Source: Dehalococcoidia bacterium (GTDB taxonomy: Bacteria; Chloroflexota; Dehalococcoidia; Lucifugimonadales; UBA3495). Taken from it: 64,000 nt of DNA. The position numbers and the translations under genes were made by a program. Shown here piece by piece: positions 1-64,000 of the stretch (the first letter of the stretch is position 1; each line of letters begins with the position of its first letter). The stretch is from positions 2,250-66,249 of the forward strand of contig CBDHDY010000042.1 in the NCBI GenBank assembly GCA_965261885.1. Direction: 5' to 3'. The notes under the pieces are model-generated. The model worked only from the letters and a program-made list of their open reading frames with translations, had not been told where the DNA came from and ran no database searches.

Positions 1-198
1 ATTAAGGAAATAGTCAGGAGTGTTTCGATGCTTTGAGCAGCGATTGCAGTGGCTGGAGCCGCTGCCGCAGGCATTGCTGCCCTGTTGGGCAGGGGACGGA
101 ACGGGGACAGAAATCAGAATGAAAACCAGGAACAGGCAAGCGAGCCGGAAATAACGGAACAACCGGCGGCGGCACCAGCCTCATAAGGAATACCGCCA

Positions 199-903
199 GT
201 GAGCACATCATCCGGCGCGAATCTGAATAAGATCTACGACTCCGCAGAATCTACTCTCACCGGACTCGGCGACGGTGCATCAATGCTAATCGGTGGATTC
301 GCGGGCCACCACGAGCCGCACACGTTGATTCGAGCCGTCATCTCCTCGTGTGCCAGGGACTTGACCGTCGTATGCCAGGGAACCGGAGCGCCGGATTCCG
401 GCAGGGCCGACATTAACGCACTGGTAGACGCCGGAAGTGTCCGGAAGATCATCTCCCCCTCACCTTTTGACCCCCGCCTCGGGGGGCCGGTAAAGCGGAA
501 ATGGGAATCAGGGCAGATCGAGCTGGAAGTATTGCCCGTGGGCGTTCTCGCCGAGAGGATTCGCGCGGGCGGGGCCGGCATCGGAGGCTTCCTCCTCCCC
601 ACAGGAGCAGGAACACGATTCGCCGAGGGCCATGAGACCCGGCTCATTGATGGGCGGGAGTACGTCTACCAGCCATCCATCCGGGCCGACTTCTCCCTTC
701 TGCGCGCTACGAAAGCGGACACCCTTGGCAACCTGGTTTATTCCGGGACCGGACGCAACTGGAACCCCGTGATGGCCATGGCCGCGAGGGTAACCATCGC
801 CGAGGTGGAGGAAATTCGCGAGCCCGGCGGTATCGACCCCGAGATAGTGATCACCCCAGCCATTTTTGTGCAACGGATTGTCCTGACTTCGTCGACCGTC
901 TGA
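199..903 (+). CDS. CoA-transferase subunit A (3-oxoacid/acetate CoA-transferase alpha type)
   Basis: 234-aa ORF with GTG start. GLGDGASMLIGGFAG near the N-terminus and ADTLGNLVY..TGRNWNPVMAMAA..TIAEVEEI near the C-terminus are typical of ScoA/AtoD-type A subunits. A B-type partner follows. Confidence 0.85.
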   Translation: MSTSSGANLNKIYDSAESTLTGLGDGASMLIGGFAGHHEPHTLIRAVISSCARDLTVVCQGTGAPDSGRADINALVDAGSVRKIISPSPFDPRLGGPVKRKWESGQIELEVLPVGVLAERIRAGGAGIGGFLLPTGAGTRFAEGHETRLIDGREYVYQPSIRADFSLLRATKADTLGNLVYSGTGRNWNPVMAMAARVTIAEVEEIREPGGIDPEIVITPAIFVQRIVLTSSTV

Positions 904-929
904 ACTACGGCCGACATAATCATTCCCAT

Positions 930-2366
930 GTGCGAAACCACTCTAAGAGGCTTGCATACATGCCAGGCGACAGACTGGACCCCCGGAAAATGGCCCTCAG
1001 GGCAGCGCAGGAGATACGGTCTGGAGAAACCGCAGCGATTGGATCGGGCCTCGCCGCCGCCATCTCCGGGACGGTTCCGGCAGGAAGCGGAGTCTGGCTG
1101 CTCTCCGAAAGCGGCGCGGTAGGATACCGCCCCGGACGAGGATCCTCGATTGTCGACGGAGTCGGCGAACCCGCGGTCGTGCTGCCGGGCGGGGTGGTTG
1201 TCGGCGCGATAGACGTGGCGTCGATGCTGGCAGGCGGCCACGTCGGCGTTGCATTCGTTGAAGCCGCACAGGTGAGCCAGCGCGGCGACTTCGTCCACTG
1301 GACCACCGCTGAAACACTCAGTTTGGCCGCTCCCGGATTCGCAGTTGACCTGGCATCCGGCGCACAGCGTCTGATTGCCTTGACGCCGCACGCAACGGAC
1401 GGAGGCATCTCGAGAATAGTTGATCACTGCAGCCTGCCGGTTGACGGCGTGGGATGCGTGTCGCTGATTGTTACGGATATTTCCGTACTCCGGGTTACCG
1501 GTTCCGGACTGGAGCTGATCGAAGTCGCTCCCGGCTGGTCATCCGACGACGTGGTGTCCATGTCCGATGCTCCCCTCACTGTAGCTGAGAACCTGCGCGA
1601 AATGACCTTTGACGTTCCCACGCTTCCTTGGCCCAACAAGGTCTACGCCAGCGCGTCAGAGGCGGTCCAGGACATCCCCGACGGCGCCGTGGTCAACGTG
1701 GACGGATTCGGCGGTCCCGGCGGGATGGCCCACTACCTGATGGTGGGGCTTCGGGACCATGGCGCCAAGGGCCTGACCATGATCAGCAACACCGCTGGCA
1801 TTGCCCGGGTGGCCCGGTTCGGCGCACCCGAGGGAGTGACCCCAATCGACCACACCATCCTGGTGGAGAACGGCCAGATCGCCAAGGCCATAGCCTCCTA
1901 CCCGGTATCGCCGTCCATCAATCGCCCCAGCGCCTTCGAACGTGCCTACCAAGAGGGCGAGTCGGGTCTTGAGGTCTCTCCCCAGGGCACCCTGGCAGAG
2001 CGGCTGCGTTCCGGCGGTGCAGGCGTCGCCGCCTTCTACACACCGACCGCCTTCGGCACTCTGTTGGGAGAAGGCAAGGAGGTCCGCGAGATCGAAGGCC
2101 GGCCCTACGTGCTGGAGCAGCGAATTCTGGCGGACTACTGCATCATCCGGGGACACAAGGCTGATACCCTGGGCAACATGGTCTACAAGGGCACCTCCCG
2201 CAATTTCAACCCGGTAATGGCCACGGCAGCCCGCACCACCATCGTGGAAGTGGACGAAATTGTCGAGCCGGGGGAGCTGGACCCGGAGGCGATCGTTACC
2301 CCGGGAATATTTGTAGACCGCATCGTAAAACGCCCGGACGACTTTTCCCCTTATCTGGACATGTAG
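930..2366 (+). CDS. Fused CoA-transferase: subunit-B-like N-terminal half plus subunit-A-like C-terminal half
   Basis: Single 478-aa ORF. The first ~225 aa are B-like (LLSESGAVG = SENG-type Glu motif; LIVTDISVLRVT..GLELIEVAPGW). The last ~240 aa are a second A subunit (KVYASASEAVQDIPDGAVVNVDGFGG ... ADTLGNMVYKGTSRNFNPVMATAA). GTG at 930; ATG at 960 preceded by AAGAGG is an alternative start. Confidence 0.8.
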   Translation: MRNHSKRLAYMPGDRLDPRKMALRAAQEIRSGETAAIGSGLAAAISGTVPAGSGVWLLSESGAVGYRPGRGSSIVDGVGEPAVVLPGGVVVGAIDVASMLAGGHVGVAFVEAAQVSQRGDFVHWTTAETLSLAAPGFAVDLASGAQRLIALTPHATDGGISRIVDHCSLPVDGVGCVSLIVTDISVLRVTGSGLELIEVAPGWSSDDVVSMSDAPLTVAENLREMTFDVPTLPWPNKVYASASEAVQDIPDGAVVNVDGFGGPGGMAHYLMVGLRDHGAKGLTMISNTAGIARVARFGAPEGVTPIDHTILVENGQIAKAIASYPVSPSINRPSAFERAYQEGESGLEVSPQGTLAERLRSGGAGVAAFYTPTAFGTLLGEGKEVREIEGRPYVLEQRILADYCIIRGHKADTLGNMVYKGTSRNFNPVMATAARTTIVEVDEIVEPGELDPEAIVTPGIFVDRIVKRPDDFSPYLDM

Positions 2367-2386
2367 GGGACATTGAGGAACAAGAC

Positions 2387-3076
2387 ATGGCTGTTGACCT
2401 GGAATCGTTGGCGGAAAAGGAAAGGCTGCCCCGCGAGATAATAGCCATGCGGGTCGCCAAGGAGTTGCCAGACGGTGCCTACGTGAATCTGGGCATCGGC
2501 ATCCCCACCCTGGTCTCCAGCTTTCTGCCCGAAGGCCGGACGGTTTTCTACCACAGCGAAAGCGGCATCCTGAACTGCGGGCCCCTGGCCGATGAGGGCG
2601 ACGAGGATATCGACCTGATCAACGCGGGAGGCCAGTTCCTCGAGCCAGTCCAGGGAATGTCGTTCTTTGACTCGGCGCAGGCCTTCGCCATGATCCGCGG
2701 CGGTCACGTTGACGTTACGGTACTTGGCTCGCACCAAGTCTCGGCCAACGGCGACCTGGCCAACTGGATGCTGCCCCACCGCGGAGTAGGCAATGTGGGG
2801 GGCGCCATGGACCTGGCCGCTGGCGCCAGCGGCGTGATCGTGGCCATGGAACACACCGACCGCCAGAACAACCCCAAAATCGTTGAGGAGTGCACCTTCC
2901 CGGTTACGGGACAAGGCTGCGTCTACCTGATTGTGACCGACCTGGCCGTAATCGAGTGCACTCCGGACGGCCTTGTCCTGAAAGAGGTAGCCCCAGGCTG
3001 GACCCCCGAAGAAGTCCAGGCCCTTACCGGCGCCACCCTAATCATCCCCGACGACGTGGGAGAGTTCGAACTCTAG
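2387..3076 (+). CDS. CoA-transferase subunit B
   Basis: 229-aa ORF. RVAKELPDGAYVNLGIGIPTLV, HSESGIL (catalytic Glu motif) and LIVTDLAVIECTPDGLVLKEVAPGW are typical of ScoB/AtoA. Confidence 0.88.
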   Translation: MAVDLESLAEKERLPREIIAMRVAKELPDGAYVNLGIGIPTLVSSFLPEGRTVFYHSESGILNCGPLADEGDEDIDLINAGGQFLEPVQGMSFFDSAQAFAMIRGGHVDVTVLGSHQVSANGDLANWMLPHRGVGNVGGAMDLAAGASGVIVAMEHTDRQNNPKIVEECTFPVTGQGCVYLIVTDLAVIECTPDGLVLKEVAPGWTPEEVQALTGATLIIPDDVGEFEL

Positions 3077-3101
3077 GCAGCGATGCCATAGCGGGACCCA
3101 A

Positions 3102-6100
3102 ATGACAATTCCTAATGATTCAGGCCAGCTTTCACCCGGCCTTTATGACATTCTCCTCGACCAGAATCTGCGGGAGCGGCTGTCAAGCCTCGTCAACAAT
3201 AGACTTGTGCCGGGCATCGATATAGTCGATTCCGCGGAGATCCCCGACAGGGTGGGAGAAATAATCGGAGTCTGGGCAAAACGAATATTGGCGGCCCAAC
3301 CCTCCGGAAATCGTGTCGAAGTTGCATCAACGCTGTCCGCTGCCCTTCTGACTGTCCTTGGGGACCTATATCCTGAACCTCCTCAAGCAAAATTAGCCAT
3401 CAGCCAGGAAGTTCTTCGGCTAACGGCAATAGAACCGATGAATCCGCTCGGTGACGCAATTCGCATCGCTCGTCCTCACACCCCATTGCGTGACACAGTG
3501 CTGATGACAAACGCCCGCGGCCAGCCCTCTTTGGCCAACGAGATTGCTGCAGAAATTGAATCGGCAGACGGAATTGACATAATCGTGGCTTTCGTCAGGT
3601 GGAGCGGTATCCGACAAATTCGCGATCGTTTGCGCAAACACGTTCAAGAAGGAAAGCCTCTACGTGTTATCACCACAACCTACACTGGTACAACGGAACT
3701 CAGGGCACTGGAGGAATTGGAGCGCATAGGAGCACAGATCAAAGTTTCCTACGATATCGGTTCAACGCGCCTTCACGCGAAGGCTTGGAAGTTCCATCGT
3801 GATTCAGGGTTCTCAACGGTATACATCGGTTCTTCCAATCTGACCCACTCTGCGCAAGCCACCGGCCTGGAATGGAATGTGCGGGCCTCGCAGCGTCTCA
3901 ACCCAGATCTCGTCTACGCCTTTGACAGAACATTCGAAACCTACTGGCAGGACCCTCATTTCGAGGATTTTGACGGCGAGCGGTTTTCACGGGAAACAAA
4001 GGTCGAACCCCGCACAGACGCTATCCTGACTCCATTTAGGATCGAGCCTTACCCATTCCAGCGGCAGATGCTCGACCGGCTGCAGATCGAACGAGACCGA
4101 GGCTATCGGAACAACCTGATTGTGGCTGCCACTGGCACTGGCAAGACGGTCGTTGCGGCGCTGGATTACCGGCGTTTACGATCCACCGAGGACCGGGCAC
4201 GCCTGCTGTTTGTTGCGCATCGCAGCGAGATATTGGAGCAGAGCCAGGCAGTCTTTCGCCATGCTCTAAATGACGGTTCTTTTGGAGAGCTCTGGGTATC
4301 GGGAAATAGACCAACCCAATGGGAGCACGTGTTCGCCTCGATTCAGTCCCTTTCGGCGTCTGATCTGACGAACTTTGATCCCGAGCGATTCGACATCGTT
4401 ATTGTTGATGAATTTCACCACGCCGCGGCAGCGACGTATGAAGCTCTTTTGAATCATGTTCGTCCCAGGATACTATTGGGCCTCACAGCGACACCGGAAA
4501 GGGCGGACGGGCTTGATATCTTACGTTGGTTTGATGGTCGAACTGCTGTCGAGTTGAGGCTCTGGGACGCCCTGGAACAGGGATTGCTTTCTCCCTTCGA
4601 CTACTTCGGTATTCACGACCAGCAGGACTTGTCTCGCATAACCTGGCGCCGGGGTACTGGGTATGACGTCAATGCGCTCACCGAGCTGTACACCCGCAGC
4701 CAATCCTGGATATCGCGCGTTATCGCTGCCGTACAGGACAAAGTAAGCGACCCTATGTGCATGAGGGCCCTGGGATTCTGTGTCAGTATACGGCACGCAG
4801 AATTTTTGGCCGACCAATTTAATAAGGCAGGCATCTCGGCCCGTGCAGTTACCTCTGAAACCCCCGCTCAGGAACGACATGAGAAACTAACCGCGTTGCG
4901 GCGCGGAGATCTACAAGTTCTGTTTACCGTGGACCTGTTCAATGAGGGGGTGGACGTTCCTGATATAGACGTGGTGCTGATGCTCAGGCCTACGGACAGC
5001 GCCACGATCTTCCTGCAGCAGCTCGGCAGGGGGCTCCCGGCGAGCTGAAGACAAGAACGTTTTGACGGTCTTGGATTTCGTAGGTCATCAGGCACCAGCA
5101 ATTTCGGTTTCGACCTAAAATTTCGAGCACTACTCGGTCGTACGCGCAAGGAATTGGAGTCGGATATCCAGGACGACTTTCCATTTCTTCCACCGGGCTG
5201 CCAGATCGACCTCGATACTGTCACGAAAGAAATCGTACTTAACAACGTCAGGAACGCTATTCCCAATAGCCGTTCCAGGAAAGTCCAGGAACTCAGGTCC
5301 CTTGGGGACGTGTCTCTTAAAACATTCCTGGGAAGAGAGTGGGGCTGGAGCACCTTGACATCTACCAGGGCAATGGCAGCTGGACAGAGTTGCGCAGGGC
5401 TGCCCATTTACCGGTCCCCGATGAAAGGGATGGTGAAGCCACTTTTCGTCGGGGAATTCAGCGCACGCTGCACTACGATGACCATGACCGCATAGAACGC
5501 TATCGCAACTACTTGAGAGAGGACCAGCCTCCATATATGGACAATCTGGATGAGCAGGACAAGCGGAGGATGTCCGGGCTATTACTTACCCTCAGGAATC
5601 CTTCCAAGGGCAGCTATGCTAACCTCGACCAGGCGCTCGCCGATTTCTGGCAACACGAGGCCATTCGTCGTGAACTCACCGAGCTTCTGGATATTTACGA
5701 TAGTCAGATTACGCACCTGCAGCGGCCTTTGGGGTTGAGCTATGAAATTCCATTACAGGTGCATGCTACTTACAGCCAGCAGGAAATTCTGTCCGCTTTC
5801 GCATCTTCCAGCGTCACCAACCCTGCTCGAATCCAGGCGGGAGTTTATTTTCACCAACAGACGCAGACTGACCTGTTTTTTGTCACGCTGGAGAAATCAG
5901 AGAAGTATTACTCCCCATCCACCCGGTACCTGGATTACGCGATCAGCGACGAGCTGTTTCACTGGGAAAGCCAGGCAAACACATCAGCTGCCAGCGAAAC
6001 TGCTCAGCGGTATTTCAATCACGAATCCCGCGGGTCAAACGTCGTGCTCTTCATCCGGACCGCCCGACAGGACGGCTGGCGGCGTACAATGCCGTATTTC

Positions 6101-6220
6101 TGCGCGGGTACTGCCAGATACATTAAACATCGTTCCGAGCGCCCGGTACAGATCACTTGGCGTCTGGACCACAGGTTGCCTGGCGACGTGTTTGCCGAAT
6201 ACCGCGCTGCCGTGGCATAG
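3102..6220 (+). pseudogene. PLD-nuclease / SF2 helicase / DUF3427 protein, disrupted by at least three frame changes
   Basis: 3102-5048 encodes an HKD motif (RLHAKAWKF..GSSNLT), Walker A VAATGTGKT and DEFHH. The reading continues in other frames: AEDKNVLTVLDFVGH (from ~5044), NFGFDLKFRALLGRTRKELESDIQDDFPFLPPGCQIDL (from ~5100), then LEHLDIYQGNGSW... and the DUF3427-like C-terminus (5339-6220: FFVTLEKSEKYYSPSTRYLDYAIS..FHWESQ). GC is lower than the flanks. Confidence 0.8.
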
Positions 6221-6292
6221 AGGAACGATCTCCATACAGGGTCTGCTCTCCGAAAGGGCGGCCCTTAGCCAACATCGACTGGCGAGAACACA

Positions 6293-6900
6293 TCAGTTTT
6301 CCGAAGCAGCCATGGAAAATACGTCGTCCGAAATCTCATCCTCTGTCTGGGTATTTCTGCGGATTACATCAGCCAGAGCTGTGGCCCGCAATTCCTCGAG
6401 ATGTTCATATATGGACAGGAAGTAAGGGTCATTCTCGAACCAGAACCGGTCGCCATATCGGTCGAATGTGAAGTCCCCGGGGGCACTGAGATAGGCGGGG
6501 AGTTCCCCGCCTCCCCAGCCGGAGTATGACTGACGTCATGATCCAGAATCTGGCCCCACTGCCACAGCATGCTGCTCGCTCCTGCCGAATTAAACACTGA
6601 CTCATCCTGCGACATTGCGGAGTTGCTGATGCTGCGAGCACTGGGCAGCCAGTCTGGTGCGGCGGATATCTTATCTATGTACGAAATCGTGTCCTGTCGC
6701 AGCAGTTCTGTCCCGGTTTGGTCCCATTCTGAATGCCTCCAGTTTGTTGTACCGGCCATCCCTTGCCCGGAAGAGGAACGACGGGTGGAGTTCCCGCAGC
6801 CCAACCTGTACTGTTTCGTCCTCTTCCGCGTCTGCAGCATCCCCGTCCATTCCGTCGTTGACACCCAAATTGCGACGCTGATAGCATTGCAGCATCTCGA
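6293..6900 (-). pseudogene. Remnant of an animal-type heme peroxidase (frameshifted, large internal deletion)
   Basis: Minus-strand frames read ..RDGRYNKLEA.., then ..LPSARSISNSAMSQDESVFNSAGASSMLWQWGQILDHDVSHTP (WGQFxDHD distal-His signature). The C-terminal signature follows almost immediately: GDFTFDRYGDRFWFENDPYF...LADVIRRNT...DDVF, with the stop at 6293. About 1.2 kb of a normal peroxidase is missing between the two signatures. Confidence 0.65.
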
Positions 6901-6915
6901 GTAAGGAGAGCGATT

Positions 6916-8331
6916 GTGGCTGGAATTGCTGCGTTCGGAGCCTATGTCCCTCGCTACCGCCTGGGGGCATCCACCGAAGGCTGGGGCTCCCGGGTGGAGC
7001 GTTCAGTGGCCAACTTTGACGAGGACAGCGTCAGCATGGCAGTGGCCGCCGGACTGGACTGCCTGGCCGGACGCGATCGCAACGAGATCGACGGGCTGCT
7101 GTTTGCCACCACAACGCCTCCCTACGCCGAGAAGGGCTGCGCCTCTATCATCGCTACCGCCCTCGACCTGCGCCGCGAAATATTTACGGCCGACATAACC
7201 GATGCCCTCCGCTCCGGAACGTCTGCGTTGAAACAGGCCCTCGACTCTGTCGCGGCCGGCTCCGCGCGGCAGGTACTGGTGATCGCCAGCGACAGCAGGC
7301 AGGGTGCCCCCAGGGGAGACGCCGAACGCAACTCCGGAGATGGAGCGGCGGCCTTCATCGTCTCCGACAACGGCGTCATTGCCGAACTCGAGGGCTCGTA
7401 CAGCATCTCCGAGAACATGATGGACGTATGGCGCAGCGCCGGCGACCAATTTCTGCGCTCCTGGGAGGACCGGTTTGCAATAGAGGAGGGCCTGGAACGC
7501 ATTCTCGGAGACGCCATCGCCGGGTACATGGAACGGCAGGGGATAGCTGCACGCGACGTGACCAAACTGGCGCTATACGCTCCTGATGGGCGGCGCCACC
7601 AGCAGTTGGCGCGGCAGATGGGCTTCGCCCCCGAGCAGGTACAGGAGGCAATGTTCGGCAGACTCGGCAATACGGGAGCGGCATTCGTTCCCATGATGCT
7701 GGCCTCAGCGCTGGAGGATACCTCCCCAGGCCAGATGGTTTTAGCCGTGTCATACGGCGACGGCAGCGACGTTCTGGGGTTTCGGACCACGTCCCTCGCA
7801 GGCGGCGGCTTCGCGGGCAGCGGAGTCAGCGGGTTCCTTAATACCGGGAAGGCGCTGGACAGCTACGAGACCTATGCCCGGTGGAGAGACGTCTGGGTTT
7901 CAGACGCTGCGTCGCGTCGCCCCCAGGCGCAGTCGCCATCGGTCTCGGCATTATGGCGCGAGGGCGACCGCAACATCCGTTTCTACGGTGCCACCTGCAA
8001 TCAGTGTAGTTTCGTGCAGTACCCGCCGCAACGGGTCTGCGTCAATTGCCAGGCCCGCGACGACTCCACTCCATTGCGCCTGAGCGACAAGCCAGGCAGG
8101 GTGTTCACCTACTCCATGGACTACCTGGCTGGCACCACCGATACTCCGCTGGTCATCGCTGTGGTGGATTTCGATGGCGGAGGGCGTACCCTCTGCATGA
8201 TTACCGACCGCGAGCTTAACGAAATCCAGATCGGAATGCCTGTGGAGATGAGCTTCCGCAAGCTCCGTGTCGTCAACGGAATCCACAACTACTACTGGAA
8301 GGCCGTGCCGCAGCGAAACGCGGTCGATTAG
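6916..8331 (+). CDS. HMG-CoA-synthase-like domain fused to a DUF35 zinc-ribbon/OB-fold domain (apparently non-catalytic)
   Basis: 471-aa ORF with GTG start. The N-terminal ~300 aa are collinear with HMGCS (GAYVPRYRL, GNTGAAF, VSYGDGS). The C-terminal part has CNQC..CVNC plus an OB-fold segment (GRVFTYS..VVDFDGGGR). At the expected E/C/H triad positions it reads ATTT, DALRSGT and LYAPDG. Confidence 0.8.
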   Translation: MAGIAAFGAYVPRYRLGASTEGWGSRVERSVANFDEDSVSMAVAAGLDCLAGRDRNEIDGLLFATTTPPYAEKGCASIIATALDLRREIFTADITDALRSGTSALKQALDSVAAGSARQVLVIASDSRQGAPRGDAERNSGDGAAAFIVSDNGVIAELEGSYSISENMMDVWRSAGDQFLRSWEDRFAIEEGLERILGDAIAGYMERQGIAARDVTKLALYAPDGRRHQQLARQMGFAPEQVQEAMFGRLGNTGAAFVPMMLASALEDTSPGQMVLAVSYGDGSDVLGFRTTSLAGGGFAGSGVSGFLNTGKALDSYETYARWRDVWVSDAASRRPQAQSPSVSALWREGDRNIRFYGATCNQCSFVQYPPQRVCVNCQARDDSTPLRLSDKPGRVFTYSMDYLAGTTDTPLVIAVVDFDGGGRTLCMITDRELNEIQIGMPVEMSFRKLRVVNGIHNYYWKAVPQRNAVD

Positions 8332-8369
8332 GGTATATTTGTTCAAAAACAGACAGGGCAGAGGTTAAT

Positions 8370-9542
8370 ATGAGCGGAATCAAGGATCGAGTGGCCGTCA
8401 TCGGCATGGGTTGCACCAAGTTCGGCGAGCGCTGGGACGCCAGTTCCGCCGACCTAATGGTGGAGGCTGCCTACGAGGCATACGAAGACGCAGGCTTGGA
8501 GGGTAAGGACATACAGGCGGCATGGCTGGGCACGGTGTCGTCCTTCCGTACAGGGCAGCCGCTCGCTGACGCGCTGAAACTGGACTACATTCCCATCACC
8601 CGCGTCGAAAACGCCTGCGCTACGGCTACCGACGCCTTCCGCAACGCCTGCTACGCAGTGGCCGCCGGTGTCTACGACATCGTGCTGGCCCTTGGCGTAG
8701 AGAAGCTCAAGGACTCCGGGTTTTCCGGACTGGCTGTTCCCGAAGGCCCGGGCTCCGATGTCAACCCCCCAGTGCCCCCGCCCTCGCAGTTCGCCCTGGC
8801 CGCAACGCGCTATTTCCACGAGTATGGCATTCCCTTCGAAGAGGGGAAGCAGACGCTGGCCCAGATCGCGTCCAAGAACCACCACAATGGCACCATGAGC
8901 CCCAAGGCCCACTTCCAGCGCGAGGTCAGCGCCGAGCAGGTGGCCAATGCCCCCATGGTCGCCTGGCCGCTGGGTCTGTTCGACTGCTGCGGCGTCAGCG
9001 ACGGGGCCGCCGCTGCCATCATCACTACACCGGAGATCGCCAAGACCTTCCGCGACGACTACATCCTGGTCAAGGGCATCGGCCTGTCCGTCGGCGCCTA
9101 CGGCATCATGCGCAACGACTGGGACTTCACCCACTTCCCCGAGACGGTGCGGGCCAGCCAGTCGGCCTACCAGGAGGCGGGCATTTCCGACCCGCGCCTG
9201 GAAATCGACTTGGCCATGGTCCACGACTGCTTCACCATCACCGAGCTGATCATTTACGAAGACCTGGGATTCAGCCCCCGGGGCCGTGCCAGCTCAGACG
9301 TGGAGGCGGGCACCTTTACGCTGGAGGGTGATTTGCCGGTGAACACGGATGGCGGGCTCAAGTGCTTTGGCCATCCTATTGGCGCCAGCGGCATCCGGAT
9401 GATCTACGAGGTCTATAAGCAGCTTCAGGGCAAGGCTGGTGCTCGCCAGCTCCAGAAGGCCGACTTGGGTCTGACACACAATCTTGGCGGACGACCCGGA
9501 TCATTCACCTGCTCCGTGGCCCTGTTCGGCACCCGCGATTAA
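8370..9542 (+). CDS. Thiolase (SCP-x / non-specific lipid-transfer type)
   Basis: 390-aa ORF. It has VAVIGMGCTKFG, the nucleophile motif VENACATATDA, and C-terminal GHPIGASGIRM and HNLGG. Confidence 0.9.
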   Translation: MSGIKDRVAVIGMGCTKFGERWDASSADLMVEAAYEAYEDAGLEGKDIQAAWLGTVSSFRTGQPLADALKLDYIPITRVENACATATDAFRNACYAVAAGVYDIVLALGVEKLKDSGFSGLAVPEGPGSDVNPPVPPPSQFALAATRYFHEYGIPFEEGKQTLAQIASKNHHNGTMSPKAHFQREVSAEQVANAPMVAWPLGLFDCCGVSDGAAAAIITTPEIAKTFRDDYILVKGIGLSVGAYGIMRNDWDFTHFPETVRASQSAYQEAGISDPRLEIDLAMVHDCFTITELIIYEDLGFSPRGRASSDVEAGTFTLEGDLPVNTDGGLKCFGHPIGASGIRMIYEVYKQLQGKAGARQLQKADLGLTHNLGGRPGSFTCSVALFGTRD

Positions 9543-9579
9543 TTCGCTTAACCCTTCTCGTGCTCTCCTGAGACCGAGC

Positions 9580-9616
9580 GGCCGCGCCCCTTTCCGGGGC
9601 GCGGCCTCCCTTTTTC
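9580..9616 (+). terminator. Rho-independent terminator after the thiolase
   Basis: GGCCGCGCCCC-TTTCC-GGGGCGCGGCC (11-bp perfect stem) followed by TCCCTTTTTC. Confidence 0.7.
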
Positions 9617-9705
9617 ATCTGCCCACGTCTCGCCCCGGATGCCCATGTCTCTCACTATTTAGTTCACATAATCTAAAATTACCCCCAAATTTCTTTCAAA
9701 ACATA

Positions 9706-9735
9706 TTGATAAATACGGTGCCGGACTGATATAAA
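9706..9735 (+). promoter_or_regulatory. Sigma-70-like promoter candidate upstream of minC
   Basis: TTGATA (9706-9711), a 17-18 nt spacer, then ATATAA/TATAAA (9729-9735), in an AT-rich 140-bp gap. Confidence 0.35.
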
Positions 9736-9759
9736 CGACATTACATAATTGGGAGTGGG

Positions 9760-10647
9760 GTGTGTGTGGTGGTCGTTTCCGAATCTCCAGTTTTAGTAGC
9801 TGAGAGTCCCCCCAAAACAGGCAAGCGGCAAGGGGCGGTGCTGATCATCGGTCGCGGCACCGACATTGTCTTTCACCTGAACGAAGACACTCCCCTGGAC
9901 CAGATCGCCCTCGAACTGGACGCGGAGTTGGCTGGGCACAGTGCGCTGTTCTCCGAAGGCGGGATCACCGTCAATACTGGAAAGCGCATTCTATCCGAGG
10001 AGCAGGAAGAGGAGATCAGGGGTGTCTTCCGCGAAAAATCCGGCCTGAAAATCGCCCGGTTCATATCCTCAGACAAAGATACTGAAGACAGCCAGATCGA
10101 GGACCCCCCTCCCGCTCAGGAGCCGAAGCCAAGGGCCGCGGATCCTCCCGTGCGCCGCGCCAGGAAGGCCTCCACTCCACTGGCCGAGTTTTCCTCAGCT
10201 GACCTCGCCCGGGCTCTCAGCGGCCTCTCCTCCCAGAGTCAGCGCAACCGCAGCCACGCGATGGTTGTCCGCGGCACCATCCGGTCCGGGGAGTCTGTCA
10301 GTCATAGCGGAGACCTGGTAGTGCTGGGAGACGTCAACCCAGGATCCGAAATCGTCGCCGACGGCGACATAATCGTGATGGGCTCCCTCAAAGGGCTGCC
10401 TCACGCCGGCGCAGCAGGCGACAGCAAGGCCGCCATTATCGCCCTGGAGATCACCGCGCCTCGCATTCGCATCGGAAACTGCAATGCTGATGCACCAGCA
10501 TCGGACCACACCGGAAGCAGGAGGCGAAAGAAGGAGGCCCCGGACACTCAACCAAAGATCGCATACGTACGGCGCGGGACGGTATTCGTCTCGCAATTCG
10601 CTGGGCGTTTCGCCAGATACACGAAAGGGGTACCGTATGAAGGGTAG
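9760..10647 (+). CDS. minC: Septum site-determining protein MinC
   Basis: C-terminal beta-helix motif VRGTIRSGESVSHSGDLVVLGDVNPGSEIVADGDIIVMGSLKG. It lies directly upstream of minD. The exact start is uncertain (GTG cluster at 9760). Confidence 0.85.
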   Translation: MCVVVVSESPVLVAESPPKTGKRQGAVLIIGRGTDIVFHLNEDTPLDQIALELDAELAGHSALFSEGGITVNTGKRILSEEQEEEIRGVFREKSGLKIARFISSDKDTEDSQIEDPPPAQEPKPRAADPPVRRARKASTPLAEFSSADLARALSGLSSQSQRNRSHAMVVRGTIRSGESVSHSGDLVVLGDVNPGSEIVADGDIIVMGSLKGLPHAGAAGDSKAAIIALEITAPRIRIGNCNADAPASDHTGSRRRKKEAPDTQPKIAYVRRGTVFVSQFAGRFARYTKGVPYEG

Positions 10648-11455
10648 GACTATCGTCATTACCTCGGGAAAGGGCGGTGTCGGGAAGACCACTGCCACCG
10701 CCAACCTCGGATCGGCACTTGCCATGCGTGGCCACAGTGTGGTGGTCATCGACACCGACATAGGTCTCCGCAACCTGGACGTCATCATGGGCCTGGAAAA
10801 CCGCATTGTTTACGACCTCGTGAACGTTATCGAGGGCAAGTGCCGGTTGCGGCAGGCAATGATCCAGGACAAGAACCGGCTGGAGCTTTACCTGATCCCA
10901 GCAGCCCAGACCCGCGACAAGGACAGCATCAGGCCGGATCAGCTCAAGGCCCTTTGCGCCGAGCTGGAAAATGAATTCGACTACATCCTCATCGACTGTC
11001 CCGCGGGAATTGAACAGGGTTTCAAGAACGCGGTGGCCGCAGCAGGAGAGGCCATAATTGTGACCACTCCGGAGGTATCGGCCATCCGCGACGCCGACCG
11101 GGTAATCGGTTTGCTAGAAGCCTCCGGTTTGAACCGTCCCAAGCTGATCATCAACCGCATCTCCGCAGACATGGTGAAGCGCGGCGACATGATGGGCCAG
11201 GGGGACGTGGAGTCGCTGCTGGCAGTGGACGTCATCGGCCTGGTTCCAGCCGACGAGAGAACCGTGGCAGCCGCCAACCGCGGGATCCCGGCGGTGCACG
11301 ACGGACGGTCCTCCGCCGGTGCCGCGTTCACTCGCATAGCAGCCAGGATCGACGGTGAAGAGGTGCCGCTGAAGGAAATCGATGCCCGTTCCGGCATGTT
11401 CGGCCGCCTGCGCGATATGGTGGGCATCAAAGGGAGGGCTTACTCGCATGCGTGA
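10637..11455 (+). CDS. minD: Septum site-determining ATPase MinD
   Basis: MKGRTIVITSGKGGVGKTT (deviant Walker A) from the ATG at 10637, which overlaps the minC stop. The track ORF start at 10484 is an upstream extension inside minC. Confidence 0.92.
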   Translation: MKGRTIVITSGKGGVGKTTATANLGSALAMRGHSVVVIDTDIGLRNLDVIMGLENRIVYDLVNVIEGKCRLRQAMIQDKNRLELYLIPAAQTRDKDSIRPDQLKALCAELENEFDYILIDCPAGIEQGFKNAVAAAGEAIIVTTPEVSAIRDADRVIGLLEASGLNRPKLIINRISADMVKRGDMMGQGDVESLLAVDVIGLVPADERTVAAANRGIPAVHDGRSSAGAAFTRIAARIDGEEVPLKEIDARSGMFGRLRDMVGIKGRAYSHA

Positions 11456-11738
11456 ACTGTTGCGGTGGCTGTTGGGGCTGGCCGATAAGGGCAGCGAGAG
11501 TTCCAGCGAAGTGGCACGGCAACGCATGCGTCTGGTTCTCATCCAAGACCGGATCGACCTGTCTCCACATAAAATGGAGCAGATGAAACGGGAGATCTGG
11601 GAGGTCGTCTCACGCTACATGGTGGTGGACGACGAATTCATGGAATTCGAGGTACGCCGCCTCGACGAGCTCATAATGTTCGTGTCCAACATCGAAGTTA
11701 AGGACCTGAACGCCCTGGTAAATGCGCGGTCTGCGTAG
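11448..11738 (+). CDS. minE: Cell division topological specificity factor MinE
   Basis: The ATG at 11448 overlaps the minD stop. The 96-aa product has ..VARQRMRLVLIQDR, typical of MinE. Confidence 0.85.
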   Translation: MRELLRWLLGLADKGSESSSEVARQRMRLVLIQDRIDLSPHKMEQMKREIWEVVSRYMVVDDEFMEFEVRRLDELIMFVSNIEVKDLNALVNARSA

Positions 11739-11750
11739 TTTCTGTGCCGC

Positions 11751-12968
11751 ATGTCTCTGACACTTACAAATTGCAACCTGATCGATTGCGTCGCGGAAGG
11801 CGTCCGTCCCAACACAACGGTGACTGTAGACGCGGGGCGCATCGTCTCCGTCGGCGTCGCCGGTCAGGAGGAGGCGCAACCGGGTGGCGCGGCGGATGAA
11901 ACAGTGGACCTCGGCGGGGCTTACCTGCTGCCAGGTCTGTGGGACGTGCACATACACCCCGAGTACCCAAACCCGCCCGGGACCACGGTCCCGCAGTTAA
12001 CTGCCTGGTTCGGCAAGAACTTGATGCGGGGGCTCACCGAGGCTGGTGTTACGTCAGTGCGCTGCGCCGGTGCGGGTCATTTCATGGACGTAGCGTGGAA
12101 AAGGGCGTTCGAGGACCCGCAGGGTCCGGCAGGCCCCACTGTCTATGCCTGCGGCCACTTCCTCACCACCACCGGCGGCCACTTCCTGACCTCCGGCCAC
12201 GCCCGCGAGTGCGATGGTCCCTACGGCTTCGTCGAGGCCATCCGGGACCAGATCAAGAACGGCGTGGACCACATCAAGCTCAACCTGTCCGGCGGCATCA
12301 TGGGACCGTTCTGGGACCGGCACCTCGACTCCTTCCTCTTACCCCAGGAAATCGAGGCGGCTTTTACGCTGTGCCACCAGCGTTCTATCCCTGTAATGGC
12401 CCACGCCACCAATCCCGTTTCGGTGAAGGCGGCCATTCTCCTCGGCGCCAACTCTGTTGAACACGGCTATGTAATGGACGAGGACTGCATCACCGGATTC
12501 CTCGAGAACGGGACCTGGTACGTGCCAACCCTCGGAATCACCCACCTCACCCCGAGCCAGGCGGACAACCAGTGGGAGCAAGCCTACTGCGAACGGAAAG
12601 CTCTCGCCCCAGACCTCGTGCGGCGGGCGGAGGCCGCAGTCGACCAGCACCGGAGCTGGTTCCAGACCGCCCTGGACTCCGGTGTGAAGATGGCCCTGGG
12701 GTCCGACGTGCTTCCGCTGCGTGACTCTGCATTGCTGGAGCTGGGCCTGTGGGTCAAGGATGGCGCCACTCCATGGCAGGCCCTTACTGCCGCCACCTGC
12801 AACGCCGCCGAGCTGTGTGGCGTGGGTTCTGAAGTCGGCACCATCGAGCCGAGCAAGCGGGCCGACATGATCGTGGTCGAAGGCAACCCGCTGGACGACA
12901 TCCAGAACCTGCGCCGCCTGTTGATGGTGTTCAAGGACGGGCGCCCCGTCGCCGATCATCGCAGTTAG
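11751..12968 (+). CDS. Amidohydrolase family protein
   Basis: 405 aa. Has the metal motif LPGLWDVHIHPE, a later MAHA, and C-terminal ADMIVVEGNPLDD. Confidence 0.8.
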   Translation: MSLTLTNCNLIDCVAEGVRPNTTVTVDAGRIVSVGVAGQEEAQPGGAADETVDLGGAYLLPGLWDVHIHPEYPNPPGTTVPQLTAWFGKNLMRGLTEAGVTSVRCAGAGHFMDVAWKRAFEDPQGPAGPTVYACGHFLTTTGGHFLTSGHARECDGPYGFVEAIRDQIKNGVDHIKLNLSGGIMGPFWDRHLDSFLLPQEIEAAFTLCHQRSIPVMAHATNPVSVKAAILLGANSVEHGYVMDEDCITGFLENGTWYVPTLGITHLTPSQADNQWEQAYCERKALAPDLVRRAEAAVDQHRSWFQTALDSGVKMALGSDVLPLRDSALLELGLWVKDGATPWQALTAATCNAAELCGVGSEVGTIEPSKRADMIVVEGNPLDDIQNLRRLLMVFKDGRPVADHRS

Positions 12969-13088
12969 CCTCCTTTTCTCCCCTCCCTCGCCTCTCCCCC
13001 AGTTTGCCGCATTTCAATTCCCCGTTATACTTGCGCCCGTGGTGGGCGCTGAATCGCCCGCCGGAATCTCAATTAGAGGAGTCTGGCA

Positions 13089-13922
13089 ATGCCCGGCAAC
13101 AAGCTCACCATCGGAAACGTCGAGATAACTTCCCTCTCCGACGGCCTTCTGGAATTTGACCTCTGCAACTTTTTCCCGGCCATTCCTGAAGAGGACTGGC
13201 ACGGCCACGAGAGTCACCTCAGCCCCAGCGGCGGCGTCCGTTTCAACCTCGCCTGCTTCGTCATTCGCTCCGAGGGCCGTACCATCGCGGTGGACACTGG
13301 CTTGGGTCCCAAGCCAACGCCGGAAACTCCGTGGGGCGAGCTGCTCAATGACTTTGCCGCCCACGGAATGAAACCCGAGGACGTGGACATGGTGGTCATG
13401 ACCCACGCCCACCGCGACCATATCGGCTGGAACGTCGTGTCCCAGGGCGGCAACTACGTTCCCACCTTCCCCAACGCCCGTTACTACGTCAGCGCCAAAG
13501 ACTGGGAGGCCTGCCACGACCCTGCGCTGATCGAGACGCGGTTCCCCAACGCCCCCGACTGCGTCTGGCCCCTGGAGGGACTGGGTGTGCTGGAACTGAT
13601 GGAGGGCGAGCAGCAACTGACCAGTGAGCTGACAATGCTCCCCACACCTGGCCATACGCCGGGCCACATGAGCATCATGATTTCCTCCCAGGGCGAGCAG
13701 GGACTGGTGCTGGGCGACGTGCTGCACAACACGATCCAAATTGAAAACACCGACTGGGTGTCTCGCGCCGACATCGACCCGGAAACGACCCGCATCACCC
13801 GCCGCAAAATGATGGACCGGTTGGAGCGGGACGGCATACCCGTTGCCGCCGTCCACCTCGCCTCCCCCGGCTTCGGCCGCATCGTCCGCACCGAAGGGCG
13901 CCGCTACTGGCAAGCCATCTAA
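13089..13922 (+). CDS. MBL-fold metallo-hydrolase
   Basis: THAHRDHIGWN (HxHxDH) and later TPGHTPGH. Confidence 0.85.
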   Translation: MPGNKLTIGNVEITSLSDGLLEFDLCNFFPAIPEEDWHGHESHLSPSGGVRFNLACFVIRSEGRTIAVDTGLGPKPTPETPWGELLNDFAAHGMKPEDVDMVVMTHAHRDHIGWNVVSQGGNYVPTFPNARYYVSAKDWEACHDPALIETRFPNAPDCVWPLEGLGVLELMEGEQQLTSELTMLPTPGHTPGHMSIMISSQGEQGLVLGDVLHNTIQIENTDWVSRADIDPETTRITRRKMMDRLERDGIPVAAVHLASPGFGRIVRTEGRRYWQAI

Positions 13923-14137
13923 CCACCCGGGGAATGGCCGGATGGACGAACGCTATGAGTGGCGGCACCCCCATTGCCGCCAGCATCCTCAGGGTCGGCT
14001 TTGAGCTGGGGGTGCATTTCATCCACCGGGACAACACGGCACCGCTGTCTGCCCGGGGAGCGGTGTGGGCCGACTCAACAGCGAAGGTCGCGACTTAGCG
14101 CGACATAAAATTCACCTGCCTGCCCGGGCCGACCGAC

Positions 14138-14775
14138 ATGGAGAAAGTGCCCTTCGGCCCTGGCGGCATCCGGAAGGGGCTCGGTCAGGCTCGGTTTGCA
14201 TATACCGCACCACCAACTCTCCCCTGCTGGCCCGGCGGGGCACGAGGTCTTCGCCGAGAATGGTGTCGCAATGCTCGGCGCGCCAGTCAGCGGCGGGGTC
14301 GAGGAGGCAAAGGTGCGGGATCTCCCTGTGATGGCTGGGGAGACGAACCCACTTTCCTGCGTTGTCTGCCCGTGCTGGAAGCAATCTGGGACCGGGTGAT
14401 GCACAGAGGAGACATTGGGCGGATGAGTAACTTGTGGGGAAGGCAGCCCGACACCATCTTCCAAGGCGACTTCAAGGCCCGGCTCGCCCTGAAGACCGCT
14501 CACAAGAAACTGCGTCTGCGGGAAGAGTCGACCGAGCCTTACGAGTCACAATACCCTTGGCCGAAAAAGGCAGAGGCATCTACTTCCAGGCCGTGGCCCG
14601 GGTCTGGGAGGAAAACGACAGCTCGATAATGCAGCCCAAGCAGGAGGAGCTCGCTGGCGTCCAGGTACAGTTCGGAGGCAGCAAGACCTGGTTTCGGCAC
14701 CGCCCGCTGGTGGTGAGCTTGTCGAACAACGCGCCAGCGGTCAGCACACTGGGAGCCTGCCCCAAAACGGGCTGA
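14138..14775 (+). pseudogene. Decayed gene of unknown function (coding signal hops between three + frames)
   Basis: High third-position GC moves between frames. MEKVPFGPGG..WPGG switches at the G4 run (14237-14240) to HEVFAENGVAMLGAPVSGG... It switches again near 14385 to ..PVLEAIWDRVMHRGD..FQGDFKARLALKTAHKK.., and at the A5 run (14564-14568) to GIYFQAVARVWEEND..., ending at the stop at 14775. No single ORF spans the 890-bp gap. Confidence 0.4.
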
Positions 14776-14811
14776 CGGTCTCCCAACAAACGCGAATGCT
14801 GAGGCGGGTGT

Positions 14812-15207
14812 CTATGACCGCAACTCTGCCACTGCCTCCACTTCCACCAGAAAGTCCGGATCAGCGAGGCCGGCCACCACTACCGTGGTGCTGGTTGGGC
14901 GGCCCTCTGGCGGTAGCAACGTCATCCTGACCTCGCGGATCTTGCCCAGATTCTCCGAGCCCACGACGTAGGTCGTCGTCTTGACAATATCCTGCAGCGT
15001 TCCTCCCGCGGCCTTCACTGCCGTCTCTAGGTTGGCCCACACCTGCCGTATCTGCGCCGCCGCGTCCCCAACGTGCAGCGCCCTCCCGTCCAGCCCACGA
15101 GGCACCTGGCCGGAAATGTAGACCGTATTGCCAACCTTGACAACGTGGTTGTAGAGGTTGGCAGGAGGGGAGGCCAGCTCCGGCGGGTTAATGAATTCAC
15201 GTTCCAT
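14812..15207 (-). CDS. RidA/YjgF family reactive-intermediate deaminase
   Basis: 131 aa. Has VYISGQVP..., TTYVV..., and C-terminal FLVEVEAVA. Confidence 0.85.
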   Translation of the reverse strand: MEREFINPPELASPPANLYNHVVKVGNTVYISGQVPRGLDGRALHVGDAAAQIRQVWANLETAVKAAGGTLQDIVKTTTYVVGSENLGKIREVRMTLLPPEGRPTSTTVVVAGLADPDFLVEVEAVAELRS

Positions 15208-15321
15208 TTCAATACTCCTGGATTTGGTTCGGTATCGCGCTATTTTTGACTGCCTGCGCTATGATAGCAACCGCGCGATGAGTCAGCATCGAGGAAGCGC
15301 TTCAGGCTGCTGGAGGTAACT

Positions 15322-16545
15322 ATGCAGGCGATAGTTGGCGGCACTCTAATCGACGGTCTTGGCGGAGAGCCACTGGCCGACTCGGCAGTAATGATCGGAA
15401 ACGATGGCCGAATCGCTTCCGTAGGGCCACGAGCTGCGGTAGAACTGCCTGAAGGCACCGAGATATATGACATAACCGGCCAAACCGTGATGCCCGGCCT
15501 CATCGACTGCCATGACCACCTGGCTTCTTTCACTTACGACCTGCTCAGCCGATGGGGCATGACGGAGCCCCGAAGCACACGGACCGTCCGCATCGCCCGC
15601 GTAATCGAAGATACGCTCCAATCCGGCTACACCACGATACGGGACTGCGGCTGGCTGGACGCGGGGTTCAGGGTCGCCGTGGAAGAGGGCCTTATAACCG
15701 GCCCGCGGCTGCTCGTCGCCGCCGGCCCCCTGGGCCCCACCCACAGCGTGCAGGACCGGCCCACTATGTCGGGCCATCGGCGGTATTCGATGCCCGACCC
15801 CAACATCCCTTACGGCGTGGCCGACGGTGATGCCGAAATCCGCGCCGCCGTTCGCGAGAATGCCAGGGTCGGCGCTGATCTGATCAAGGTATTCCAGACC
15901 GGTTTCGGCCGGGCCACCCACCTGGGCACCGATGCCTGCTACGATCTGGAAGAGTTGAAGACGCTGGTGGCCGAGTCCCATGCGCAGGGCAAGCTGGTAG
16001 CCTGCCACGCCGTTGGCGGGCCGGGGCTGCGGACGGCGGTCGAGGCCAGCGTGGATTCTATCGAACATGGTTGCTACCTGGACCTGGATACCGACCTGCT
16101 GCGTATGATGGCGGACAATAACATCACGCTGGTCCCCACCCTCACCGTTTTCGCCCACCACTCCGCGGAGGGCAATCCGGTCGCCCAGGTGGAGGCGCGT
16201 GAGTTCCGGCAACACCACATTGAAACGGTTCAGCAGGCCATGCGGCTCGGGGTGCGGGTCGTCGCTGGTACTGATGCCGGCGGCTGGTTCCACGGCAACA
16301 ACTCCGTGGAACTGGACATGCTGGTCGACGCAGGCCTGACGCCCATGGAGGCCCTGATAGCAGGAACAAGCGAAGCCGCCGCCTGTTGCGGTCTCGGGAG
16401 CGACCTCGGCACGCTGGAGGCTGGCAAGCTCGCCGATCTGATCGTGGTGGACGGCAATCCGCTGGCTGATATAACCGTCCTGCAGGACCGGGAACGGGTC
16501 AAGGTCGTTATGAAAGAGGGCAGCATATACCGAAACCTGCTGTAG
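15322..16545 (+). CDS. Amidohydrolase family protein (paralogue of 11751-12968)
   Basis: MPGLIDCHDHL and ADLIVVDGNPLADI. It has the same overall layout as the first copy. Confidence 0.85.
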   Translation: MQAIVGGTLIDGLGGEPLADSAVMIGNDGRIASVGPRAAVELPEGTEIYDITGQTVMPGLIDCHDHLASFTYDLLSRWGMTEPRSTRTVRIARVIEDTLQSGYTTIRDCGWLDAGFRVAVEEGLITGPRLLVAAGPLGPTHSVQDRPTMSGHRRYSMPDPNIPYGVADGDAEIRAAVRENARVGADLIKVFQTGFGRATHLGTDACYDLEELKTLVAESHAQGKLVACHAVGGPGLRTAVEASVDSIEHGCYLDLDTDLLRMMADNNITLVPTLTVFAHHSAEGNPVAQVEAREFRQHHIETVQQAMRLGVRVVAGTDAGGWFHGNNSVELDMLVDAGLTPMEALIAGTSEAAACCGLGSDLGTLEAGKLADLIVVDGNPLADITVLQDRERVKVVMKEGSIYRNLL

Positions 16546-16614
16546 TCCCCACGAAATGCGTAAGGACGCACTGCTGTGCGCCCCCTGTGTGGTCCTGTCG
16601 GAATACCGGGAAGG

Positions 16615-17262
16615 CTACCGCTCCCAGCGGAAGCGGCTGTAAAGGCCGTGCTTGCCCTGCTCCTCCCAGGAAATGGCCTCGTCCATGATGCTCTGGTTGG
16701 AGCGGCCCAGTGTGTGAACATTGCCGTGGATCACGTTGCGCAGATTGGTGATGGTCGCTGTCCCCTCCGCATCCGCACCCCGGATCGCCTGCACCTCAAG
16801 CAGCACCAGGTCGGAGGCGCGGACCGTTCGCGACCGGGCGTCAATGGCGATTTCCAGCGGAACCTTCCTCACCACCGTCAGATCGCCGTCGCGATAAAAC
16901 TGGCTCAGGATCTCCCACGGGCCGCCCGCCATGCCGCTGAATATGGCGCGTGTCGCCTCGGATTGTTCCTCGCTGCCAGCGGCGTCGACGTACAGCACCG
17001 ACGTCCAGTTGCCGTCGGACATTGTCGGACCCGGAGAGTTTACGAATATCACCGCGCCCAGCCCGGCAAGATCAACCTCGCCATAGCTCCCCCTCTCGAA
17101 CGTCGCGGCCCAGATGGCGGTGCAGACGCCATTCGTCGGAGGCTGGCGAAACGATATGTGGCAGGGGCAGAGCAGGTTGCAGTTGCACCCCTCGAATAGT
17201 TCCCCCTCTACCCACCAGGAAACACTCACTGGAATCAGTCCCTCGATTTCTGCAATTTGCAA
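16615..17262 (-). CDS. DUF1326 domain protein
   Basis: The N-terminal W.VEGELFEGCNCNLLCPCHISF..PTNGVC signature is characteristic of DUF1326. Confidence 0.75.
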   Translation of the reverse strand: MQIAEIEGLIPVSVSWWVEGELFEGCNCNLLCPCHISFRQPPTNGVCTAIWAATFERGSYGEVDLAGLGAVIFVNSPGPTMSDGNWTSVLYVDAAGSEEQSEATRAIFSGMAGGPWEILSQFYRDGDLTVVRKVPLEIAIDARSRTVRASDLVLLEVQAIRGADAEGTATITNLRNVIHGNVHTLGRSNQSIMDEAISWEEQGKHGLYSRFRWER

Positions 17263-17271
17263 CTCATAATA

Positions 17272-17297
17272 CAGGGGCGCACGGACGTGCGCCCCTG
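17272..17297 (-). terminator. GC-rich hairpin downstream of the RdhA-like gene
   Basis: CAGGGGCGCAC-GGAC-GTGCGCCCCTG (11-bp perfect stem), 28 nt after the stop at 17325. On the minus strand it is followed by a TATTATGAGTT tail. Confidence 0.5.
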
Positions 17298-17324
17298 TAG
17301 GGTTCTCCGAAGGATCGGCGTCAG

Positions 17325-18608
17325 CTAGAACATCGTGCTGTCGGTGACGGCCTCGCCGCTCACGATGGTTTTCAGACGGTTGCGGAAGTCGAACAGCTTC
17401 TGGTCGTCCTCGGGCGTGGCGGGCTCTCCACGACGGGACTCAAGATGCTCGATGAGGTCCTCAAGGGCCGCGTTTTCGCGGGTGCCACTGGGGATCTTGA
17501 AGAACTCCGCATTGAAGGTGGGCAGTTCGCCAGGGCCGAAGTATCCAGTGGCGTACCTTCCCGTGTTTTCCTTGTGCAGGGTGTATCCTTCCAGGTCGTG
17601 GGTGCCCTTGCCCAGCACCTGCCCGGTCTGGGCGTAGTATTCCATCACATTCTTGGCACCGTACTTGTTGATCGGGCAGACCTTCATGCAGATGGCGCAA
17701 CCCTCGTAGCGCGACATAACGGGGCGGCAGCGCTTGTAGATCAGCTTGTTCTTTTCAACGCCGCGCCACCAGATCTTCTCGCGCATCAGGGCGCGGCCCG
17801 GGCAGCGGTTTACGCAGACCTGGCAGACCTGGCAGAAAGCGTGGAAGCCATAGTCGACCGGCTCGTCGTAGGTCACCGGCGCGTCGGTTGTGATGATCTG
17901 CAGCCGGCAGCGGGCCCCGGCGTGAGGAGTCAGCAACTGGCCGTTGGCTCCCAGCTGTCCCAGGCCGGCGGCCACGAACATTGGGATGGTGGCGGCGCTG
18001 TGGTTGCTCGGCCCGTGCACCTGTGCTCCGTAGCCCAGGGAGCGGATAAAGTCGGCCATTTCGAGGCCCATTGGTGCCTGGGTCTCGTAAGTCCCGTAGT
18101 GACCATGCTCGGCGGCCATGCTCGGTGCGGACTGCGTTTCCTCAAAGTCCTGCTCCAAAGCCAGGCAAACGGCATTGTAGAACTTCACGTGACTCTTGCG
18201 ATCCTGGTAGATGAAACGCTGGTCGTGGGCAGTGAATCCCACCTCCAGGTAGCCCATCTCCCGGGCTTTGTTGCGAATCAGATCCGTAACGTCCTCGCCC
18301 GTCGGAGTGCCCGTGGGCGGCAGGTCGCCGGAGCGGTTCATCAGCGGATAGTACTGCTCCATCACGGCCTGGTGCTCGTGGTGGTACTGCTGCATCTCCT
18401 CGGTGCCAACCGTGGGCGACCACTCGGTATCGGCCGCGTGCTCAACCTGTTGACGCTGGAGAGGATATTCCCGGCTGTAGAAGTCTACATCCTTATTGTT
18501 CATGGGAATGCCGGGTACTGTCTCCAGCTCCTCTGGAACCGGAATTTCCACCGGGTCGTCTCCGTGGCGACGGCCTGGACGCACAACGACATGGCCAATT
18601 TTCAGCAT
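17325..18608 (-). CDS. Reductive-dehalogenase-like (RdhA family) 2x[4Fe-4S] protein, no signal peptide seen
   Basis: CQVCQVCVNRCP followed by C..(10)..GCAICMKVCP, which is the RdhA-type cluster spacing. The ATG at 18608 is preceded by AGGAGGAG; the track ORF extends to 18713. No twin-arginine motif and no adjacent rdhB-like membrane anchor. Confidence 0.6.
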   Translation of the reverse strand: MLKIGHVVVRPGRRHGDDPVEIPVPEELETVPGIPMNNKDVDFYSREYPLQRQQVEHAADTEWSPTVGTEEMQQYHHEHQAVMEQYYPLMNRSGDLPPTGTPTGEDVTDLIRNKAREMGYLEVGFTAHDQRFIYQDRKSHVKFYNAVCLALEQDFEETQSAPSMAAEHGHYGTYETQAPMGLEMADFIRSLGYGAQVHGPSNHSAATIPMFVAAGLGQLGANGQLLTPHAGARCRLQIITTDAPVTYDEPVDYGFHAFCQVCQVCVNRCPGRALMREKIWWRGVEKNKLIYKRCRPVMSRYEGCAICMKVCPINKYGAKNVMEYYAQTGQVLGKGTHDLEGYTLHKENTGRYATGYFGPGELPTFNAEFFKIPSGTRENAALEDLIEHLESRRGEPATPEDDQKLFDFRNRLKTIVSGEAVTDSTMF

Positions 18609-18867
18609 TTCGGGACTCCTCCTAGTCATAGCCCGGCAAAAGGGTTTGCGCGAGTCGCGGGCCGACTTGGGAATTAAGGATACTTCGGGCGATTTTGCAT
18701 CATGAGGAAGCATAAAGTCAATTCAGGCCGCTTGGTCGTGAATCCACTGAGGCCGTTTGCCCTGCCGATACAAGCAGGCTTATCATATTGTATTAACACC
18801 ACGTCCCAGAGTCGGGGAGTGGGAGGAGTGGCGATACTCGCCCCTTCTTCGAGCTCCTTCCTCCAGA

Positions 18868-20838
18868 ATGGAGTTTGCAGCCATGGCGGCGGAAGGAACG
18901 GAAGGTATGCAAGATTCAGAAGCAATTCCTATCAGTGCCATCTTTTCGCTCGAACTGCTGATTTCACCGGAACGAAGGGTCGCAATAGTCAGCCGGGTGC
19001 TGAACGACTTCCAAAACCTGCCGGTGGCCGCCAGGAACACCCTTCGCTCTGCGGTCAACGACGAGATCATCCCCACCACTGGTGGCTTCCGAAGGGGGCA
19101 AGCCGGCCGCGCCCTGGACCGGTCCAGCTTTCTGCTACAGGAGCCTGTATTGCAGGCAGTGGTTTCCTCCAAAGCCCTGGCCGCTGCGGTACTACATTCA
19201 TGGTCCGAGTCCCACTCCCAATTGAAGGAAGCCGTGGAGCGCCACCTGACGGGGCGCGGCCTGACGACTCCGGGACCCGACCTGCCGGAGAAACTGTTTC
19301 GTGGCCACTGGCCAGTGGACCAATGGGAAGTTGAAAGGGAGTCGTTTGCCCAGACCTACGACGGCGATTTCGACCAGGAGGACGTCGCGCTTATGATGTG
19401 CTATGTGTCGGGCAATTTCCCCAAAGCGCCCGACTCTGACACCGGCCAGGGTGTTGCTGTTTCGCTGAATGACGTGTTGTCTGCCTCCCTGTCTCGATTG
19501 AGGGAGTTGCCTGCCACTGCTCCGGATTGGGAACGGGGGATACCCGACTTCATTGCTTCGGTATCCCGCCTGGTTGAGGAGAAAGCCGCCCAGCTGCGTT
19601 GGTCCGAGGAATTCGACGCCATCATCCTGGAAACAAGAGACGCCTACGGCGAATTGCTGGCGTTCTTCGAGTGTGATACCCGTAGATGGGCTGCCGCAAG
19701 GGTATCTCCAGAGGCCGACTCCGCTGCTACACTGAAGTTGGCAGCCAAGTTGAAGGCACAACTGGCCGAATACCTCCCTACGCATGGCCTGGCCCCCAGC
19801 ATCAGTGAGGAGAGGGATAGAAACAGGAAACGCAGCGAGTTGCAGCCGGCTATCCTTGAAACGCTGCAGGCGATCTCATCGCTGATGAACCCTGAATCAG
19901 AGGGTACTGATGAGGAGCCGTTCCTGGTGGAATCGTCAGCGCTGTCCACAAAGAAAGCGAGCACCATGGACGCCCCAGCCGTAGCGACAGAACAGTTGCC
20001 ACACCTTCCTGCCCCGAGTGTCCATGCCCCGAGTGTCCATGCCCCAAGTGTCCATGCCTCAAGCATCGAACCACCCTCTCCGGAACAGGAACCTCCCCAG
20101 GCCACAATGCTTAAGGGAGCCCACTCATCGGTTGAATCAGCCACATTTCCGTCAGCCGTCGCTCTGGATGAAATGCCTGCCGTCAATGTCGCCGAATACA
20201 CTGCGTTACAGTCCGAGAACCTTGGGCTTCGCGACACCGCGCAAGCGCTGCGCTCCGAGAACCAAGACCTCAGAGACGAAGTGGAGTCCCTGAAGACTGA
20301 GCTTTTTACCAGCCAGGAAAGAGAGGATTCATGGCGGTTGGCCTACCGCGCAGTGATGGACGGTTCGCTGGAGGATGTGGGCGTGCCGCCTCCCTTGGTG
20401 GAAAGCGTCCACGACGCCGTCGAGATGGCCAAGAACCAGTTCCGCCAGGAGTTGCTCTTCGCACCCAACTCCGAGTCAAGCGTAGAAGACAACCCCTTCG
20501 TTGACCCGGGGAGAGTATGGGAAGCATTGAAGTGGCTCGCAACCACCTACTACTCCTCCAGGATGGGACGCCTGCGGGTTACTGACTTCGACCAGTCGAT
20601 CAAGGAAGCGTGTGGATGGTGGTACAAGAGCGACCAGGGTGAGACCACCGTTTCCCGGTACAAAGACTCGTACACCACCAGGGTTGATGGCAGGAGATAT
20701 ACGCTGGTAGAACACATAGGCAAGGGCACTACATTCGACGCCAGATACACCATCCGCATCGCCTTCGATTGGGACCGGGACCGCAGGCAGGTCATAGTCG
20801 GCTATTTGGGCCGCCACCAGCAGACCGACGCCAGCTAG
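18868..20838 (+). CDS. Hypothetical large protein with central coiled coil and APSVH tandem repeat
   Basis: The ORF opens at 18757; candidate starts are ATG 18868, 18883 and 18907. The central part has heptad-like ENLGLRDTAQALRSENQDLRDEVESLKTEL. The C-terminus reads HIGKGTTFDARYTIRIAFDWDRDRRQVIVGYLGRH. I recognise no family. Confidence 0.6.
   Translation: MEFAAMAAEGTEGMQDSEAIPISAIFSLELLISPERRVAIVSRVLNDFQNLPVAARNTLRSAVNDEIIPTTGGFRRGQAGRALDRSSFLLQEPVLQAVVSSKALAAAVLHSWSESHSQLKEAVERHLTGRGLTTPGPDLPEKLFRGHWPVDQWEVERESFAQTYDGDFDQEDVALMMCYVSGNFPKAPDSDTGQGVAVSLNDVLSASLSRLRELPATAPDWERGIPDFIASVSRLVEEKAAQLRWSEEFDAIILETRDAYGELLAFFECDTRRWAAARVSPEADSAATLKLAAKLKAQLAEYLPTHGLAPSISEERDRNRKRSELQPAILETLQAISSLMNPESEGTDEEPFLVESSALSTKKASTMDAPAVATEQLPHLPAPSVHAPSVHAPSVHASSIEPPSPEQEPPQATMLKGAHSSVESATFPSAVALDEMPAVNVAEYTALQSENLGLRDTAQALRSENQDLRDEVESLKTELFTSQEREDSWRLAYRAVMDGSLEDVGVPPPLVESVHDAVEMAKNQFRQELLFAPNSESSVEDNPFVDPGRVWEALKWLATTYYSSRMGRLRVTDFDQSIKEACGWWYKSDQGETTVSRYKDSYTTRVDGRRYTLVEHIGKGTTFDARYTIRIAFDWDRDRRQVIVGYLGRHQQTDAS
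20011..20055 (+). repeat. 15-bp in-frame tandem repeat x3 (GCCCCGAGTGTCCAT), encoding APSVH
   Basis: Units lie at 20011-20025, 20026-20040 and 20041-20055 (one G>A change). A degenerate fourth unit follows. Confidence 0.9.
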
Positions 20839-20895
20839 CGGACCTCGAGGGAATTCTGCAAACGGCCATAGCAGCGGCAAACTCGAGGGAATTGG

Positions 20896-20972
20896 TGGTG
20901 GGCGGTGCAGGACTCGAACCTGCGACCCCCTGCGTGTAAAGCAGGTGCTCTAACCAGCTGAGCTAACCACCC
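20896..20972 (-). tRNA. tRNA-Val (anticodon TAC)
   Basis: Reverse complement is GGGTGGTTAGCTCAGCTGGTTAGAGCACCTGCTTTACACGCAGGGGGTCGCAGGTTCGAGTCCTGCACCGCCCACCA. It folds as a cloverleaf with anticodon loop TT-TAC-AC and an encoded CCA. Confidence 0.92.
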
Positions 20973-21101
20973 ATGAGTCCAACCATCATAGTATCGCCGC
21001 CGGTAATCGTAAAGCCCGCCAGGTTCAGCATTCGCGCTTGGGATCCCCTTATAATCAACCCGAACAAGCAGCTTGAATGACGTAAACGGAGGATCAGAAA
21101 G

Positions 21102-22094
21102 ATGTCGCAAGAGCAGCGTCTGATATACGTGGGAATGCACGATGGTGTATGCGCCGTACGCAGCGACGACGGCGGAAAAACATGGCGGCAAGGTCCGGTG
21201 ACGCAACTGCCCCACGCGGCCGCGCGGGTGGCGGTCAGCCCGGTCGACTCGAAGCGGGCGTGGCTGGCCGCCTACGAGGCCGGCGTGTACCGCACCGATG
21301 ACGGCGGCGCAACGTGGACTCACGTCGAGTCCTACCCGTCCGACTACGCCCACAGCGTGTTGGCCGACCCTTCCAAAGCCGACGCCGTTTACGTCGGCAG
21401 TGAACCAGCGGCCCTGTTTCGCTCCGAAGACGCCGGAGCCTCTTGGGAGGAGTGCAGGAGTTTCCAGGATGTACCCGAGTCCGCCAACTGGGGATTCCAC
21501 GCGCCCACCCGCGACTCCCACATCCGCGACATGGATGTCTCGCCCGGCGACTCCAATCTGCTATACGCGGGCATAGAGGTCGGTGGCGTGGTGCGATCAT
21601 CGGACGGCGGAGCCACGTGGCAGCAGCTGCCCGGCCTTGACGACGACATCCACTGCCTGCATCTCGGCACCGATAATCAGCAGCGAGTCTACGTGGCCAC
21701 TGCCAGCGCCCCCTTCCGCAGTAACAATGGCGGGGACGAATGGGAGCAGATCAACGAAGGCCTCGCCCGCCGCTACACCCTCCACATCGCTGCCGCTCCC
21801 GATAATGCCGACCAGGTGCTGGTGACCGTGTCGGAGAACGCCCGCCGCAAGTCGCCCCAGTTCTACCGCTCCGCCGATGGCGGCCAGACGTGGAAGCTGG
21901 TGGAAGGCCTGGGCGAAGGCGAGGAGCCCGAATCCATGGTGGTCGCCTTCGAGTGGGACCCATCATCGTCCGACGACGTCTACGCCGGCACAGACGGAGG
22001 CAATCTCTACCACAGCCCCGACAGCGGGCAGACGTGGCAACAGCTGCCGGTCACCCTGCCGTCCATCGCGGTGGGAGCGCTGGCGGTGGCGTAG
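21102..22094 (+). CDS. BNR/Asp-box repeat beta-propeller protein (Ycf48/sialidase-like fold)
   Basis: Repeated S/T-x-D-G-G-x-T-W motifs (SDDGGKTW, TDDGGATW, SEDAGASW, SSDGGATW, SNNGGDEW, SADGGQTW, SPDSGQTW). Confidence 0.8.
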   Translation: MSQEQRLIYVGMHDGVCAVRSDDGGKTWRQGPVTQLPHAAARVAVSPVDSKRAWLAAYEAGVYRTDDGGATWTHVESYPSDYAHSVLADPSKADAVYVGSEPAALFRSEDAGASWEECRSFQDVPESANWGFHAPTRDSHIRDMDVSPGDSNLLYAGIEVGGVVRSSDGGATWQQLPGLDDDIHCLHLGTDNQQRVYVATASAPFRSNNGGDEWEQINEGLARRYTLHIAAAPDNADQVLVTVSENARRKSPQFYRSADGGQTWKLVEGLGEGEEPESMVVAFEWDPSSSDDVYAGTDGGNLYHSPDSGQTWQQLPVTLPSIAVGALAVA

Positions 22095-22157
22095 CCTTTC
22101 CTCCACCCGCGTAGGGAAAATGTGAGGTTGCCCTTGGTTTCTTTGACCAACACATGA

Positions 22158-23192
22158 CTATTCGCCGGACATTCTGACTTCTTCGACGGCGTCAGCAATG
22201 CTCTTCAGGCTGTCGACGACGCCGTTGAGGATTTCTGGGTATTCCACTTCTCTTTTCAGAACTACCGGAACCCAGTAGGAATCTTGTAGGTCTAACTTGT
22301 CGGCCAGTTCGGTCGCTATGGGTTGAAAGCTGTACTCCGAATTCACCCAAAGAGGAGTATCGCCGGTCATTTCGAACCGATCAACGTTGACGCCGAACCA
22401 AACGACAGCGCCACGAAGTCTGATATACCGTCCGTATCCGTAGCTTCGCGGGGTTGCTCTTAAACCTTTCCGATCCACCCATCCTTGCCCGATACCTCTT
22501 TCGGTAGCTTCATCAATCAGTTGCTTGAATAGGGAATTTCGAGCTTCGGAATGTTTCCCAAGTTTCTCGCCCTGACCAATAGGTTTTATCTCTCCGGTAT
22601 AGGCAAACTTAGCGAGACTGCGCAATTGGCGAATTTCGGTTTCAAAACCAGTTTCTCCGTCATCCCTGGTCCTAGCAGCCATACCGTCTAGAAGACCTCC
22701 CCAACTCGAGATCATCAAGTGCCGCTGTGTGTCCCCTACACGGACACATTTGCGTTCTGAATCAATGATTGTCAATTCGCCATACTTCCCCTTTATACGG
22801 TCACACAGCTCGGGCCATAGCCACTGAATTCTCTCTTCTGGAGCCAGGAATACTAAGACCGCCGGACCGTCATCAGGTAGACGATCTAGATAATCGTTGG
22901 GCTGCCTAGGAGTGAGTTCTGCCCGGAACTTTGCTTCGACCAACACCCGCTCCCTGTTGTCCTCGTCAATGCCAACCAAGTCAGGACGTGTACCATCTGG
23001 AGCCGATACCTGCGTTTTCACAGTAGTTATTGGCTTTACTTCTCTCACACCGGACCGGACAATATCATTTAGAGCTTCCATAGAAGCATTCGAGCGATTG
23101 AGAATGTGCCACAGTGCTTCTGTAGCAATGTTTTCTGTATTCCCTGGGAAACTAGATACCAAGTAAGATAGCAAAGTATCGCTTTCAGGCAT
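22158..23192 (-). CDS. Hypothetical protein with N-terminal PD-(D/E)xK-like nuclease motif
   Basis: 344 aa, lower GC than the flanks. TRPDLVGIDEDNRERVLVEAKFRAELT fits the D...E-x-K pattern. Its start is 7 nt after the upstream stop, with GAGGAAA as RBS. Confidence 0.6.
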   Translation of the reverse strand: MPESDTLLSYLVSSFPGNTENIATEALWHILNRSNASMEALNDIVRSGVREVKPITTVKTQVSAPDGTRPDLVGIDEDNRERVLVEAKFRAELTPRQPNDYLDRLPDDGPAVLVFLAPEERIQWLWPELCDRIKGKYGELTIIDSERKCVRVGDTQRHLMISSWGGLLDGMAARTRDDGETGFETEIRQLRSLAKFAYTGEIKPIGQGEKLGKHSEARNSLFKQLIDEATERGIGQGWVDRKGLRATPRSYGYGRYIRLRGAVVWFGVNVDRFEMTGDTPLWVNSEYSFQPIATELADKLDLQDSYWVPVVLKREVEYPEILNGVVDSLKSIADAVEEVRMSGE

Positions 23193-23199
23193 GATTTCC

Positions 23200-23595
23200 T
23201 CAGTTTATCCCTTGACTCTGGTAATTTTGATACGGCGGGTTCACCGGATAGTCCTCGCGCCTCCCGGTGTCCCCCGGTTGGATGATGAAATCCCTGCGGT
23301 CCTTATAGAGACGAGCACGGTTGATGACATAATCTCCCTCGTCGTTGTAGGGATCAATGTCGCTAAAATCGGTCATCAGCCAGTACTTGTACTCACCGAT
23401 GAAAAGGTAGGTATTGTTCATCCGGAAGAAGCGGCAGGCGACGCCTTCTCCGGCACGATAACGGCCGCAGATGACGTCCAGCAGTTCCCGCTGATCGTCC
23501 TTTTCAGTCAGAACGTACTCGTGGGGCCAGGTTTCCCGATAAGTCACAGCCACTCGCCATGGGGCGCGGTCAATGAGTTCCTTCAACGTCGGCAT
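23200..23595 (-). CDS. Hypothetical 131-aa protein
   Basis: ORF lies 5 nt after the enoyl-CoA hydratase stop and 7 nt before the next start. It contains YRETWPHEYVL. No family recognised. Confidence 0.55.
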   Translation of the reverse strand: MPTLKELIDRAPWRVAVTYRETWPHEYVLTEKDDQRELLDVICGRYRAGEGVACRFFRMNNTYLFIGEYKYWLMTDFSDIDPYNDEGDYVINRARLYKDRRDFIIQPGDTGRREDYPVNPPYQNYQSQGIN

Positions 23596-23600
23596 GCTGC

Positions 23601-24488
23601 CTACCGCCCCCGGAACACCGGCGCGCGCTTCTCCAGGAACGCCCGCCGCGCCTCGTCGGCATCGTTCGAGCCGTTTAGGATGCCGCCGGCATTGGACGTT
23701 AGCACCATGGTGTTTTCCAGGCTAGTGTCCATGGCAGTCCGCATGATGCGCTTGCTGATCCACTGCACCATCGGCGGCGTCCGCATGATGCGGTCGCAGA
23801 GGTCGCGAGTGGTCTGCTCCAGCTCCTCGCTGGAAACCAGGTAGTTCAGCAGCCCCCAGTCGTAGGCTCGCTGCGCGTCCAGATGCCCAGTGTAAGCGAA
23901 CTCCAGCGCCCGTCCCAGGCCGGCCATCTTCGGCAGGTAGTAGCTGCCGCCGTTCTCGATGATCTGCCCCAGCTGCTGGTAGCCTATGAATCGCGTGTTT
24001 TCGCAGCCGACCCGGATGTCGCAGTGCAGCGCCATATCCATACCGGAGCCCACGGCAGGGCCGTTGATCATGGCGACGGTTGGCTTGCGGATAAGCGAGA
24101 TGTCGCGGTGCAGGTGCGTGAACCCGTGGAAGAAGTGCTGCCTGGCAGCGTCCGGACCCTCCTCCGTGCCCCGGTTGCCGATGAAGTTATCGCCGGTGGT
24201 CGACGGGTCGTTGTCGCGTCGCATGTCCGCACCCGAACAGAACCCGCGCCCCACGCCGGTCAGCACGATCACCCGTATGTTGGGATCGTCGTCACCGGCC
24301 CGCATGTACTCACCGACCTTGGCGACCGTGCCATGCTCTTGCGAGTTGCCGATCAGCGCGTTCATCCGCTCCGGCCGGTTGAACTTGATCCACAGGATGC
24401 CCGATTCCTCCGGCTCGTACAGCAAGTAGTCCACCAGCTCGGGTCCATTCCCGGTTCCGCCCATCTCCAAAGGACTCTCGTTACTCAT
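23601..24488 (-). CDS. Enoyl-CoA hydratase/isomerase (crotonase) family protein
   Basis: ILWIKFNRPERMNAL..VIVLTGVGRGFCSGADM..AMINGPAVGSGMD. The ATG at 24488 has an AGAAGAGG RBS; the track ORF extends to 24548. Confidence 0.88.
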   Translation of the reverse strand: MSNESPLEMGGTGNGPELVDYLLYEPEESGILWIKFNRPERMNALIGNSQEHGTVAKVGEYMRAGDDDPNIRVIVLTGVGRGFCSGADMRRDNDPSTTGDNFIGNRGTEEGPDAARQHFFHGFTHLHRDISLIRKPTVAMINGPAVGSGMDMALHCDIRVGCENTRFIGYQQLGQIIENGGSYYLPKMAGLGRALEFAYTGHLDAQRAYDWGLLNYLVSSEELEQTTRDLCDRIMRTPPMVQWISKRIMRTAMDTSLENTMVLTSNAGGILNGSNDADEARRAFLEKRAPVFRGR

Positions 24489-24645
24489 TTTTCGACCTCT
24501 TCTTGCTTTGGATGTGTTTGGTTCGAAGAGCACCAGGGTCAGGTGCACCCCAAATGCCGACCAAAGAAGTCACCCCCGCAGTGGCGGGGGCGGCTTTTTG
24601 GGGGAAAACTGTCAATTGACCTTGGCGACGCATGAGTTGGTGCCT

Positions 24646-25449
24646 CTAAGGCCGGAAGCTGATGAGGTGCATTCCCGAGTCGATCATTATCGTCTCGCCG
24701 GTCACGTGGCCTGCGGCCTCCAGCAGCCAGACCACAGTTTCGGCGACGCTTTCGGCCGTCGGCGCCTCCTGCAAGGGGACCTGCCGCTCGAAACTCTCAA
24801 ACAACCTCTTCGCCCCCTCTTCACCAAGGCCATCACCCCACCAGCGCGTCGGGATTGGGCCGGGACAAACGGCGTTCACCCTAATCTCCGGCGCCAGCGA
24901 CCGCGCCAGCCCGATGGTCATGGTGTTGAGGGCCGACTTTGACGCCGCATACGCTATCGAGCTGCCCCCACCGGTGATCGCCGATATTGACGAGACGTTG
25001 ACGATTGACCCTGCTCCCTGCGCCCTCAGGGTCGGAGTCACCGCTCGTATCATCTGGTAGGCGCCCACCACATTGACCGCGTATATATTAAGGAAGTCCT
25101 CGCCAGACAGTGATTCCAGGTCGGTGGCGCTGGCGAATACCGACGACCCGGCGTTGTTCACCAGACCGTCGATGCGCCCCCATTGCTCCAGGGCAACGGC
25201 GGCCATGCGCCGGCAGTCGGCGTCGTCGGCCACGTTGCCTTGACATAATACGGCGTCCCCGCCGAGGTCCCTGCACGCCCGCGCCGTCTCTTTGGCGTCC
25301 GCCTCGCTCTTGGTGTAATTGATCACGACCCTGGCGCCCTTCGACGCGGCGATACGGGCCGTAGCAGCACCCAGCCCGTTCGACGAGCCGGTAACGATAA
25401 TCACTGAACCGTCCAGTTTCACCTTCGCCTCCCAGCGAATGCCCGGCAA
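24646..25449 (-). CDS. SDR family oxidoreductase
   Basis: IIVTGSSNGLGAA (TGxxxGxG), NNAG, and the YAASK catalytic motif. Confidence 0.88.
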   Translation of the reverse strand: MPGIRWEAKVKLDGSVIIVTGSSNGLGAATARIAASKGARVVINYTKSEADAKETARACRDLGGDAVLCQGNVADDADCRRMAAVALEQWGRIDGLVNNAGSSVFASATDLESLSGEDFLNIYAVNVVGAYQMIRAVTPTLRAQGAGSIVNVSSISAITGGGSSIAYAASKSALNTMTIGLARSLAPEIRVNAVCPGPIPTRWWGDGLGEEGAKRLFESFERQVPLQEAPTAESVAETVVWLLEAAGHVTGETIMIDSGMHLISFRP

Positions 25450-25552
25450 TCATCCAGGCACTACAAAGATGAAGTAATATGACACAAAATAGGGCCATCC
25501 GGCCCGCGACGGCAGTATAGCACGGGCAATCCTAACCGACCCGGAGGACGAA

Positions 25553-26386
25553 ATGGCAGCAACCATCGGCGCAGGAGAGTTCAGGTACGAGTACCAGCCC
25601 GGCTGGGCCAGGCTGCTCAGTGGGATGACGCTCCAGGGACCCAGCGGCGTGGCGGTCGACTCCACTGACCATGTGTACGTGTTTCAAAGGCAGGGCCCTG
25701 CGGTGCTGAAGTTCGACCGTGGCGGCAGCATTCAGGGGGTGTGGCAGAGACAGGATGGCGTGCCCGCCGACGCCCATCACATCCACGTCGGCCCCGACGA
25801 CACCGTGTACCTGACCGACCGCGACGCCCACCAGGTGCTGATGTACGACACCGCCGGCCACTTGCTTCGCTCGCTGGGAACGCGGGACCAGGCGGCCATG
25901 CAGGCTCCCTTCAACCACCCGGCCGACGTCTGCGTGGCGCCGTCGGGGGAGCTGTACGTCGCCGATGGCTACGGCAACTCCAGCGTCCACCGGTTCAGTG
26001 CTACGGGAGATTACATAACAAGCTTCGGCAGCCCCGGCAGCGGGCCCGGGCAGTTCCGCGTGCCCCACAGCATCCGCGTGTCCCAGGACAGCCGGGTCTA
26101 CGTTGCCGACCGGGAAAACCACCGGGTGCAGGTGTTCACGTCAGAGGGAGATTTTCTGGCCGAGTGGACTGATTTCAAGTGCCCTATGGGAGTGCACATC
26201 GACGCGAACCAGGTGGTCTACGTAACGGACCAGATCCCCCGCATCAGCATGTACACCCTCGACGGCGAGTTGCTGGCACGTGGACGGACTTTCGAAGGGG
26301 CCCATCAGGTCTACACCGACTCCGAGGGAAGCATCTACGGCATAGACACAGCCAACCAGCGGGTGCAAAAGCTCCAGAAACTTTAG
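25553..26386 (+). CDS. NHL-repeat six-bladed beta-propeller protein (peptidyl-alpha-hydroxyglycine lyase-like)
   Basis: Repeated motifs ...VYVADxxNHRVQVF / PSGVAVD / HSIRVS. 277 aa. Confidence 0.75.
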   Translation: MAATIGAGEFRYEYQPGWARLLSGMTLQGPSGVAVDSTDHVYVFQRQGPAVLKFDRGGSIQGVWQRQDGVPADAHHIHVGPDDTVYLTDRDAHQVLMYDTAGHLLRSLGTRDQAAMQAPFNHPADVCVAPSGELYVADGYGNSSVHRFSATGDYITSFGSPGSGPGQFRVPHSIRVSQDSRVYVADRENHRVQVFTSEGDFLAEWTDFKCPMGVHIDANQVVYVTDQIPRISMYTLDGELLARGRTFEGAHQVYTDSEGSIYGIDTANQRVQKLQKL

Positions 26387-26453
26387 CTGATTCCGAGCAT
26401 ATCCATACCAACCATCGTTGCCTGCACCCTAAGTCCGCTGACCGTACTCACCT

Positions 26454-26477
26454 GGATTCCCGCTTCCGCGGGAATCC
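26454..26477 (+). terminator. Hairpin downstream of the NHL gene
   Basis: GGATTCCCGC-TTCC-GCGGGAATCC (10-bp perfect stem). There is no T-tract, so terminator function is uncertain. Confidence 0.35.
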
Positions 26478-26656
26478 CAGGACTCTACGCCGCATGATGA
26501 CAGAAATCGCAAAGGGCTGGAACTCAGTCAATCGGGTCTCAGATGGGAAACGTACAGCGAGCCAACGGCGGACAGGGGTTGAAAAGAAACCGAGACCCTC
26601 GGAGCCGTCGCGTCACAGGCAATAAGGGTTGAGGGTCAGGAGAAGGGGAAAAGAAA

Positions 26657-26732
26657 TGGTGCGCTTGGCGAGATTCGAACTCACGGCCTCTGCCTCCGCA
26701 GGGCAGCGCTCTATCCACTGAGCTACAAGCGC
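26657..26732 (-). tRNA. tRNA-Arg (anticodon GCG)
   Basis: Reverse complement is GCGCTTGTAGCTCAGTGGATAGAGCGCTGCCCTGCGGAGGCAGAGGCCGTGAGTTCGAATCTCGCCAAGCGCACCA. Anticodon stem is CTGCC/GGCAG and the loop is CT-GCG-GA. Confidence 0.88.
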
Positions 26733-26766
26733 ACGATGGGTGCCGTTGGGCCAGCTTCGCTGGAGT

Positions 26767-26852
26767 TGGTGCCGAGGGAGGGATTTGAACCCACACATCC
26801 GTAAGGATACTGCGCCCTGAACGCAGCGCGTCTGCCGTTCCGCCACCTCGGC
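26767..26852 (-). tRNA. tRNA-Leu (anticodon CAG), long variable arm
   Basis: Reverse complement is GCCGAGGTGGCGGAACGGCAGACGCGCTGCGTTCAGGGCGCAGTATCCTTACGGATGTGTGGGTTCAAATCCCTCCCTCGGCACCA. The loop is TT-CAG-GG. There is one U-U mismatch in the T-stem. Confidence 0.85.
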
Positions 26853-26898
26853 CCGGGGAGCCCGGGCCGCCGCCCGGTTCTCGGAGTCCCTTACGACA

Positions 26899-26975
26899 TG
26901 GTGGGCGATGGAGGACTTGAACCTCCGACCTCCTCGGTGTGAACGAGGCGCTCTGACCAACTGAGCTAACCGCCC
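26899..26975 (-). tRNA. tRNA-Val (anticodon CAC)
   Basis: Reverse complement is GGGCGGTTAGCTCAGTTGGTCAGAGCGCCTCGTTCACACCGAGGAGGTCGGAGGTTCAAGTCCTCCATCGCCCACCA. The loop is TT-CAC-AC. Confidence 0.92.
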
Positions 26976-27227
26976 GCGTTCGGGACAAGAATCAATTATA
27001 GGGAAGCCGCCACCACCGGCGCAACCCTGCCGCCAACGAAATCCGCCGCCTCGCCGCAGGAGATCCTGGAGCGGCTCCCCAGCAAGCGCACTGCGGGAGG
27101 TTCGCTGATAAGCGATATTATGTCAAAAAGCCCAAAAATCCGCCTCTGTCGAACATAACGTATCTTGTGCGAACCAACTTGTCATTGCATTTTTGTCCAG
27201 TGACCACGAGTACGTTGCCACATACCC

Positions 27228-28715
27228 TCAGAGGTTGGTCGTTCGATCTTCTGGCGTCTCTGTCGGCCAAGCCGTTGCAGGGAATAGCAGAATTTTGCCA
27301 TCTGGAGTTTCAAGTAAAGCCGATACGGTTCCCGGTTTCTGCGGTCCATATGCCAATCTGTCCAGGGCAGATAAAAGATCCATCGATTGGTCTACCGAAA
27401 AGTTGTCGACCATGGTAGAGCCACTCTCAATCTGCTTGAAGGTCCAATTGGCGAACAAAGTCTTGGCCCTGCGAAGAGGCCAGCAATCGATCCCCATGTC
27501 AGCGACCAGTTTAGCCCAGCACAGCCAGTAGCCCAACTGCAGCACTTTGGTGCTTATCTCAGGGCTCAATGGTCTGCCTCTTGTTATTCCGTTCTTTTGG
27601 TGTAAGAGATAGTTTCGCAAGTCGTCAAAGACGTCGATAAAGTCATGGTGCTTTCTCGTCCTCAGTTCGCTTAGTATCCAATTGTGTTCGGATGGAAGCG
27701 CCAAAGAATCTACGCACCCATTAAGCTCTCTTCTTACAAGTTTCCTACTAGAACCACACATTTTCTCCAGTGCTGACCACACTAAGGGTATAGTCATAAA
27801 CCTGTCACAGGTGAGGTACTCGACCCCCATTAGATATTCGACACTCGCTTCTGATAGAGAGTCAAAGATGTCGATCAACATTTCGGCGAGCTTATCACCT
27901 CTCTGAAGATAGGTACCGTTACCCTCTAATATATTCTGTTCTTGATATTCGTCACAATGGGGCTGCATTACCATATACGATGCGATGCTACCCACGCAGT
28001 CTAATCCCACAACGGGAATCACATCACTACAGTTCATATTGAATACCGATAACGTGGTCTTTATTCTGCGAACGAACTCCTCAATATCTTGGTCACTCGT
28101 ACTTTCATTTGGAACGTCCATAGTCAGAAGATGGGTTACCAAGAATGAAGATCCTGTGTCAGAATCACCTAGGAAGGGAGAGAATTCTAACTGCCAACCA
28201 TCAATGCTTGCAAGGATTGTCTCTGCATTTCTTAGTGCCAAATTGATTACGATGGCTTGGATTCGAGATATCTTTGAGTCAGTATTTCTCAGAATCCTCA
28301 ACCCTTCATCGATGACCTGATATTCTCCACGTACCGATAGTGCTTCGTTTGTGACGCTCATTTCGCAATAATTGTTGAGCTTAATGGGATAAGAATCATA
28401 TTGCAGGCCATCAAATTGTATCGGTACGTAACTTCCTTGAGTTTGCATTACCGCGCAGGATTGAAGTGCGGACTCCCCTTCCAGATTAACTTCCAGCAAC
28501 ACTCTTGGTTTTCTTTGAAGATCAAGTAAACAGGACGCAGGCAAGGAATTTAGCTTAACCATTGATTCGGGAATCGATTTTTGCCAGTCAGGAATCCAAA
28601 TTCTCCTGTTGAATAATCTGATCTTTCCAGTTTGCTGCGAGATTTCGATTTCAGAAATAATCTCTTGCTTATAGTCCGATTCGCCCACTGCTACACCCCG
28701 CCTAGGTCTGTCCAT
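27228..28715 (-). CDS. Hypothetical 495-aa protein, strongly low-GC orphan (possible HEPN-type C-terminal half)
   Basis: Clean 1.49-kb ORF with GC visibly about 20 points below the neighbours. The C-terminal helical region contains HHDFIDVFDDLRNYLLHQ (an RNxxxH, Rx4-6H-like motif). No confident family. Confidence 0.6.
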   Translation of the reverse strand: MDRPRRGVAVGESDYKQEIISEIEISQQTGKIRLFNRRIWIPDWQKSIPESMVKLNSLPASCLLDLQRKPRVLLEVNLEGESALQSCAVMQTQGSYVPIQFDGLQYDSYPIKLNNYCEMSVTNEALSVRGEYQVIDEGLRILRNTDSKISRIQAIVINLALRNAETILASIDGWQLEFSPFLGDSDTGSSFLVTHLLTMDVPNESTSDQDIEEFVRRIKTTLSVFNMNCSDVIPVVGLDCVGSIASYMVMQPHCDEYQEQNILEGNGTYLQRGDKLAEMLIDIFDSLSEASVEYLMGVEYLTCDRFMTIPLVWSALEKMCGSSRKLVRRELNGCVDSLALPSEHNWILSELRTRKHHDFIDVFDDLRNYLLHQKNGITRGRPLSPEISTKVLQLGYWLCWAKLVADMGIDCWPLRRAKTLFANWTFKQIESGSTMVDNFSVDQSMDLLSALDRLAYGPQKPGTVSALLETPDGKILLFPATAWPTETPEDRTTNL

Positions 28716-28805
28716 TTACCGGACCTCAGCTTTGTGGAGAAAGCTGAATAAAACATTCGGGTTGGGAGTCTATCCGACCGCTCCTACGCAACTTCCCGCC
28801 ACCCC

Positions 28806-29996
28806 TCACCGCCTGCCGCCAGCGTACTCCTCGGTCATCAGCAGCGGGCCGTCTATATTGACGAGCTGGTTCTCGATCTCGGACAGCAGGTGGTCCAGGT
28901 TCCAGCCCTTCTCCGCCGACACCAGGACGCCATCGGCGGCGTCCTTTTCCCAGCCTGCTCCCAGGGATAGCTCCCGCACCTGTGCCAGCTCTCCGCCTGC
29001 GGTGGCGGAGTCTGTCAGCAGGTCCATCTTATTTATGACAAGCAGCCGCGGGCGGTCGCCCAAGCCCAGCTCATCCAGCGTCTGCTCCACCACCTCTGTT
29101 TGCTCCGGGGCCTTGGGGTGCGAGACGTCGATCACATGCAGCAGCACATCGGACCGGTCAAGCTCCTCCAGCGTGGCACGGAAGGCGGCGATCACTTTGG
29201 GCGACAGCTTCTGGATGAAACCCACGGTATCACTAAGCAACAGTGGTGCCCCCGACGGCAGACGAATCCGCCGTGTCACCGGGTCGAGCGTGGAGAAGAG
29301 CTGATTCGCGGCCAGGGAGGCGTCGCCGCTGGAGCCCGACTGCACCAGCGCGTTGAACAGCGTGCTCTTACCCGCGTTGGTGTAACCCACCAGTGTGGCC
29401 ATTGGGATGGCCGACTTCTTGCGCCGGTCCATGTGCAGGGAGCGCCGGCGCCTCACCCCGTCCAGTTCTGCCTTGATCTTCTGCACCCGCCGCCGCACCA
29501 ACCGCCGGTCGGTCTCCATCTGGGTCTCACCGGGCCCGCGGGTCCCAATTCCGCCGCCCAACCGCTCAAGGTGCGACCATTGGCCGGCCAACCTCGGCAG
29601 GAGGTACTCGTGCTGGGCCAGCTCCACCTGCAGTTTGCCTTCGTAGGTGGAGGCGTGTCGGCCAAACACGTCCAGTATCAGGGCGGTCCGGTCGATCACC
29701 TTAATCTCGCCCCTTTCCCCGTACATTGGAGCCGAATTGGGAGAGAGGGCCGCCTCAAGATTGCGCTGCTGGGTCGGGGTCAGCTCTTCGTCAAAGACCA
29801 CGACATCTGCCGACAGCTCCCTGACCAGGACGCGGAGTTCGTCCACCTTCCCCTTGCCTATATAGGTGGGCGTCAGCCGCTCCGACCGCTGGAACATGGT
29901 ACCCACCACTTCGGCGCCGGCCGATTCTGTAAGATGACGCAGTTCGCCCAGCGTGTCTTCCAGCGTCCAGAGTTCGTCGCGGCCTTTCAGTTCCAC
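28806..29996 (-). CDS. hflX: GTPase HflX
   Basis: [14 protein letters not shown] (G1), DTVGF (G3), NKMD (G4). The first canonical start is GTG at 29996, but the conserved ERAILVAV motif lies just upstream of it (see findings). Confidence 0.9.
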
Positions 29997-30110
29997 CGCG
30001 ACCAGTATGGCTCGCTCCGGTGCAGGGGTTACGTCAACCAGCCTAGACGACTTCGGGGCTTTCTTCTGGGCGTCCGCTTCCCCTCGACGCTTTCCGTTCC
30101 TGGCGATGGG

Positions 30111-31289
30111 CTAACCTCCCTGCGGGGCCGGAATCGCCCAGCCCTCGATTCGCTGGCAACCTTTTTCCACCTGCTCGTCCGGCGTGGTCAGCGACAGCCT
30201 GATGAAGCCCTCGCCGTACCGGCCATAGCTGGAGCCGGGGGTGACCACCACGTCCAGGTCTTCCAGCAGTCGCTGCGCGAACTCGGCAGAACTGAACCCG
30301 GCCGGTACCTTGGCCCAGATGTACAGGCTGGCCCGGGGCACGTTCACCTCCATGCCAGCGGCACGGCAGGCTTGCACCACCCGGTCGCGACGCCACTGGT
30401 AGATTGCAACGTTGTCGTCCACGCAGTCCTGCGGACCGGTCAGGGCCTCCATGGCCATTTCCTGCACCGCCTGCGGAACTCCCGAGTCAAGGTTGGCCTT
30501 GATCTGGAACAGCGCCTTGATCATGTCAGCGTTGCCCACCGCCATGCCGATGCGCCATCCGGTCATGTTGTAGGTCTTGGACAGCGAATGGAACTCGATG
30601 CCGATGTCCTTGGCGCCGTCCAGCTGCATGTAGCTGATGGATCGGTAGCCCTCGTACCCGACCTCGCTGTAGGCGGCATCATGGAGCAGGGCTATATCGT
30701 TCTCGCGGCAGAAGGCCATTGCCGACGCGAGGTCCTCTGCTGTGGCGATGGCGCTCGTCGGGTTGTTGGGGTAGTTCAGCCACATCACCTTCGCGGCCTT
30801 GGCCACGTCGGCGGGGATGGCATCCAGCTCCGGCAGCCACCCGTTCCGCTCGTACAGCGGCATTACGTGGCTCTCCGCTCCGGCGAACATGGTGCCGACG
30901 CCGTAGACCGGATAGGCCGGGTCGGGCACCAGCGCGATATCGCCGGGGTCGAGGAAGCAGAACGCGGCGTGGCCGATGCCTTCCTTGGCTCCGATCAGCG
31001 GCAGCACCTCGGTGTCCGGGTCCAGCTTCACGCCGAAGCGGTTGTCGTACCATTCGGCGATGGCCCGGCGCATCTCCGGCAGGCCGTCTGTCTCCGGGTA
31101 GCGATGGTTGGGCGGGTACTGCGACGCAGTCAGCAGCCGGTCGATGATGGGTTGCGGCGTGGGTATGTCGGGGTCGCCGATGCCGAAGGTCACCACGTCG
31201 GCCCCCGCGGCCCGTTTGGCCGCAATAATGCGGGAGATCTCCACGAAGGGATATGGCGCCAATTTGCCCAATCGGTCAGAAAATTTCAT
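30111..31289 (-). CDS. Class I/II aminotransferase, LL-diaminopimelate aminotransferase-like
   Basis: 392 aa. Has YPFVEISR.., NYPNNPT, and SLSKTYNMTGWRIG (PLP lysine motif). dapF lies 2 kb away on the same strand. Confidence 0.75.
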   Translation of the reverse strand: MKFSDRLGKLAPYPFVEISRIIAAKRAAGADVVTFGIGDPDIPTPQPIIDRLLTASQYPPNHRYPETDGLPEMRRAIAEWYDNRFGVKLDPDTEVLPLIGAKEGIGHAAFCFLDPGDIALVPDPAYPVYGVGTMFAGAESHVMPLYERNGWLPELDAIPADVAKAAKVMWLNYPNNPTSAIATAEDLASAMAFCRENDIALLHDAAYSEVGYEGYRSISYMQLDGAKDIGIEFHSLSKTYNMTGWRIGMAVGNADMIKALFQIKANLDSGVPQAVQEMAMEALTGPQDCVDDNVAIYQWRRDRVVQACRAAGMEVNVPRASLYIWAKVPAGFSSAEFAQRLLEDLDVVVTPGSSYGRYGEGFIRLSLTTPDEQVEKGCQRIEGWAIPAPQGG

Positions 31290-31334
31290 CCTTGCGGCCT
31301 CTGTTCCAAGTTTCTCGAAGAGTGATGCATTTGT

Positions 31335-31544
31335 TCACGCACGGTTAAGATCGCTCCGGGAGATGCCCAGGTCCCGCAGAATCCCAGCTATCGTTCCCGG
31401 CCTTAAGTCTCTAGCTCGCCAGCTGGGAATAACAGTCGACCGGTCGTTCAGCGTGTTGATCCACATTTCATGGGATCCTATTCCTTGGCGATGAAGTTCA
31501 CACCCCAAACGCTTTGGCTTCCCTGTCAGTTCTCGATGGTTCAC
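31335..31544 (-). CDS. hicA: HicA family mRNA-interferase toxin
   Basis: 69 aa. Has ..LHRQGIGSHEMW...VIPSW..DLRPGTIAGILRDLGI. Its start overlaps the hicB stop. Confidence 0.8.
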   Translation of the reverse strand: MNHRELTGKPKRLGCELHRQGIGSHEMWINTLNDRSTVIPSWRARDLRPGTIAGILRDLGISRSDLNRA

Positions 31545-31804
31545 GCCGTGACTATAATCTCACCTTGGATGACCTTTCCGGAAGGCTCGTAAAGCAATAA
31601 CTCTACTTCCTCAGGCAGGGGAGTCTCTCGATCCAGGTAAGAATCAACAAACGTTTCCGCCATACTTCGGATGTAGTCCAACGCTTCTCCCACCGAATCT
31701 CCCCACACACGGCAACCAGGCAGGGCAGACACTTCTGCCATGTATTTGTACTCGGTATCCTCCGAGGGCTCGTAGAGAACGATCGGCAACTTGTACAGCT
31801 TCAT
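31541..31804 (-). CDS. hicB: HicB family antitoxin (UPF0150 fold)
   Basis: MKLYKLPIVLYEPSEDTEYKYMAEVSALPGCRVWGDSVGEALDYI.. from the ATG at 31804 (GAGGG RBS). The track ORF extends spuriously to 31891. Confidence 0.75.
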   Translation of the reverse strand: MKLYKLPIVLYEPSEDTEYKYMAEVSALPGCRVWGDSVGEALDYIRSMAETFVDSYLDRETPLPEEVELLLYEPSGKVIQGEIIVTA

Positions 31805-31817
31805 CGCATCCCCTCGC

Positions 31818-32417
31818 CTACGAAAGCAGCGGGCCAAATACGTCGTCGATGGCGAGCTCAAATCCCGGGACAACCTCAGAACGTAGCACATCTCCCAATC
31901 CGTACGTGGCTACGGTGATCGAAGCGTCCGATGTCAGTTGGAGCACCTCTATGGTTCGACTGTCAAAACTCGCCAGCCAGCACTCCGGCACCCCGATGCT
32001 CCGGTAGTCGGCCAGACGCTCCTCAACATCCCTCGGCGTGTTGCTGGGGGAAAGCACTTCCACCACCAGCAGCGGTGGCCATTCAACGAACGGCAGCCCT
32101 GCCAAGTCCGCAGGGCGAGCGATTCTCGTCAATTCAGGGTTGACCACAAGGATATCGGGCTGACGTACCCTGAGAGGATCTCGGTGTATCAAAACATCGT
32201 AAGGAGAAGTCAGCGCAATGCCCCAACGATTACTCACCAAGAACCGGTCCAGGGCACTAAAAATCACACTAATAACCCATTGGTGTTCGCCGAAAGGACT
32301 CGGGGGCACCACCAGAACTCCATTCACGACCTCACAGCGCTGCTTGGTCTCAGGCAGCGATTGCCACTCCTCAAAGGTCAGCCGCTTGGTCTTCGCCGTG
32401 GTCATCAGACGCTCCAA
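31818..32417 (-). CDS. Uma2 family (DUF820) endonuclease, copy 1
   Basis: LTFEEWQSLPE..CEVVNGVLVV.PSP...H; PDILVV; VVEVLSPSN (PD..E.S nuclease core). The likely start is the ATG at 32405. Confidence 0.82.
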   Translation of the reverse strand: MERLMTTAKTKRLTFEEWQSLPETKQRCEVVNGVLVVPPSPFGEHQWVISVIFSALDRFLVSNRWGIALTSPYDVLIHRDPLRVRQPDILVVNPELTRIARPADLAGLPFVEWPPLLVVEVLSPSNTPRDVEERLADYRSIGVPECWLASFDSRTIEVLQLTSDASITVATYGLGDVLRSEVVPGFELAIDDVFGPLLS

Positions 32418-32468
32418 TCCTCGGTGAATACCTCGGTGGCCGGGCCCTCCATCATCGCATCCCCTCGC

Positions 32469-33056
32469 CTATGCCAGCAGCGGCCCAAATACGTCGTCGA
32501 TGGGGAGTTCAAATCCCGGAACAACCTCAGAACGCAGCACATCTCCCAAACCGTACGTCGCGACGGTGATCGAAGCGTCCGACGTCAGTCGGAGTACCTC
32601 TATTGTGCGCGTCGGAAATCTGGCCAGCCAGCACTCCGGCACTCCGATGCTCCGGTAGTCCGCAAGTCGCTCCTCAACATCCCTAGGCGTGTTGCTGGGC
32701 GACATGACCTCAACAACCAAGTCAGGTGCTTGGTCGATTCGGTTCCTACCAACTAAATCGGAAGGCCTCCTAATTCCTGCACGAGAGGAGCTCAGGAACA
32801 ACACGTCAGGTTGGCGAACCCGCAGTGGTTCTCGGCTTATCAGCACATCGCGTGGAGCCATCAGGACTACTCCCAGTCCCTTTTCCGCTACAAACGAAGA
32901 AACGCGCGACGCTATTTCGAAACCAAGCCACTGGTGTTCATCGGTTGGACTCGGGGGCATCACCAAAACTCCATTCACGACCTCACAGCGCTGCTTGGTC
33001 TCAGGCAGCGCCTGCCACTCCTCGAACGTCAGCCGCTTGGTCCTCGCCGTGGTCAT
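32469..33056 (-). CDS. Uma2 family (DUF820) endonuclease, copy 2
   Basis: MTTARTKRLTFEEWQALPETKQRCEVVNGVLVMPPSP.. from the ATG at 33056, which overlaps the dapF stop (ATGA). The termini are near-identical to copy 1. Confidence 0.82.
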   Translation of the reverse strand: MTTARTKRLTFEEWQALPETKQRCEVVNGVLVMPPSPTDEHQWLGFEIASRVSSFVAEKGLGVVLMAPRDVLISREPLRVRQPDVLFLSSSRAGIRRPSDLVGRNRIDQAPDLVVEVMSPSNTPRDVEERLADYRSIGVPECWLARFPTRTIEVLRLTSDASITVATYGLGDVLRSEVVPGFELPIDDVFGPLLA

Positions 33057-33911
33057 CAGGAGGCCCACTCCCCGGTGAATACCTCGGTCGCCTGACCCTC
33101 CATCATCACCTCGCCCTTGCCATCCCACTGGATATGCAAAGTACCTCCACGAAGCGTTATGTCCACCTCGTCGCCGCAGTGCCCAGACAGACGCGCCGCA
33201 ACTGCGATGGCGCAGGCGCCGGTGCCGCAGGCCAGAGTCTCGCCGCTGCCCCGCTCCCACACCCTTGCCGTCAGCTTGCCGGGCGCGTCCACATTGACGA
33301 TTTCGAAGTTCACCCGCCTCGGGAACATGGTATGGTGCTCAACCTTCGGCCCCACGGTATGGAGCGGGAAGTCGGCAACAGGCTGCTCGATGAAGGTCAC
33401 CGCGTGCGGGTTGCCCATCGACACGAAGCTCAGCGGCAGATCGAGGCCGTCCATTGAGAACGGATACGCCAGCACCGGCGGCGGCAACTCCTCGGCCAGC
33501 AACACCGGCACGTCGGCGGGGCGTCAGGATCGGGGCGCCCATGGCCACCCGGGCACCGGTGATACGCGAGCCGTCGAAGGTGGGGACAACGGTACGTATT
33601 CCGGCCAGCGTCTCCACTTTCAGACCGTCGCTCGACGGGGCTGCAATTCCCCGATCGATGGCGTACTTCGCGAAGCAGCGGATGCCATTCCCGCACATCT
33701 CGCCCTGCGAGCCGTCGGCGTTGAACATCACCATCCTGAGGTCTGCCACGTCAGAGTCGGCGATCAGGATCAGCCCGTCGCTGCCCACCCCAAAATGCCG
33801 GTCGCTCATCCTGCGCGATAGCTCAGGCCAGTCCTGTTTCTGGTCCCGCGCGTCGATGTAAACGTAGTCGTTGCCGGCCCCTTCCATCTTGGTGAACTTG
33901 GTGAATTGCAT
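33056..33911 (-). pseudogene. dapF: Diaminopimelate epimerase DapF interrupted by a single +1 frameshift (or sequencing indel)
   Basis: The N-terminal part reads MQFTKFTKMEGAGNDYVYID...MCGNGIRCF...VAMGAPILTP. The frame changes at the G4 run (33517-33520) into ADVPVLLAEE...NPHAVTF...ETLACGTGACAIA...*. Deleting one base restores a canonical DapF of about 284 aa. Confidence 0.85.
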
Positions 33912-33977
33912 CGCCTCGGCTCCTGGAAATGCCCACTAATTGTTTCTATATAAGGAAGCTGGATTTCGGCCATTGTA

Positions 33978-34937
33978 TCACGGCGTCTCGGAATTCAGGA
34001 ACGACGACACCGCCTCCGACGCCCTCTCAACCAGCCCCGGACCGGCTGCATCCAGCCAGTGGATGCGCGGGTCCGACGGCTTGAACCAGGCGTACTGACG
34101 CCTCGCCAGCCGGTGCGTCTGCGTCTTGGTCCGGGCCACCGCCTCCTCGAGCGGAAGCGACCCGGTCAGGTACTGCCCCAGTTCTCTGTATCCCGGACTG
34201 TCCAGCGGCCCATTACCGATCGGAATGCCTGCCTTCAACAGATCCTCAACCTCATCAAGAAACCCATCTCGCATCATCGCGTCGACCCGCACGTCTATGC
34301 GATGGTACAGCTCCCCGCGTTCCATGGTGAGCCCCAGCAGCAACGCGTTGCTGGCTGATGGCTCACCGACGGAAAGGAACTCCGACGGCTTGCGTCCCGT
34401 TGCGCGGTGAATCTCCAGCGCCCGAATCACCCGCCGCACGTTCCTGGCGTCGAGAGCCGCCGCCCGGGCGGGGTCGATCGCCGCCAGCCGGGCGTGCAGC
34501 GCGTCAGCCCCCAGCCGCTCGGCCTCCGATTCCAGCCCGGCGCGAAACTCGAGATCAGGCGGCACTGCCGGCACCCGCTGTCCATCGACCAGGCCCCATA
34601 CGTATTGCCCGGTCCCGCCGCAGACGATCGGCAGGTTTCCCCGCTCAAGGATTCCGGCAAATGCTTTGGTGGCGTGCTCAAGGAACAGCGCCAGCCCGAA
34701 CGGCTCCGGTGGGTCGATTATGTCCAGCAGGTGATGAGGCGCCCCCGCCCGTTCCTCGACGGTGGGCTTGGCCGTGCCGATGGTCATCCGCCGGTAAACC
34801 TGTCGGCTGTCGGCATTGACCACCTCGCCGCCAAAACGCTGCGTCAACGCAATCGCCAGCGCCGTCTTCCCCACCGCCGTCGGTCCGACAACGCAGACCA
34901 AGGGCGCCGTTGTCGAAGAGGGCTCGCTACCTGTCAT
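33978..34937 (-). CDS. miaA: tRNA dimethylallyltransferase MiaA
   Basis: VCVVGPTAVGKTALAIAL..EVVNADSRQVYRRMTIGTAKPT. Confidence 0.92.
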   Translation of the reverse strand: MTGSEPSSTTAPLVCVVGPTAVGKTALAIALTQRFGGEVVNADSRQVYRRMTIGTAKPTVEERAGAPHHLLDIIDPPEPFGLALFLEHATKAFAGILERGNLPIVCGGTGQYVWGLVDGQRVPAVPPDLEFRAGLESEAERLGADALHARLAAIDPARAAALDARNVRRVIRALEIHRATGRKPSEFLSVGEPSASNALLLGLTMERGELYHRIDVRVDAMMRDGFLDEVEDLLKAGIPIGNGPLDSPGYRELGQYLTGSLPLEEAVARTKTQTHRLARRQYAWFKPSDPRIHWLDAAGPGLVERASEAVSSFLNSETP

Positions 34938-35255
34938 TTCTATATCGCTTCAATTCGCACTGGTGCCACCGTCTCAGCCGATTCATCAAAGCATCCCCAT
35001 TGGCCAAGATAAATTTATGCCCGCATTGTTGACAGTCGTCATTGAGACAATTCACCGTCAGATCCACATCCAATTGGCCACTGATTCAAAGTCAGTCGCC
35101 AATGCTCAGGGCTAACCATCTCTTCGTCATCGTTACACCTACCAAGATCAAGACCGCTAGGCTCCACTTTGAACCTGACTTCATAAACCTAGACTATCCC
35201 GGCAGAAGCTTTCTTAACAATCATCTATAAATGCTTGCAAAAACCTAACTATTGG

Positions 35256-35285
35256 CTATAATGCAAGGATATACTTGCATTATAG
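35256..35285 (+). promoter_or_regulatory. Perfect 12-bp inverted repeat (operator/promoter candidate) upstream of the P63C gene
   Basis: CTATAATGCAAG-GATATA-CTTGCATTATAG. The left arm contains TATAAT. It ends 13 nt before the ATG at 35299, and GGGAGG lies in between. Confidence 0.45.
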
Positions 35286-35298
35286 CGGGAGGACAACC

Positions 35299-36309
35299 AT
35301 GGCCGAAACTGAGCCAACTGGCAAGGCTCGAGGTGGAAAAGCTCGAGCAGAGAAATTATCCCCTCAAGAGCGAAGCACCATAGCCAGAAAGGCGGCAGCC
35401 CAGCGTTGGGATACTGAAGGTCTCCCTCGTGCGGTTTGCAGCGCGGAAGACACACCGTTGATAATAGCCGATACGCGCCTCGAAGCTTACGTATTAGAGG
35501 ACGGCACTCGAGTCCTTTCTGAGGCCGGCCTACTGACAGCACTAGGACGGAAAAGGCGGGCAGCATCTAGGAAACCAGACGTTCCTCCGATGCTCCAAGG
35601 AGCCGGACTTGAGCCATTCCTCACTCCTGATGTCATAGAAAGAAGTCAGCCCATTTCGTTTAGTACGCCAAATGGATTAAGAGCGAATGGCTACCGGGCC
35701 GAACTTTTGCCGGATGTTTGTGAGGTCTATCTTAAGGCGCGGGACGCAAACACGCTGACTCCCAACCAACGCCCAGTTGCACAGCAAGCAGAAATCCTCA
35801 TGCGTAGCTTCGCCAAAGTTGGGATTATAGCTCTAGTTGATGAAGCTACTGGCTACCAAGAATTAAGGGCGAAAAATGCGCTTGCGGCGATATTAGAAGA
35901 GTTTATCGCCAAGGAACTGCAACCATACGTCAGAACTTTTCCGGACGACTACTACCGACAGATGTTCCGGCTCAGGTCTTTGCGTTACCCGGACGATACT
36001 GTGAAGCGGCCTCAGTATTTTGGGAAGTTGACTAACGATATGGTCTACCGACGCCTGGCACCAGGGGTCTTGAGCGAGCTAAAGAAGGTCACGCCACGCA
36101 ACAACTCTGGAAATCTCAAACACAAGCTGTTCCAAAGGCTAACTACAAACGTCGGCTACCCTAAGCTTCGAGAACATCTTGGATCTGTAGTTACGATCAT
36201 GAAGCTAAGTGACTCCTGGTACGAGTTCATGGGGCGTCTCAATCGCCTTCATCCAAGGTATGGAGACACTATTCCAATGGAATTCGAAGACGATGGAAAG
36301 GGGCTGTGA
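35299..36309 (+). CDS. P63C domain protein (phage-associated family)
   Basis: ALVDEATGYQELRAKNALAAILEEFIAKELQPYVRTFPDDYYRQMFRL...VYRRLAPGVLSELKK..KHKLFQRLT matches my recollection of the P63C family. Lower GC. The ATG at 35299 follows GGGAGG; the track ORF starts at 35275. Confidence 0.65.
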   Translation: MAETEPTGKARGGKARAEKLSPQERSTIARKAAAQRWDTEGLPRAVCSAEDTPLIIADTRLEAYVLEDGTRVLSEAGLLTALGRKRRAASRKPDVPPMLQGAGLEPFLTPDVIERSQPISFSTPNGLRANGYRAELLPDVCEVYLKARDANTLTPNQRPVAQQAEILMRSFAKVGIIALVDEATGYQELRAKNALAAILEEFIAKELQPYVRTFPDDYYRQMFRLRSLRYPDDTVKRPQYFGKLTNDMVYRRLAPGVLSELKKVTPRNNSGNLKHKLFQRLTTNVGYPKLREHLGSVVTIMKLSDSWYEFMGRLNRLHPRYGDTIPMEFEDDGKGL

Positions 36310-36368
36310 AATAAGTTTCGGAAAGATCCCTCAATTCATTTCGAATATAAGACCCGCGGCGGCAGCAG

Positions 36369-37127
36369 TTAACCCTTCGCGCTGGCCACCTGGGCCGCTA
36401 TCTGCAAGAACTGGTCTGCCTGGAGGCTCGCGCCGCCCACCAGCGCGCCGTTGATGCTGGGCTGGGAGGAGAAGGCCTCCGCGTTTCCGGCGTTGACGCT
36501 CCCGCCATAGAGCACGGGCACCGTGTCGCCGTCATCTCCGAACAGGTCGCGGAGGGCGTCCCGGATGGCGCCACCCATTATTTCCTCGGCAATTTCGGGG
36601 GTGGCGGCCCGGCCTGTGCCGATGGCCCAGACCGGTTCATAGGCAACAACAACTTCCATTATGTCGTGTACGTCGGCCACTCCCGCAAGAACCTGGCCCT
36701 CCACCACATCGGCAGCCATTCCCTCCTCGCGTTGCGCGAGGGTCTCACCCACGCAAACGATTGGACGCAGTCCGGCGGCCAAGGCCGCGTGCACTTTGCG
36801 GTTGACCGTTTCATCGGTCTCGCCGAACAACTGCCGCCGTTCAGAATGACCGAGAATAACGTAGTGGCAGAGGCTGCGCAGCATCGATGCGGACACCTCG
36901 CCGGTGAACGCGCCGGAGGCCTCAAAGTGCATATTCTGCGCTCCAACGTGGACGCCGCTACCATTGACTGCCCGCCGAACCGCAGCCAGCGAGATGTAGG
37001 GTGGACACAGGATCAACTCCACTGCCCCTGCAGCAGCCGATCCCTCGGCGACCTCGGAGGCCAGCGCGGCCGCCTCGTCTAGCGTGGTATTCATTTTCCA
37101 GTTTCCGGCAACGATGGAACGGGGCAT
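36369..37127 (-). CDS. tpiA: Triosephosphate isomerase
   Basis: [13 protein letters not shown]..., ILGHSERR, and [12 protein letters not shown]. The track ORF start (TTG at 37160) lies inside a terminator T-tract, so the ATG at 37127 is preferred. Confidence 0.9.
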
Positions 37128-37158
37128 TGCTCGCACTGCCTCCCGGATCGATTCGTCC

Positions 37159-37198
37159 AAAAAAGAACCGCCCCTACCATAGCGGATAAGGGCGGTTC
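37159..37198 (-). terminator. Rho-independent terminator between apgM and tpiA
   Basis: The minus strand reads GAACCGCCC-(16 nt loop)-GGGCGGTTC followed by TTTTTT, 14 nt after the apgM stop. Confidence 0.55.
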
Positions 37199-37211
37199 AG
37201 TGGCAGGCAAA

Positions 37212-38417
37212 TCAGGGGCCGTATTTCGCCATCTTGCCAGCGTGGGACATTCCCAGCAGCATGACGTTTGTGGCCGGAATGCTGCCAATGGAACCCTGGC
37301 GGCACTCCCGCTCGCTGAATGCAGGTATGCCCTCGCCCAGTGTCAGGGCTGAGTGGAGCAAGAACGGTACGGGGTGCCAGCTGTGCCCGGCTGTGATGGC
37401 CGGTGTGGCATGGTCACCGGCAACCATGAACACGTCGGGTTCCAATTCCCTGATGGCCGGTATCAGCGGGTCCAGTTCTTCCAGCCTCTGCACTTTGGCG
37501 TCGAAGTCCCCGTCCTCTCCGGCAGCGTCCGCGGGCTTGTAGTGGATGAAGAAGAAGTCGTGGGAGTCGAAGTTCTGGCGAAGGGTCTCAACTTCGTCGG
37601 AGAAATGACGGCCGGTGGGGATCACCCGCATTCCCGCCACGGTGGCCAGACCACGATACATTGGGTAAGCGGCGATGGCTGCGGGGTTCATCCGGTAAAC
37701 GTCGCCCATGGGAGGCAGGCTCGGCATCTGGGCGAAGCCACGCAACAGCAGCATGTTGGCCCGGTCCTCCTCCGACATGAGTTTCGCTGCCTGGTCCACG
37801 AACCGGTTGACCAGTTCCGCCGTCCGTTCCGCCCCCGTGTTCAGCGCCCGCACTGGTAGCGCCGCCACTCCCTCACGCTGCGGGTCCGTCTCGGATACCG
37901 ACTCCGACAACCCATCGCCGCGCAGCCGCAACACGAACCGGTAGTCCTGCACCGGGAACACATCCACCTGCACGCCCTCGAGTGCTATGCGGTCCAGCCG
38001 CTCGCAGATGGGCACGCTCAGCTCGGTGGGAATCCGTCCGGCACGCCGGTCCACCAGCAGGCCGCCGGAGTCCACGGTGCAGAAGTTGCCCCGGGCCGCC
38101 ACGTCGCCGGGCTGCAGCTCGACATCGATGCCCAGGGCCTCCAGCGCGCCGCGACCGATCATGTGCTTGAGCGGATCATAGCCGAACAGGGCCAGATGGC
38201 CGGGGCCACTCCCCGGCGCCACTCCGGGCAGTACGGGAGTGGTCAGCCCGCAGGCGCTCACCTGCGCCAGCGCGTCGAGATTGGGGATGTGGGCCGTTTC
38301 CAGCTCCGATTTACCTGTTCCAGGGTGAGCCAGACCGCCCAGGCCGTCAACCACCAGCAGCACCATCTTGGACGAGGTGTTCATGTAACAGTCTCGAAGT
38401 TCTTCAATGTCTATCAT
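37212..38417 (-). CDS. apgM: Cofactor-independent phosphoglycerate mutase, archaeal-type (ApgM)
   Basis: 401 aa. Has VLLVVDGLGG...TA.IPNLD and VAGDHATP. GAGGAG lies 5 nt before the ATG at 38417. Confidence 0.85.
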   Translation of the reverse strand: MIDIEELRDCYMNTSSKMVLLVVDGLGGLAHPGTGKSELETAHIPNLDALAQVSACGLTTPVLPGVAPGSGPGHLALFGYDPLKHMIGRGALEALGIDVELQPGDVAARGNFCTVDSGGLLVDRRAGRIPTELSVPICERLDRIALEGVQVDVFPVQDYRFVLRLRGDGLSESVSETDPQREGVAALPVRALNTGAERTAELVNRFVDQAAKLMSEEDRANMLLLRGFAQMPSLPPMGDVYRMNPAAIAAYPMYRGLATVAGMRVIPTGRHFSDEVETLRQNFDSHDFFFIHYKPADAAGEDGDFDAKVQRLEELDPLIPAIRELEPDVFMVAGDHATPAITAGHSWHPVPFLLHSALTLGEGIPAFSERECRQGSIGSIPATNVMLLGMSHAGKMAKYGP

Positions 38418-38592
38418 GGTGTCTCCTCAACTAGGGGTCCTTGCCACGCCCCTCCCCGTGAGCCAGAGCCATTCAGATTCTTCCTATCCCTCAATTGAGA
38501 CGGTCCCTCGCTGAGGACGGTCAAGTTGAGGGTGGAATCCCCGGCCGCATCCATCAGCCAGGATCGGATAACCTCTTTATGTTGCGTCAGGT

Positions 38593-39792
38593 TTATGTAG
38601 CGTCAGGAAGCGCTGCGATACCAGGCAACTCCATGCCGCCCAGGAACTCCAGTGATGCCCCGCCTCCAGTGGATACGTGGGTCATTTTGTCCATAAGTCC
38701 CAGGGCCTCCACTGTCTCTGCCGTAGAACCTCCGCCCACTACGCTGGTGATCCCGGGAGAGTTGGCGATTGCCTCGGCAACGACGCGGGTGCCCTCGCTG
38801 AAGCGTGGCATCTCAAACACACCCATTGGCCCGTTCCAGATCACGGTGCGGCACTGCTGCAACCCGTTGGCGAAGTCCAGTGCTGCCGAGGGCGCGATGT
38901 CCATGATGTATCCACCCTCGGGAACGGCATCTGCCGGCGACACCTGGACTCCGGAGGGATCGGCAGCGAATTCGCTGGCCACCACCACCTCGGCAGGAAG
39001 GTGCACCTTGATACCCCGGCGGTTCGCGGCATCAAGCATCTCTCGCGCGAACTCCAGGCGGTCCTCCTCCACCTGCGACGCCCCGACTCCATGACCCTGC
39101 GCCTTGAGAAAAGTGACGCACATCCCGCCGCCGATGAACAGGTGGTCCAGCTTGTCGATGATGTTCTCGAGGAGCAGTATCTTGTCGCTCACCTTGGCCC
39201 CGCCCATCAGCGCCGCCAACGGCTTCTCTGGAGACTCTAGCGCGCGTCCCATGGAACTGACCTCTTTCTGCACGAGAAAGCCCATGGCCGAAGGGAGGAA
39301 CTCGGTGATCCCCACCGTCGAGGCATGGGCCCGGTGTGCCACGGCAAAGGCGTCCATCACAAAGTAATCGGCAAGCGCGGCCAGAGACCGGGAGAAGACA
39401 GGATCGTTGGCCTCCTCGCCCGCGTCGAATCGCAGGTTCTCCAGCAGCACCACTTCGCCTCGAGCCATGGCGGCGATCGCCGCCTCCACCGACGGCCCCG
39501 TGATCTCCGGCAGGCTCTTGACCGGGTGCTCAAGGAGGACGGCCAACCGGTCGCCCACAGGCCCCAGCCGCAGTGAGTCGTCGACTTTGCCACGGGGACG
39601 CCCCAGGTGAGAGCACAGGATGGTCCGGCAGCCCCGTTCGATCAGGTACTGGATGGTGGGCAACGTTGCTCGAAGACGCTGATCATATCCGGCAATGGCT
39701 TCGATGCCCTGCTCGATGGGCACATTAAAGTCGACCCTCACCAGTACCCGGCTGCCGTTTACGTCAAGTTGGGACAGACTGCGCTTGACCAC
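38593..39792 (-). CDS. pgk: Phosphoglycerate kinase
   Basis: VLVRVDFNVP and GGGASLEFLGG. GTG at 39792 after GGGGGAG gives about 399 aa. The track ORF start at 39903 would overlap the upstream gene by 25 nt. Confidence 0.9.
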   Translation of the reverse strand: MVKRSLSQLDVNGSRVLVRVDFNVPIEQGIEAIAGYDQRLRATLPTIQYLIERGCRTILCSHLGRPRGKVDDSLRLGPVGDRLAVLLEHPVKSLPEITGPSVEAAIAAMARGEVVLLENLRFDAGEEANDPVFSRSLAALADYFVMDAFAVAHRAHASTVGITEFLPSAMGFLVQKEVSSMGRALESPEKPLAALMGGAKVSDKILLLENIIDKLDHLFIGGGMCVTFLKAQGHGVGASQVEEDRLEFAREMLDAANRRGIKVHLPAEVVVASEFAADPSGVQVSPADAVPEGGYIMDIAPSAALDFANGLQQCRTVIWNGPMGVFEMPRFSEGTRVVAEAIANSPGITSVVGGGSTAETVEALGLMDKMTHVSTGGGASLEFLGGMELPGIAALPDAT

Positions 39793-39878
39793 CTGTGCTT
39801 CTCCCCCTGGCCAGTTTTCACTCTCTTTTTCAGGCGATTCGATGAAACCCAGGTTGATACCCGGATTGAGACCCGGAT

Positions 39879-40898
39879 TCAGCGGCCGCCAGCGAGGGCC
39901 CATTCGCCCAGTTCATTGAGCTGGGCCATTCCAGTGCCGGAGTCTCCGACGGATGACGCCTCGGCCAAGCCTTCGTCCACCAACTGGCGCGCCCTTTCCT
40001 CTGAAGCCACCCGGGATCCCGCCTCTTCCAGAATGGCCACGAGGCGGGAGGCGTCTTCCGGTTCCAGCACGCGCTTCATATAGATGGAACCAAGCTCCCT
40101 CCTGGCGGCCACGCTGCCGTGCTCCAGGGCGTGAATTACGGGCAGGCTCTTCTTCTTTGCGACGATATTGCTGGCCGTCAGCGCGTCGCCGCGCTCTCCC
40201 CAGAAATCGTCGGCGTCGCGGGAAACCTGCCAGGCTGCACCCAGTTTGACCCCCATACGTTGCAGGGCGGCGCACTGCTCGTCGTCGGCACCGGCGGCGA
40301 GGGCCCCAGCCTCGGCGGACGAACCAGCGAGCGCTCCGGACTTGCGGCTTACCATTTCCAGATATGCAGCCGACGTCACCATTAGCTGGTCCTGGAACTC
40401 GAGGTCCATGTACTGCCCCTCGCAGAGCAGCATGCAAGCCTGATCCAGGGACCGGACAGCCCGCAACACGCGATCAGGAGGCAATCCCCGCTTTCCGAGA
40501 CGCATCATGGCCGTCCTGCCCAGGGCGTGCAACCCATCGCCGGCGTTGATGGCCTGGGCCGGCCCCCACACCCACCAGATGCCGGGACGGTCAACGCTTT
40601 CGGCCCTCCCGGCCTGCACCTCTCCGTGCACCAGTGTGAAGTGGTGCACCAGCTCCACTCCTGCAGCCGCGGGCAAGGCTGCCGTGAAATCGGTTCCCGA
40701 CGCCTCGCAGGCGACCAGCGCGACCGCGCCCTGAAAGTGCAGCGGCGTGGGATTGTCTTCCGGCATTCCCTGCTGGTCGACCCAGCCGAGGTGATAGCGC
40801 AACAGTTTATAAAGGTAGCCGTCGCGCCCATTGAACACGTCGCGCAGTTCGGTCTCCACAGCCTGCCTGTAGGTTTCGTACTTCGCGATCATAGGCAA
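39879..40898 (-). CDS. Polyprenyl synthetase-family protein lacking the first Asp-rich motif
   Basis: Collinear with trans-prenyltransferases (AAGVELVHHFTLVH.., INAGDGL, CEGQYMDL, KSGAL). However, it reads GEVQAG where the first DDxxD sits and RDADDF where the second sits. Confidence 0.7.
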   Translation of the reverse strand: MPMIAKYETYRQAVETELRDVFNGRDGYLYKLLRYHLGWVDQQGMPEDNPTPLHFQGAVALVACEASGTDFTAALPAAAGVELVHHFTLVHGEVQAGRAESVDRPGIWWVWGPAQAINAGDGLHALGRTAMMRLGKRGLPPDRVLRAVRSLDQACMLLCEGQYMDLEFQDQLMVTSAAYLEMVSRKSGALAGSSAEAGALAAGADDEQCAALQRMGVKLGAAWQVSRDADDFWGERGDALTASNIVAKKKSLPVIHALEHGSVAARRELGSIYMKRVLEPEDASRLVAILEEAGSRVASEERARQLVDEGLAEASSVGDSGTGMAQLNELGEWALAGGR

Positions 40899-40920
40899 TG
40901 ACTTTCGGAGCTAACCATTT

Positions 40921-41610
40921 TCAATCGCTCAGCTTGGAGGCGTCGGCAATCCGCTTGGGATTCTTGGGGGACAGAGGGTAGCACGAATCGAGGCTGTCGA
41001 TCTCCTGCAAAACTTTGGCGAGCCGCCTTCGGACATCAGGACGACACATGACCAGAGTCTTGATTAGTTCTTCAACCTGCCTATCTGCACCTCTCTGACC
41101 TCTAATAATCCCGTCCTGCCTCGGAATGTTTATGATGCCAATTTGATCGAGCAACTTATGATTCCATTGATATGCCCAATCCGGTTTGGATCCATCGAAT
41201 TTCGACGGAGCAAGCCCCTTCAGTTCCTCCTCGTTTCTCACTGGGATTATCACAACCTCAACGCCGCGTTCCTGTAGCTTGTCGAGCTTCTCCTTTTTCG
41301 ATGGTGTCGGAGGAGAGGTCACCACAACTTCTACGACGCGCACAGGAAGCAAATTCCTGTCTAGCAACGCCAAATCGGGAATGCATCCGCCAATCGGTTG
41401 CATCGCGTCGGGAATAACTACTCTCTCAACGCCCTCTCTCAGATTGCCCGACGCGTTTCCGTCAATCGTTTTGACTACTACTTCATCTTCGGTTTGCAGC
41501 ACATCCCACAGTAATCCGACTGCGTATTCGTGCAGAAACGAAACCGGAAACGCCGCTGTCCCAACATTCCTTGCCCATTCATCTTCAGACAGCATCTGAT
41601 TTGACATCAT
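40921..41610 (-). CDS. Hypothetical protein with CoiA-like PD-(D/E)xK signature, lower-GC insertion
   Basis: 229 aa. CIPDLALLDRNLLPVRVVEVVVTSPPTPSKKEKLDKLQERGVEVVIIPV resembles the D...E-x-x-x-S...R...G-V-x-V-hhh core of CoiA/restriction-like nucleases. Confidence 0.5.
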   Translation of the reverse strand: MMSNQMLSEDEWARNVGTAAFPVSFLHEYAVGLLWDVLQTEDEVVVKTIDGNASGNLREGVERVVIPDAMQPIGGCIPDLALLDRNLLPVRVVEVVVTSPPTPSKKEKLDKLQERGVEVVIIPVRNEEELKGLAPSKFDGSKPDWAYQWNHKLLDQIGIINIPRQDGIIRGQRGADRQVEELIKTLVMCRPDVRRRLAKVLQEIDSLDSCYPLSPKNPKRIADASKLSD

Positions 41611-41645
41611 CTTTCTCTCGTGCAGATACCTGTTCTTCGCCGAAT

Positions 41646-42284
41646 CTAGAGGCTGGCCAATAGCACCTCGATTTCCGCGAACGGGACGGCCCCTGCCCGG
41701 ACCAGTCTCGGCTCATCACCCGACAGGTCCACAATGGTAGACGCGGTTCCTGCGGGTGCGGGGCCGTCGGTTACCAGCAGGTCAACCCGGTCTCCCACCT
41801 GTGCTCGCAACTCCGCAAGGGTCGTCGGGTCAGCGGCACCGCTGATGTTGGCGCTGGTGCCGGTTATCGGACGCCCCAACCTGCGCGCCAGCTCCCGAGG
41901 CACCGGGTGGTCGGGCACTCGCACCGCCACCGTGGGGTGTCCAGCGGTCAGGCGCGGTGGCAGGGAGTCATTGCGTTTGACTATCAGCGTCATGGCGCCC
42001 GGCCAGAAAGCCTCGGCAACGGCCCGAAGATGCTCAGGCACGTCATTGGCCACCTGTTCCAGCTGACCGGGGTCGGATAGAAGCACCGGTAGGGCCAACC
42101 CCTCGGGCCGCTCCTTTATGTCGAACACCCTCTCTATGGCCGCTGGATTGAAGGCATCGGCAGCCAGGCCATAGAGCGTATCGGTGGGTATTGCCACCAC
42201 CCCGCCATATTCAAGGATGCGCAAGGCCTGATGGGTTTCAACACCTGTCTCAGTCGGAGCCGTTTGATGTCTTGAATCAGCCAA
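41646..42284 (-). CDS. tsaC: L-threonylcarbamoyladenylate synthase (YrdC/TsaC/Sua5 family)
   Basis: GGVVAIPTDTLYGLAADA, AVRVPDHP, and TSANISG. Confidence 0.88.
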   Translation of the reverse strand: MADSRHQTAPTETGVETHQALRILEYGGVVAIPTDTLYGLAADAFNPAAIERVFDIKERPEGLALPVLLSDPGQLEQVANDVPEHLRAVAEAFWPGAMTLIVKRNDSLPPRLTAGHPTVAVRVPDHPVPRELARRLGRPITGTSANISGAADPTTLAELRAQVGDRVDLLVTDGPAPAGTASTIVDLSGDEPRLVRAGAVPFAEIEVLLASL

Positions 42285-42449
42285 TGTAATGCGGTCTCAA
42301 GCTCTGGAGGATTCCGTTAGAGGCGTGGAAGAGTATAGCAGACGAGGAGAACATATCCGCGCTCTCGGGACGGAGTTGACCGCCAGCCGTCTGCAATAAG
42401 GGGTTGCCGTGTTGACACTGTATGGACGCAAGATTAAACCTGAACCATC

Positions 42450-42855
42450 ATGGCAGATTCAGTTGACCCGCGACGACTGCAAATCACCGACGAGGCCGGA
42501 AGCAAGGGCACGCTGATCGGGATTCGCTGGCAACGACTGTGGCGTAACCGTCTTCGGCCCAGCGACTTTCTGCCAGTCCTGCACCTCGTTCGAGGTGGAA
42601 CCGGTGGACTTGGGAGGGCTTGGAACGCTGTACAGCTATACCATCGTCCGTATCCCGCCCGCAGGCTGGCCCGGAGATGTTCCGTACATCCTGGGACAGG
42701 TCGAACTGCCGTCGGGTCCCCAGGTCCTGGCGGAGGTCATCGACTGCGAGCAGGATGACCTAGTCATCGGGATGCAGGTTGAACTGGCAATCCAGGCGGT
42801 CGCCCCAAACGAGGGTGGAGCCGAAAAACTCGTCTACAAGTGGCGGCCTGCTTAG
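42450..42855 (+). pseudogene. DUF35 zinc-ribbon/OB-fold protein with one frameshift (or sequencing indel)
   Basis: MADSVDPRRLQITDEAGSKGTLIGIR (frame of 42450) continues in the next frame as CNDCGVTVFGPATFCQSCTSFEVEPVDLGGLGTLYSYTIV... if one G is removed at 42528-42531. The 42595-42855 ORF is the OB-fold half. Confidence 0.7.
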
Positions 42856-42917
42856 GAAGGACACTGCCACTCCAACCCCGCCTCGAACGGTGGGGAAATA
42901 CTTCGGAGGTCAAGACC

Positions 42918-44072
42918 GTGGCGCAGCTTCGTCCTGGACGTGAGGTCGTGGTGGCCGGTGTCGGCCTGCACCCCTTTGGGCGCTTTCCAAACAAAGGCCT
43001 GAGCGACCTTGCGCTTGACGCCGTGGTCGAGTCCCTGAAGGACGCCGGGGTCCGGTGGAAGGATATACCCATCGCATATTTCGGGCACGTGTACTATCAG
43101 GGCATGTCCCTCGGGGAGACCACGCTGTCCAAGCTGGGACTGACCGGTGTACCAATCGTCAACGTGGAAAACGCCTGCTCCAGCGGCTCAACGGCCTTCT
43201 GGCAGGCCTACTGGGGCATCACCACGGGCATGTACGACATGGCCCTGGCATTCGGCGCCGAGAAGGTGCCCCGCGGTCCGGTTACAGTCACTGCGGAGGA
43301 TGCGCCGGAGCGGTACATCGGCGGCGACCACATGATGGCCGGCTACGCCCTGCGGGCCCGCAGGTACATGGAGGACAACGGCGCCCCAGCCACCGCCATG
43401 GCCCAGGTTTCCGTGAAGGCCAGGCAGAACGCCTCGCTGAACCCCTACGCCCACCGAAAGGATATCTACTCGCTGGAAGAAGTTCTCCAGTCAAGGATGA
43501 TTGCCGACCCGCTGACCCTCTTTCAGTGCTGCCCCACCAGCGAGGGCGCGGCAGCGGCGGTCCTGTGCGCCCGTGAATCCCTCGCCCACTACGGCATAGA
43601 CGAGAGCCGAGCGGTTTCCATAGCCGCCGCGGTGCTCACCTCGGGCGATTACAACGGCCGGGGCGCCGACCATTCCGCCTTCAGCCCTTACCGCACCGAG
43701 CCGGCGGCACTGCAGGCCTACGAGATGAGCGGGCTGGGCCCGGAGGACGTCGACCTGTGCCAGGTCCACGACGCCGCCACCATAGGGGAGTTGCAGCAGA
43801 TCGAGTCGCTGCACCTCGTCCCCTTCGGAGAGGCCTGGCAGGCCACTGCCGAGGGACGCACCGCACTGACCGGCGACATCCCCACCAACACCGACGGCGG
43901 CCTGCTGGCCATGGGGCACCCCTTCGGTGCCTCGGGGATCCGCATGATCCACGAGACAGTGACACAACTCCGGCAGGAGGCTGGACCGCGCCAGGTGGCC
44001 CGCGCCCGGGTCGGCGTGGCACAGTGTTCCGGCGCAGGCGACGTCACCACCGTCCACATCCTGAAAGTGTAG
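42918..44072 (+). CDS. Thiolase (SCP-x type), partner of the DUF35 protein
   Basis: GTG at 42918 after GGAGGT. Has VVVAGVGLHPFGRF, VENACSSGSTAF, and GHPFGASGIRM. Confidence 0.88.
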   Translation: MAQLRPGREVVVAGVGLHPFGRFPNKGLSDLALDAVVESLKDAGVRWKDIPIAYFGHVYYQGMSLGETTLSKLGLTGVPIVNVENACSSGSTAFWQAYWGITTGMYDMALAFGAEKVPRGPVTVTAEDAPERYIGGDHMMAGYALRARRYMEDNGAPATAMAQVSVKARQNASLNPYAHRKDIYSLEEVLQSRMIADPLTLFQCCPTSEGAAAAVLCARESLAHYGIDESRAVSIAAAVLTSGDYNGRGADHSAFSPYRTEPAALQAYEMSGLGPEDVDLCQVHDAATIGELQQIESLHLVPFGEAWQATAEGRTALTGDIPTNTDGGLLAMGHPFGASGIRMIHETVTQLRQEAGPRQVARARVGVAQCSGAGDVTTVHILKV

Positions 44073-44095
44073 GGGCGGGTTTGAAACCCGCCCCT
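44071..44095 (+). terminator. GC-rich hairpin overlapping the thiolase stop
   Basis: AGGGGCGGG-TTTGAAA-CCCGCCCCT. No T-tract follows. Confidence 0.4.
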
Positions 44096-44118
44096 ACTGC
44101 TGGGGAAATCGCCGAACC

Positions 44119-44403
44119 ATGCCTACCTACATGATATTGGCCGCGATGAAAGGCAGGTTCGTCTCGGATTTCGGAAACACCTACGATAACTTTCAGATGA
44201 TGGGATACGTCTCCCGCCCGCAGGGTGGTACGCCTTTCGACGCCGTGGCCTCCTTTTTTGACCAACCTCCCTACCCCATTCAGTGGCAGGACGTGGAGTA
44301 CCTCTGGGCGGAACTACTGGGCGAAACCCCGGACAACGCCCACTACGGCGACTATGACCGTGTTTATGTCGAGTCGCTGAGGGGGCGCTGGGAACGAGAT
44401 TGA
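44119..44403 (+). CDS. Hypothetical 94-aa protein
   Basis: ORF with high third-position GC and a weak RBS. No recognisable motif. Confidence 0.4.
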   Translation: MPTYMILAAMKGRFVSDFGNTYDNFQMMGYVSRPQGGTPFDAVASFFDQPPYPIQWQDVEYLWAELLGETPDNAHYGDYDRVYVESLRGRWERD

Positions 44404-44424
44404 GCCAGTCCGGGCAACGCATAA

Positions 44425-44457
44425 CCGCCCATCCTTCGCTTGCCGAAGGACGGGCGG
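44425..44457. terminator. Bidirectional hairpin between convergent genes
   Basis: CCGCCCATCCTTCG-CTTGC-CGAAGGACGGGCGG (14-bp stem with one mismatch), between 44119-44403(+) and 44526-45308(-). Confidence 0.5.
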
Positions 44458-44525
44458 CTGTAAATCTCGCCGTTCTCAGATCCGAACCACCACCCGATCA
44501 AGGGCAGTTTACCTGACCAGGGACT

Positions 44526-45308
44526 CTATCCCTTGGCCGCCTCTGCGCGCAGCTTGCCGAAATCCGACCGGAACCCCTCGGTCAGCGCTCGACGGTCGGT
44601 GCCATGCAGCACGAACCTGGCCCCCTGTTCTATCCAGTAGGTAGACAGCTCGGTGGTCTGGTGATGCACCAGAGTAGCGATGCCTCGGGACTCCGACATA
44701 TCGATGACTTTCTTGACGGTGTCCTTGTACTCCGGCAGGTCATACTGGTCGGGGTATCCCAGCGAGATGCTCATGTCGTTGGGGCCGACGAAGATGCCGT
44801 CAATTCCCGGCACATCCAAAATGGCCTCCAGGTTGTCGACCGCAGCCACGCTCTCGATACCGATGATGGCGATGCTGTTCTTGTTGCGCTCTTCCAGGTA
44901 GGCGCGGGTGGCGTCGCTGATGTGCTCGCCAGATCCCACCACGCGGTCCACTGCCTCCCCTTTCAGTGGGCGCCACTTGGCCGCTGCCACCACCTCCCGG
45001 ACCTGGTCCACCGTTTCGCAGTAGGGAGCCAGAACTCCCTGAGCTCCGGCGTCCATTGCCATAGTCACGTAGTGGGAGTCTGGGATTGGAATGCGGACTA
45101 TGGGCACCACGCCGCTGGTGTTGAACATGGTGAGGTAATCGCCCAGTTCAGCGCGGCCGCGGGGGTTGTGCTCCGTATCTATCACCGCGTAGTCCAAGCC
45201 CACGCCAGACAGCACTGGAATCCAGCGCGGACTTTGGCCGTGGGTAATCATCGTGCCGAAGACCCGTCCGCCTTCTTTGAGGGTCTGTTTGAGTTCTGCG
45301 CCGTTCAT
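44526..45308 (-). CDS. HpcH/HpaI aldolase family protein
   Basis: 260 aa. Has GLDYAVIDTEHNP.., GAQGVLAPY, IIGIES, and GIDGIFVGPNDMS. Confidence 0.85.
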   Translation of the reverse strand: MNGAELKQTLKEGGRVFGTMITHGQSPRWIPVLSGVGLDYAVIDTEHNPRGRAELGDYLTMFNTSGVVPIVRIPIPDSHYVTMAMDAGAQGVLAPYCETVDQVREVVAAAKWRPLKGEAVDRVVGSGEHISDATRAYLEERNKNSIAIIGIESVAAVDNLEAILDVPGIDGIFVGPNDMSISLGYPDQYDLPEYKDTVKKVIDMSESRGIATLVHHQTTELSTYWIEQGARFVLHGTDRRALTEGFRSDFGKLRAEAAKG

Positions 45309-45374
45309 TTTCGCCTCTCAATATGCCACCTCCCTTTGAGGGAGAGGGCGGTATTCGTCGCGACTCGGTCTGGC

Positions 45375-46469
45375 CTATGCCCGCGCTCGCTGGTTGATGG
45401 TGAGTATGTTCTGGCAAAACTGAGCGGTGGCCATCATGTCAGGGATCACAACGTACTCGTTCACCGTGTGCATCTCGTTGGTCGCCATACCCACAACCAC
45501 ACACTCGACGCCGTTGAGCCGCATGGCGTTGGCGTCGGTTCCGCCACCCGAGGGATGAATGTTGGGGTTCATAGACATGTTTCTCAGCTGGCCGGTAACC
45601 AGCTGAACAATGGCCTCGTTGGGGTCTAGAAGGTACATCTGGAACATCATTTCCAGCTCTTCATTGATGGTGGCGTCACGGTACTTCTCCCGTGCCCTGC
45701 GCAGCGTCTCCCCCACTTGCATCCGCAACAAGTCAATGGTCTCGGTATTGTGGCTGCGGAACTCGCCACCGAAACTGGCCTCGACAGGCACAGCATTCCG
45801 CACCGTTCCGCCTGTAATCAGTCCGACGTTGAACGTCGTCTCCTCATCGAGGCGTCCGTTGGGGAGCTCGTTGATGATTTCGGAGGCTATGCGAATGGCC
45901 GACAGGCCCTTTTCCGGCTCCACGCCCGCATGGGCGCCCCGACCGGTAACGTTCACGTCGAAACGCATGTACGTGGGGCTGGCTCCGGTAATGGTGTTTA
46001 CCGGCCCGTTGCCGTCGAAAACCACCGCGTCGCGGCAGCGGATCATCGAGTAGTCCAGGTTGGCCGCTCCGACCAGGCCGATTTCCTCGCCGCGGGTCAT
46101 TACCACTTGCACGGGGCGACGCAGGCCGCCGTCCTGGGCAATGCTCTCCAGTCCTTCCAGGATCGCGGCGACGCCGGCCTTGCAGTCGCCGCCAAGAATC
46201 GTGGTGCCGTCGGACACGACGCGGTCGCCCTGCACCTCCGGCTTGATCCCTCGCCCCGGCTCCACCGTGTCCATGTGGGCCGAAAGCATCAGAGGGTCAG
46301 CACCCTCTTCCGAGGCAATCAAATTGCCGTGGGCGTCGCGTTCCACGGTGAACCCCAGGTTTTCCAGTCGCCCGGTGAGATGCTGGGCCACAGCCTCCTC
46401 TTCGTCCGACGGGCTATCGATCTTGACCAACTCACAAAAGGAATTGACCAAGCGTTCCTGATCAATCAT
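45375..46469 (-). CDS. M20-family metallopeptidase (peptidase T-like)
   Basis: LVKIDSPSDEE.., LSAHMDTV, GGDCKAG, and GGGTDAN. Confidence 0.82.
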   Translation of the reverse strand: MIDQERLVNSFCELVKIDSPSDEEEAVAQHLTGRLENLGFTVERDAHGNLIASEEGADPLMLSAHMDTVEPGRGIKPEVQGDRVVSDGTTILGGDCKAGVAAILEGLESIAQDGGLRRPVQVVMTRGEEIGLVGAANLDYSMIRCRDAVVFDGNGPVNTITGASPTYMRFDVNVTGRGAHAGVEPEKGLSAIRIASEIINELPNGRLDEETTFNVGLITGGTVRNAVPVEASFGGEFRSHNTETIDLLRMQVGETLRRAREKYRDATINEELEMMFQMYLLDPNEAIVQLVTGQLRNMSMNPNIHPSGGGTDANAMRLNGVECVVVGMATNEMHTVNEYVVIPDMMATAQFCQNILTINQRARA

Positions 46470-46691
46470 TTAACGACCTCCGGCAGGATCCAAAACGGGG
46501 CAGGGCTGACCCGCCCCTGCGTTGGCGGGTATTATACATTACCTTGAGGGTGACCCTTTCGCCGATCTGTGATGCTGCGAATTGCGGGTTGAGAGACTCA
46601 CAGAGGCACATGACCCACGAATCCAATCAAGACCGCGTCTGCACCGGTATGAAAAGATGAAACGGCGTGTGGAACAACGGGTGGAAAACGG

Positions 46692-47414
46692 GTGGAAAAA
46701 ACAGCAGAGACCCTGAGTGAGATTACCAGCGACATCGTCTCATGCCGTCGTTGTCCTCGTCTGGTGGGGCATCGCGAGCACATCGGCGAAACGAAGCGCG
46801 CATCCTATTCCAATTGGGAATATTGGGCCAAGCCCGTTCCCAGCTTCGGTGACCCGGCTGCGCCTCTGATGGTGCTGGGGCTTGCCCCGGCGGCCCACGG
46901 GGGCAACCGGACCGGGCGGGTCTTTACAGGAGACGCCTCGGCCACATTCTTGATCAAGGCAATGTACGAGGCCGGCCTGGCCAACCAGCCGATCTCGGAA
47001 CACAGGGACGACGGGCTGGAATACACGGGAGCGTACGTCTGCGCCGCAGTGCGCTGTGTGCCCCCGCAGGATCGTCCCACGCCGGAGGAGCAGCGGACCT
47101 GCCTCCCTTACCTGGCGCGGGAAATGCGATCGCTGCCCAACCTACGAGTGGTGCTGGCCCTGGGCCAGATTGCTTTCCAGGCAGCCCTGAAGGCCATGGC
47201 GGAACTGGGGGCCAAACGCCCGAGGGCAAAGTTCGGGCACGGCGCTGTATATCACCTGGAGGAGGGGTTGCCGCTGCTGGTGGGTTGCTACCATCCCAGT
47301 CCACGCAACACTAACACCGGGCGACTCAAGATGGAGCAATTGGTGGAAACGCTGAAAATGGCAAAGAGCCTGGGGGAGGAAGGAGTGGTGATGGGGGGAA
47401 CTGGTAGGGCGTAG
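46692..47414 (+). CDS. Uracil-DNA glycosylase, family 5-like (UdgB type) with 4Fe-4S cysteines
   Basis: CRRCPRL and LGLAPAAHGGNRTGRVFTGD (GLAPA instead of the family-4 GE[AG]PG). GTG start. The last 13 nt overlap tRNA-Glu on the opposite strand. Confidence 0.8.
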   Translation: MEKTAETLSEITSDIVSCRRCPRLVGHREHIGETKRASYSNWEYWAKPVPSFGDPAAPLMVLGLAPAAHGGNRTGRVFTGDASATFLIKAMYEAGLANQPISEHRDDGLEYTGAYVCAAVRCVPPQDRPTPEEQRTCLPYLAREMRSLPNLRVVLALGQIAFQAALKAMAELGAKRPRAKFGHGAVYHLEEGLPLLVGCYHPSPRNTNTGRLKMEQLVETLKMAKSLGEEGVVMGGTGRA

Positions 47415-47478
47415 GGGATTTGAACCCCTGATCTCCGCCTTGAGAGGGCGGTGTCCTGGGCCGCTAGACGAACGCCCC
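47402..47478 (-). tRNA. tRNA-Glu (anticodon CTC)
   Basis: Reverse complement is GGGGCGTTCGTCTAGCGGCCCAGGACACCGCCCTCTCAAGGCGGAGATCAGGGGTTCAAATCCCCTACGCCCTACCA. The loop is CT-CTC-AA and the D-arm is Glu-type. The G1-U72 pair is a wobble. Confidence 0.88.
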
Positions 47479-47825
47479 ACCAAAACAGTGGCAGAGTCCC
47501 TGGCCCGCTAGGACTCCACGTCTCAACTATAGCAAAGCGGCCAATCTCTGTAAAGGTATGATATCCGTCTGCTGGGCGATCGCGCATTAGGTGAGTCGGC
47601 CGGTTATGTCCGCTCTTTACTCTCTCCATTGGCCAAGGGTCGAGATGTATCCGATCGGAAAATTTCCTGGACTTTGCGGACGCTGGATTCTCGAACAAAA
47701 GGGAGTCAAGAATCACTGACAGGTCCCCAACCTCCCCAACCCAACCTTTCACTACTAACACCGGGCGGATTGGCAGAGCCAGCCCGTCCCACCAAATCAT
47801 TCTGCCCCTAATTTAGGAGAGGCTC

Positions 47826-48836
47826 ATGGAGATCGGAAAGTTTCCACCTGAATTGCTCGAACGCTTGCTGGGTTCCATTGGGCGAAATGACCCTCGGGTG
47901 GTGCTGGGCCCACGAGTAGGGGAAGATGCAGCGGCACTGGACTTCGGAGACCGGTTGTTGGTGGCCAAGTCCGACCCTGTAACCTTCGCTACCGATCGCG
48001 CTGGGTGGTATTCCGTCCAGGTCTGCGCCAACGATGTGGCCTGCACCGGCGCCACTCCCCTCTGGTTCCTGGCCACCATCCTGGCGCCGGAATGGTTCAC
48101 CGAGGAGGATGCCTCGCACCTGTTCGAGGATGTCCTGAGCGCCTGCAACGAGCTGAATGTAACCCTCATTGGCGGCCACAGCGAGGTGACCCAAGGCATT
48201 CAGAGGCCAATAGTCATGGGTACTATGCTCGGCGAGGTTGAACGGGAAAACCTGATCACCACCGGTGGCGCCCAGGAGGGGGACAGCATCGTGGTGTCCA
48301 AGGGGTTGGCCATCGAGGGCACGGCGATCCTTGCCCGGGACTGTGCAGATTACTTGGCGGAGGCCGGAGTATCAACCAGTGTAATTGACGGCTGTGCAGC
48401 GCTACTACATTCGCCAGGCATCAGCGTGCTGCCGGAGGCCCGCATCGCCAGTACACAAAACGCAGTACACGCAATGCACGACGTTACCGAGGGAGGGCTG
48501 ATTACCGCGTTACACGAAATAGCGCAGGCATCGGGACTGGGGATTGCTATTGAGGAGGATAGTGTACCCGTGCTACCAGGGACCACCGAGACGTGTACCG
48601 CTCTGGGGCTGGACCCCCTGGGGCTGCTTGGGTCGGGGGCGCTGATTATCACGCTACCCCCACCCGGTACTCCTCAGCTTTTGCGCACCCTGGAGCTGGC
48701 AGGTATCGATGCATGGGAGATTGGTCAGATGCTGCCGCCGGAGGAGGGCAGGATCCTGTTCTCCCGGACTGGAGAGGAAATTACACTTCCGGTATTCCAG
48801 CGCGACGAGCTCGCCCGCTTCTTTGCACAAACATGA
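47826..48836 (+). CDS. AIR-synthase-related (PurM/ThiL/HypE-like) protein
   Basis: GEDAAALD...VAKSDP.TF and IGGHSEVT..., in the two-domain PurM-like layout. GGAGAGG RBS. Confidence 0.78.
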   Translation: MEIGKFPPELLERLLGSIGRNDPRVVLGPRVGEDAAALDFGDRLLVAKSDPVTFATDRAGWYSVQVCANDVACTGATPLWFLATILAPEWFTEEDASHLFEDVLSACNELNVTLIGGHSEVTQGIQRPIVMGTMLGEVERENLITTGGAQEGDSIVVSKGLAIEGTAILARDCADYLAEAGVSTSVIDGCAALLHSPGISVLPEARIASTQNAVHAMHDVTEGGLITALHEIAQASGLGIAIEEDSVPVLPGTTETCTALGLDPLGLLGSGALIITLPPPGTPQLLRTLELAGIDAWEIGQMLPPEEGRILFSRTGEEITLPVFQRDELARFFAQT

Positions 48837-48977
48837 CTGACCTACAACCGGGCATCTCCCTTATGCAGGTAACGCCACCAGATTTGCATTATGTTACACA
48901 GAGACTGGTTTATGTTGTGTACTGCTTTACGTTTTATTGCATTCCAATGTTGCGGCGTCAGACGATAATGCAACTGG

Positions 48978-49952
48978 TTACTTGGAGGATGCTTGGTACA
49001 CCGCCAGCGCCTCTGCCAGTCTGCTGGCAGTGATGTTGGCACCGCTGACCGTAATCGACACCTTTTTGCCCTTCAGCCGGTCGGCGTGCTTCACAGCACC
49101 GGCAAGGGCTGTCGCTCCCGCCGGCTCTGCCAGCGTGTGGGCCTTCTCCACCAACAGGCCAATGGCTCGTCGTATGTCATCATCGCTCACCAGAAGGAAG
49201 TCATCCAACAGGTCCGCCATAATGCGCTGAGGAAGCTCGTAACCCGATTTGGTCGCGACTCCTTCCGCAAAAGTCTCCATTAGCGCCTCGACAATTTCCC
49301 CCTGCTTCCATGATAAATACGCGGCGGGGGCGGCATCGGACTGAACGGCGTAGACCTGTATCGACGGATCGATGGACTTGGCGACGATACAGGCACCAGC
49401 AATACCGGATCCCCCGCCAAGCGGGAGCATCATCACTTCGACATCCGGCAGATCCTCTATGATTTCAAGGCTTGCCGTCCCAACGCCCGCAATCAGCAGA
49501 GGTTCGTTGACTGCGTGTACATAGCGATAACCCTCTTCACGGGCCAGGCGTTCGCAATAGTCCCTGGCATCGTCGAAGGTCTCTCCGTGGAAAATCAGTT
49601 CCGCACCCAGAGAGCGCATTCCCGCAACCTTCACCGGGTTGGCATTCTCCGGCAGACCGATGAGTACCCGCACGCCAAACTCTCGGCCGGCACTGGCCAA
49701 TGACTGGCCGTGGTTGCCCGTCGAGGCGGTGATCAGACCCCGCTGACGCTCCTCCGAGGTTATGTTTGCCAGCAGGTTGATGCCTCCGCGAGATTTGAAT
49801 GCTCCGAGGGGAAGGTGCTCCTCGTGCTTTATGTACACTTCGGCATTTAGCACCTCACTGAGTCCCATAGAATAGTGCAAGGGCGTGCGTTGAAAATGTG
49901 GCGAGATGGTCCGCCTTGCTTGGTACACATCCCGAATCGTGGGTGTCAGCAT
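48978..49952 (-). CDS. PLP-dependent threonine/serine dehydratase
   Basis: GAFKSRGG (PLP lysine), TASTGNHGQS, and LPLGGGSGIAG. Confidence 0.88.
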   Translation of the reverse strand: MLTPTIRDVYQARRTISPHFQRTPLHYSMGLSEVLNAEVYIKHEEHLPLGAFKSRGGINLLANITSEERQRGLITASTGNHGQSLASAGREFGVRVLIGLPENANPVKVAGMRSLGAELIFHGETFDDARDYCERLAREEGYRYVHAVNEPLLIAGVGTASLEIIEDLPDVEVMMLPLGGGSGIAGACIVAKSIDPSIQVYAVQSDAAPAAYLSWKQGEIVEALMETFAEGVATKSGYELPQRIMADLLDDFLLVSDDDIRRAIGLLVEKAHTLAEPAGATALAGAVKHADRLKGKKVSITVSGANITASRLAEALAVYQASSK

Positions 49953-50242
49953 GGCTATCCTTTACTGGTAATGGGGCTTTCGTGAGCTTATGGTGGCCCC
50001 CGCAGTATGTCAATTGCCGTTTCGGTTTCAGACTCTCATTGCAGGCTTCCGCGATCTGCTGAAGGGGGCGGCAACAGGCTCGAAAGACAGGGGGAAGGAC
50101 CCCGGATCGTAAATCATGCCGGGCTCTTCCGGGCAATTCAACTGACGGCATACCTGACGACAGGGTGGGCAATAGGCACTACAATGACAAAGGTATCTCT
50201 AAATGTTTCTTAAATGCGTTTAGGAAATTGTTTGGCGTATGC

Positions 50243-50271
50243 TTGACACTCCACCAAGGTCGTGATACCTT
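50243..50271 (+). promoter_or_regulatory. Promoter candidate for the small HTH gene
   Basis: TTGACA (50243-50248), a 17-nt spacer, then TACCTT. AGGAGG lies 6 nt before the GTG at 50323. Confidence 0.3.
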
Positions 50272-50322
50272 ATCAACACTTCAAGACGCTGAGACAGTGC
50301 AAGTGACAGTAGGAGGCGCATC

Positions 50323-50547
50323 GTGGCACGAAAGACCAAGTTGATGCTACGTGTAGAAAAGGATAATGGTCGGCCTCTCGAGGAATTGCTACCTGAGAGA
50401 GTCAACGACATAGGCCTTTCTGCTACTGCCGAGGAGTTGGGCGTCAGCAAAGCCACCTTGGGTTACTGGCTCTTGAAGCTCGGTATTAGTGTAAGGCGGA
50501 TCGCGGTCTCTCGCGATGAGGTCGTGGAGATCAGGAAGATTAGCTAG
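50323..50547 (+). CDS. Small helix-turn-helix protein (74 aa)
   Basis: SATAEELGVSKATLGYWLLKLGI is a classic HTH segment. It has a strong RBS, and its own terminator follows. Confidence 0.6.
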   Translation: MARKTKLMLRVEKDNGRPLEELLPERVNDIGLSATAEELGVSKATLGYWLLKLGISVRRIAVSRDEVVEIRKIS

Positions 50548-50569
50548 CACGGAAACTGGTTTGAGACTC

Positions 50570-50598
50570 AAAAAGCCGCCCACAATGGGCGGCTTTTT
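50570..50598. terminator. Bidirectional rho-independent terminator
   Basis: AAAAA-GCCGCCC-ACAAT-GGGCGGC-TTTTT, between the convergent HTH gene and the formamidase. Confidence 0.8.
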
Positions 50599-50640
50599 CT
50601 TTACTCTTCTACCCTGCCGCAGACCTTCACCACTGGCGGA

Positions 50641-51750
50641 TCAGCCCTGGAAAATGTCCTCAGGCAGAAAAGCGGAGACCGTTACATTTGGCAGGTCCAC
50701 TGCGTTGCTGATCCTCAGGTCTACCGCAACGCTGCAAATCACGTAGGCCTGCTCACGGGTCCAGCCCCTCTCCTGCAGCAGCTCAATCATGTTGATCAGG
50801 GCATTGCGGGCCGCCAGTGTAAGATCCTCCCCCTCCTGGGTACCGTCGTCCCGAATAGGCATGCCCATCGTGGCGATGAAATTGCGGGGGGCGGCCCACT
50901 CCGGTGGCAGGAAATACCCGGGGTGGGCATATCGCGGCCAGCGGATGTTATGTCGTGCAGCCTCTCCCTTGTGCAGATGGAAGCTTACCACGGCGGTTGC
51001 TCCCATCTCGATTGCAGTAATGCAGCACTCTGAGTCACCTTGGGCAAAGTGAGCGTCGCCGCAGGAATACAGAGCGCCGGGCACATTTACCGGAATCAGC
51101 AATCTCGACCCTTTGGTAAGTTGCTTGGCGTCCACGTTGCCGCAGTTCTCTCGTGGCGGCAGGGTCCGCAGTCCCTCGGCGGCGATGGCACCTCCGGCAG
51201 GCACGGCATCCTCCGGGTCGGGGGGCGCCGCCGTTCCGCCGCGCCGCACGAGGTCCGCCTCCCTCCGAGCCCACGAATCCATCTGTTCCCTTGAAGGTGC
51301 GATACCGGCAGTTCCCATGAACGAGCCGTTGGGGATTCTCACCCCCGGCAGTTGCTCGGACGTGGCCCAGCCTTCGCTTATGTTCCAATTGACGAAATAC
51401 GGCTCCTGGAACAGATCGCGCAAAAATCCTGCACCGGGTCGGTTCCTGGTCCATCCGTAATGTTGAGGGATTATGTCAACGTATTCGATCTCCAGCAGGT
51501 CCCCGGGTTCTGCGCCGTTGATGTAGACAGGGCCGGTGAGGGGATGTGCAACCTTGGCATCAAAGCGGTCGAAGTCGGCCGTGGTAACCGCCGGGTGCAT
51601 CTGACCGTCGGAGGCGTCCCGTGTTTCCAAGAGTACCTCCTCACCGGGGTTAGCCTCAAGGATGGGAGAAATGTCCGGATGCCATCGGTTATGGCCCTTC
51701 TCCGGCTCTTCCTTCAGCCGCTTGGTGCGGTCAATCTCAACGCTTTTCAT
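50641..51750 (-). CDS. Acetamidase/formamidase family protein
   Basis: 369 aa. GHNRWHPDI.., PLTGPVYINGAEPGD, and CGNVD match FmdA/AmdA-type proteins. Confidence 0.85.
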   Translation of the reverse strand: MKSVEIDRTKRLKEEPEKGHNRWHPDISPILEANPGEEVLLETRDASDGQMHPAVTTADFDRFDAKVAHPLTGPVYINGAEPGDLLEIEYVDIIPQHYGWTRNRPGAGFLRDLFQEPYFVNWNISEGWATSEQLPGVRIPNGSFMGTAGIAPSREQMDSWARREADLVRRGGTAAPPDPEDAVPAGGAIAAEGLRTLPPRENCGNVDAKQLTKGSRLLIPVNVPGALYSCGDAHFAQGDSECCITAIEMGATAVVSFHLHKGEAARHNIRWPRYAHPGYFLPPEWAAPRNFIATMGMPIRDDGTQEGEDLTLAARNALINMIELLQERGWTREQAYVICSVAVDLRISNAVDLPNVTVSAFLPEDIFQG

Positions 51751-52001
51751 TCGCTGATATCCTCCAGGACTCGCAGGTATTCCCCCATCAGTGCCGGGGT
51801 GCCTACCTGTATCGCATTGTCAATTTGCCGGGCGGGTAGATGCTGGCAGCGTTTGCCGCGAACTTGTATTCCCCGTGCTCGAGGGTGGTAGTTGATCAGA
51901 ATGTGCACGTCTCGGCTGCAGTGCCGGCGATCATGATCTCCCGCCAGATTCCGACCGGTCCGCAGACATCCTGAATCACAAATACAGGGGTATCTCTCCA
52001 A
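51747..52001 (-). CDS. Small ORF translationally coupled (ATGA) to the formamidase; possibly a gene remnant
   Basis: 84-aa ORF. Only the last ~25 aa look protein-like. Neighbouring frames contain other plausible peptide stretches (EIMIAGTAAETC.., TLEHGEYKFAANAASIYPPGK). Confidence 0.25.
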   Translation of the reverse strand: MERYPCICDSGCLRTGRNLAGDHDRRHCSRDVHILINYHPRARGIQVRGKRCQHLPARQIDNAIQVGTPALMGEYLRVLEDISE

Positions 52002-52077
52002 TCGGGCACGCCACTATTGCAGACTGTCTACCCCAATAAACCTGCGCCTCTTCTTTGGCGCGACTATCGGCCGAAAC

Positions 52078-53772
52078 CTACAGCGTCCAGTCCTCGGGCG
52101 TCTCCGGCGTCGGCATGGGGCGGATTGTGACTTCCACCAGAGCGGCCTGGCCGTTCTCGGTGGCAGCAATGGCGCGGCGGAAGGCGTCCTGCAGCTCTGC
52201 CGGGTCTTCAACTCGCTCGGAGTAAGCGCCAAGGCCCTGAGCGACCATGGAGAAATTACCGCCCAACTCGGCCATTGGAGGCGGCGCGGCATTCTCGCGG
52301 GCCATGGCCATCAGCCCTCCGCCAGTGCCGCCATTGTTCAGCACCACAGTTAGCGTCGGAAGCTTCATCCGGACGGCGGTTTCCAGTTCCATGCCAACCA
52401 TGCCGAAAGAGGCGTCTCCCAGCACATTGAACACCAGATGGTCGGGGCGGCCCAGTTTCACGCCGATGGCCGCGGCCATTGACCAGCCCATGGCCGCCAT
52501 GCCGCCCATGCCGATGTAGTTGCGCGGCTTGGTCGCAGGCCAGAATGGCGACAGATAGCCGCGGCTTCCGCCAGCATCGTGCAGGGCGATGGTGCGGTCG
52601 AGGTCGACTACTTTCATTAGTTCCTGAACCACGCGGTACCCGTTGGTGGGAGACGATTCGTCGTTGAGGGTAGGTTCCCACTCGGCGTGCCACTTGGCTT
52701 TTGCCTCGCGAATCTCGGCAACGATCTCCTCGCGCCGCGCCGCAGACGGTGGTCCGCCCGGTCCCATCCGGTCCCGGACGGCGTCGATGAGGCTGCGAAG
52801 GGCCAGCTTGGCGTCGGCCAGGATGGGCACATCTGCCTGGTAGATCTTATTGAGATCGCCTGAGTCGGCGTTTATGTGAATCAGGCTCACGCCCTCTGGG
52901 ATGGGACGTCCGTCGGTGGCGTTGGGCAGGCGGAAGGAGTTGCCCACGGCCAGAACGGCGTCTGCTCTCCGGTTGACAATGTGAGCTGCCCCGGAGGCGT
53001 ACCTGCTTCGCGGGTAAACGCCGCCCCCCACGGACAGCGGATGGTTTTCGGGGAACGCACCCTTACCCACCAGGGTGCTGGCGACGGGCATGGCCATCAG
53101 CTCGGCCAACTCAAGGGCCTCGTCCCAGGCCTCCGCGGCCAGCACGCCCCCGCCAACATTCATAATCGGGAAGTTGGCGTTCAGCAGAATCTCCGCGGCG
53201 CGCTCGATGTCCGCTGCGTCGGGGGCGGCCCGGCGGCCCGGCCCTACCGGCTCGTAGTTCAGTACCTCGTCCGGGGCCTCCATCATCAACACGTCCTGCG
53301 GCATTTCCAGGACCACCGGTCCTGGTGAGGCAGAACGCAGGTTGGTAAAGGCTCGGCGCATGATGGCGGGTATGTCCTCTACCCGCGACATAGTGCCCTT
53401 CCACTTGACGAAACTGTCGAAGATGCTGGAGGGAACCTCCTGCTGAATTTCGCGCCCCATGCTTCCCAATGGATGCTGTCCCATTAGCAGGAGCACGGGG
53501 ATATTGTCGGCATACGCTCCGGCGATACCGGTAAGCGTGTTGGTGGCTCCCGGTCCGGTCCCGGTCAGCGCCACACCCACCTGGCCGGTGGCCCTGGCAT
53601 AACCGTCTGCAATCTCCACACCCATGCGCTCGTGGCGGGCGGAAAATATCTGTATTTGCTGAGAGGCCCGTAGCGCAGGCCACAGCGGGGCCTCACCCCC
53701 GCCGGCAAATCCGGAGATGTATCGAACTCCTTCCTTCTCTAATGCGTGAATAACTGCGTCGCCGCCTCTCAT
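52078..53772 (-). CDS. Thiamine-diphosphate-dependent enzyme (acetolactate synthase large-subunit-like)
   Basis: 564 aa. Has the N-terminal Pyr domain (ISGFAGGG..., GPGATN) and the C-terminal ThDP motif LGDASFGMVGMELETAVR..LTVVLNNGG. Confidence 0.85.
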   Translation of the reverse strand: MRGGDAVIHALEKEGVRYISGFAGGGEAPLWPALRASQQIQIFSARHERMGVEIADGYARATGQVGVALTGTGPGATNTLTGIAGAYADNIPVLLLMGQHPLGSMGREIQQEVPSSIFDSFVKWKGTMSRVEDIPAIMRRAFTNLRSASPGPVVLEMPQDVLMMEAPDEVLNYEPVGPGRRAAPDAADIERAAEILLNANFPIMNVGGGVLAAEAWDEALELAELMAMPVASTLVGKGAFPENHPLSVGGGVYPRSRYASGAAHIVNRRADAVLAVGNSFRLPNATDGRPIPEGVSLIHINADSGDLNKIYQADVPILADAKLALRSLIDAVRDRMGPGGPPSAARREEIVAEIREAKAKWHAEWEPTLNDESSPTNGYRVVQELMKVVDLDRTIALHDAGGSRGYLSPFWPATKPRNYIGMGGMAAMGWSMAAAIGVKLGRPDHLVFNVLGDASFGMVGMELETAVRMKLPTLTVVLNNGGTGGGLMAMARENAAPPPMAELGGNFSMVAQGLGAYSERVEDPAELQDAFRRAIAATENGQAALVEVTIRPMPTPETPEDWTL

Positions 53773-54050
53773 TACTGCTCTCCCACTCTGGCGATTGTGC
53801 GGAACCGGCAGTTCGTGGTGCCGTGTGCACTGCCGGTGCCCGGTGAACCCAGAATGCGCCGATGATACGCCCGCCCCTGTTGGCGGTCAAGGACGGCGCG
53901 CGGCTAGGCCGCGCTTCTTGCGTTTGTTGACCGCCTATTCAGGCACAGCTATCATCCCATCGCGGACTTGGGCGTAGTGAGCGCATCCTTCCCTTCCTTC
54001 TTATAATAAAGAGACTTTACAAGGCAAACGGCGGAACATCAGGAGGAAGC

Positions 54051-55769
54051 ATGCCTACAGCCAGTGAGATGATCGTCCAGACCCTGGAGGAAGCCGGGGT
54101 AGAGTATGTTTTTGGCATACCCGGTGGCGGCACTGGGCAGATTTTCCAGTTGCTTTACGGACGGGAGGACCGGATCAAGACCGTCCTGGTAAGGCACGAA
54201 CAAGTCGCAGCAATCATGGCCGACGCGTATGGCCGGGCCACCGGCAAGCCGGCAGTGGTCATGGGGCAAGGGCTGTTCATCGGCTCCAATGCCTCATTCG
54301 GGATCATGGAGGCAATGCTCAGCAGTTCACCCATGCTCGTGCTCACCGACACCTCAGACGGCGGGGCAGCCCAACGGCCGGCCAACCAGTCAGGTACGGG
54401 AGAATACGGCAGCATCGACCTGCCCAACATATTCAAATCCATGAGCAAGTACACCGCTCTGGCCGCCAGCCCCAAGGAGGCGGTTCTTGCCACCCAGATG
54501 GCCATCAAGCATGCGGTCAGCGGTCGGCCCGGCCCTTCGTCTGTGGTAATGCGATCGGCAGCAATCGGTGGCGAGGTGGACCTGGAGGCGGCGCCCTTCA
54601 TTCACAACGCCGCCGGCTTCCTGAATACCGTCAAGCCCCAGAGCGCGCCGTCCGATGTTCAGCGCGTGATCGATATGCTGTCAGGGTCACGGCGCCCTGT
54701 CCTGGTCGCCGGAAACGGCGTGCACGTCGCCCGGGCACATTCACAGTTGCAGGAGCTGGCAGAGATCTGGGGTATGCCCGTTGCAACCTCTTATAAAGGG
54801 AAGAGCGCCATCGCGGAGACACATCCACTCTCAGTGGGGATGGTCGGCACCTACGGACAGGCCGTCGCCAACCGGGTGGTAGGGGAGGCAGACACGGTCA
54901 TTGTAGTGGGTGCGTTGCTGAGATCCCAGGAGACCGTCCGCGAGCGGCCCGACATCTTTGACCCACGGCGCCAGAGGGTGGTGCAGATTGACATCGACGA
55001 GCGCAATGCCGGCTGGAGCTTCCCGGTTGAGATCGGCCTCGTCGGCGACGCTGGCAGCATCCTGGACCAGCTGGTTGCGGCCTCAAAGGAGGCTGCTCAA
55101 GCCAATGCTGCCCAGCGCACAGAATGGACAAACTCTGTGTCCACTCGTAAATCTGCGATGTCCTTTTACGACGACCCGGAGATGCACAGAGAATCATCGC
55201 CGGTTACCCCGCAGAGGCTGGTCTCGATTCTCAACGAGACCTCCGACCCCTCGACGGTGTACGCTCTGGATGCAGGGAACAATCGCACCTGGATGGCCCA
55301 CCTGTACAAAGCCCAGCAGGCCGGTACCTTCTACTGCCCGGGCGGCACGGCCGGAATGGGTTGGGCGCTCCCGGCAGCCGTGGCCCTCAAGCTCGTCTAC
55401 CCCGACAGGCCGGTAACGGCGGTGACAGGCGACGGCGGATACATGATGACGGTCAACGCCCTCTCGACGGCGATGCAGTACGATCTGCCCATGACCTGCG
55501 TCGTGTTCAACGACAACGCGCTGGGCATGGTGCTGGACCACCAGCCCCGGGGACAGGAAATCGCCTCGGAGTTCTATCCGACCGACAACGCGGCCATAGC
55601 CCGGGGATTCGGGGCCTTTGGTGTCCACGTCGAGGACTCCCGCGATCTGCCCGACGCGCTGCGGGAGGCGCAGGCGTCGGGACTGCCTGCGGTGGTTGAC
55701 GTTGCCATCGACCGCGACCCCAGCCCCGACGAATGGCGTGCCGATGCCCGCCGCTCCGGCGAGACGTAG
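54051..55769 (+). CDS. Thiamine-diphosphate-dependent enzyme (acetolactate synthase-like), divergent paralogue
   Basis: 572 aa. Has VFGIPGGG and TGDGGYMMTVNALSTAMQYDLPMTCVVFNDNALG. Confidence 0.85.
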   Translation: MPTASEMIVQTLEEAGVEYVFGIPGGGTGQIFQLLYGREDRIKTVLVRHEQVAAIMADAYGRATGKPAVVMGQGLFIGSNASFGIMEAMLSSSPMLVLTDTSDGGAAQRPANQSGTGEYGSIDLPNIFKSMSKYTALAASPKEAVLATQMAIKHAVSGRPGPSSVVMRSAAIGGEVDLEAAPFIHNAAGFLNTVKPQSAPSDVQRVIDMLSGSRRPVLVAGNGVHVARAHSQLQELAEIWGMPVATSYKGKSAIAETHPLSVGMVGTYGQAVANRVVGEADTVIVVGALLRSQETVRERPDIFDPRRQRVVQIDIDERNAGWSFPVEIGLVGDAGSILDQLVAASKEAAQANAAQRTEWTNSVSTRKSAMSFYDDPEMHRESSPVTPQRLVSILNETSDPSTVYALDAGNNRTWMAHLYKAQQAGTFYCPGGTAGMGWALPAAVALKLVYPDRPVTAVTGDGGYMMTVNALSTAMQYDLPMTCVVFNDNALGMVLDHQPRGQEIASEFYPTDNAAIARGFGAFGVHVEDSRDLPDALREAQASGLPAVVDVAIDRDPSPDEWRADARRSGET

Positions 55770-55783
55770 GCGAAGGAGGAGGC

Positions 55784-55975
55784 TTGACGGCGACTGGAAC
55801 CAAGCTTACGTACGAGGAGTATCTCAACGAGCTGTAAACGTTTTCGCGCTTCGCATCGTGGATGGTGAGGTGATTATCTCCGCCGTCCCCAACGTCTTCC
55901 ATCAGCGCACGTCCAGGCGTATTTTCAGACCTCTTGATCGATTGGTGGCGGAACAAGATATCGGCTGGATTCACT
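55784..55975 (+). pseudogene. Truncated, frameshifted Uma2-family endonuclease fragment
   Basis: TTG...LTATGTKLTYEEYLNEL* is followed in the next frame by ..RIVDGEVIISAVPNVFHQRTSRRIFRPLDRLVAEQDIGWIH. This is the Uma2 N-terminal signature without the nuclease core. Confidence 0.55.
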
Positions 55976-56039
55976 TATATTCCAGGACGCGTAAGACTCA
56001 TCGCACCCATCCTGGCTCAGCAACAAGGAGGTTCAGTGT

Positions 56040-56807
56040 ATGGCAGGACTGCTTGAAGGCAGAATATCTCTGGTCACCGGGGCGGGTTCGGGTATCGGCC
56101 GGGCGACCTCGTTGGTCATGGCGCGGGAGGGAGCGACCGTCGTGGTCTCCGATCTCAACGCCGACGGTGGCGAGGAAACACTGAGCGCCATCAAGGAGGC
56201 CGGCGGGGATGGCATTTTCGTCCACGCCAACGTATCGCGCCCAGACGACGTGGCGGCGTTAGTCGGCCAGGTGGTCGCGGCCTATGGCAGGCTGGACTGC
56301 GCCTACAACAACGCCGGCATAGAAGGATACATGGCGGGCCGTCTGCACGAGTACCCGGAAGAGGAATGGGACCGGCTGATCGATGTCAACGTAAAGGGCG
56401 TGTGGCTCTGCCTCAAGCACGAGATACCACAGATGATGCAGCAGGGCGGCGGTGCCATCGTGAACACCGCATCGGCTGCGGGGTTGGTCGGTTCGCGGCG
56501 CCTGTCTGCGTACGTCGCCAGCAAGCACGCGGTGGTTGGGCTCACCAAGGCTGCTGCCCTCGAATATGCCCAGGACGGCATACGAGTGAACGCCGTGTGT
56601 CCTGGCATCATCGACACGCCAATGGTGCGCCGCCTCATTGGAGGACGAGACGCCGAGTACGAGAACTCAATTCCTGCTAGGCAGCCCATCGGGCGACTGG
56701 GTACGCCCGAGGAGATTGCAGAGTCCGTTGCGTGGCTGTGCTCCGACGCCGCTTCGCTGGTCACCGGCCTTGCCATGGCCGTGGACGGTGGGTTCACCGC
56801 GCAATAG
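56040..56807 (+). CDS. SDR family oxidoreductase
   Basis: LVTGAGSGIGRA, NNAG, YVASK, and PGIIDTPM. Confidence 0.9.
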   Translation: MAGLLEGRISLVTGAGSGIGRATSLVMAREGATVVVSDLNADGGEETLSAIKEAGGDGIFVHANVSRPDDVAALVGQVVAAYGRLDCAYNNAGIEGYMAGRLHEYPEEEWDRLIDVNVKGVWLCLKHEIPQMMQQGGGAIVNTASAAGLVGSRRLSAYVASKHAVVGLTKAAALEYAQDGIRVNAVCPGIIDTPMVRRLIGGRDAEYENSIPARQPIGRLGTPEEIAESVAWLCSDAASLVTGLAMAVDGGFTAQ

Positions 56808-56990
56808 AGACTAGCCGGACTCAGCTGCTGACAGTGCAATCGCGTCTCTACTGTCCTACAGCACTCTCGCCGAGTTGCGGCGAAGCCTTTTCACGGGAAC
56901 GCGAAAGCCATACCGCCACTGACAGTCCGTTGGACTGCCTGTTCGGGCAATGATAGTATAGGGCCGGTTCGCCTTTGTGCACTGGCCCTT

Positions 56991-57002
56991 CCTTATATAA
57001 GG
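56991..57002. promoter_or_regulatory. 12-bp perfect palindrome upstream of the CHAT-STAND gene
   Basis: CCTTATATAAGG, 85 bp before the TTG start, in an AT-rich patch. It could be a -10 region or an operator. Confidence 0.25.
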
Positions 57003-57086
57003 GACAACATTCAAATTAGTGGAAACTTTCGAGCCTCATTCCTTCAGTAATTAATTCAATCGACTGCGCTATGCCCGGAGGACAGC

Positions 57087-60000
57087 TTGCCCGATATATT
57101 GGAAATTATTGACCTGCCCGACAGCGGACAACTGCAACTCTCTTTACTGGGCGATGATGGCAGTCGCCTGAGTGCGCCACCTGTCTCCTTCCCCTACCCG
57201 CTGACCGATGCAGAGTTGGCGGAGATGGTCTGGCTATTCACGGAATATTCTTCAAGCCCCTTTGGCGAGTCTCGAGCGAGGGCCGATGCGGTGGAGGCAG
57301 GGCTGCGCGACCTGGGACGCCTGGTGCTGGAAGCAGTATTTCGTTCCAACGCAGAGGCTGAGGGGATATGGTCCCGGATCAGTTCAATTGATGCACAGGC
57401 CTTCCGGCTTTCCATAGTCTCCCCACGCCCTGAACTCCTGGCCCTTCCCTGGGAGTTGCTCAACAGCCCGGACGCCGGGTACCTGGCCGCTCGCGCTGAG
57501 GCATTGACGCGTCAGGTGAGTTCTCTTGATCAGCTTCCTTCATTCTCCACTGCTGGGCTTCCCGACACCCAATTCAATGTACTCATGTTATGTCCACCCA
57601 GCAGTCAGGGCATTGCCTCCGAGGCTCTGGAGGCCATGGAATCGCTGGACGTTGAGGTGTCCCTGGAATGTCTGAAGCCCCAGACTGTTGGTGAACTGGA
57701 AGCTCACCTGGCAGACCGGGCGGGGCATTACCACCTGTTGCATCTAGACGGAATTGCCACCGACAACGAGGGCTCCCACCTCTTGGGGACCGCATCCCTG
57801 GAGCGAATAGGGAAAGCCGCAGCGAGCTCAGGTATTCCCGTCGTGCTGCTTAGCTGCGCCACTCCCTGCTATCCTCCCGTCGCAGCCGAGGTCTTGCTGA
57901 AGAGCGGCGTGCCTGAGGTGGCAGTGTTGCCGGTACCCCTGGGAGGGTCGGGCCGGAAGCTCTTCGCAGACGCATTCTACTCCGCCATAGCCCACGGAGA
58001 AGGTGCCGCCTCCGCTGTCGCGCATGCCCGTCGCGCCCTGATGCTGAACCCTTACCGCCCCTCCGCCGCCGGACCGGTGGTTTCGTGGGACTGGATCACA
58101 CCACTGTCTTACCAGTCGGCCCGTTATGAGCCAGTGGCGATAAAGCCCGAAGAACAGGAGACAGTCATTCCGGGCATGCAGCCCGCCACGCCAGAACCCA
58201 CGCCGCGTCAGCTGCCCCGAGGTGGACCATACGGCCTGATTGGCCGCCGCCGCGAGGTCCTGGAACTGGAGACTGCCCTCGACGCCAACCCTGTCGTACT
58301 TTTGAACGGACCCGTGGGAGTCGGAAAATCCGAAGTCGCATTGGGGCTTGCGGCCTGGCTCGAGAAGAGCGGTGACCGGCACGATGGTGTTTTTTATACC
58401 ATCTTTGACGTAGGAGCAGGGTTGGACAAGGCCTTGCACGAGGTGGGGACCGCCCTGGCCGGTCTGGAATTCGGAGATCTCCCGGCCTTGGCCCGCCGCA
58501 ACTGGCTCCTCGAGTACCTGCGAGGGCACCGGACCCTTCTGGTGTGGGATGCAGTCGAGAACCTGGCTGGTTTCCCCTACGCAGGAACCGGGCTGCTTGA
58601 AGGCAGCGAACTGGCTGAACTGGACGAGTTCCTGCGCGAGTTGTCCGCAGACGGCGGACAGACCGAGGTGCTGCTGATCAGCCGCCGGGACACCGAACCG
58701 TGGATATCGGCCTCCCACGGGAGCTACACGCTGAAGGGTCTTACCGGCAACGAAAGAATCGAGTTCGCCACGCGCCTGATCGAAGAGACCGGCATCGACC
58801 CCGCCCGTCTGGGTCCGGAGTTCCTTGAACTACTGGAACTGCTGGATGGCCACCCGCTGGCAATGGAGATGGTAATTCCTCTGATCAAGGATGTGCCAGC
58901 CTCGGTACTGCTCACCGAACTGCGCCGCGAGATAGAGGCCTACCAACCCGGCCCCGGAGAGGATGGTCGCCCACCATATCTGACGGCAGTGATGGAACAC
59001 GCATTCGGGCGGATGCCGCGCCGCAATCGTACCCATCTACCCTTCCTGTCGCTATTCCGCAACCGCGTTATGATGGACATTCTGACCCACATCACTCAAG
59101 AAAATGCCTACCGGTCGGTGATGGGCGAACAACTTGGTTGGGGAGCCTGCCGCACCCTGCTGCGGTCGGCCCGGATTGCCGGCTTCCTGGAACCAATCAC
59201 GCCCAGCGTCTACCAGATTCACCCGTCAATGGGCTGGTTCTACGGCCGTGCTCTTTACCGGCAGCTTCCCCCTACGCGGGTCGCCGAGCTCGAGAAGGAA
59301 TTCGTGCGAGTGTACGCCGACACGGCGGACTACTTCATGGAGACCCTGTACGAGAACCAGGACTCGGGGACCAATGCCATCCTGGCCGAAGAGGGCAACC
59401 TGACGCAGGCCCTCGGCCTGGCAATGGAGTCCCAGGAGTGGGACAACGCCCAGCTTCTCACCCAGCCTCTGGCCCAGGTATACCGGATGCAAAAGCGGTA
59501 TCCGGAACTGCGCCGTCTGCGCCGTCAGTTGCTGGACGCCGCCGGAACCACGGCCGACGAGGCGCAGGCCAACGACGCCACCGAGCTCTGGCTCTACCTG
59601 CTGGGGACCGAGGCCTCGGAGTGCATCGAAACCAACGAGCTTGGCCGGGCAGACGCCCTCAACCAGCAGTTGCTGGAGTACTTCGCCTCCCAGCCCGGAG
59701 CAGAGAGTGATCCGAGGGCCGCAGCCGTTTACCACCAGATGGGTGAGGTCGCCCTGCGGCGCTGGCAGCTGGATGAGGCCGAGGATTGGTACATCAAGTC
59801 GCTTACCATTATTGAAGATATCGAAGATGGCGAAGACCGCGCACCGGTTGCCGACGACTACTATGGCATGGGGCTCGTCCGCCAGTACCAGAGGCGGTAC
59901 ACCGAGGCACGTGACTGGTTCTCCAAGTCACTGGACATCCACCAAAGGCTTGAAGACGTGGAGGAGATGGTCAAGGACTACCGCTCCCTTGGGCTGTGCG

Positions 60001-60701
60001 CCCAGTTTCGCTTTGAATACCAGGAGGCCGAAAGCTGGTACCACCGGGCCCGCGAGATCCTCGAGGAGGCGCGCGACGAAGAAACCTCTGTGCTCATTTA
60101 TCACGCTTTGGGCACGGTGGCGCACGCCCAATACCAGTTCGATGACGCCGAAAACTGGTACAAGCAGGCACTGACCCTCAGCGACCGGATGGGCAACGAA
60201 GCCCAGATGGCAGTGGAATTCCACTACCTCGGCCTGCTTGAACAGGGACGTCAGATGTTCCCAGAGGACGCGGAACGTTGGTACACCCTGGCTCTCGAAA
60301 AATACGAAAAACTGGGCGACTGGCGCAACGCCGGCGACGAATGCCGCCAATTGGGCGTCTTGTTCCACGAGCAGAAGAAGCTGGACGAGGCCGAAAGCTG
60401 GTATCACCGGGCCCGCGAAATTTTCGAGGAAATCCAGGACGTCAGCCGCACCGCGCGAACTTATGGGCAGCTGGGCATGGCAGCCGAGGAGCGAGAAGAC
60501 ATCGAAGGCGCTCTGATCTGGGCTGCCCGCACGTACAATCTGGCCGCCGACCACTACCTGCCCGTAATCGCGCAGGCCCGCGTCCATCTCGCTAGGCTGC
60601 GCGACAAACAAGGCTCCGACGCCTTCGCCGAGTGGTGGCGCAATTTTACCGGCGAGGAACCTCCGGCAGACATCGACGCGGAGGAAGAGGTGATTCTGTG
60701 A
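57087..60701 (+). CDS. CHAT (caspase-like) - NB-ARC/STAND NTPase - TPR protein (bacterial NLR/Avs-like)
   Basis: 1204 aa; TTG start 5 nt after GGAGG. CHAT-like part: LALPWELL, HYHLLHLDGIA, VVLLSCATP. NTPase part: Walker A GPVGVGKS, Walker B LLVWDAVEN, and GHPLAMEMV (GxP motif). The C-terminal ~450 aa are TPR-like repeats (..AEDWYIKSL.., ..ARDWFSKSL.., ..AESWYHRAREI.. twice, ..AENWYKQAL.., ..AERWYTLAL..). Confidence 0.8.
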   Translation: MPDILEIIDLPDSGQLQLSLLGDDGSRLSAPPVSFPYPLTDAELAEMVWLFTEYSSSPFGESRARADAVEAGLRDLGRLVLEAVFRSNAEAEGIWSRISSIDAQAFRLSIVSPRPELLALPWELLNSPDAGYLAARAEALTRQVSSLDQLPSFSTAGLPDTQFNVLMLCPPSSQGIASEALEAMESLDVEVSLECLKPQTVGELEAHLADRAGHYHLLHLDGIATDNEGSHLLGTASLERIGKAAASSGIPVVLLSCATPCYPPVAAEVLLKSGVPEVAVLPVPLGGSGRKLFADAFYSAIAHGEGAASAVAHARRALMLNPYRPSAAGPVVSWDWITPLSYQSARYEPVAIKPEEQETVIPGMQPATPEPTPRQLPRGGPYGLIGRRREVLELETALDANPVVLLNGPVGVGKSEVALGLAAWLEKSGDRHDGVFYTIFDVGAGLDKALHEVGTALAGLEFGDLPALARRNWLLEYLRGHRTLLVWDAVENLAGFPYAGTGLLEGSELAELDEFLRELSADGGQTEVLLISRRDTEPWISASHGSYTLKGLTGNERIEFATRLIEETGIDPARLGPEFLELLELLDGHPLAMEMVIPLIKDVPASVLLTELRREIEAYQPGPGEDGRPPYLTAVMEHAFGRMPRRNRTHLPFLSLFRNRVMMDILTHITQENAYRSVMGEQLGWGACRTLLRSARIAGFLEPITPSVYQIHPSMGWFYGRALYRQLPPTRVAELEKEFVRVYADTADYFMETLYENQDSGTNAILAEEGNLTQALGLAMESQEWDNAQLLTQPLAQVYRMQKRYPELRRLRRQLLDAAGTTADEAQANDATELWLYLLGTEASECIETNELGRADALNQQLLEYFASQPGAESDPRAAAVYHQMGEVALRRWQLDEAEDWYIKSLTIIEDIEDGEDRAPVADDYYGMGLVRQYQRRYTEARDWFSKSLDIHQRLEDVEEMVKDYRSLGLCAQFRFEYQEAESWYHRAREILEEARDEETSVLIYHALGTVAHAQYQFDDAENWYKQALTLSDRMGNEAQMAVEFHYLGLLEQGRQMFPEDAERWYTLALEKYEKLGDWRNAGDECRQLGVLFHEQKKLDEAESWYHRAREIFEEIQDVSRTARTYGQLGMAAEEREDIEGALIWAARTYNLAADHYLPVIAQARVHLARLRDKQGSDAFAEWWRNFTGEEPPADIDAEEEVIL

Positions 60702-61047
60702 CCGGGATGCTCGCCAGAAACCAGCTCAACTTGAAACATGTCTTCGATCTGGGAGATGGTTCGCTGCTGCCGCCTGTCCATGCCGAACAGAATGCGAACT
60801 TTTAGGACTGGATGCCACTCTATGGAACACCGAAAGTTACCAATGACCGGGATGACGGTATCATGCGTCTGCAAAACGGCAAGGCTGCCGCTGCATTCCA
60901 TTCCATGGCAATGAACCTGACTGAAGGCGGCAAAGATGAAGGCCTGCCCGTATACGTGGAGATGACTTGGGCCGCTGAATCGCTACTGCCCTACCCGCTA
61001 TCCGCACCCGAAGATGTAATTGCTTACACCACCAGGAGGTAGAACTT

Positions 61048-61893
61048 ATGAGCGTTGGAGTTTCCACACCATTGCCGGCTTACACCGTAGACCCGGCTTT
61101 CATGGCTAAGAAAGCGGAGGAGTTGGGCTTTGAGTCAATCTGGTACGCAGAGCATCCTGCTGTGCCGGTCGATAGCAATAGCCCATTCCCGGCCACCGGT
61201 GGAGAGATCCCCTGGACCTACTCCCATTTTACCGACCCCTACATAGCCCTGGCTCGCGCCTCCGGGGCGACCAGCACTATCAAGCTGGGCACCGGCATCA
61301 CCCTGGTTCCAGAGCGCAATCCGTTGTTGCTGGCCAAGGAAATCGCCACCCTCGACCGGTTCAGTGGCGGCCGCTTCCTATTTGGCATCGGCACCGGGTG
61401 GCTGCGGGAGGAGACAGAGATCTTCGGCGGCGACTTCGAGCACCGCTGGACGCAGACGCGTGAGGCTCTTGAGGTTATGAAAGAGCTCTGGACCAAGGAC
61501 GAGGCTGAATACCACGGTAAGTATTACAACTTCCCGGCCGTAAAGTCCTACCCCAAGCCGGCACAGCAACCGCACCCGCCCATCATCATCGGCGGTATGG
61601 CCCGCAATGTGTTGCGCCGCATCGTGTCTCACGGCGACGGTTGGCTTCCCAACCGCGTTACGCCCACAGAGATCGAGGACAGCCGCAAGCGCCTGGACGC
61701 CATGGCCGAGGAGGTGGGCCGCGACCCCAAGTCCATCACCATCAGCGTCTACGGACAGCCGGCTGACGGCGATCTCGTCCAGTCGTACCTGAATGCCGGG
61801 GCAGACAGGGTGGTGGTTCGCCCGGAGCACGTCGCCAACGACTACGAGATGGGCAAACAGCTTGAGCGGATGGCAGAGGCAGTAATTCGATAA
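61048..61893 (+). CDS. LLM-class (luciferase-like) F420/flavin-dependent oxidoreductase
   Basis: AEELGFESIWYAEH.., LGTGITLVPERNP, RFLFGIGTGW, and PPIIIGG. AGGAGG RBS. Confidence 0.85.
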   Translation: MSVGVSTPLPAYTVDPAFMAKKAEELGFESIWYAEHPAVPVDSNSPFPATGGEIPWTYSHFTDPYIALARASGATSTIKLGTGITLVPERNPLLLAKEIATLDRFSGGRFLFGIGTGWLREETEIFGGDFEHRWTQTREALEVMKELWTKDEAEYHGKYYNFPAVKSYPKPAQQPHPPIIIGGMARNVLRRIVSHGDGWLPNRVTPTEIEDSRKRLDAMAEEVGRDPKSITISVYGQPADGDLVQSYLNAGADRVVVRPEHVANDYEMGKQLERMAEAVIR

Positions 61894-61978
61894 GTTTCCA
61901 GCAGGCGGGACGGATGCAGGGCGAGGTGATACCTCCCCTGTTTCTTTCCCCGAGGGCACGCAAAACGGAGAGAGACCA

Positions 61979-63355
61979 ATGGACCGCACTACCGAGATGC
62001 TGAGCGCCTACACCTGCGGCCTCACCTATGAGGATTTAGGTCCGGACGTGGTGGAACAGGTCAAGCGCACGCTGGTGGACACCATGGGTTGCGCCATCGG
62101 AGGCTTTGATTCGGAGCCGGCAGCGATTGCCCGCAGCCTGGCAGATGACATCAAGGGCGCAATGCCGTCACGCATCCTGGGAACGGCCGATCACACATTG
62201 CCTGACCTGGCTGCTTTCGCCAACGGCATCGCGGTCCGCTACCTGGACTGTAACGATTCCTACTTTTCGCCGGGAGGAGGGCATCCCAGTGACATGATTC
62301 CGGCCGTTCTCGCAGTGGCTGACCCTCTGCGGTGCAACGGACAATCAGTCATAACGGCCATCGCCCTGGCCTACGAGGTCTTCTGTCGCCTCTCCGATGA
62401 GGTAGTTGCCAGCGATCTGGGCTGGGATCAGGGCATTTTCAGCGCGATCGGCGCCGTCTGCGGTGCGGCTCGGATCATGGGGCTGGAACAGGAACAGACT
62501 GGCAACGCGATCTCGCTGGCGATTTCCCCTCACCTTCCATTGGCCGTCACCCGTACGGGCGAGCTTTCCATGTGGAAGGGATGTGCCACAGCCAGCGCAT
62601 CGCGCTCTGCAGTGTTCGCCGCGCAATTGGCCGCGAAAGGCATGACCGGACCCGGCGAGCCCTTCGAGGGCCGTCGCGGGTTGTGGGAACAGGCAACGGG
62701 TGGACCGGTGAAGGTGCCGGACTTTCCGCTGGGCGACGCCCGTGGGGACAACGACCCCTTCCGCATCACTCGCACAATCTACAAATCCTACCCATCGCAG
62801 ATTCACACCCAGAATCCCATCGGGCTGGCCCTGCAACTCCGGAACAGACTGTCCGTGAACGAGATCCAGTCCATCCATATCGAAACATACAAGGTTGCAG
62901 CGAGTACGGCCTCCAGCGAGCCAGAAAAGTGGGACCCGAAAACTCGGGAGACGGCCGACCACAGCATCCCGTGGCTTGTGGCCTCGGCTTTCCTGAACGG
63001 GGCGGTCGGTCCCGGTAGTTTCACCGGAGACCATATCGCCAACCCGGCCCTGCGAGACATTATGTCGCGCATGACCCTGGTCGAGGAACAGGAATTCACG
63101 GACCGCTACCCCGGCGAATACAATTGCCGAATAACCGTTACAGCGCGGAATGGTTACAGCCATTCCACGCACGCTCCCTGGCCCAAGGGCCACGGCAGCA
63201 ACCCGATGAGCGACACTGAGGTGGAGGCCAAGTTCCGCAGCTTCGCGGGATCCTCCCTGTCTTCCTCCCGGTGTGACCAAGCCCTGGAAGTCCTCTGGAG
63301 ACTCGACGAACTGTCAAACCTCGAGCCCTTGTTCGACAGCCTGACAATCCCTTAA
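61979..63355 (+). CDS. MmgE/PrpD family protein (2-methylcitrate dehydratase-like)
   Basis: 458 aa. Has VKRTLVDTMGCAIGG and NGIAVRYLDCNDSY, plus C-terminal HP.GHGSNPMSD..VE.KF. Confidence 0.85.
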   Translation: MDRTTEMLSAYTCGLTYEDLGPDVVEQVKRTLVDTMGCAIGGFDSEPAAIARSLADDIKGAMPSRILGTADHTLPDLAAFANGIAVRYLDCNDSYFSPGGGHPSDMIPAVLAVADPLRCNGQSVITAIALAYEVFCRLSDEVVASDLGWDQGIFSAIGAVCGAARIMGLEQEQTGNAISLAISPHLPLAVTRTGELSMWKGCATASASRSAVFAAQLAAKGMTGPGEPFEGRRGLWEQATGGPVKVPDFPLGDARGDNDPFRITRTIYKSYPSQIHTQNPIGLALQLRNRLSVNEIQSIHIETYKVAASTASSEPEKWDPKTRETADHSIPWLVASAFLNGAVGPGSFTGDHIANPALRDIMSRMTLVEEQEFTDRYPGEYNCRITVTARNGYSHSTHAPWPKGHGSNPMSDTEVEAKFRSFAGSSLSSSRCDQALEVLWRLDELSNLEPLFDSLTIP

Positions 63356-63410
63356 AGTGACCTCTGGTACCATTGGACCAACTTGCCCGATCCGCACCGG
63401 AGGCTGGCCG

Positions 63411-64000
63411 ATGAACGACCCCAAGAGCAATGGCCCCGGCTCGGATTACTTCCGGCAGGAATTCACCCGCCTCGTCGCCCGCCCCGAAGAGGATCTGGAC
63501 CTTGCCAGAGCCGCTCTGTTGGTTGCCGGAGAGGAATACCCAGACTTGGACGTTGTCCGGTATCTCAACCTTCTGGAGAGTTTCGCATCAGCTCTGGGGG
63601 ACCGGGCGCCAACAGGATGGCCGCCTGAGGAACGGGCCCGAGAGTTAGGACGATACCTGTTCGGCGAATTGGGATTCAACGGCAATTCCGCAGACTATTA
63701 CAACTCCGATAACAGCTATTTCAATCGCGTACTGGAAACCAGGACCGGAATCCCCATTACGCTGTCGTTGCTATTCATTGAGGTCGGCCGAAGGGCGGAC
63801 ATTCAATTGCGCGGAGTCGGCATGCCTGGCCACTTCCTGGTTGGGCTGGAAGGGACATCCCTTTTCTTTGACCCGTTCAATGGCAGTGCTGCCCTCTCAG
63901 TTGACGATTGCCGCAGGCTGGCGGAGGGTCTTTTCGGCTCGCGTTTCTCATGGGATGAGAGATATCTGACCCCCTGTACCAAGTATGAGTTCCTCTTTAG
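63411..64000 (+). CDS. Transglutaminase-like / SirB1-type protein (partial, runs off the window)
   Basis: ATG at 63411, 7 nt after GGAGG. GNSADYYNSDNSYFNRVLETRTGIPITLSLLFIEVGRR..GVGMPGHFLV is typical of the SirB1 N-terminal/transglutaminase-like family. It is absent from the ORF track because no stop codon falls inside the window. Confidence 0.75.
   Translation, partial: MNDPKSNGPGSDYFRQEFTRLVARPEEDLDLARAALLVAGEEYPDLDVVRYLNLLESFASALGDRAPTGWPPEERARELGRYLFGELGFNGNSADYYNSDNSYFNRVLETRTGIPITLSLLFIEVGRRADIQLRGVGMPGHFLVGLEGTSLFFDPFNGSAALSVDDCRRLAEGLFGSRFSWDERYLTPCTKYEFLF

Follow-up and report, generated by a model that had tools for sequence, protein, structure and literature searches.

A candidate HEPN-type defence protein encoded by an AT-rich single-gene cargo of the hflX/tRNA-Val slot in a Dehalococcoidia genus

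In this study, we asked what kind of gene occupies a strongly AT-rich insert between hflX, a core gene, and a tRNA operon, how it came to lie there and what its product might do. The locus is part of a stretch of Dehalococcoidia DNA of 64,000 nucleotides, which is referred to here as the window. The longest ORF at this place, on the minus strand at 27228..28715, encodes a protein of 495 aa (P0001), exactly as earlier described. An earlier note, made from the letters alone, had placed this 1.49-kb ORF about 20 GC points below its surroundings, and this was borne out by sliding windows of 400 nt, which gave a GC content of 0.41-0.48 for the ORF and of 0.62-0.66 for both flanks; GC3 is 0.48 in the ORF as against 0.81 in the adjacent hflX. 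The ORF lies 90 nt downstream of hflX (28806..29996, minus strand) and 252 nt upstream of the operon for tRNA-Val(CAC), tRNA-Leu(CAG) and tRNA-Arg(GCG) (26657..26975, minus strand), so that the distances of 90 and about 250 nt and the common strand given in the note were also correct.

A rare, protein-coding gene family

All homologues of P0001 start at the position of an in-frame GTG at 28688, before which stands a Shine-Dalgarno-like GGGGTG. Two relatives have a TAG immediately behind the upstream ATG. Based on the shared start position and on the ATG-TAG of these two relatives, the true product is probably a protein of 486 aa encoded by 27228..28688 of the minus strand; residue numbers given below are those of the 495-aa ORF. 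Apart from the tRNAs, scans of the insert for promoters, terminators and Rfam families gave nothing above chance.

The family to which P0001 belongs is very small. A word-indexed search of 5.8 billion proteins returned 10 relatives, and an exhaustive phmmer search of 1.84 billion cluster representatives gave 13 matches, most of them fragments; a search with the family profile yielded further fragments and nothing else. The sources of these relatives are Dehalococcoidia MAGs. A scan of GTDB genomes found the family in a single genome (G001), and it was absent from 400 other Dehalococcoidia genomes sampled across 223 genera. Likewise, no homologues were present in phage records, plasmid records, IMG/VR or JGI metagenome contigs. 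The full-length members fall into two clades, a close one with 71-90% identity and a divergent one with 35-38%, and about 100 positions are kept across the full-length orthologues (71-75% identity) and the second clade.

Between lineages, the gene has a dN/dS ratio of 0.15-0.19 at a dS of approximately 0.8-1.1, which indicates a protein-coding gene subject to purifying selection. An ORF that arose by chance in AT-rich foreign DNA and is no gene at all would fit with the fact that P0001 alone has no match in Pfam (PF18739 does not appear even at E<=10), PADLOC, NCBIfam, PHROGs or the PDB sequences. However, this explanation is refuted by the conservation of some 100 positions in both clades, and the low dN/dS at a dS of about 1 and the Shine-Dalgarno-like sequence before the conserved start also speak against it, and we give it practically no weight. 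The gene is real and functional, yet it is dispensable: the copy in G001 is interrupted by an IS630-type element that encodes DDE_3 and HTH_32 domains and is bounded by terminal inverted repeats of 21 nt, and two further copies (L007 and L065) are frameshifted, whether genuinely or through errors of long-read sequencing.

Copies which are separated by a dS of about 1 have a GC3 of 0.41-0.48 throughout, while that of the hflX genes of their hosts is 0.80-0.89. Such a pattern suggests that AT-richness is selected for or that the cassettes have come repeatedly from a low-GC pool. The cassettes of the window and G001 differ by a dS of 0.14, but the adjacent hflX genes by 0.57, which gives a hint that the cassette was passed between species after the flanks had diverged, although the estimator is biased at extreme GC3.

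A variable slot between hflX and tRNA-Val

Alignment of filled and empty sites defines the low-GC insert, which G017 and 10 other congeners lack, as 27190..28804 (1.6 kb). It begins directly behind the stop codon of hflX and stops just short of a 27-nt element, GTTGGTTCGCACAAGATACGTTATGTT (27152..27178, minus strand), which is near-identical in all congeners and forms the right border of every cargo, as hflX forms the left border; the cargo edges agree within a few nucleotides. The insert contains the ORF 27228..28715 alone and no integrase, as the earlier note had said. The same note had read the locus as horizontally acquired cargo at a tRNA gene. The first half of this reading is supported, and the slot carries known defence genes in congeners, but integration targeted to a tRNA is not: the insert lies approximately 210 nt upstream of tRNA-Val, ahead of the conserved leader element, and has no flanking repeats. 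In a search for direct repeats around the cargo, tRNA-type att repeats included, the alignment score was equal to the shuffle mean.

The slot is bordered by hflX and tRNA-Val/Leu/Arg in at least 25 congeners. It is empty in 11 congeners, where tRNA-Val begins 240-420 nt past hflX. One of these empty slots belongs to G017, whose HflX is 93-94% identical and as near to that of the window as the HflX of G001. A whole-genome search found the P0001 gene in 2 of 25 genomes of the genus, and a search of the stretch after hflX found it at 2 of 30 congener loci, in both cases in G000 and G001 only. All copies of the close clade lie directly behind hflX in an identical gene order, and each has a GC content about 20 points lower than that of its flanks. 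The earlier note had named conserved synteny with hflX at native composition as a finding that would refute its reading; synteny is indeed seen in every close relative, but the composition is foreign and the gene is confined to the 2 of 30 congener loci.

In other congeners the slot houses different cargo. Three of the occupants are low-GC single genes, which encode a 681-aa AbiU with AIPR and CSD domains in G003 (PADLOC E 5e-121), a 412-aa SIR2-TPR protein in G355 (SIR2 models to E 3e-35) and a 769-aa AAA_13/PDC-S06 ATPase in G354 (E 6e-75). A 1307-aa ORF of native GC without a Pfam domain is present in G350, G006 and G008, and small ORFs are found in G016. The three closest relatives of the genome from which the window derives show three different slot states. 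The hflX/tRNA-Val slot is a variable defence hotspot of this Dehalococcoidia genus (Chloroflexota); we found no earlier description of it, though no dedicated literature search was made. The cargo has probably been swapped through homologous recombination in the conserved flanks.

Members of the divergent clade are located at two other loci, where they are also of low GC. Among their neighbours are PIN-MazE and other PIN genes, an AHJR-like nuclease, a large N6-methylase, an AlbA_2/Schlafen-like gene, DUF4258/DUF2283 and a serine recombinase. Taken with the contents of the slot, this makes it highly probable that the P0001 gene is mobile cargo of a defence hotspot, i.e. a defence cassette. A defence role that is deduced from a hotspot is guilt by association, and some of the slot occupants have no known function.

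Alternatively, the gene could be an accessory gene without a part in defence, such as a mobile-element or phage remnant or a gene for a niche-specific function, which merely rides a recombination hotspot. This would agree with the lack of a characterized relative of the family and with the occurrence in the slot of genes that have no defence annotation, namely the 1307-aa ORF of three congeners and the small ORFs of G016. We consider it quite improbable, as the phage, plasmid and IMG/VR collections hold no homologue, both clades are found among defence or toxin-antitoxin genes at three unrelated loci, and purifying selection coupled with frequent loss or disruption is a typical mark of defence genes. 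The HEPN-type signals of the family described below also count against it.

HEPN-type signals in the C-terminal part of P0001

The earlier note had pointed to the sequence DLRNYLLH in the helical C-terminal part of P0001 as a match to the HEPN RNase motif. The motif is present, and its R367, N368 and H372 (R-N-Y-L-L-H, 27600..27617, minus strand) are invariant in 8/8 full-length members, across clades that are only about 35% identical. The note had also cautioned that two residues in this arrangement are readily matched by chance, and it was right to do so: for a protein with the composition of P0001, about 1.05 matches to Rx4-6H are expected, as against only 0.015 to RNxxxH. A second Rx4-6H match in P0001, at residue 352, is variable among the members. 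In a survey of HEPN proteins, the residue after the arginine is typically N, D or H, and the motif is found at the end of helix 3, ahead of the loop that leads to helix 4 (PMC3710099). In both AlphaFold models, the motif lies towards the C-terminal end of a long helix, and a loop and a further long helix come after it. The folding alignment had been kept free of ApeA sequences, as their inclusion could have produced an ApeA-like result by circularity. The models are of low confidence (pLDDT 39 and 51, with core residues 306-406 at 54-78), and a Foldseek search with them against the PDB gave no significant match to a HEPN or any other fold. An ApeA profile matched no chain in the PDB copy used, which seems to lack the ApeA structures.

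At the level of sequence families, the sole Pfam family that matches more than two members is HEPN_Apea (PF18739). The matches, in 6/12 members, are sub-threshold, the best having an E value of 0.0011 and a score of 19.8 bits where the cut-off is 24.4, and they are all in one register, in which residues ~318-393 of the family correspond to profile positions ~55-122. When the family profile was compared by hhalign with seven canonical Chloroflexota ApeA proteins and with an alignment of 76 ApeA sequences, P values of 7e-4 and 1.7e-3, respectively, were obtained, and the motif helix and the next helix were paired with their ApeA counterparts. With the C-terminal domains only, P was 1.1e-4 at a probability of 56% (reversed control, 0.1), while the full-length comparison gave 34.4 in the forward direction and a nearly equal 31.7 in the reversed control. 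Overall, the hhalign probabilities were 15-56% and the P values 1e-4 to 2e-3, over 54-62 columns centred on the motif; new HEPN families have been assigned at HHpred probabilities of 75-98% (PMC3710099), and the P0001 family falls short of this. Shuffling the columns of the ApeA profile never reproduced the observed score (0/100, z about 6), and shuffling of 7-column blocks did so in 2/100 cases.

We also used an ApeA-HEPN HMM built from sequences that had been gathered independently of P0001. P0001 ranked second against this HMM among the 10,496 ORFs of 150 aa or more that its genome contains, and 9/9 members tested were within the top 13; the R, N and H of the family fall on the catalytic columns. 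The only ORF that ranked above P0001 encodes a low-GC protein of ~456 aa ending in 'IRNKLVHEG', which is itself a sub-threshold HEPN_Apea candidate. Upstream of the motif, E317 and E343 are invariant and E299 and E350 nearly so, while an Ex3[KR] motif conserved in both clades was not found.

Considered together, these signals make it likely that the C-terminal part of P0001 is a HEPN domain, and we place the putative, very divergent domain at residues ~270-420 (27456..27908, minus strand), a region that is all alpha-helical in the models. That P0001 would be a divergent ApeA-like HEPN RNase is a slightly bolder statement, which the sequence comparisons favour by a modest degree. As to the suggestion of an ApeA-like or Abi-type HEPN protein made in the earlier note, HEPN_Apea is the family matched, in register with the motif, but all thresholds of Pfam and PADLOC were missed and the HEPN fold is putative.

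The remainder of the protein has less to compare. The N-terminal and Mid region, residues 10-262 (27930..28688, minus strand), is predicted to be beta-rich and has invariant aromatic residues (W40, W44, Y106, Y109, Y116 and W174) as well as invariant histidine, cysteine and aspartate residues (H195, D208, C229, H253 and D255). No member has a Pfam match to ApeA_NTD1 (PF18862), and hhalign of the N-terminal regions gave a P value of 0.53; with the same value, the likening of an N-terminal 'F-x4-W-I-P' to the 'WW[LI]P' of ApeA is unsupported. In the Mid domain there is a marginal, collinear match to ApeA of 17 columns, which was attained by 0/80 column shuffles and 5/80 block shuffles. Five residues are invariant or close to it, namely C229, H253 and C254 of the Mid region and C303 and C320 of the putative HEPN domain. 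A Zn site joins the Mid and HEPN domains of Ec2ApeA and Ec3ApeA (10.64898/2026.01.26.701840), and it is a speculation, drawn by analogy, that these five residues of P0001 could build a similar site. The last 75 or so residues, 421-495 (27231..27455, minus strand), make up a conserved C-terminal tail in which beta-strands are predicted. A match of the family profile to PDB entry 3c19 in this tail (E 0.25) was judged to be noise.

The same residues lend themselves to a different explanation, according to which P0001 serves in defence or conflict as part of the hotspot but does so by a non-HEPN mechanism. In this case H195, D208, C229, H253-C254-D255, C303 and C320 might, for example, bind a metal or make up some other catalytic centre, and RNxxxH would have a structural or binding role. 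The hotspot context favours this explanation as strongly as it does a HEPN protein, the formal HEPN tests of the family are all sub-threshold and its HEPN fold is putative, many of the invariant polar residues are found elsewhere than in the putative HEPN domain, and neither the 75-aa tail nor the N-terminal part has an ApeA counterpart. On the other hand, the only family-level signal is the HEPN one, which is in register with the invariant RNxxxH and survives both the shuffle and the genome-wide decoy controls, whereas profiles of nucleases, NADases, ATPases or other effectors are not matched even weakly. We therefore regard a non-HEPN mechanism as unlikely, although it deserves more weight than an accessory function outside defence.

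Proposed mode of action and relation to known systems

Our preferred reading, that P0001 is a single-gene anti-phage cassette with a divergent HEPN RNase, has as a whole model just better than an even chance in our estimation. ApeA has been described as a HEPN tRNA anticodon nuclease that cleaves in the anticodon loop, forms doughnut-like oligomeric rings and is activated by a dinucleotide, the ligand being bound in a pocket between the HEPN and N-terminal parts (10.64898/2026.01.26.701840). By analogy with ApeA and other HEPN Abi proteins, P0001 may dimerize via its HEPN domains, which would create a composite, metal-independent RNase site, most likely with R367, N368 and H372 as the putative catalytic residues. 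The beta-rich N-terminal and Mid region of about 260 aa could then serve as a sensor that holds the RNase inactive until a cue of infection is received. Once activated, P0001 would be expected to cut tRNA or other RNA, so that translation and phage growth stop, that is, to bring about abortive infection. The sensor region is unlike that of ApeA and, if this reading is true, a different infection signal is therefore probably recognized.

Like ApeA (PF18862 ApeA_NTD1 plus PF18739 HEPN_Apea), P0001 is the product of a single gene of about 450-500 codons with a large non-catalytic N-terminal part and a helical C-terminal domain with R-N-x3-H, and a defence hotspot is its location. Canonical ApeA proteins of the same phylum have 436-485 aa and P0001 about 486 aa, within the 450-600 aa expected of a single-gene ApeA system, with the motif at residues 367-372 of 495, and the motif helix of P0001 and the helix following it align with the ApeA HEPN helices. 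It differs from ApeA in that it has no match to ApeA_NTD1, that its HEPN_Apea score is under the cut-off and that the conserved upstream Glu is separated from the motif by 50 residues in the P0001 family but by 86 in ApeA. In addition, P0001 has the conserved C-terminal tail of 75 aa, for which there is no counterpart in canonical ApeA, and the PADLOC models, among which ApeA is to be expected, matched 0 families in P0001 and all 12 members. Membership of ApeA proper is, as far as these comparisons go, not established.

With the wider group of HEPN Abi and toxin RNases (HepT, PrrC/RloC, AbiU2, AbiV and RnlA), P0001 shares Rx4H with a polar residue after the arginine, the predicted placement of the motif in a helix-loop-helix, a genomic context of defence or toxin-antitoxin genes and a fast evolution (PMC3710099). 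Unlike these proteins, it has neither an adjoining antitoxin or ATPase partner nor a conserved Ex3[KR], and its four-helix bundle is only putative.

The slot itself resembles the cDHS of Pseudomonas aeruginosa (PMC10250203) and the defence islands of E. coli (PMC10121019) in that it is a fixed position between core genes whose contents vary among close relatives, are rich in defence genes, are lower in GC than the genome and come without an integrase of their own. However, the cargos of the hflX/tRNA-Val slot are single genes of 1.6-4.4 kb and not multi-system islands, and the slot belongs to an uncultured Dehalococcoidia genus.

We tentatively put forward, at a confidence that falls a little short of even, that P0001 could be the founder of a new family of single-gene HEPN abortive-infection nucleases, which would have an ApeA-like layout, sensor domains and a tail without a detectable relative, and would be carried by an AT-rich cassette. 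This cassette would enter the hflX/tRNA-Val slot, an apparently undescribed defence hotspot of Dehalococcoidia, by an exchange in which neither an integrase nor repeats take part. Both HEPN Abi systems of a single gene and hotspots flanked by core genes are already well known, and the finding is unsurprising in kind. If the proposal is true, it adds a new and extremely rare branch of HEPN defence nucleases, with some 10 sequences among 5.8 billion proteins. The hotspot is compact, with sharp edges and one gene per slot, and its host lineage, which is uncultured and lives in soil or the subsurface, has a phage biology that is almost unexplored. AT-rich cassettes in a very GC-rich host (GC3 of about 0.45 as against about 0.85) also present a clean case in which to ask how and why defence genes resist amelioration. 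The hotspot can be mined for more defence genes, and candidates at this stage are the 1307-aa slot occupant and, elsewhere in the genome that encodes P0001, a second ApeA-like gene.

Composition and divergence of the cassette

The cassette, the low-GC 495-aa reading frame at window positions 27228-28715 (reverse strand), which probably encodes a divergent ApeA-like HEPN protein, was compared with its copies in relatives' loci (L001, L007 and L015). All copies have a GC3 of 0.41-0.48, and since this is still so at a dS of about 1 between them, no amelioration is seen. Between the window and congener G001, dS is 0.14 for the cassette versus 0.57 for the adjoining hflX. The G001 copy is interrupted by an IS630-type insertion sequence (L015:8944-10147), which carries a frameshifted DDE_3/HTH_32 transposase and has terminal inverted repeats of 21 nt.

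Borders and other occupants of the hflX/tRNA-Val slot

Every cargo in the congeners examined has the same right border, a 27-nt element (GTTGGTTCGCACAAGATACGTTATGTT, window 27152-27178, reverse strand) that is identical or near-identical across all of them. This element could be a leader or regulatory site of the tRNA operon, or else a recombination landmark. In congener G355 (locus L046), a degenerate second copy of the final ~40 nt of hflX lies past the SIR2-TPR cargo at its right end; its alignment scores 33, and shuffled sequences reach at most 26. This second copy resembles a scar left by the arrival of the SIR2-TPR cassette; a comparable hflX-end repeat is absent at the orphan. A further occupant of this hotspot, without assigned family, is a 1307-aa reading frame of native GC, which fills the slot in reverse orientation in three congeners (G350, G006 and G008; L049:148-4071, reverse strand, and the equivalent slot in L050 and L051) and in which no Pfam domain was found.

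Related and neighbouring features elsewhere

A second ApeA-like candidate is encoded outside the window in the same genome (contig C30:66257-67666, reverse strand, ~456 aa), at a GC of 0.51 versus 0.66 in its flanks. Its C-terminal sequence is VKIRNKLVHEG and it matches Pfam HEPN_Apea under the cut-off (E 0.0032, 18.4 bits); kinship with the orphan family is not detectable by hhalign (P 0.03).

Among the genes around the divergent clade of the orphan family (these neighbours lie at L005:9638-10288 and L006:2587-7668) are an AHJR-like nuclease, an AlbA_2/Schlafen-like gene, a DUF4258/DUF2283 pair, a serine recombinase and a 905-aa protein that matches N6_Mtase faintly. These neighbourhoods look like a defence or mobile island in a high-GC organism.

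Within the housekeeping block that holds the orphan, two further patches have a lowered GC of 0.48-0.58 (window 22200-23400 and 31200-33000), the second of which is where relatives' loci carry Uma2 and HicA/HicB genes.

Follow-up and report, generated by a model that had tools for sequence, protein, structure and literature searches.

A STAND NTPase with a predicted non-catalytic CHAT domain and a TPR sensor, conserved in the chromosomes of SAR202-type Chloroflexota

Overview of the gene product

The gene at positions 57087–60701 of the window (the whole 64,000-nucleotide stretch of Dehalococcoidia bacterium DNA that was analysed) encodes a protein that descends from a family of CHAT-protease–STAND–TPR proteins, and we consider it somewhat more probable than any other reading (at roughly 0.55) that the product is a STAND-type, bacterial NLR-like, NTP-driven switch with a non-catalytic pseudo-CHAT platform and a conserved, probably endogenous, ligand. 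Because both catalytic residues of the CHAT domain are lost, and because the gene is inherited and strongly conserved, it resembles a domesticated signalling switch more than a typical mobile anti-phage gene.

Several features of the architecture are apparent. The uninterrupted 1204-codon reading frame and the order CHAT-like module, STAND NTPase, TPR array, both given in the preliminary description, were recovered from Pfam searches, two AlphaFold models and Foldseek comparisons, which place a further domain at the N-terminus. All of the motifs originally quoted are present at their positions: LALPWELL (aa 118–125), HYHLLHLDGIA (aa 214–224), VVLLSCATP (containing Cys257), GPVGVGKS (aa 408–415), LLVWDAVEN (aa 484–492) and GHPLAMEMV (aa 588–596). 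A predicted inactive effector domain, a STAND NTPase and a TPR-like sensor are thus joined in one polypeptide, as follows.

57087–60701, + strand: whole coding sequence of the pseudo-CHAT, STAND NTPase and TPR protein; 1204 codons plus stop
57087–57413, + strand: N-terminal beta/alpha domain (aa 1–109) without a Pfam family; strands 3–29 and helices 41–100 in the AF2 model, pLDDT ~90
57414–58121, + strand: CHAT-like caspase-fold domain (aa 110–345), predicted non-catalytic; from PF12770 and Foldseek
58227–58706, + strand: STAND NTPase core (aa 381–540); from motifs in 120 orthologues and profile matches
58707–59321, + strand: helical and winged-helix (WH) modules (aa 541–745) with GHPLA and the MHD-like YQIH712P; from motif conservation and profile matches
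59322–60611, + strand: alpha-solenoid sensor (aa 746–1175), a helical linker followed by ~8–10 TPR pairs; from Pfam, AF2 and Foldseek
60612–60698, + strand: C-terminal tail (aa 1176–1204) with an acidic end and conserved F1180, W1183, W1184, F1187 and P1193; from the orthologue alignment

The parent family, which numbers 7620 cluster representatives at E≤1e-3, is made up of CHAT-STAND-TPR proteins from acidobacteria, actinomycetes and filamentous cyanobacteria, e.g. WP_045873804.1 from a conjugative plasmid of Tolypothrix sp. PCC 7712. Its members are ~1000–1300 aa long, have the N-terminal domain, CHAT, NTPase, WH and TPR segments in the same order and spacing, with the CHAT region likewise beginning at about residue 100, and share ~30% identity with the window protein over aa 30–860. 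The motifs PWE, YHxxHxDG, GxGKT/S, LLxWDxxE, GHP, hHP and a C-terminal W..F.G..PP are common to both; the last is seen in similar form at the C-termini of two canonical relatives (P0142 and P0149).

The CHAT-like domain has lost its catalytic dyad

The assignment of aa 110–345 to a CHAT/caspase-like module, as first proposed, is well founded. PF12770 (CHAT) matches aa 110–322 at 31.1 bits, above its gathering score of 24 (E 2.2e-7), and the AF2 model of aa 1–385 (pLDDT 86.5) adopts a CHAT fold whose Foldseek matches include separase (1.9e-8), the anti-sigma factor DdvA (3.7e-8), Csx29, the TPR-CHAT protein of Craspase (3e-7), and SAVED-CHAT (1.6e-6), all of which have the caspase-like CHAT fold in common with the window protein. 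Matches to solved CHAT proteases range from E 2e-8 to 3e-4, with TM ~0.4–0.54 normalised to the query and 9–16% identity. DdvA retains the canonical His-Cys dyad (H862/C907), as do separase and craspase (PMC11506125), whereas the window protein has Ile and Ala at those positions, within these two segments.

57726–57758, + strand: His box, HYHLLHLDG-I223-A224; from alignment to canonical relatives
57837–57863, + strand: Cys box, P251-VVLLS-C257-A258-T; from alignment to canonical relatives

The positions of the dyad were assigned by sequence alignment to canonical relatives (~30% identity), in which the two boxes read HFDGHG and LNAC (P-x-x-V-L-N-A-C), and from the predicted strand ends in the AF2 model (E217–223 and E252–257). 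Ile223 (codon ATT, 57753–57755) occupies the position of the catalytic His, and Ala224 that of the following Gly, so that HLDG-I-A stands in place of HFDG-H-G and the replacement of the His noted in the preliminary description holds. Its accompanying suggestion that the dyad Cys is retained does not: Ala258 (57858–57860) is at the catalytic Cys position, and Cys257 (57855–57857) is shifted by one residue, pairing in the alignment with the Ala that precedes the catalytic Cys. Cys257 is found in only 57/120 orthologues, or 26/83 species, with column 257 being C, A, G, S, F or T and column 258 being S, G, A, T or N among the orthologues. Both dyad residues, and likewise the H-G of the His box, are present in 124/135 more distant relatives, and in that comparison both are missing from the window protein and its nearest relatives; across the SAR202 clade, no His at column 223 and no Cys at column 258 was seen in any of 83 genomes. 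By this alignment the CHAT domain is a predicted pseudoprotease throughout the SAR202/Dehalococcoidia clade, and because Ile223 and Ala258 replace the dyad, the output is not expected to be proteolysis by this domain.

Non-catalytic CHAT residues shared across the family have been kept, namely PWE121–123, R142, H219, D221, G222, R315, R324, D335 and W336. This bears on the idea of an active Cys or Ser protease of non-canonical arrangement, in which Cys257, or the Ser258 present in many orthologues, would pair with His219 or His216. The near invariance of His216, His219 and Asp221 would fit such an enzyme; however, these residues are equally conserved in canonical relatives with a true dyad and are therefore structural rather than replacement catalytic residues, there is no conserved nucleophile at 257 or 258, and in the window protein the canonical Cys is replaced by Ala. 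We regard an active protease as very improbable, and of the options first raised (an inactive effector, use of a different His, or an adaptor) the inactive or adaptor form is favored over a different His.

The central module is a STAND NTPase

The central module is a genuine STAND NTPase, with a Walker A motif (GPVGVGKS, 58308–58331), a Walker B motif (LLVWD488 with E491, 58536–58562), a sensor-1-like S532-R533-R534, GHPLA at 58848–58862 and an MHD-like His712 in YQIH712P (59220–59222). Among 120 orthologues G408..G413-K414-S415 and L484-L-V-W-D488 are invariant, the set of Walker A, D488, R533/R534, GHP and H712 is invariant or nearly so, and G588-H589-P590-L591 and Y709-Q-I-H712-P, corresponding to the helical-arm GxP and the winged-helix His, are nearly invariant. 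The helical and winged-helix modules (aa 541–745) form the most conserved segment of the protein; aa 643–725 are nonetheless poorly modelled, and the winged-helix part is of low confidence.

The module had been called a STAND NB-ARC NTPase; the STAND part of that name is confirmed, the NB-ARC part is not confirmed. No PF00931 (NB-ARC) match was found in Pfam at E≤1, and the Pfam NTPase matches are weak (AAA_22 at 26 bits with a cut-off of 27, AAA_16 and nSTAND3). Profile matches, in order of score, are to the archaeal STAND protein PH0952 (2.7e-11), the NB-ARC protein Roq1 (2e-6, over profile positions 6–291), the NACHT protein NLRP14 (4e-6) and Apaf-1 (5e-4). Among solved structures, the NTPase and helical modules are best matched by PH0952 of Pyrococcus horikoshii (PDB 6MFV), a TPR-sensor STAND protein that also aligns over its full length with the whole aa 376–1204 model (837 columns, Foldseek E 2e-10); both proteins have GxGKT, hhhhD, TTR/SRR and GHPL motifs. 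The identity is ~13%, and because the 641–653-residue PH0952 chain aligns only with aa 376–1204, the CHAT module is without a PH0952 counterpart.

The TPR solenoid is the most constrained region

The ~450-aa TPR array of the preliminary description corresponds to a solenoid at aa 746–1175, seen in Pfam matches (TPR_12 at 1.2e-30, plus TPR_2, TPR_10, TPR_1 and TPR_MalT), in regular TPR helix pairs with pLDDT >90 in the AF2 model, and in Foldseek matches to the LGN/Pins TPRs (TM ~0.75–0.84 normalised to the target). Median dN/dS values from 14 close pairs are 0.10 overall, 0.19 for the CHAT-like domain, 0.085 for the NTPase and ~0.05 for the TPR region; all domains are under purifying selection, and the presumptive sensor is the most constrained part, the opposite of an arms-race pattern. 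The SAR202 clade also has a hyper-conserved WH/TPR region (VYADTADYFMETLYENQ, QVYRMQKRYPELRRLRRQL) not seen in the distant relatives of the alignment inspected.

Distribution and synteny

Relatives were found in 187 species genomes, and every one of the best 80 is full length and comes from Dehalococcoidia/SAR202, with one copy per genome save for a single exception among these 80. Throughout these ~80 species-level genomes (the best 80 of 187) the gene order AIRS-PALP-FmdA-TPPa-TPPb-(SDR)-gene-LLM-PrpD is retained, such that the CHAT-STAND-TPR gene lies in a slot between TPP enzymes and an SDR on one side and a luciferase-like oxidoreductase (LLM) and PrpD on the other. On SAR202-type Chloroflexota chromosomes the gene is a fixture, inherited and strongly conserved. 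Its portrayal as sitting alone among metabolic genes is accurate for this window, yet it is not an isolated insertion, since its position is conserved by inheritance. An Abhydrolase_10 gene comes after the gene in 34/82 loci and is missing in the window. No second CHAT gene was found within 10 kb, and no adjacent candidate partner gene is conserved in all clades.

Is it a defence gene?

The protein was put forward as an Avs-like defence candidate, and its layout is of that kind: like Avs and bacterial NLR-like proteins, it has an N-terminal effector-type domain, a central STAND NTPase and a C-terminal TPR-rich sensor. The defence label itself is weak. PADLOC v2.0.0 matched no Avs or other defence model to the CHAT or NTPase part at E≤0.01, with a generic TPR model the only match; phage records contain no matches to the gene; no Avs structure is among the top 50 Foldseek matches of the aa 376–1204 model; and rather than the distribution of an accessory or defence-island gene, the same syntenic slot is occupied in ~80 species genomes, with restriction-modification (RM) or Abi genes directly beside the gene in ~8 genomes other than that of the window. 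The protein differs from Avs in its predicted catalytically dead effector, in being core and syntenic instead of accessory, and in having its sensor under the strongest purifying selection.

The principal alternative is nevertheless a fixed Avs-like NLR immune or abortive-infection sensor, in which the TPRs would recognise a conserved phage protein and the dead CHAT domain would be an adaptor for a separately encoded effector, in the manner of pseudo-caspases and CARD-type adaptors. Besides the tripartite effector-NTPase-repeat layout, the settings of its relatives speak for such a role. Plasmids of cyanobacteria and actinobacteria carry the dyad-bearing parent family within conflict islands, its neighbors on conjugative plasmids including an integrase, an HNH gene and giant genes of the trypsin-like and caspase-family types, and in other SAR202 genomes there are insertions beside the gene of AIPR, MTase-Mrr/NA-iREase1, an Mrr-ResIII helicase, MTase-HNH, and an MmeI-like gene plus PaREP1. 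These two settings keep an immune role in contention. Since the targets of Avs sensors are conserved viral folds, a conserved sensor is not in itself disqualifying, and by analogy a highly conserved TPR sensor could recognise a highly conserved viral protein. Against this role, in addition to the missing PADLOC match, are the single fixed syntenic position without patchiness among the genomes retrieved, the lowest dN/dS of any domain in the TPR region, and the lack of a conserved adjoining effector gene. Moreover, RM insertions are also seen in the TPPa/TPPb intergenic slot, and the flanks of the gene may therefore be merely permissive, non-operonic sites. The parent family and the SAR202 clade also part company in their settings: the former keeps HFDG-H-G and LNA-C (124/135) and lies on plasmids and in conflict islands, whereas the latter has neither residue and is chromosomal and syntenic, and the only plasmid matches are to distant canonical relatives. 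We judge an immune sensor unlikely, albeit a serious contender.

Is it a regulator of the flanking genes?

The product might alternatively sense a metabolite or peptide and regulate the flanking catabolic cluster (the TPP enzymes, SDR, LLM and PrpD) by a MalT/AfsR-like logic acting through protein-protein contacts, e.g. with the ECF sigma/anti-sigma pair that relatives carry a few genes further downstream. Its invariant co-location with these genes across ~80 species, the TPR_MalT-type similarity in Pfam and the signalling, not defence, character of PH0952, its closest solved relative, are consistent with such a regulator, as is an ECF sigma plus RskA anti-sigma pair ~4 genes downstream in two loci (L001 and L002). 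However, that pair is not adjacent and was noted at those two loci, Pfam detects no DNA-binding domain, synteny by itself is weak evidence within a vertically inherited core region, and the gene is flanked by non-operonic sequence and carries a promoter-like element of its own (see below). This role seems to us distinctly unlikely.

A possible mechanism

For the favored NTP-driven switch, a sequence of events can be envisaged in which the C-terminal TPR solenoid would bind a conserved ligand, for which an endogenous peptide or protein is the likeliest candidate, and this binding would lift autoinhibition and permit ADP/ATP exchange on the intact NTPase. The protein would then oligomerise and cluster its N-terminal CHAT-like modules, and the clustered pseudo-CHAT modules would serve as a platform on which a partner is bound and thereby sequestered or recruited. 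Ligand-gated oligomerisation is proposed by analogy with Apaf-1, MalT, Avs and PH0952. Ligand-induced oligomerisation has been described for Avs2–5 and Avs7 (bioRxiv 10.64898/2026.08.25.746987), and is expected here.

A scaffold or adaptor output for the pseudo-CHAT domain is our inference, as is the endogenous nature of the ligand. Pseudoproteases and pseudo-caspases act as scaffolds or regulators, e.g. c-FLIP and the pseudo-protease domain of separase. These resemble the window protein in having a fold that stays under selection after catalytic loss and would serve binding or regulation; the likeness is one of analogy, with homology limited to the fold. A fuller scenario, which we advance tentatively as possible, is that of a domesticated bacterial NLR, in which a CHAT-protease ancestor, an immune or conflict sensor of a type that plasmids of multicellular bacteria still carry, was fixed in the SAR202 core, lost its dyad and was exapted as a housekeeping ATP-driven switch whose TPRs sense a conserved endogenous ligand and whose pseudoprotease scaffold signals. 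Such a domesticated switch may be tied to the surrounding conserved catabolic cluster or to stress-sigma signalling.

Start codon and upstream elements

The reading frame begins with a TTG codon, which is backed by a GGAGGA sequence and by the alignable N-termini of orthologues, and it has non-coding flanks of 279 bp and 346 bp, in close accord with the 280 and 346 bp initially reported. Three elements lie upstream.

57077–57082, + strand: Shine-Dalgarno sequence GGAGGA, 4 nt 5′ of the TTG; from sequence, and kept upstream of orthologues
56930–56959, + strand: conserved promoter-like element, TTGGAC (56930–56935), an 18-nt spacer ending TGa, and TAGTAT (56954–56959); a conserved block in orthologous loci
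56961–56988, + strand: inverted repeat GGGCCGG-N14-CTGGCCC directly 3′ of the –10-like box, followed by TTCCTTATA; from sequence conservation

The promoter-like element is 157 nt 5′ of the start codon, and the block GTTGGAC..TGATAGTAT is found 62–280 nt 5′ of the start in 50/84 orthologous loci, spanning clades with 50–83% protein identity. A generic sigma-70 scan made no call at this element, a putative promoter of the gene's own. The inverted repeat is conserved only in the clade of the window, with both arms varying, and may act as an operator or form a hairpin.

Gene structure and upstream region

The gene forms a single uninterrupted open reading frame of 1204 codons beginning with TTG, a start that is credible because a Shine-Dalgarno-type GGAGGA lies ahead of it and more than 100 orthologues have N-termini that align with that of its product. 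The preliminary description had given the same reading frame, and the motifs it listed are all present: LALPWELL (aa 118–125), HYHLLHLDGIA (aa 214–224, with the Ile223 codon ATT at 57753–57755), VVLLSCATP (with Cys257), GPVGVGKS (aa 408–415), LLVWDAVEN (aa 484–492) and GHPLAMEMV (aa 588–596). The non-coding flanks, described as 280 and 346 bp, measure 279 and 346 bp, and the neighbours in the window are metabolic as had been noted (two TPP enzymes, an SDR, a luciferase-like oxidoreductase and an MmgE/PrpD protein).

Features of the window referred to in this section
57087–60701 (+), the gene, encoding a CHAT-like/STAND NTPase/TPR protein
57077–57082, Shine-Dalgarno-type GGAGGA
56930–56959, promoter-like block GTTGGAC-N18-TAGTAT with a TG extension (the spacer ends TGa), conserved across orthologous loci
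56930–56988, the same block together with an inverted repeat
20896–20972 (−), tRNA Val-TAC
26657–26975 (−), tRNA cluster Arg-GCG, Leu-CAG, Val-CAC
47402–47478 (−), tRNA Glu-CTC

The promoter-like block (TTGGAC/TGATAGTAT) is found 62–280 nt upstream of the start with nucleotide-level conservation in 50 of 84 orthologous loci, and is kept even where foreign genes are inserted upstream; the block suggests that the gene heads its own transcription unit. The block emerged solely from comparison of the orthologous loci, and a generic promoter and terminator scan of the gene flanks gave nothing convincing. We note that in the window's clade an inverted repeat (GGGCCGG-N14-CTGGCCC) and then TTCCTTATA come after the block; the repeat is predicted to overlap the likely start of transcription, and might therefore act as an operator, form a hairpin at the 5′ end or terminate transcription of the SDR gene. 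The five tRNAs, none of them near the gene, are the sole Rfam matches in the whole 64-kb window.

Domain organization

The tripartite order proposed earlier, a CHAT fold followed by a STAND NTPase and a TPR array, is real, as seen from Pfam, AlphaFold2 models, and profile and Foldseek matches. First, Pfam CHAT (PF12770) matches aa 110–322 with 31.1 bits against a gathering score of 24, and the AlphaFold2 model of aa 1–385, built from 52 orthologues, is confident (pLDDT 86.5, pTM 0.86). Its best Foldseek matches in the PDB are all CHAT proteases or CHAT-containing proteins: separase (1.9e-8), the anti-sigma factor DdvA (3.7e-8), Csx29 of Craspase (3e-7) and SAVED-CHAT (1.6e-6); a PDB sequence search with the clade CHAT-region profile gave chance-level matches alone (best E 0.44). 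Secondly, the NTPase region matches Pfam weakly (AAA_22, 26 versus 27 bits; AAA_16; nSTAND3), and a profile of the NTPase/WH region that includes distant relatives best matches PH0952 (6MFV; 2.7e-11), an archaeal STAND protein with a TPR sensor, followed by Roq1 (NB-ARC), NLRP14 (NACHT) and Apaf-1. The earlier label of NB-ARC is thus right as to a STAND NTPase, while membership of the NB-ARC family in particular is not established; the NB-ARC profile gives no match in the Pfam search of the protein. Thirdly, the TPR signal is strong (TPR_12 at 1.2e-30, with matches spanning aa 860–1190). The model of aa 376–1204 (pLDDT 78.9) has a P-loop alpha/beta core, helical modules and a regular helix-pair solenoid, and matches PH0952 over its full length as well as TPR superhelices of the LGN/Pins type. 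A MalT/AfsR-type transcription factor was considered and is rejected as stated, with no HTH or DNA-binding domain found by Pfam.

The NTPase motifs (Walker A, D488, R533/R534, GHP and the MHD-like His712) are invariant or nearly so among 120 orthologues. Glu491 (58557–58559), three residues after the Walker B aspartate (LLVWD-x-x-E), is Gln in 28 of the 120, a clade of 57–60% identity; the change resembles a classic hydrolysis-dead substitution, and by that analogy hints that some members of the family may need no ATP hydrolysis or may hydrolyse ATP slowly. The winged-helix segment at aa 643–725 (59013–59261; MPRRNRTHLPFLSLFRNRVMMDILTHITQE...PSVYQIHP) is the family's most conserved stretch, yet has an AlphaFold pLDDT of about 28, which low alignment diversity may explain. 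The C-terminal tail, aa 1176–1204 (60612–60698), has the pattern F..WW..F.GE.PP.D followed by an acidic stretch; it is also found in P0142 and P0149, two relatives with an intact dyad, and could serve throughout the family as an autoinhibitory or docking peptide.

Loss of the catalytic dyad

A search with the clade CHAT-region profile against 1.84 billion cluster representatives gave 7620 proteins at E≤1e-3. Most top matches are 1000–1300 aa long with the domain at about residues 100–380, i.e. of the same architecture, and among the matches listed 128 of 150 relatives also match the NTPase/WH region. The more distant relatives show sharp conservation of two boxes, [FY]H[IL]VHFDGHG and P[LIV][FV]VLNAC[QRK]SA, and both His and Cys are present in 124 of 135, the exceptions including the sequences nearest the SAR202 clade.

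Dyad positions were assigned by sequence alignment to these canonical relatives (with intact HFDGHG and LNAC). In the L-INS-i alignment Ile223-Ala224 of HYHLLHLDGIA lies opposite the His-Gly of HFDGHG, and the earlier observation that the catalytic His is replaced by Ile is therefore correct. The accompanying claim that the dyad Cys is retained is a register error: I-P-V-V-L-L-S-C257-A258 aligns residue-for-residue with V-P-L-F-V-L-N-A-C, such that Ala258 holds the Cys position and Cys257 is opposite the preceding Ala; moreover, Cys257 is poorly conserved (57 of 120 orthologues). The predicted strand ends in the AlphaFold2 model (E217–223 and E252–257) agree with this assignment, as does the placement of the dyad in DdvA, where the His ends the beta8-beta9 turn and the Cys lies in the beta12-beta13 loop (PMC11506125). 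DdvA keeps its dyad (PMC11506125), and is rejected as a precedent for a non-catalytic CHAT domain.

Across the 120 orthologues position 223 is F, V, I, M, A or L and position 258 is S, A, T or N; none of 83 species-level genomes has His at 223 or Cys at 258, and the whole clade carries a predicted pseudo-CHAT domain. An active protease with a non-canonical dyad is very improbable. His216, His219, Asp221 and Gly222 are invariant in the clade, but are predicted to be structural rather than a replacement dyad because they are equally conserved in the dyad-bearing relatives. No second, possibly active, CHAT gene is present in the window or in 83 loci of about 20 kb.

Distribution, synteny and selection

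More than 120 full-length homologues of near-constant length share 57–84% identity, and all named ones are from Chloroflexi or SAR202. Scanning one genome per GTDB species identified relatives in 187 genomes; the best 80 of these are full-length with 50–83% identity, all from Dehalococcoidia, SAR202 or Chloroflexota MAGs, with one copy per genome except in a single MAG. This MAG, B80T1B5, has two full-length copies (L062 and L066, of 53% and 50% identity) on the short contigs JADFQT010000196 and JADFQT010000144, either a true paralogue or a mixed bin.

By tblastn of the window's neighbours, gene order at these loci is near-universal (AIRS, PALP, FmdA, TPPa, TPPb, sometimes SDR, this gene, LLM, PrpD) and extends to the clade of 50–53% identity. 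A regulator linked to the catabolic genes on either side, or to a downstream ECF sigma pair, is quite unlikely as a separate explanation, and overlaps the regulatory role that we favour below.

Median dN/dS by region (Nei-Gojobori, 14 close pairs)
Whole gene, 0.10
N-terminal domain, 0.18
CHAT-like domain, 0.19
NTPase, 0.085
HD/WH, 0.10
Helical linker, 0.07
TPR, 0.05

Conservation is lowest in the CHAT-like and N-terminal parts and highest in the WH/helical region and TPR, which is the reverse of an arms-race sensor. As seen from the regional dN/dS values, purifying selection continues to act on the pseudo-CHAT domain, and the gene shows no decay. A decaying pseudogene is rejected, since the protein is full length in all retrieved genomes (1184–1370 aa) with a dN/dS of about 0.1.

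Proposed role and relationship to defence systems

By analogy with Apaf-1, MalT, PH0952 and Avs, the TPR solenoid would bind a ligand, releasing autoinhibition and permitting nucleotide exchange on the intact NTPase; the protein would then oligomerise and bring its N-terminal modules together, and the clustered pseudoprotease surface would bind, sequester or recruit a partner. The output is most plausibly non-catalytic, because the N-terminal modules lack both dyad residues clade-wide yet are still constrained. Because the sensor is so extremely constrained, and the gene is single-copy and fixed in position, we favour a conserved, probably endogenous ligand and a housekeeping or regulatory role.

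The protein had been proposed as an Avs-like defence candidate; its layout resembles that of Avs, but it has neither an Avs profile match nor the accessory distribution and variable sensor of that group. A fixed immune adaptor is possible although unlikely. In favour of a defence role, canonical relatives of about 30% identity are found in Streptomyces, Nonomuraea and Acidisarcina, and in Tolypothrix, Nostoc and Microchaete are borne on conjugative plasmids; the Tolypothrix copy (HFDGHG and LNAC) adjoins an integrase, an HNH gene and giant trypsin-like and caspase-family genes. However, no PADLOC v2 model matches the NTPase or CHAT-like part (a generic TPR model alone matches), no relative was matched among 50,697 phage records, and the chromosomal position is fixed and the sensor constrained.

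Both intergenic slots flanking SAR202 orthologues occasionally hold defence-type cargo; the window's own slots are empty. The genes include AIPR (three genomes, one of which also has an MmeI-like MTase and three PaREP1 genes downstream), an MTase-Mrr/NA-iREase1 fusion (two), a 1756-aa Mrr-ResIII helicase (one) and an MTase-HNH with DUF2283 (two). The divergent TPPa/TPPb intergenic region (window equivalent 53773–54050) is a further slot, exceeding 1 kb in 10 of 53 loci, with Eco57I/MmeI-like type IIG RM genes and ABC permeases; its ORFs of 590–617 aa in L060, L065 and L070 have no Pfam match.

Cargo at orthologous loci (L numbers) of other SAR202/Dehalococcoidia genomes, in local coordinates
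Slots flanking the orthologue, defence-type: L006:8059–9831; L016:3305–5026; L019:8033–9823; L033:8018–9997 and 13707–18152; L050:8003–9985; L020:13764–19031; L024:14562–16073; L025:14582–16096
TPPa/TPPb slot: L010:3113–6523; L023:3616–7014; L026:4878–5855

This sporadic cargo supports an immune adaptor weakly, because the insertions may mark permissive non-operonic sites rather than a functional link: the TPPa/TPPb slot also receives RM genes, while insertions are very rare at the operon-like junctions LLM-PrpD and FmdA-TPPa.

Among known families the nearest is the large CHAT-STAND-TPR group found in multicellular bacteria; the SAR202 protein appears to be a derived, catalytically dead, chromosomally fixed subfamily of this group, sharing the fold of the CHAT proteases without being one of them. 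The architecture is ordinary; the oddity is clade-wide effector death and core-gene behaviour in a marine lineage, one reported in the literature to abound in the deep ocean. Within the library covered, a literature search found no paper linking SAR202 with CHAT, and nothing on the family or on bacterial CHAT pseudoproteases. Bacterial NLR-like/STAND proteins are now read almost automatically as anti-phage effectors, and the SAR202 clade is a counter-example because, in the genomes examined, a dead effector is joined to a sensor under tighter constraint than any other part, in a gene inherited at a fixed position. If the pseudoprotease is a scaffold, it would offer a prokaryotic example, amenable to study, of a receptor architecture of immune type put to new use in cell-intrinsic signalling, with a eukaryotic parallel in non-immune NLRs and pseudo-caspases, and would caution against annotating defence systems from architecture alone; a fixed immune adaptor would instead suggest that uncultured marine Chloroflexota have an effector acting in trans and face a conserved viral target.

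Other neighbouring genes

Immediately after the orthologue, 34 of 82 loci, exclusively from more divergent clades (e.g. L003:11658–13625, L051:15243–17231, and 32 others), carry an Abhydrolase_10 (PF20091) gene of about 650 aa, often separated from it by only 20–50 nt. The gene is absent from the close clade, and the window's 346-bp downstream spacer (60702–61047) has no remnant of it; it could be an ancestral operon partner lost by the window's clade. Small Uma2-family (restriction-endonuclease-like) genes lie between the TPP enzyme and the SDR at L001:5326–5885 and L002:6766–7137, and in L001 an N6_N4 MTase and PLDc_2 pair replaces the FmdA/TPPa genes.
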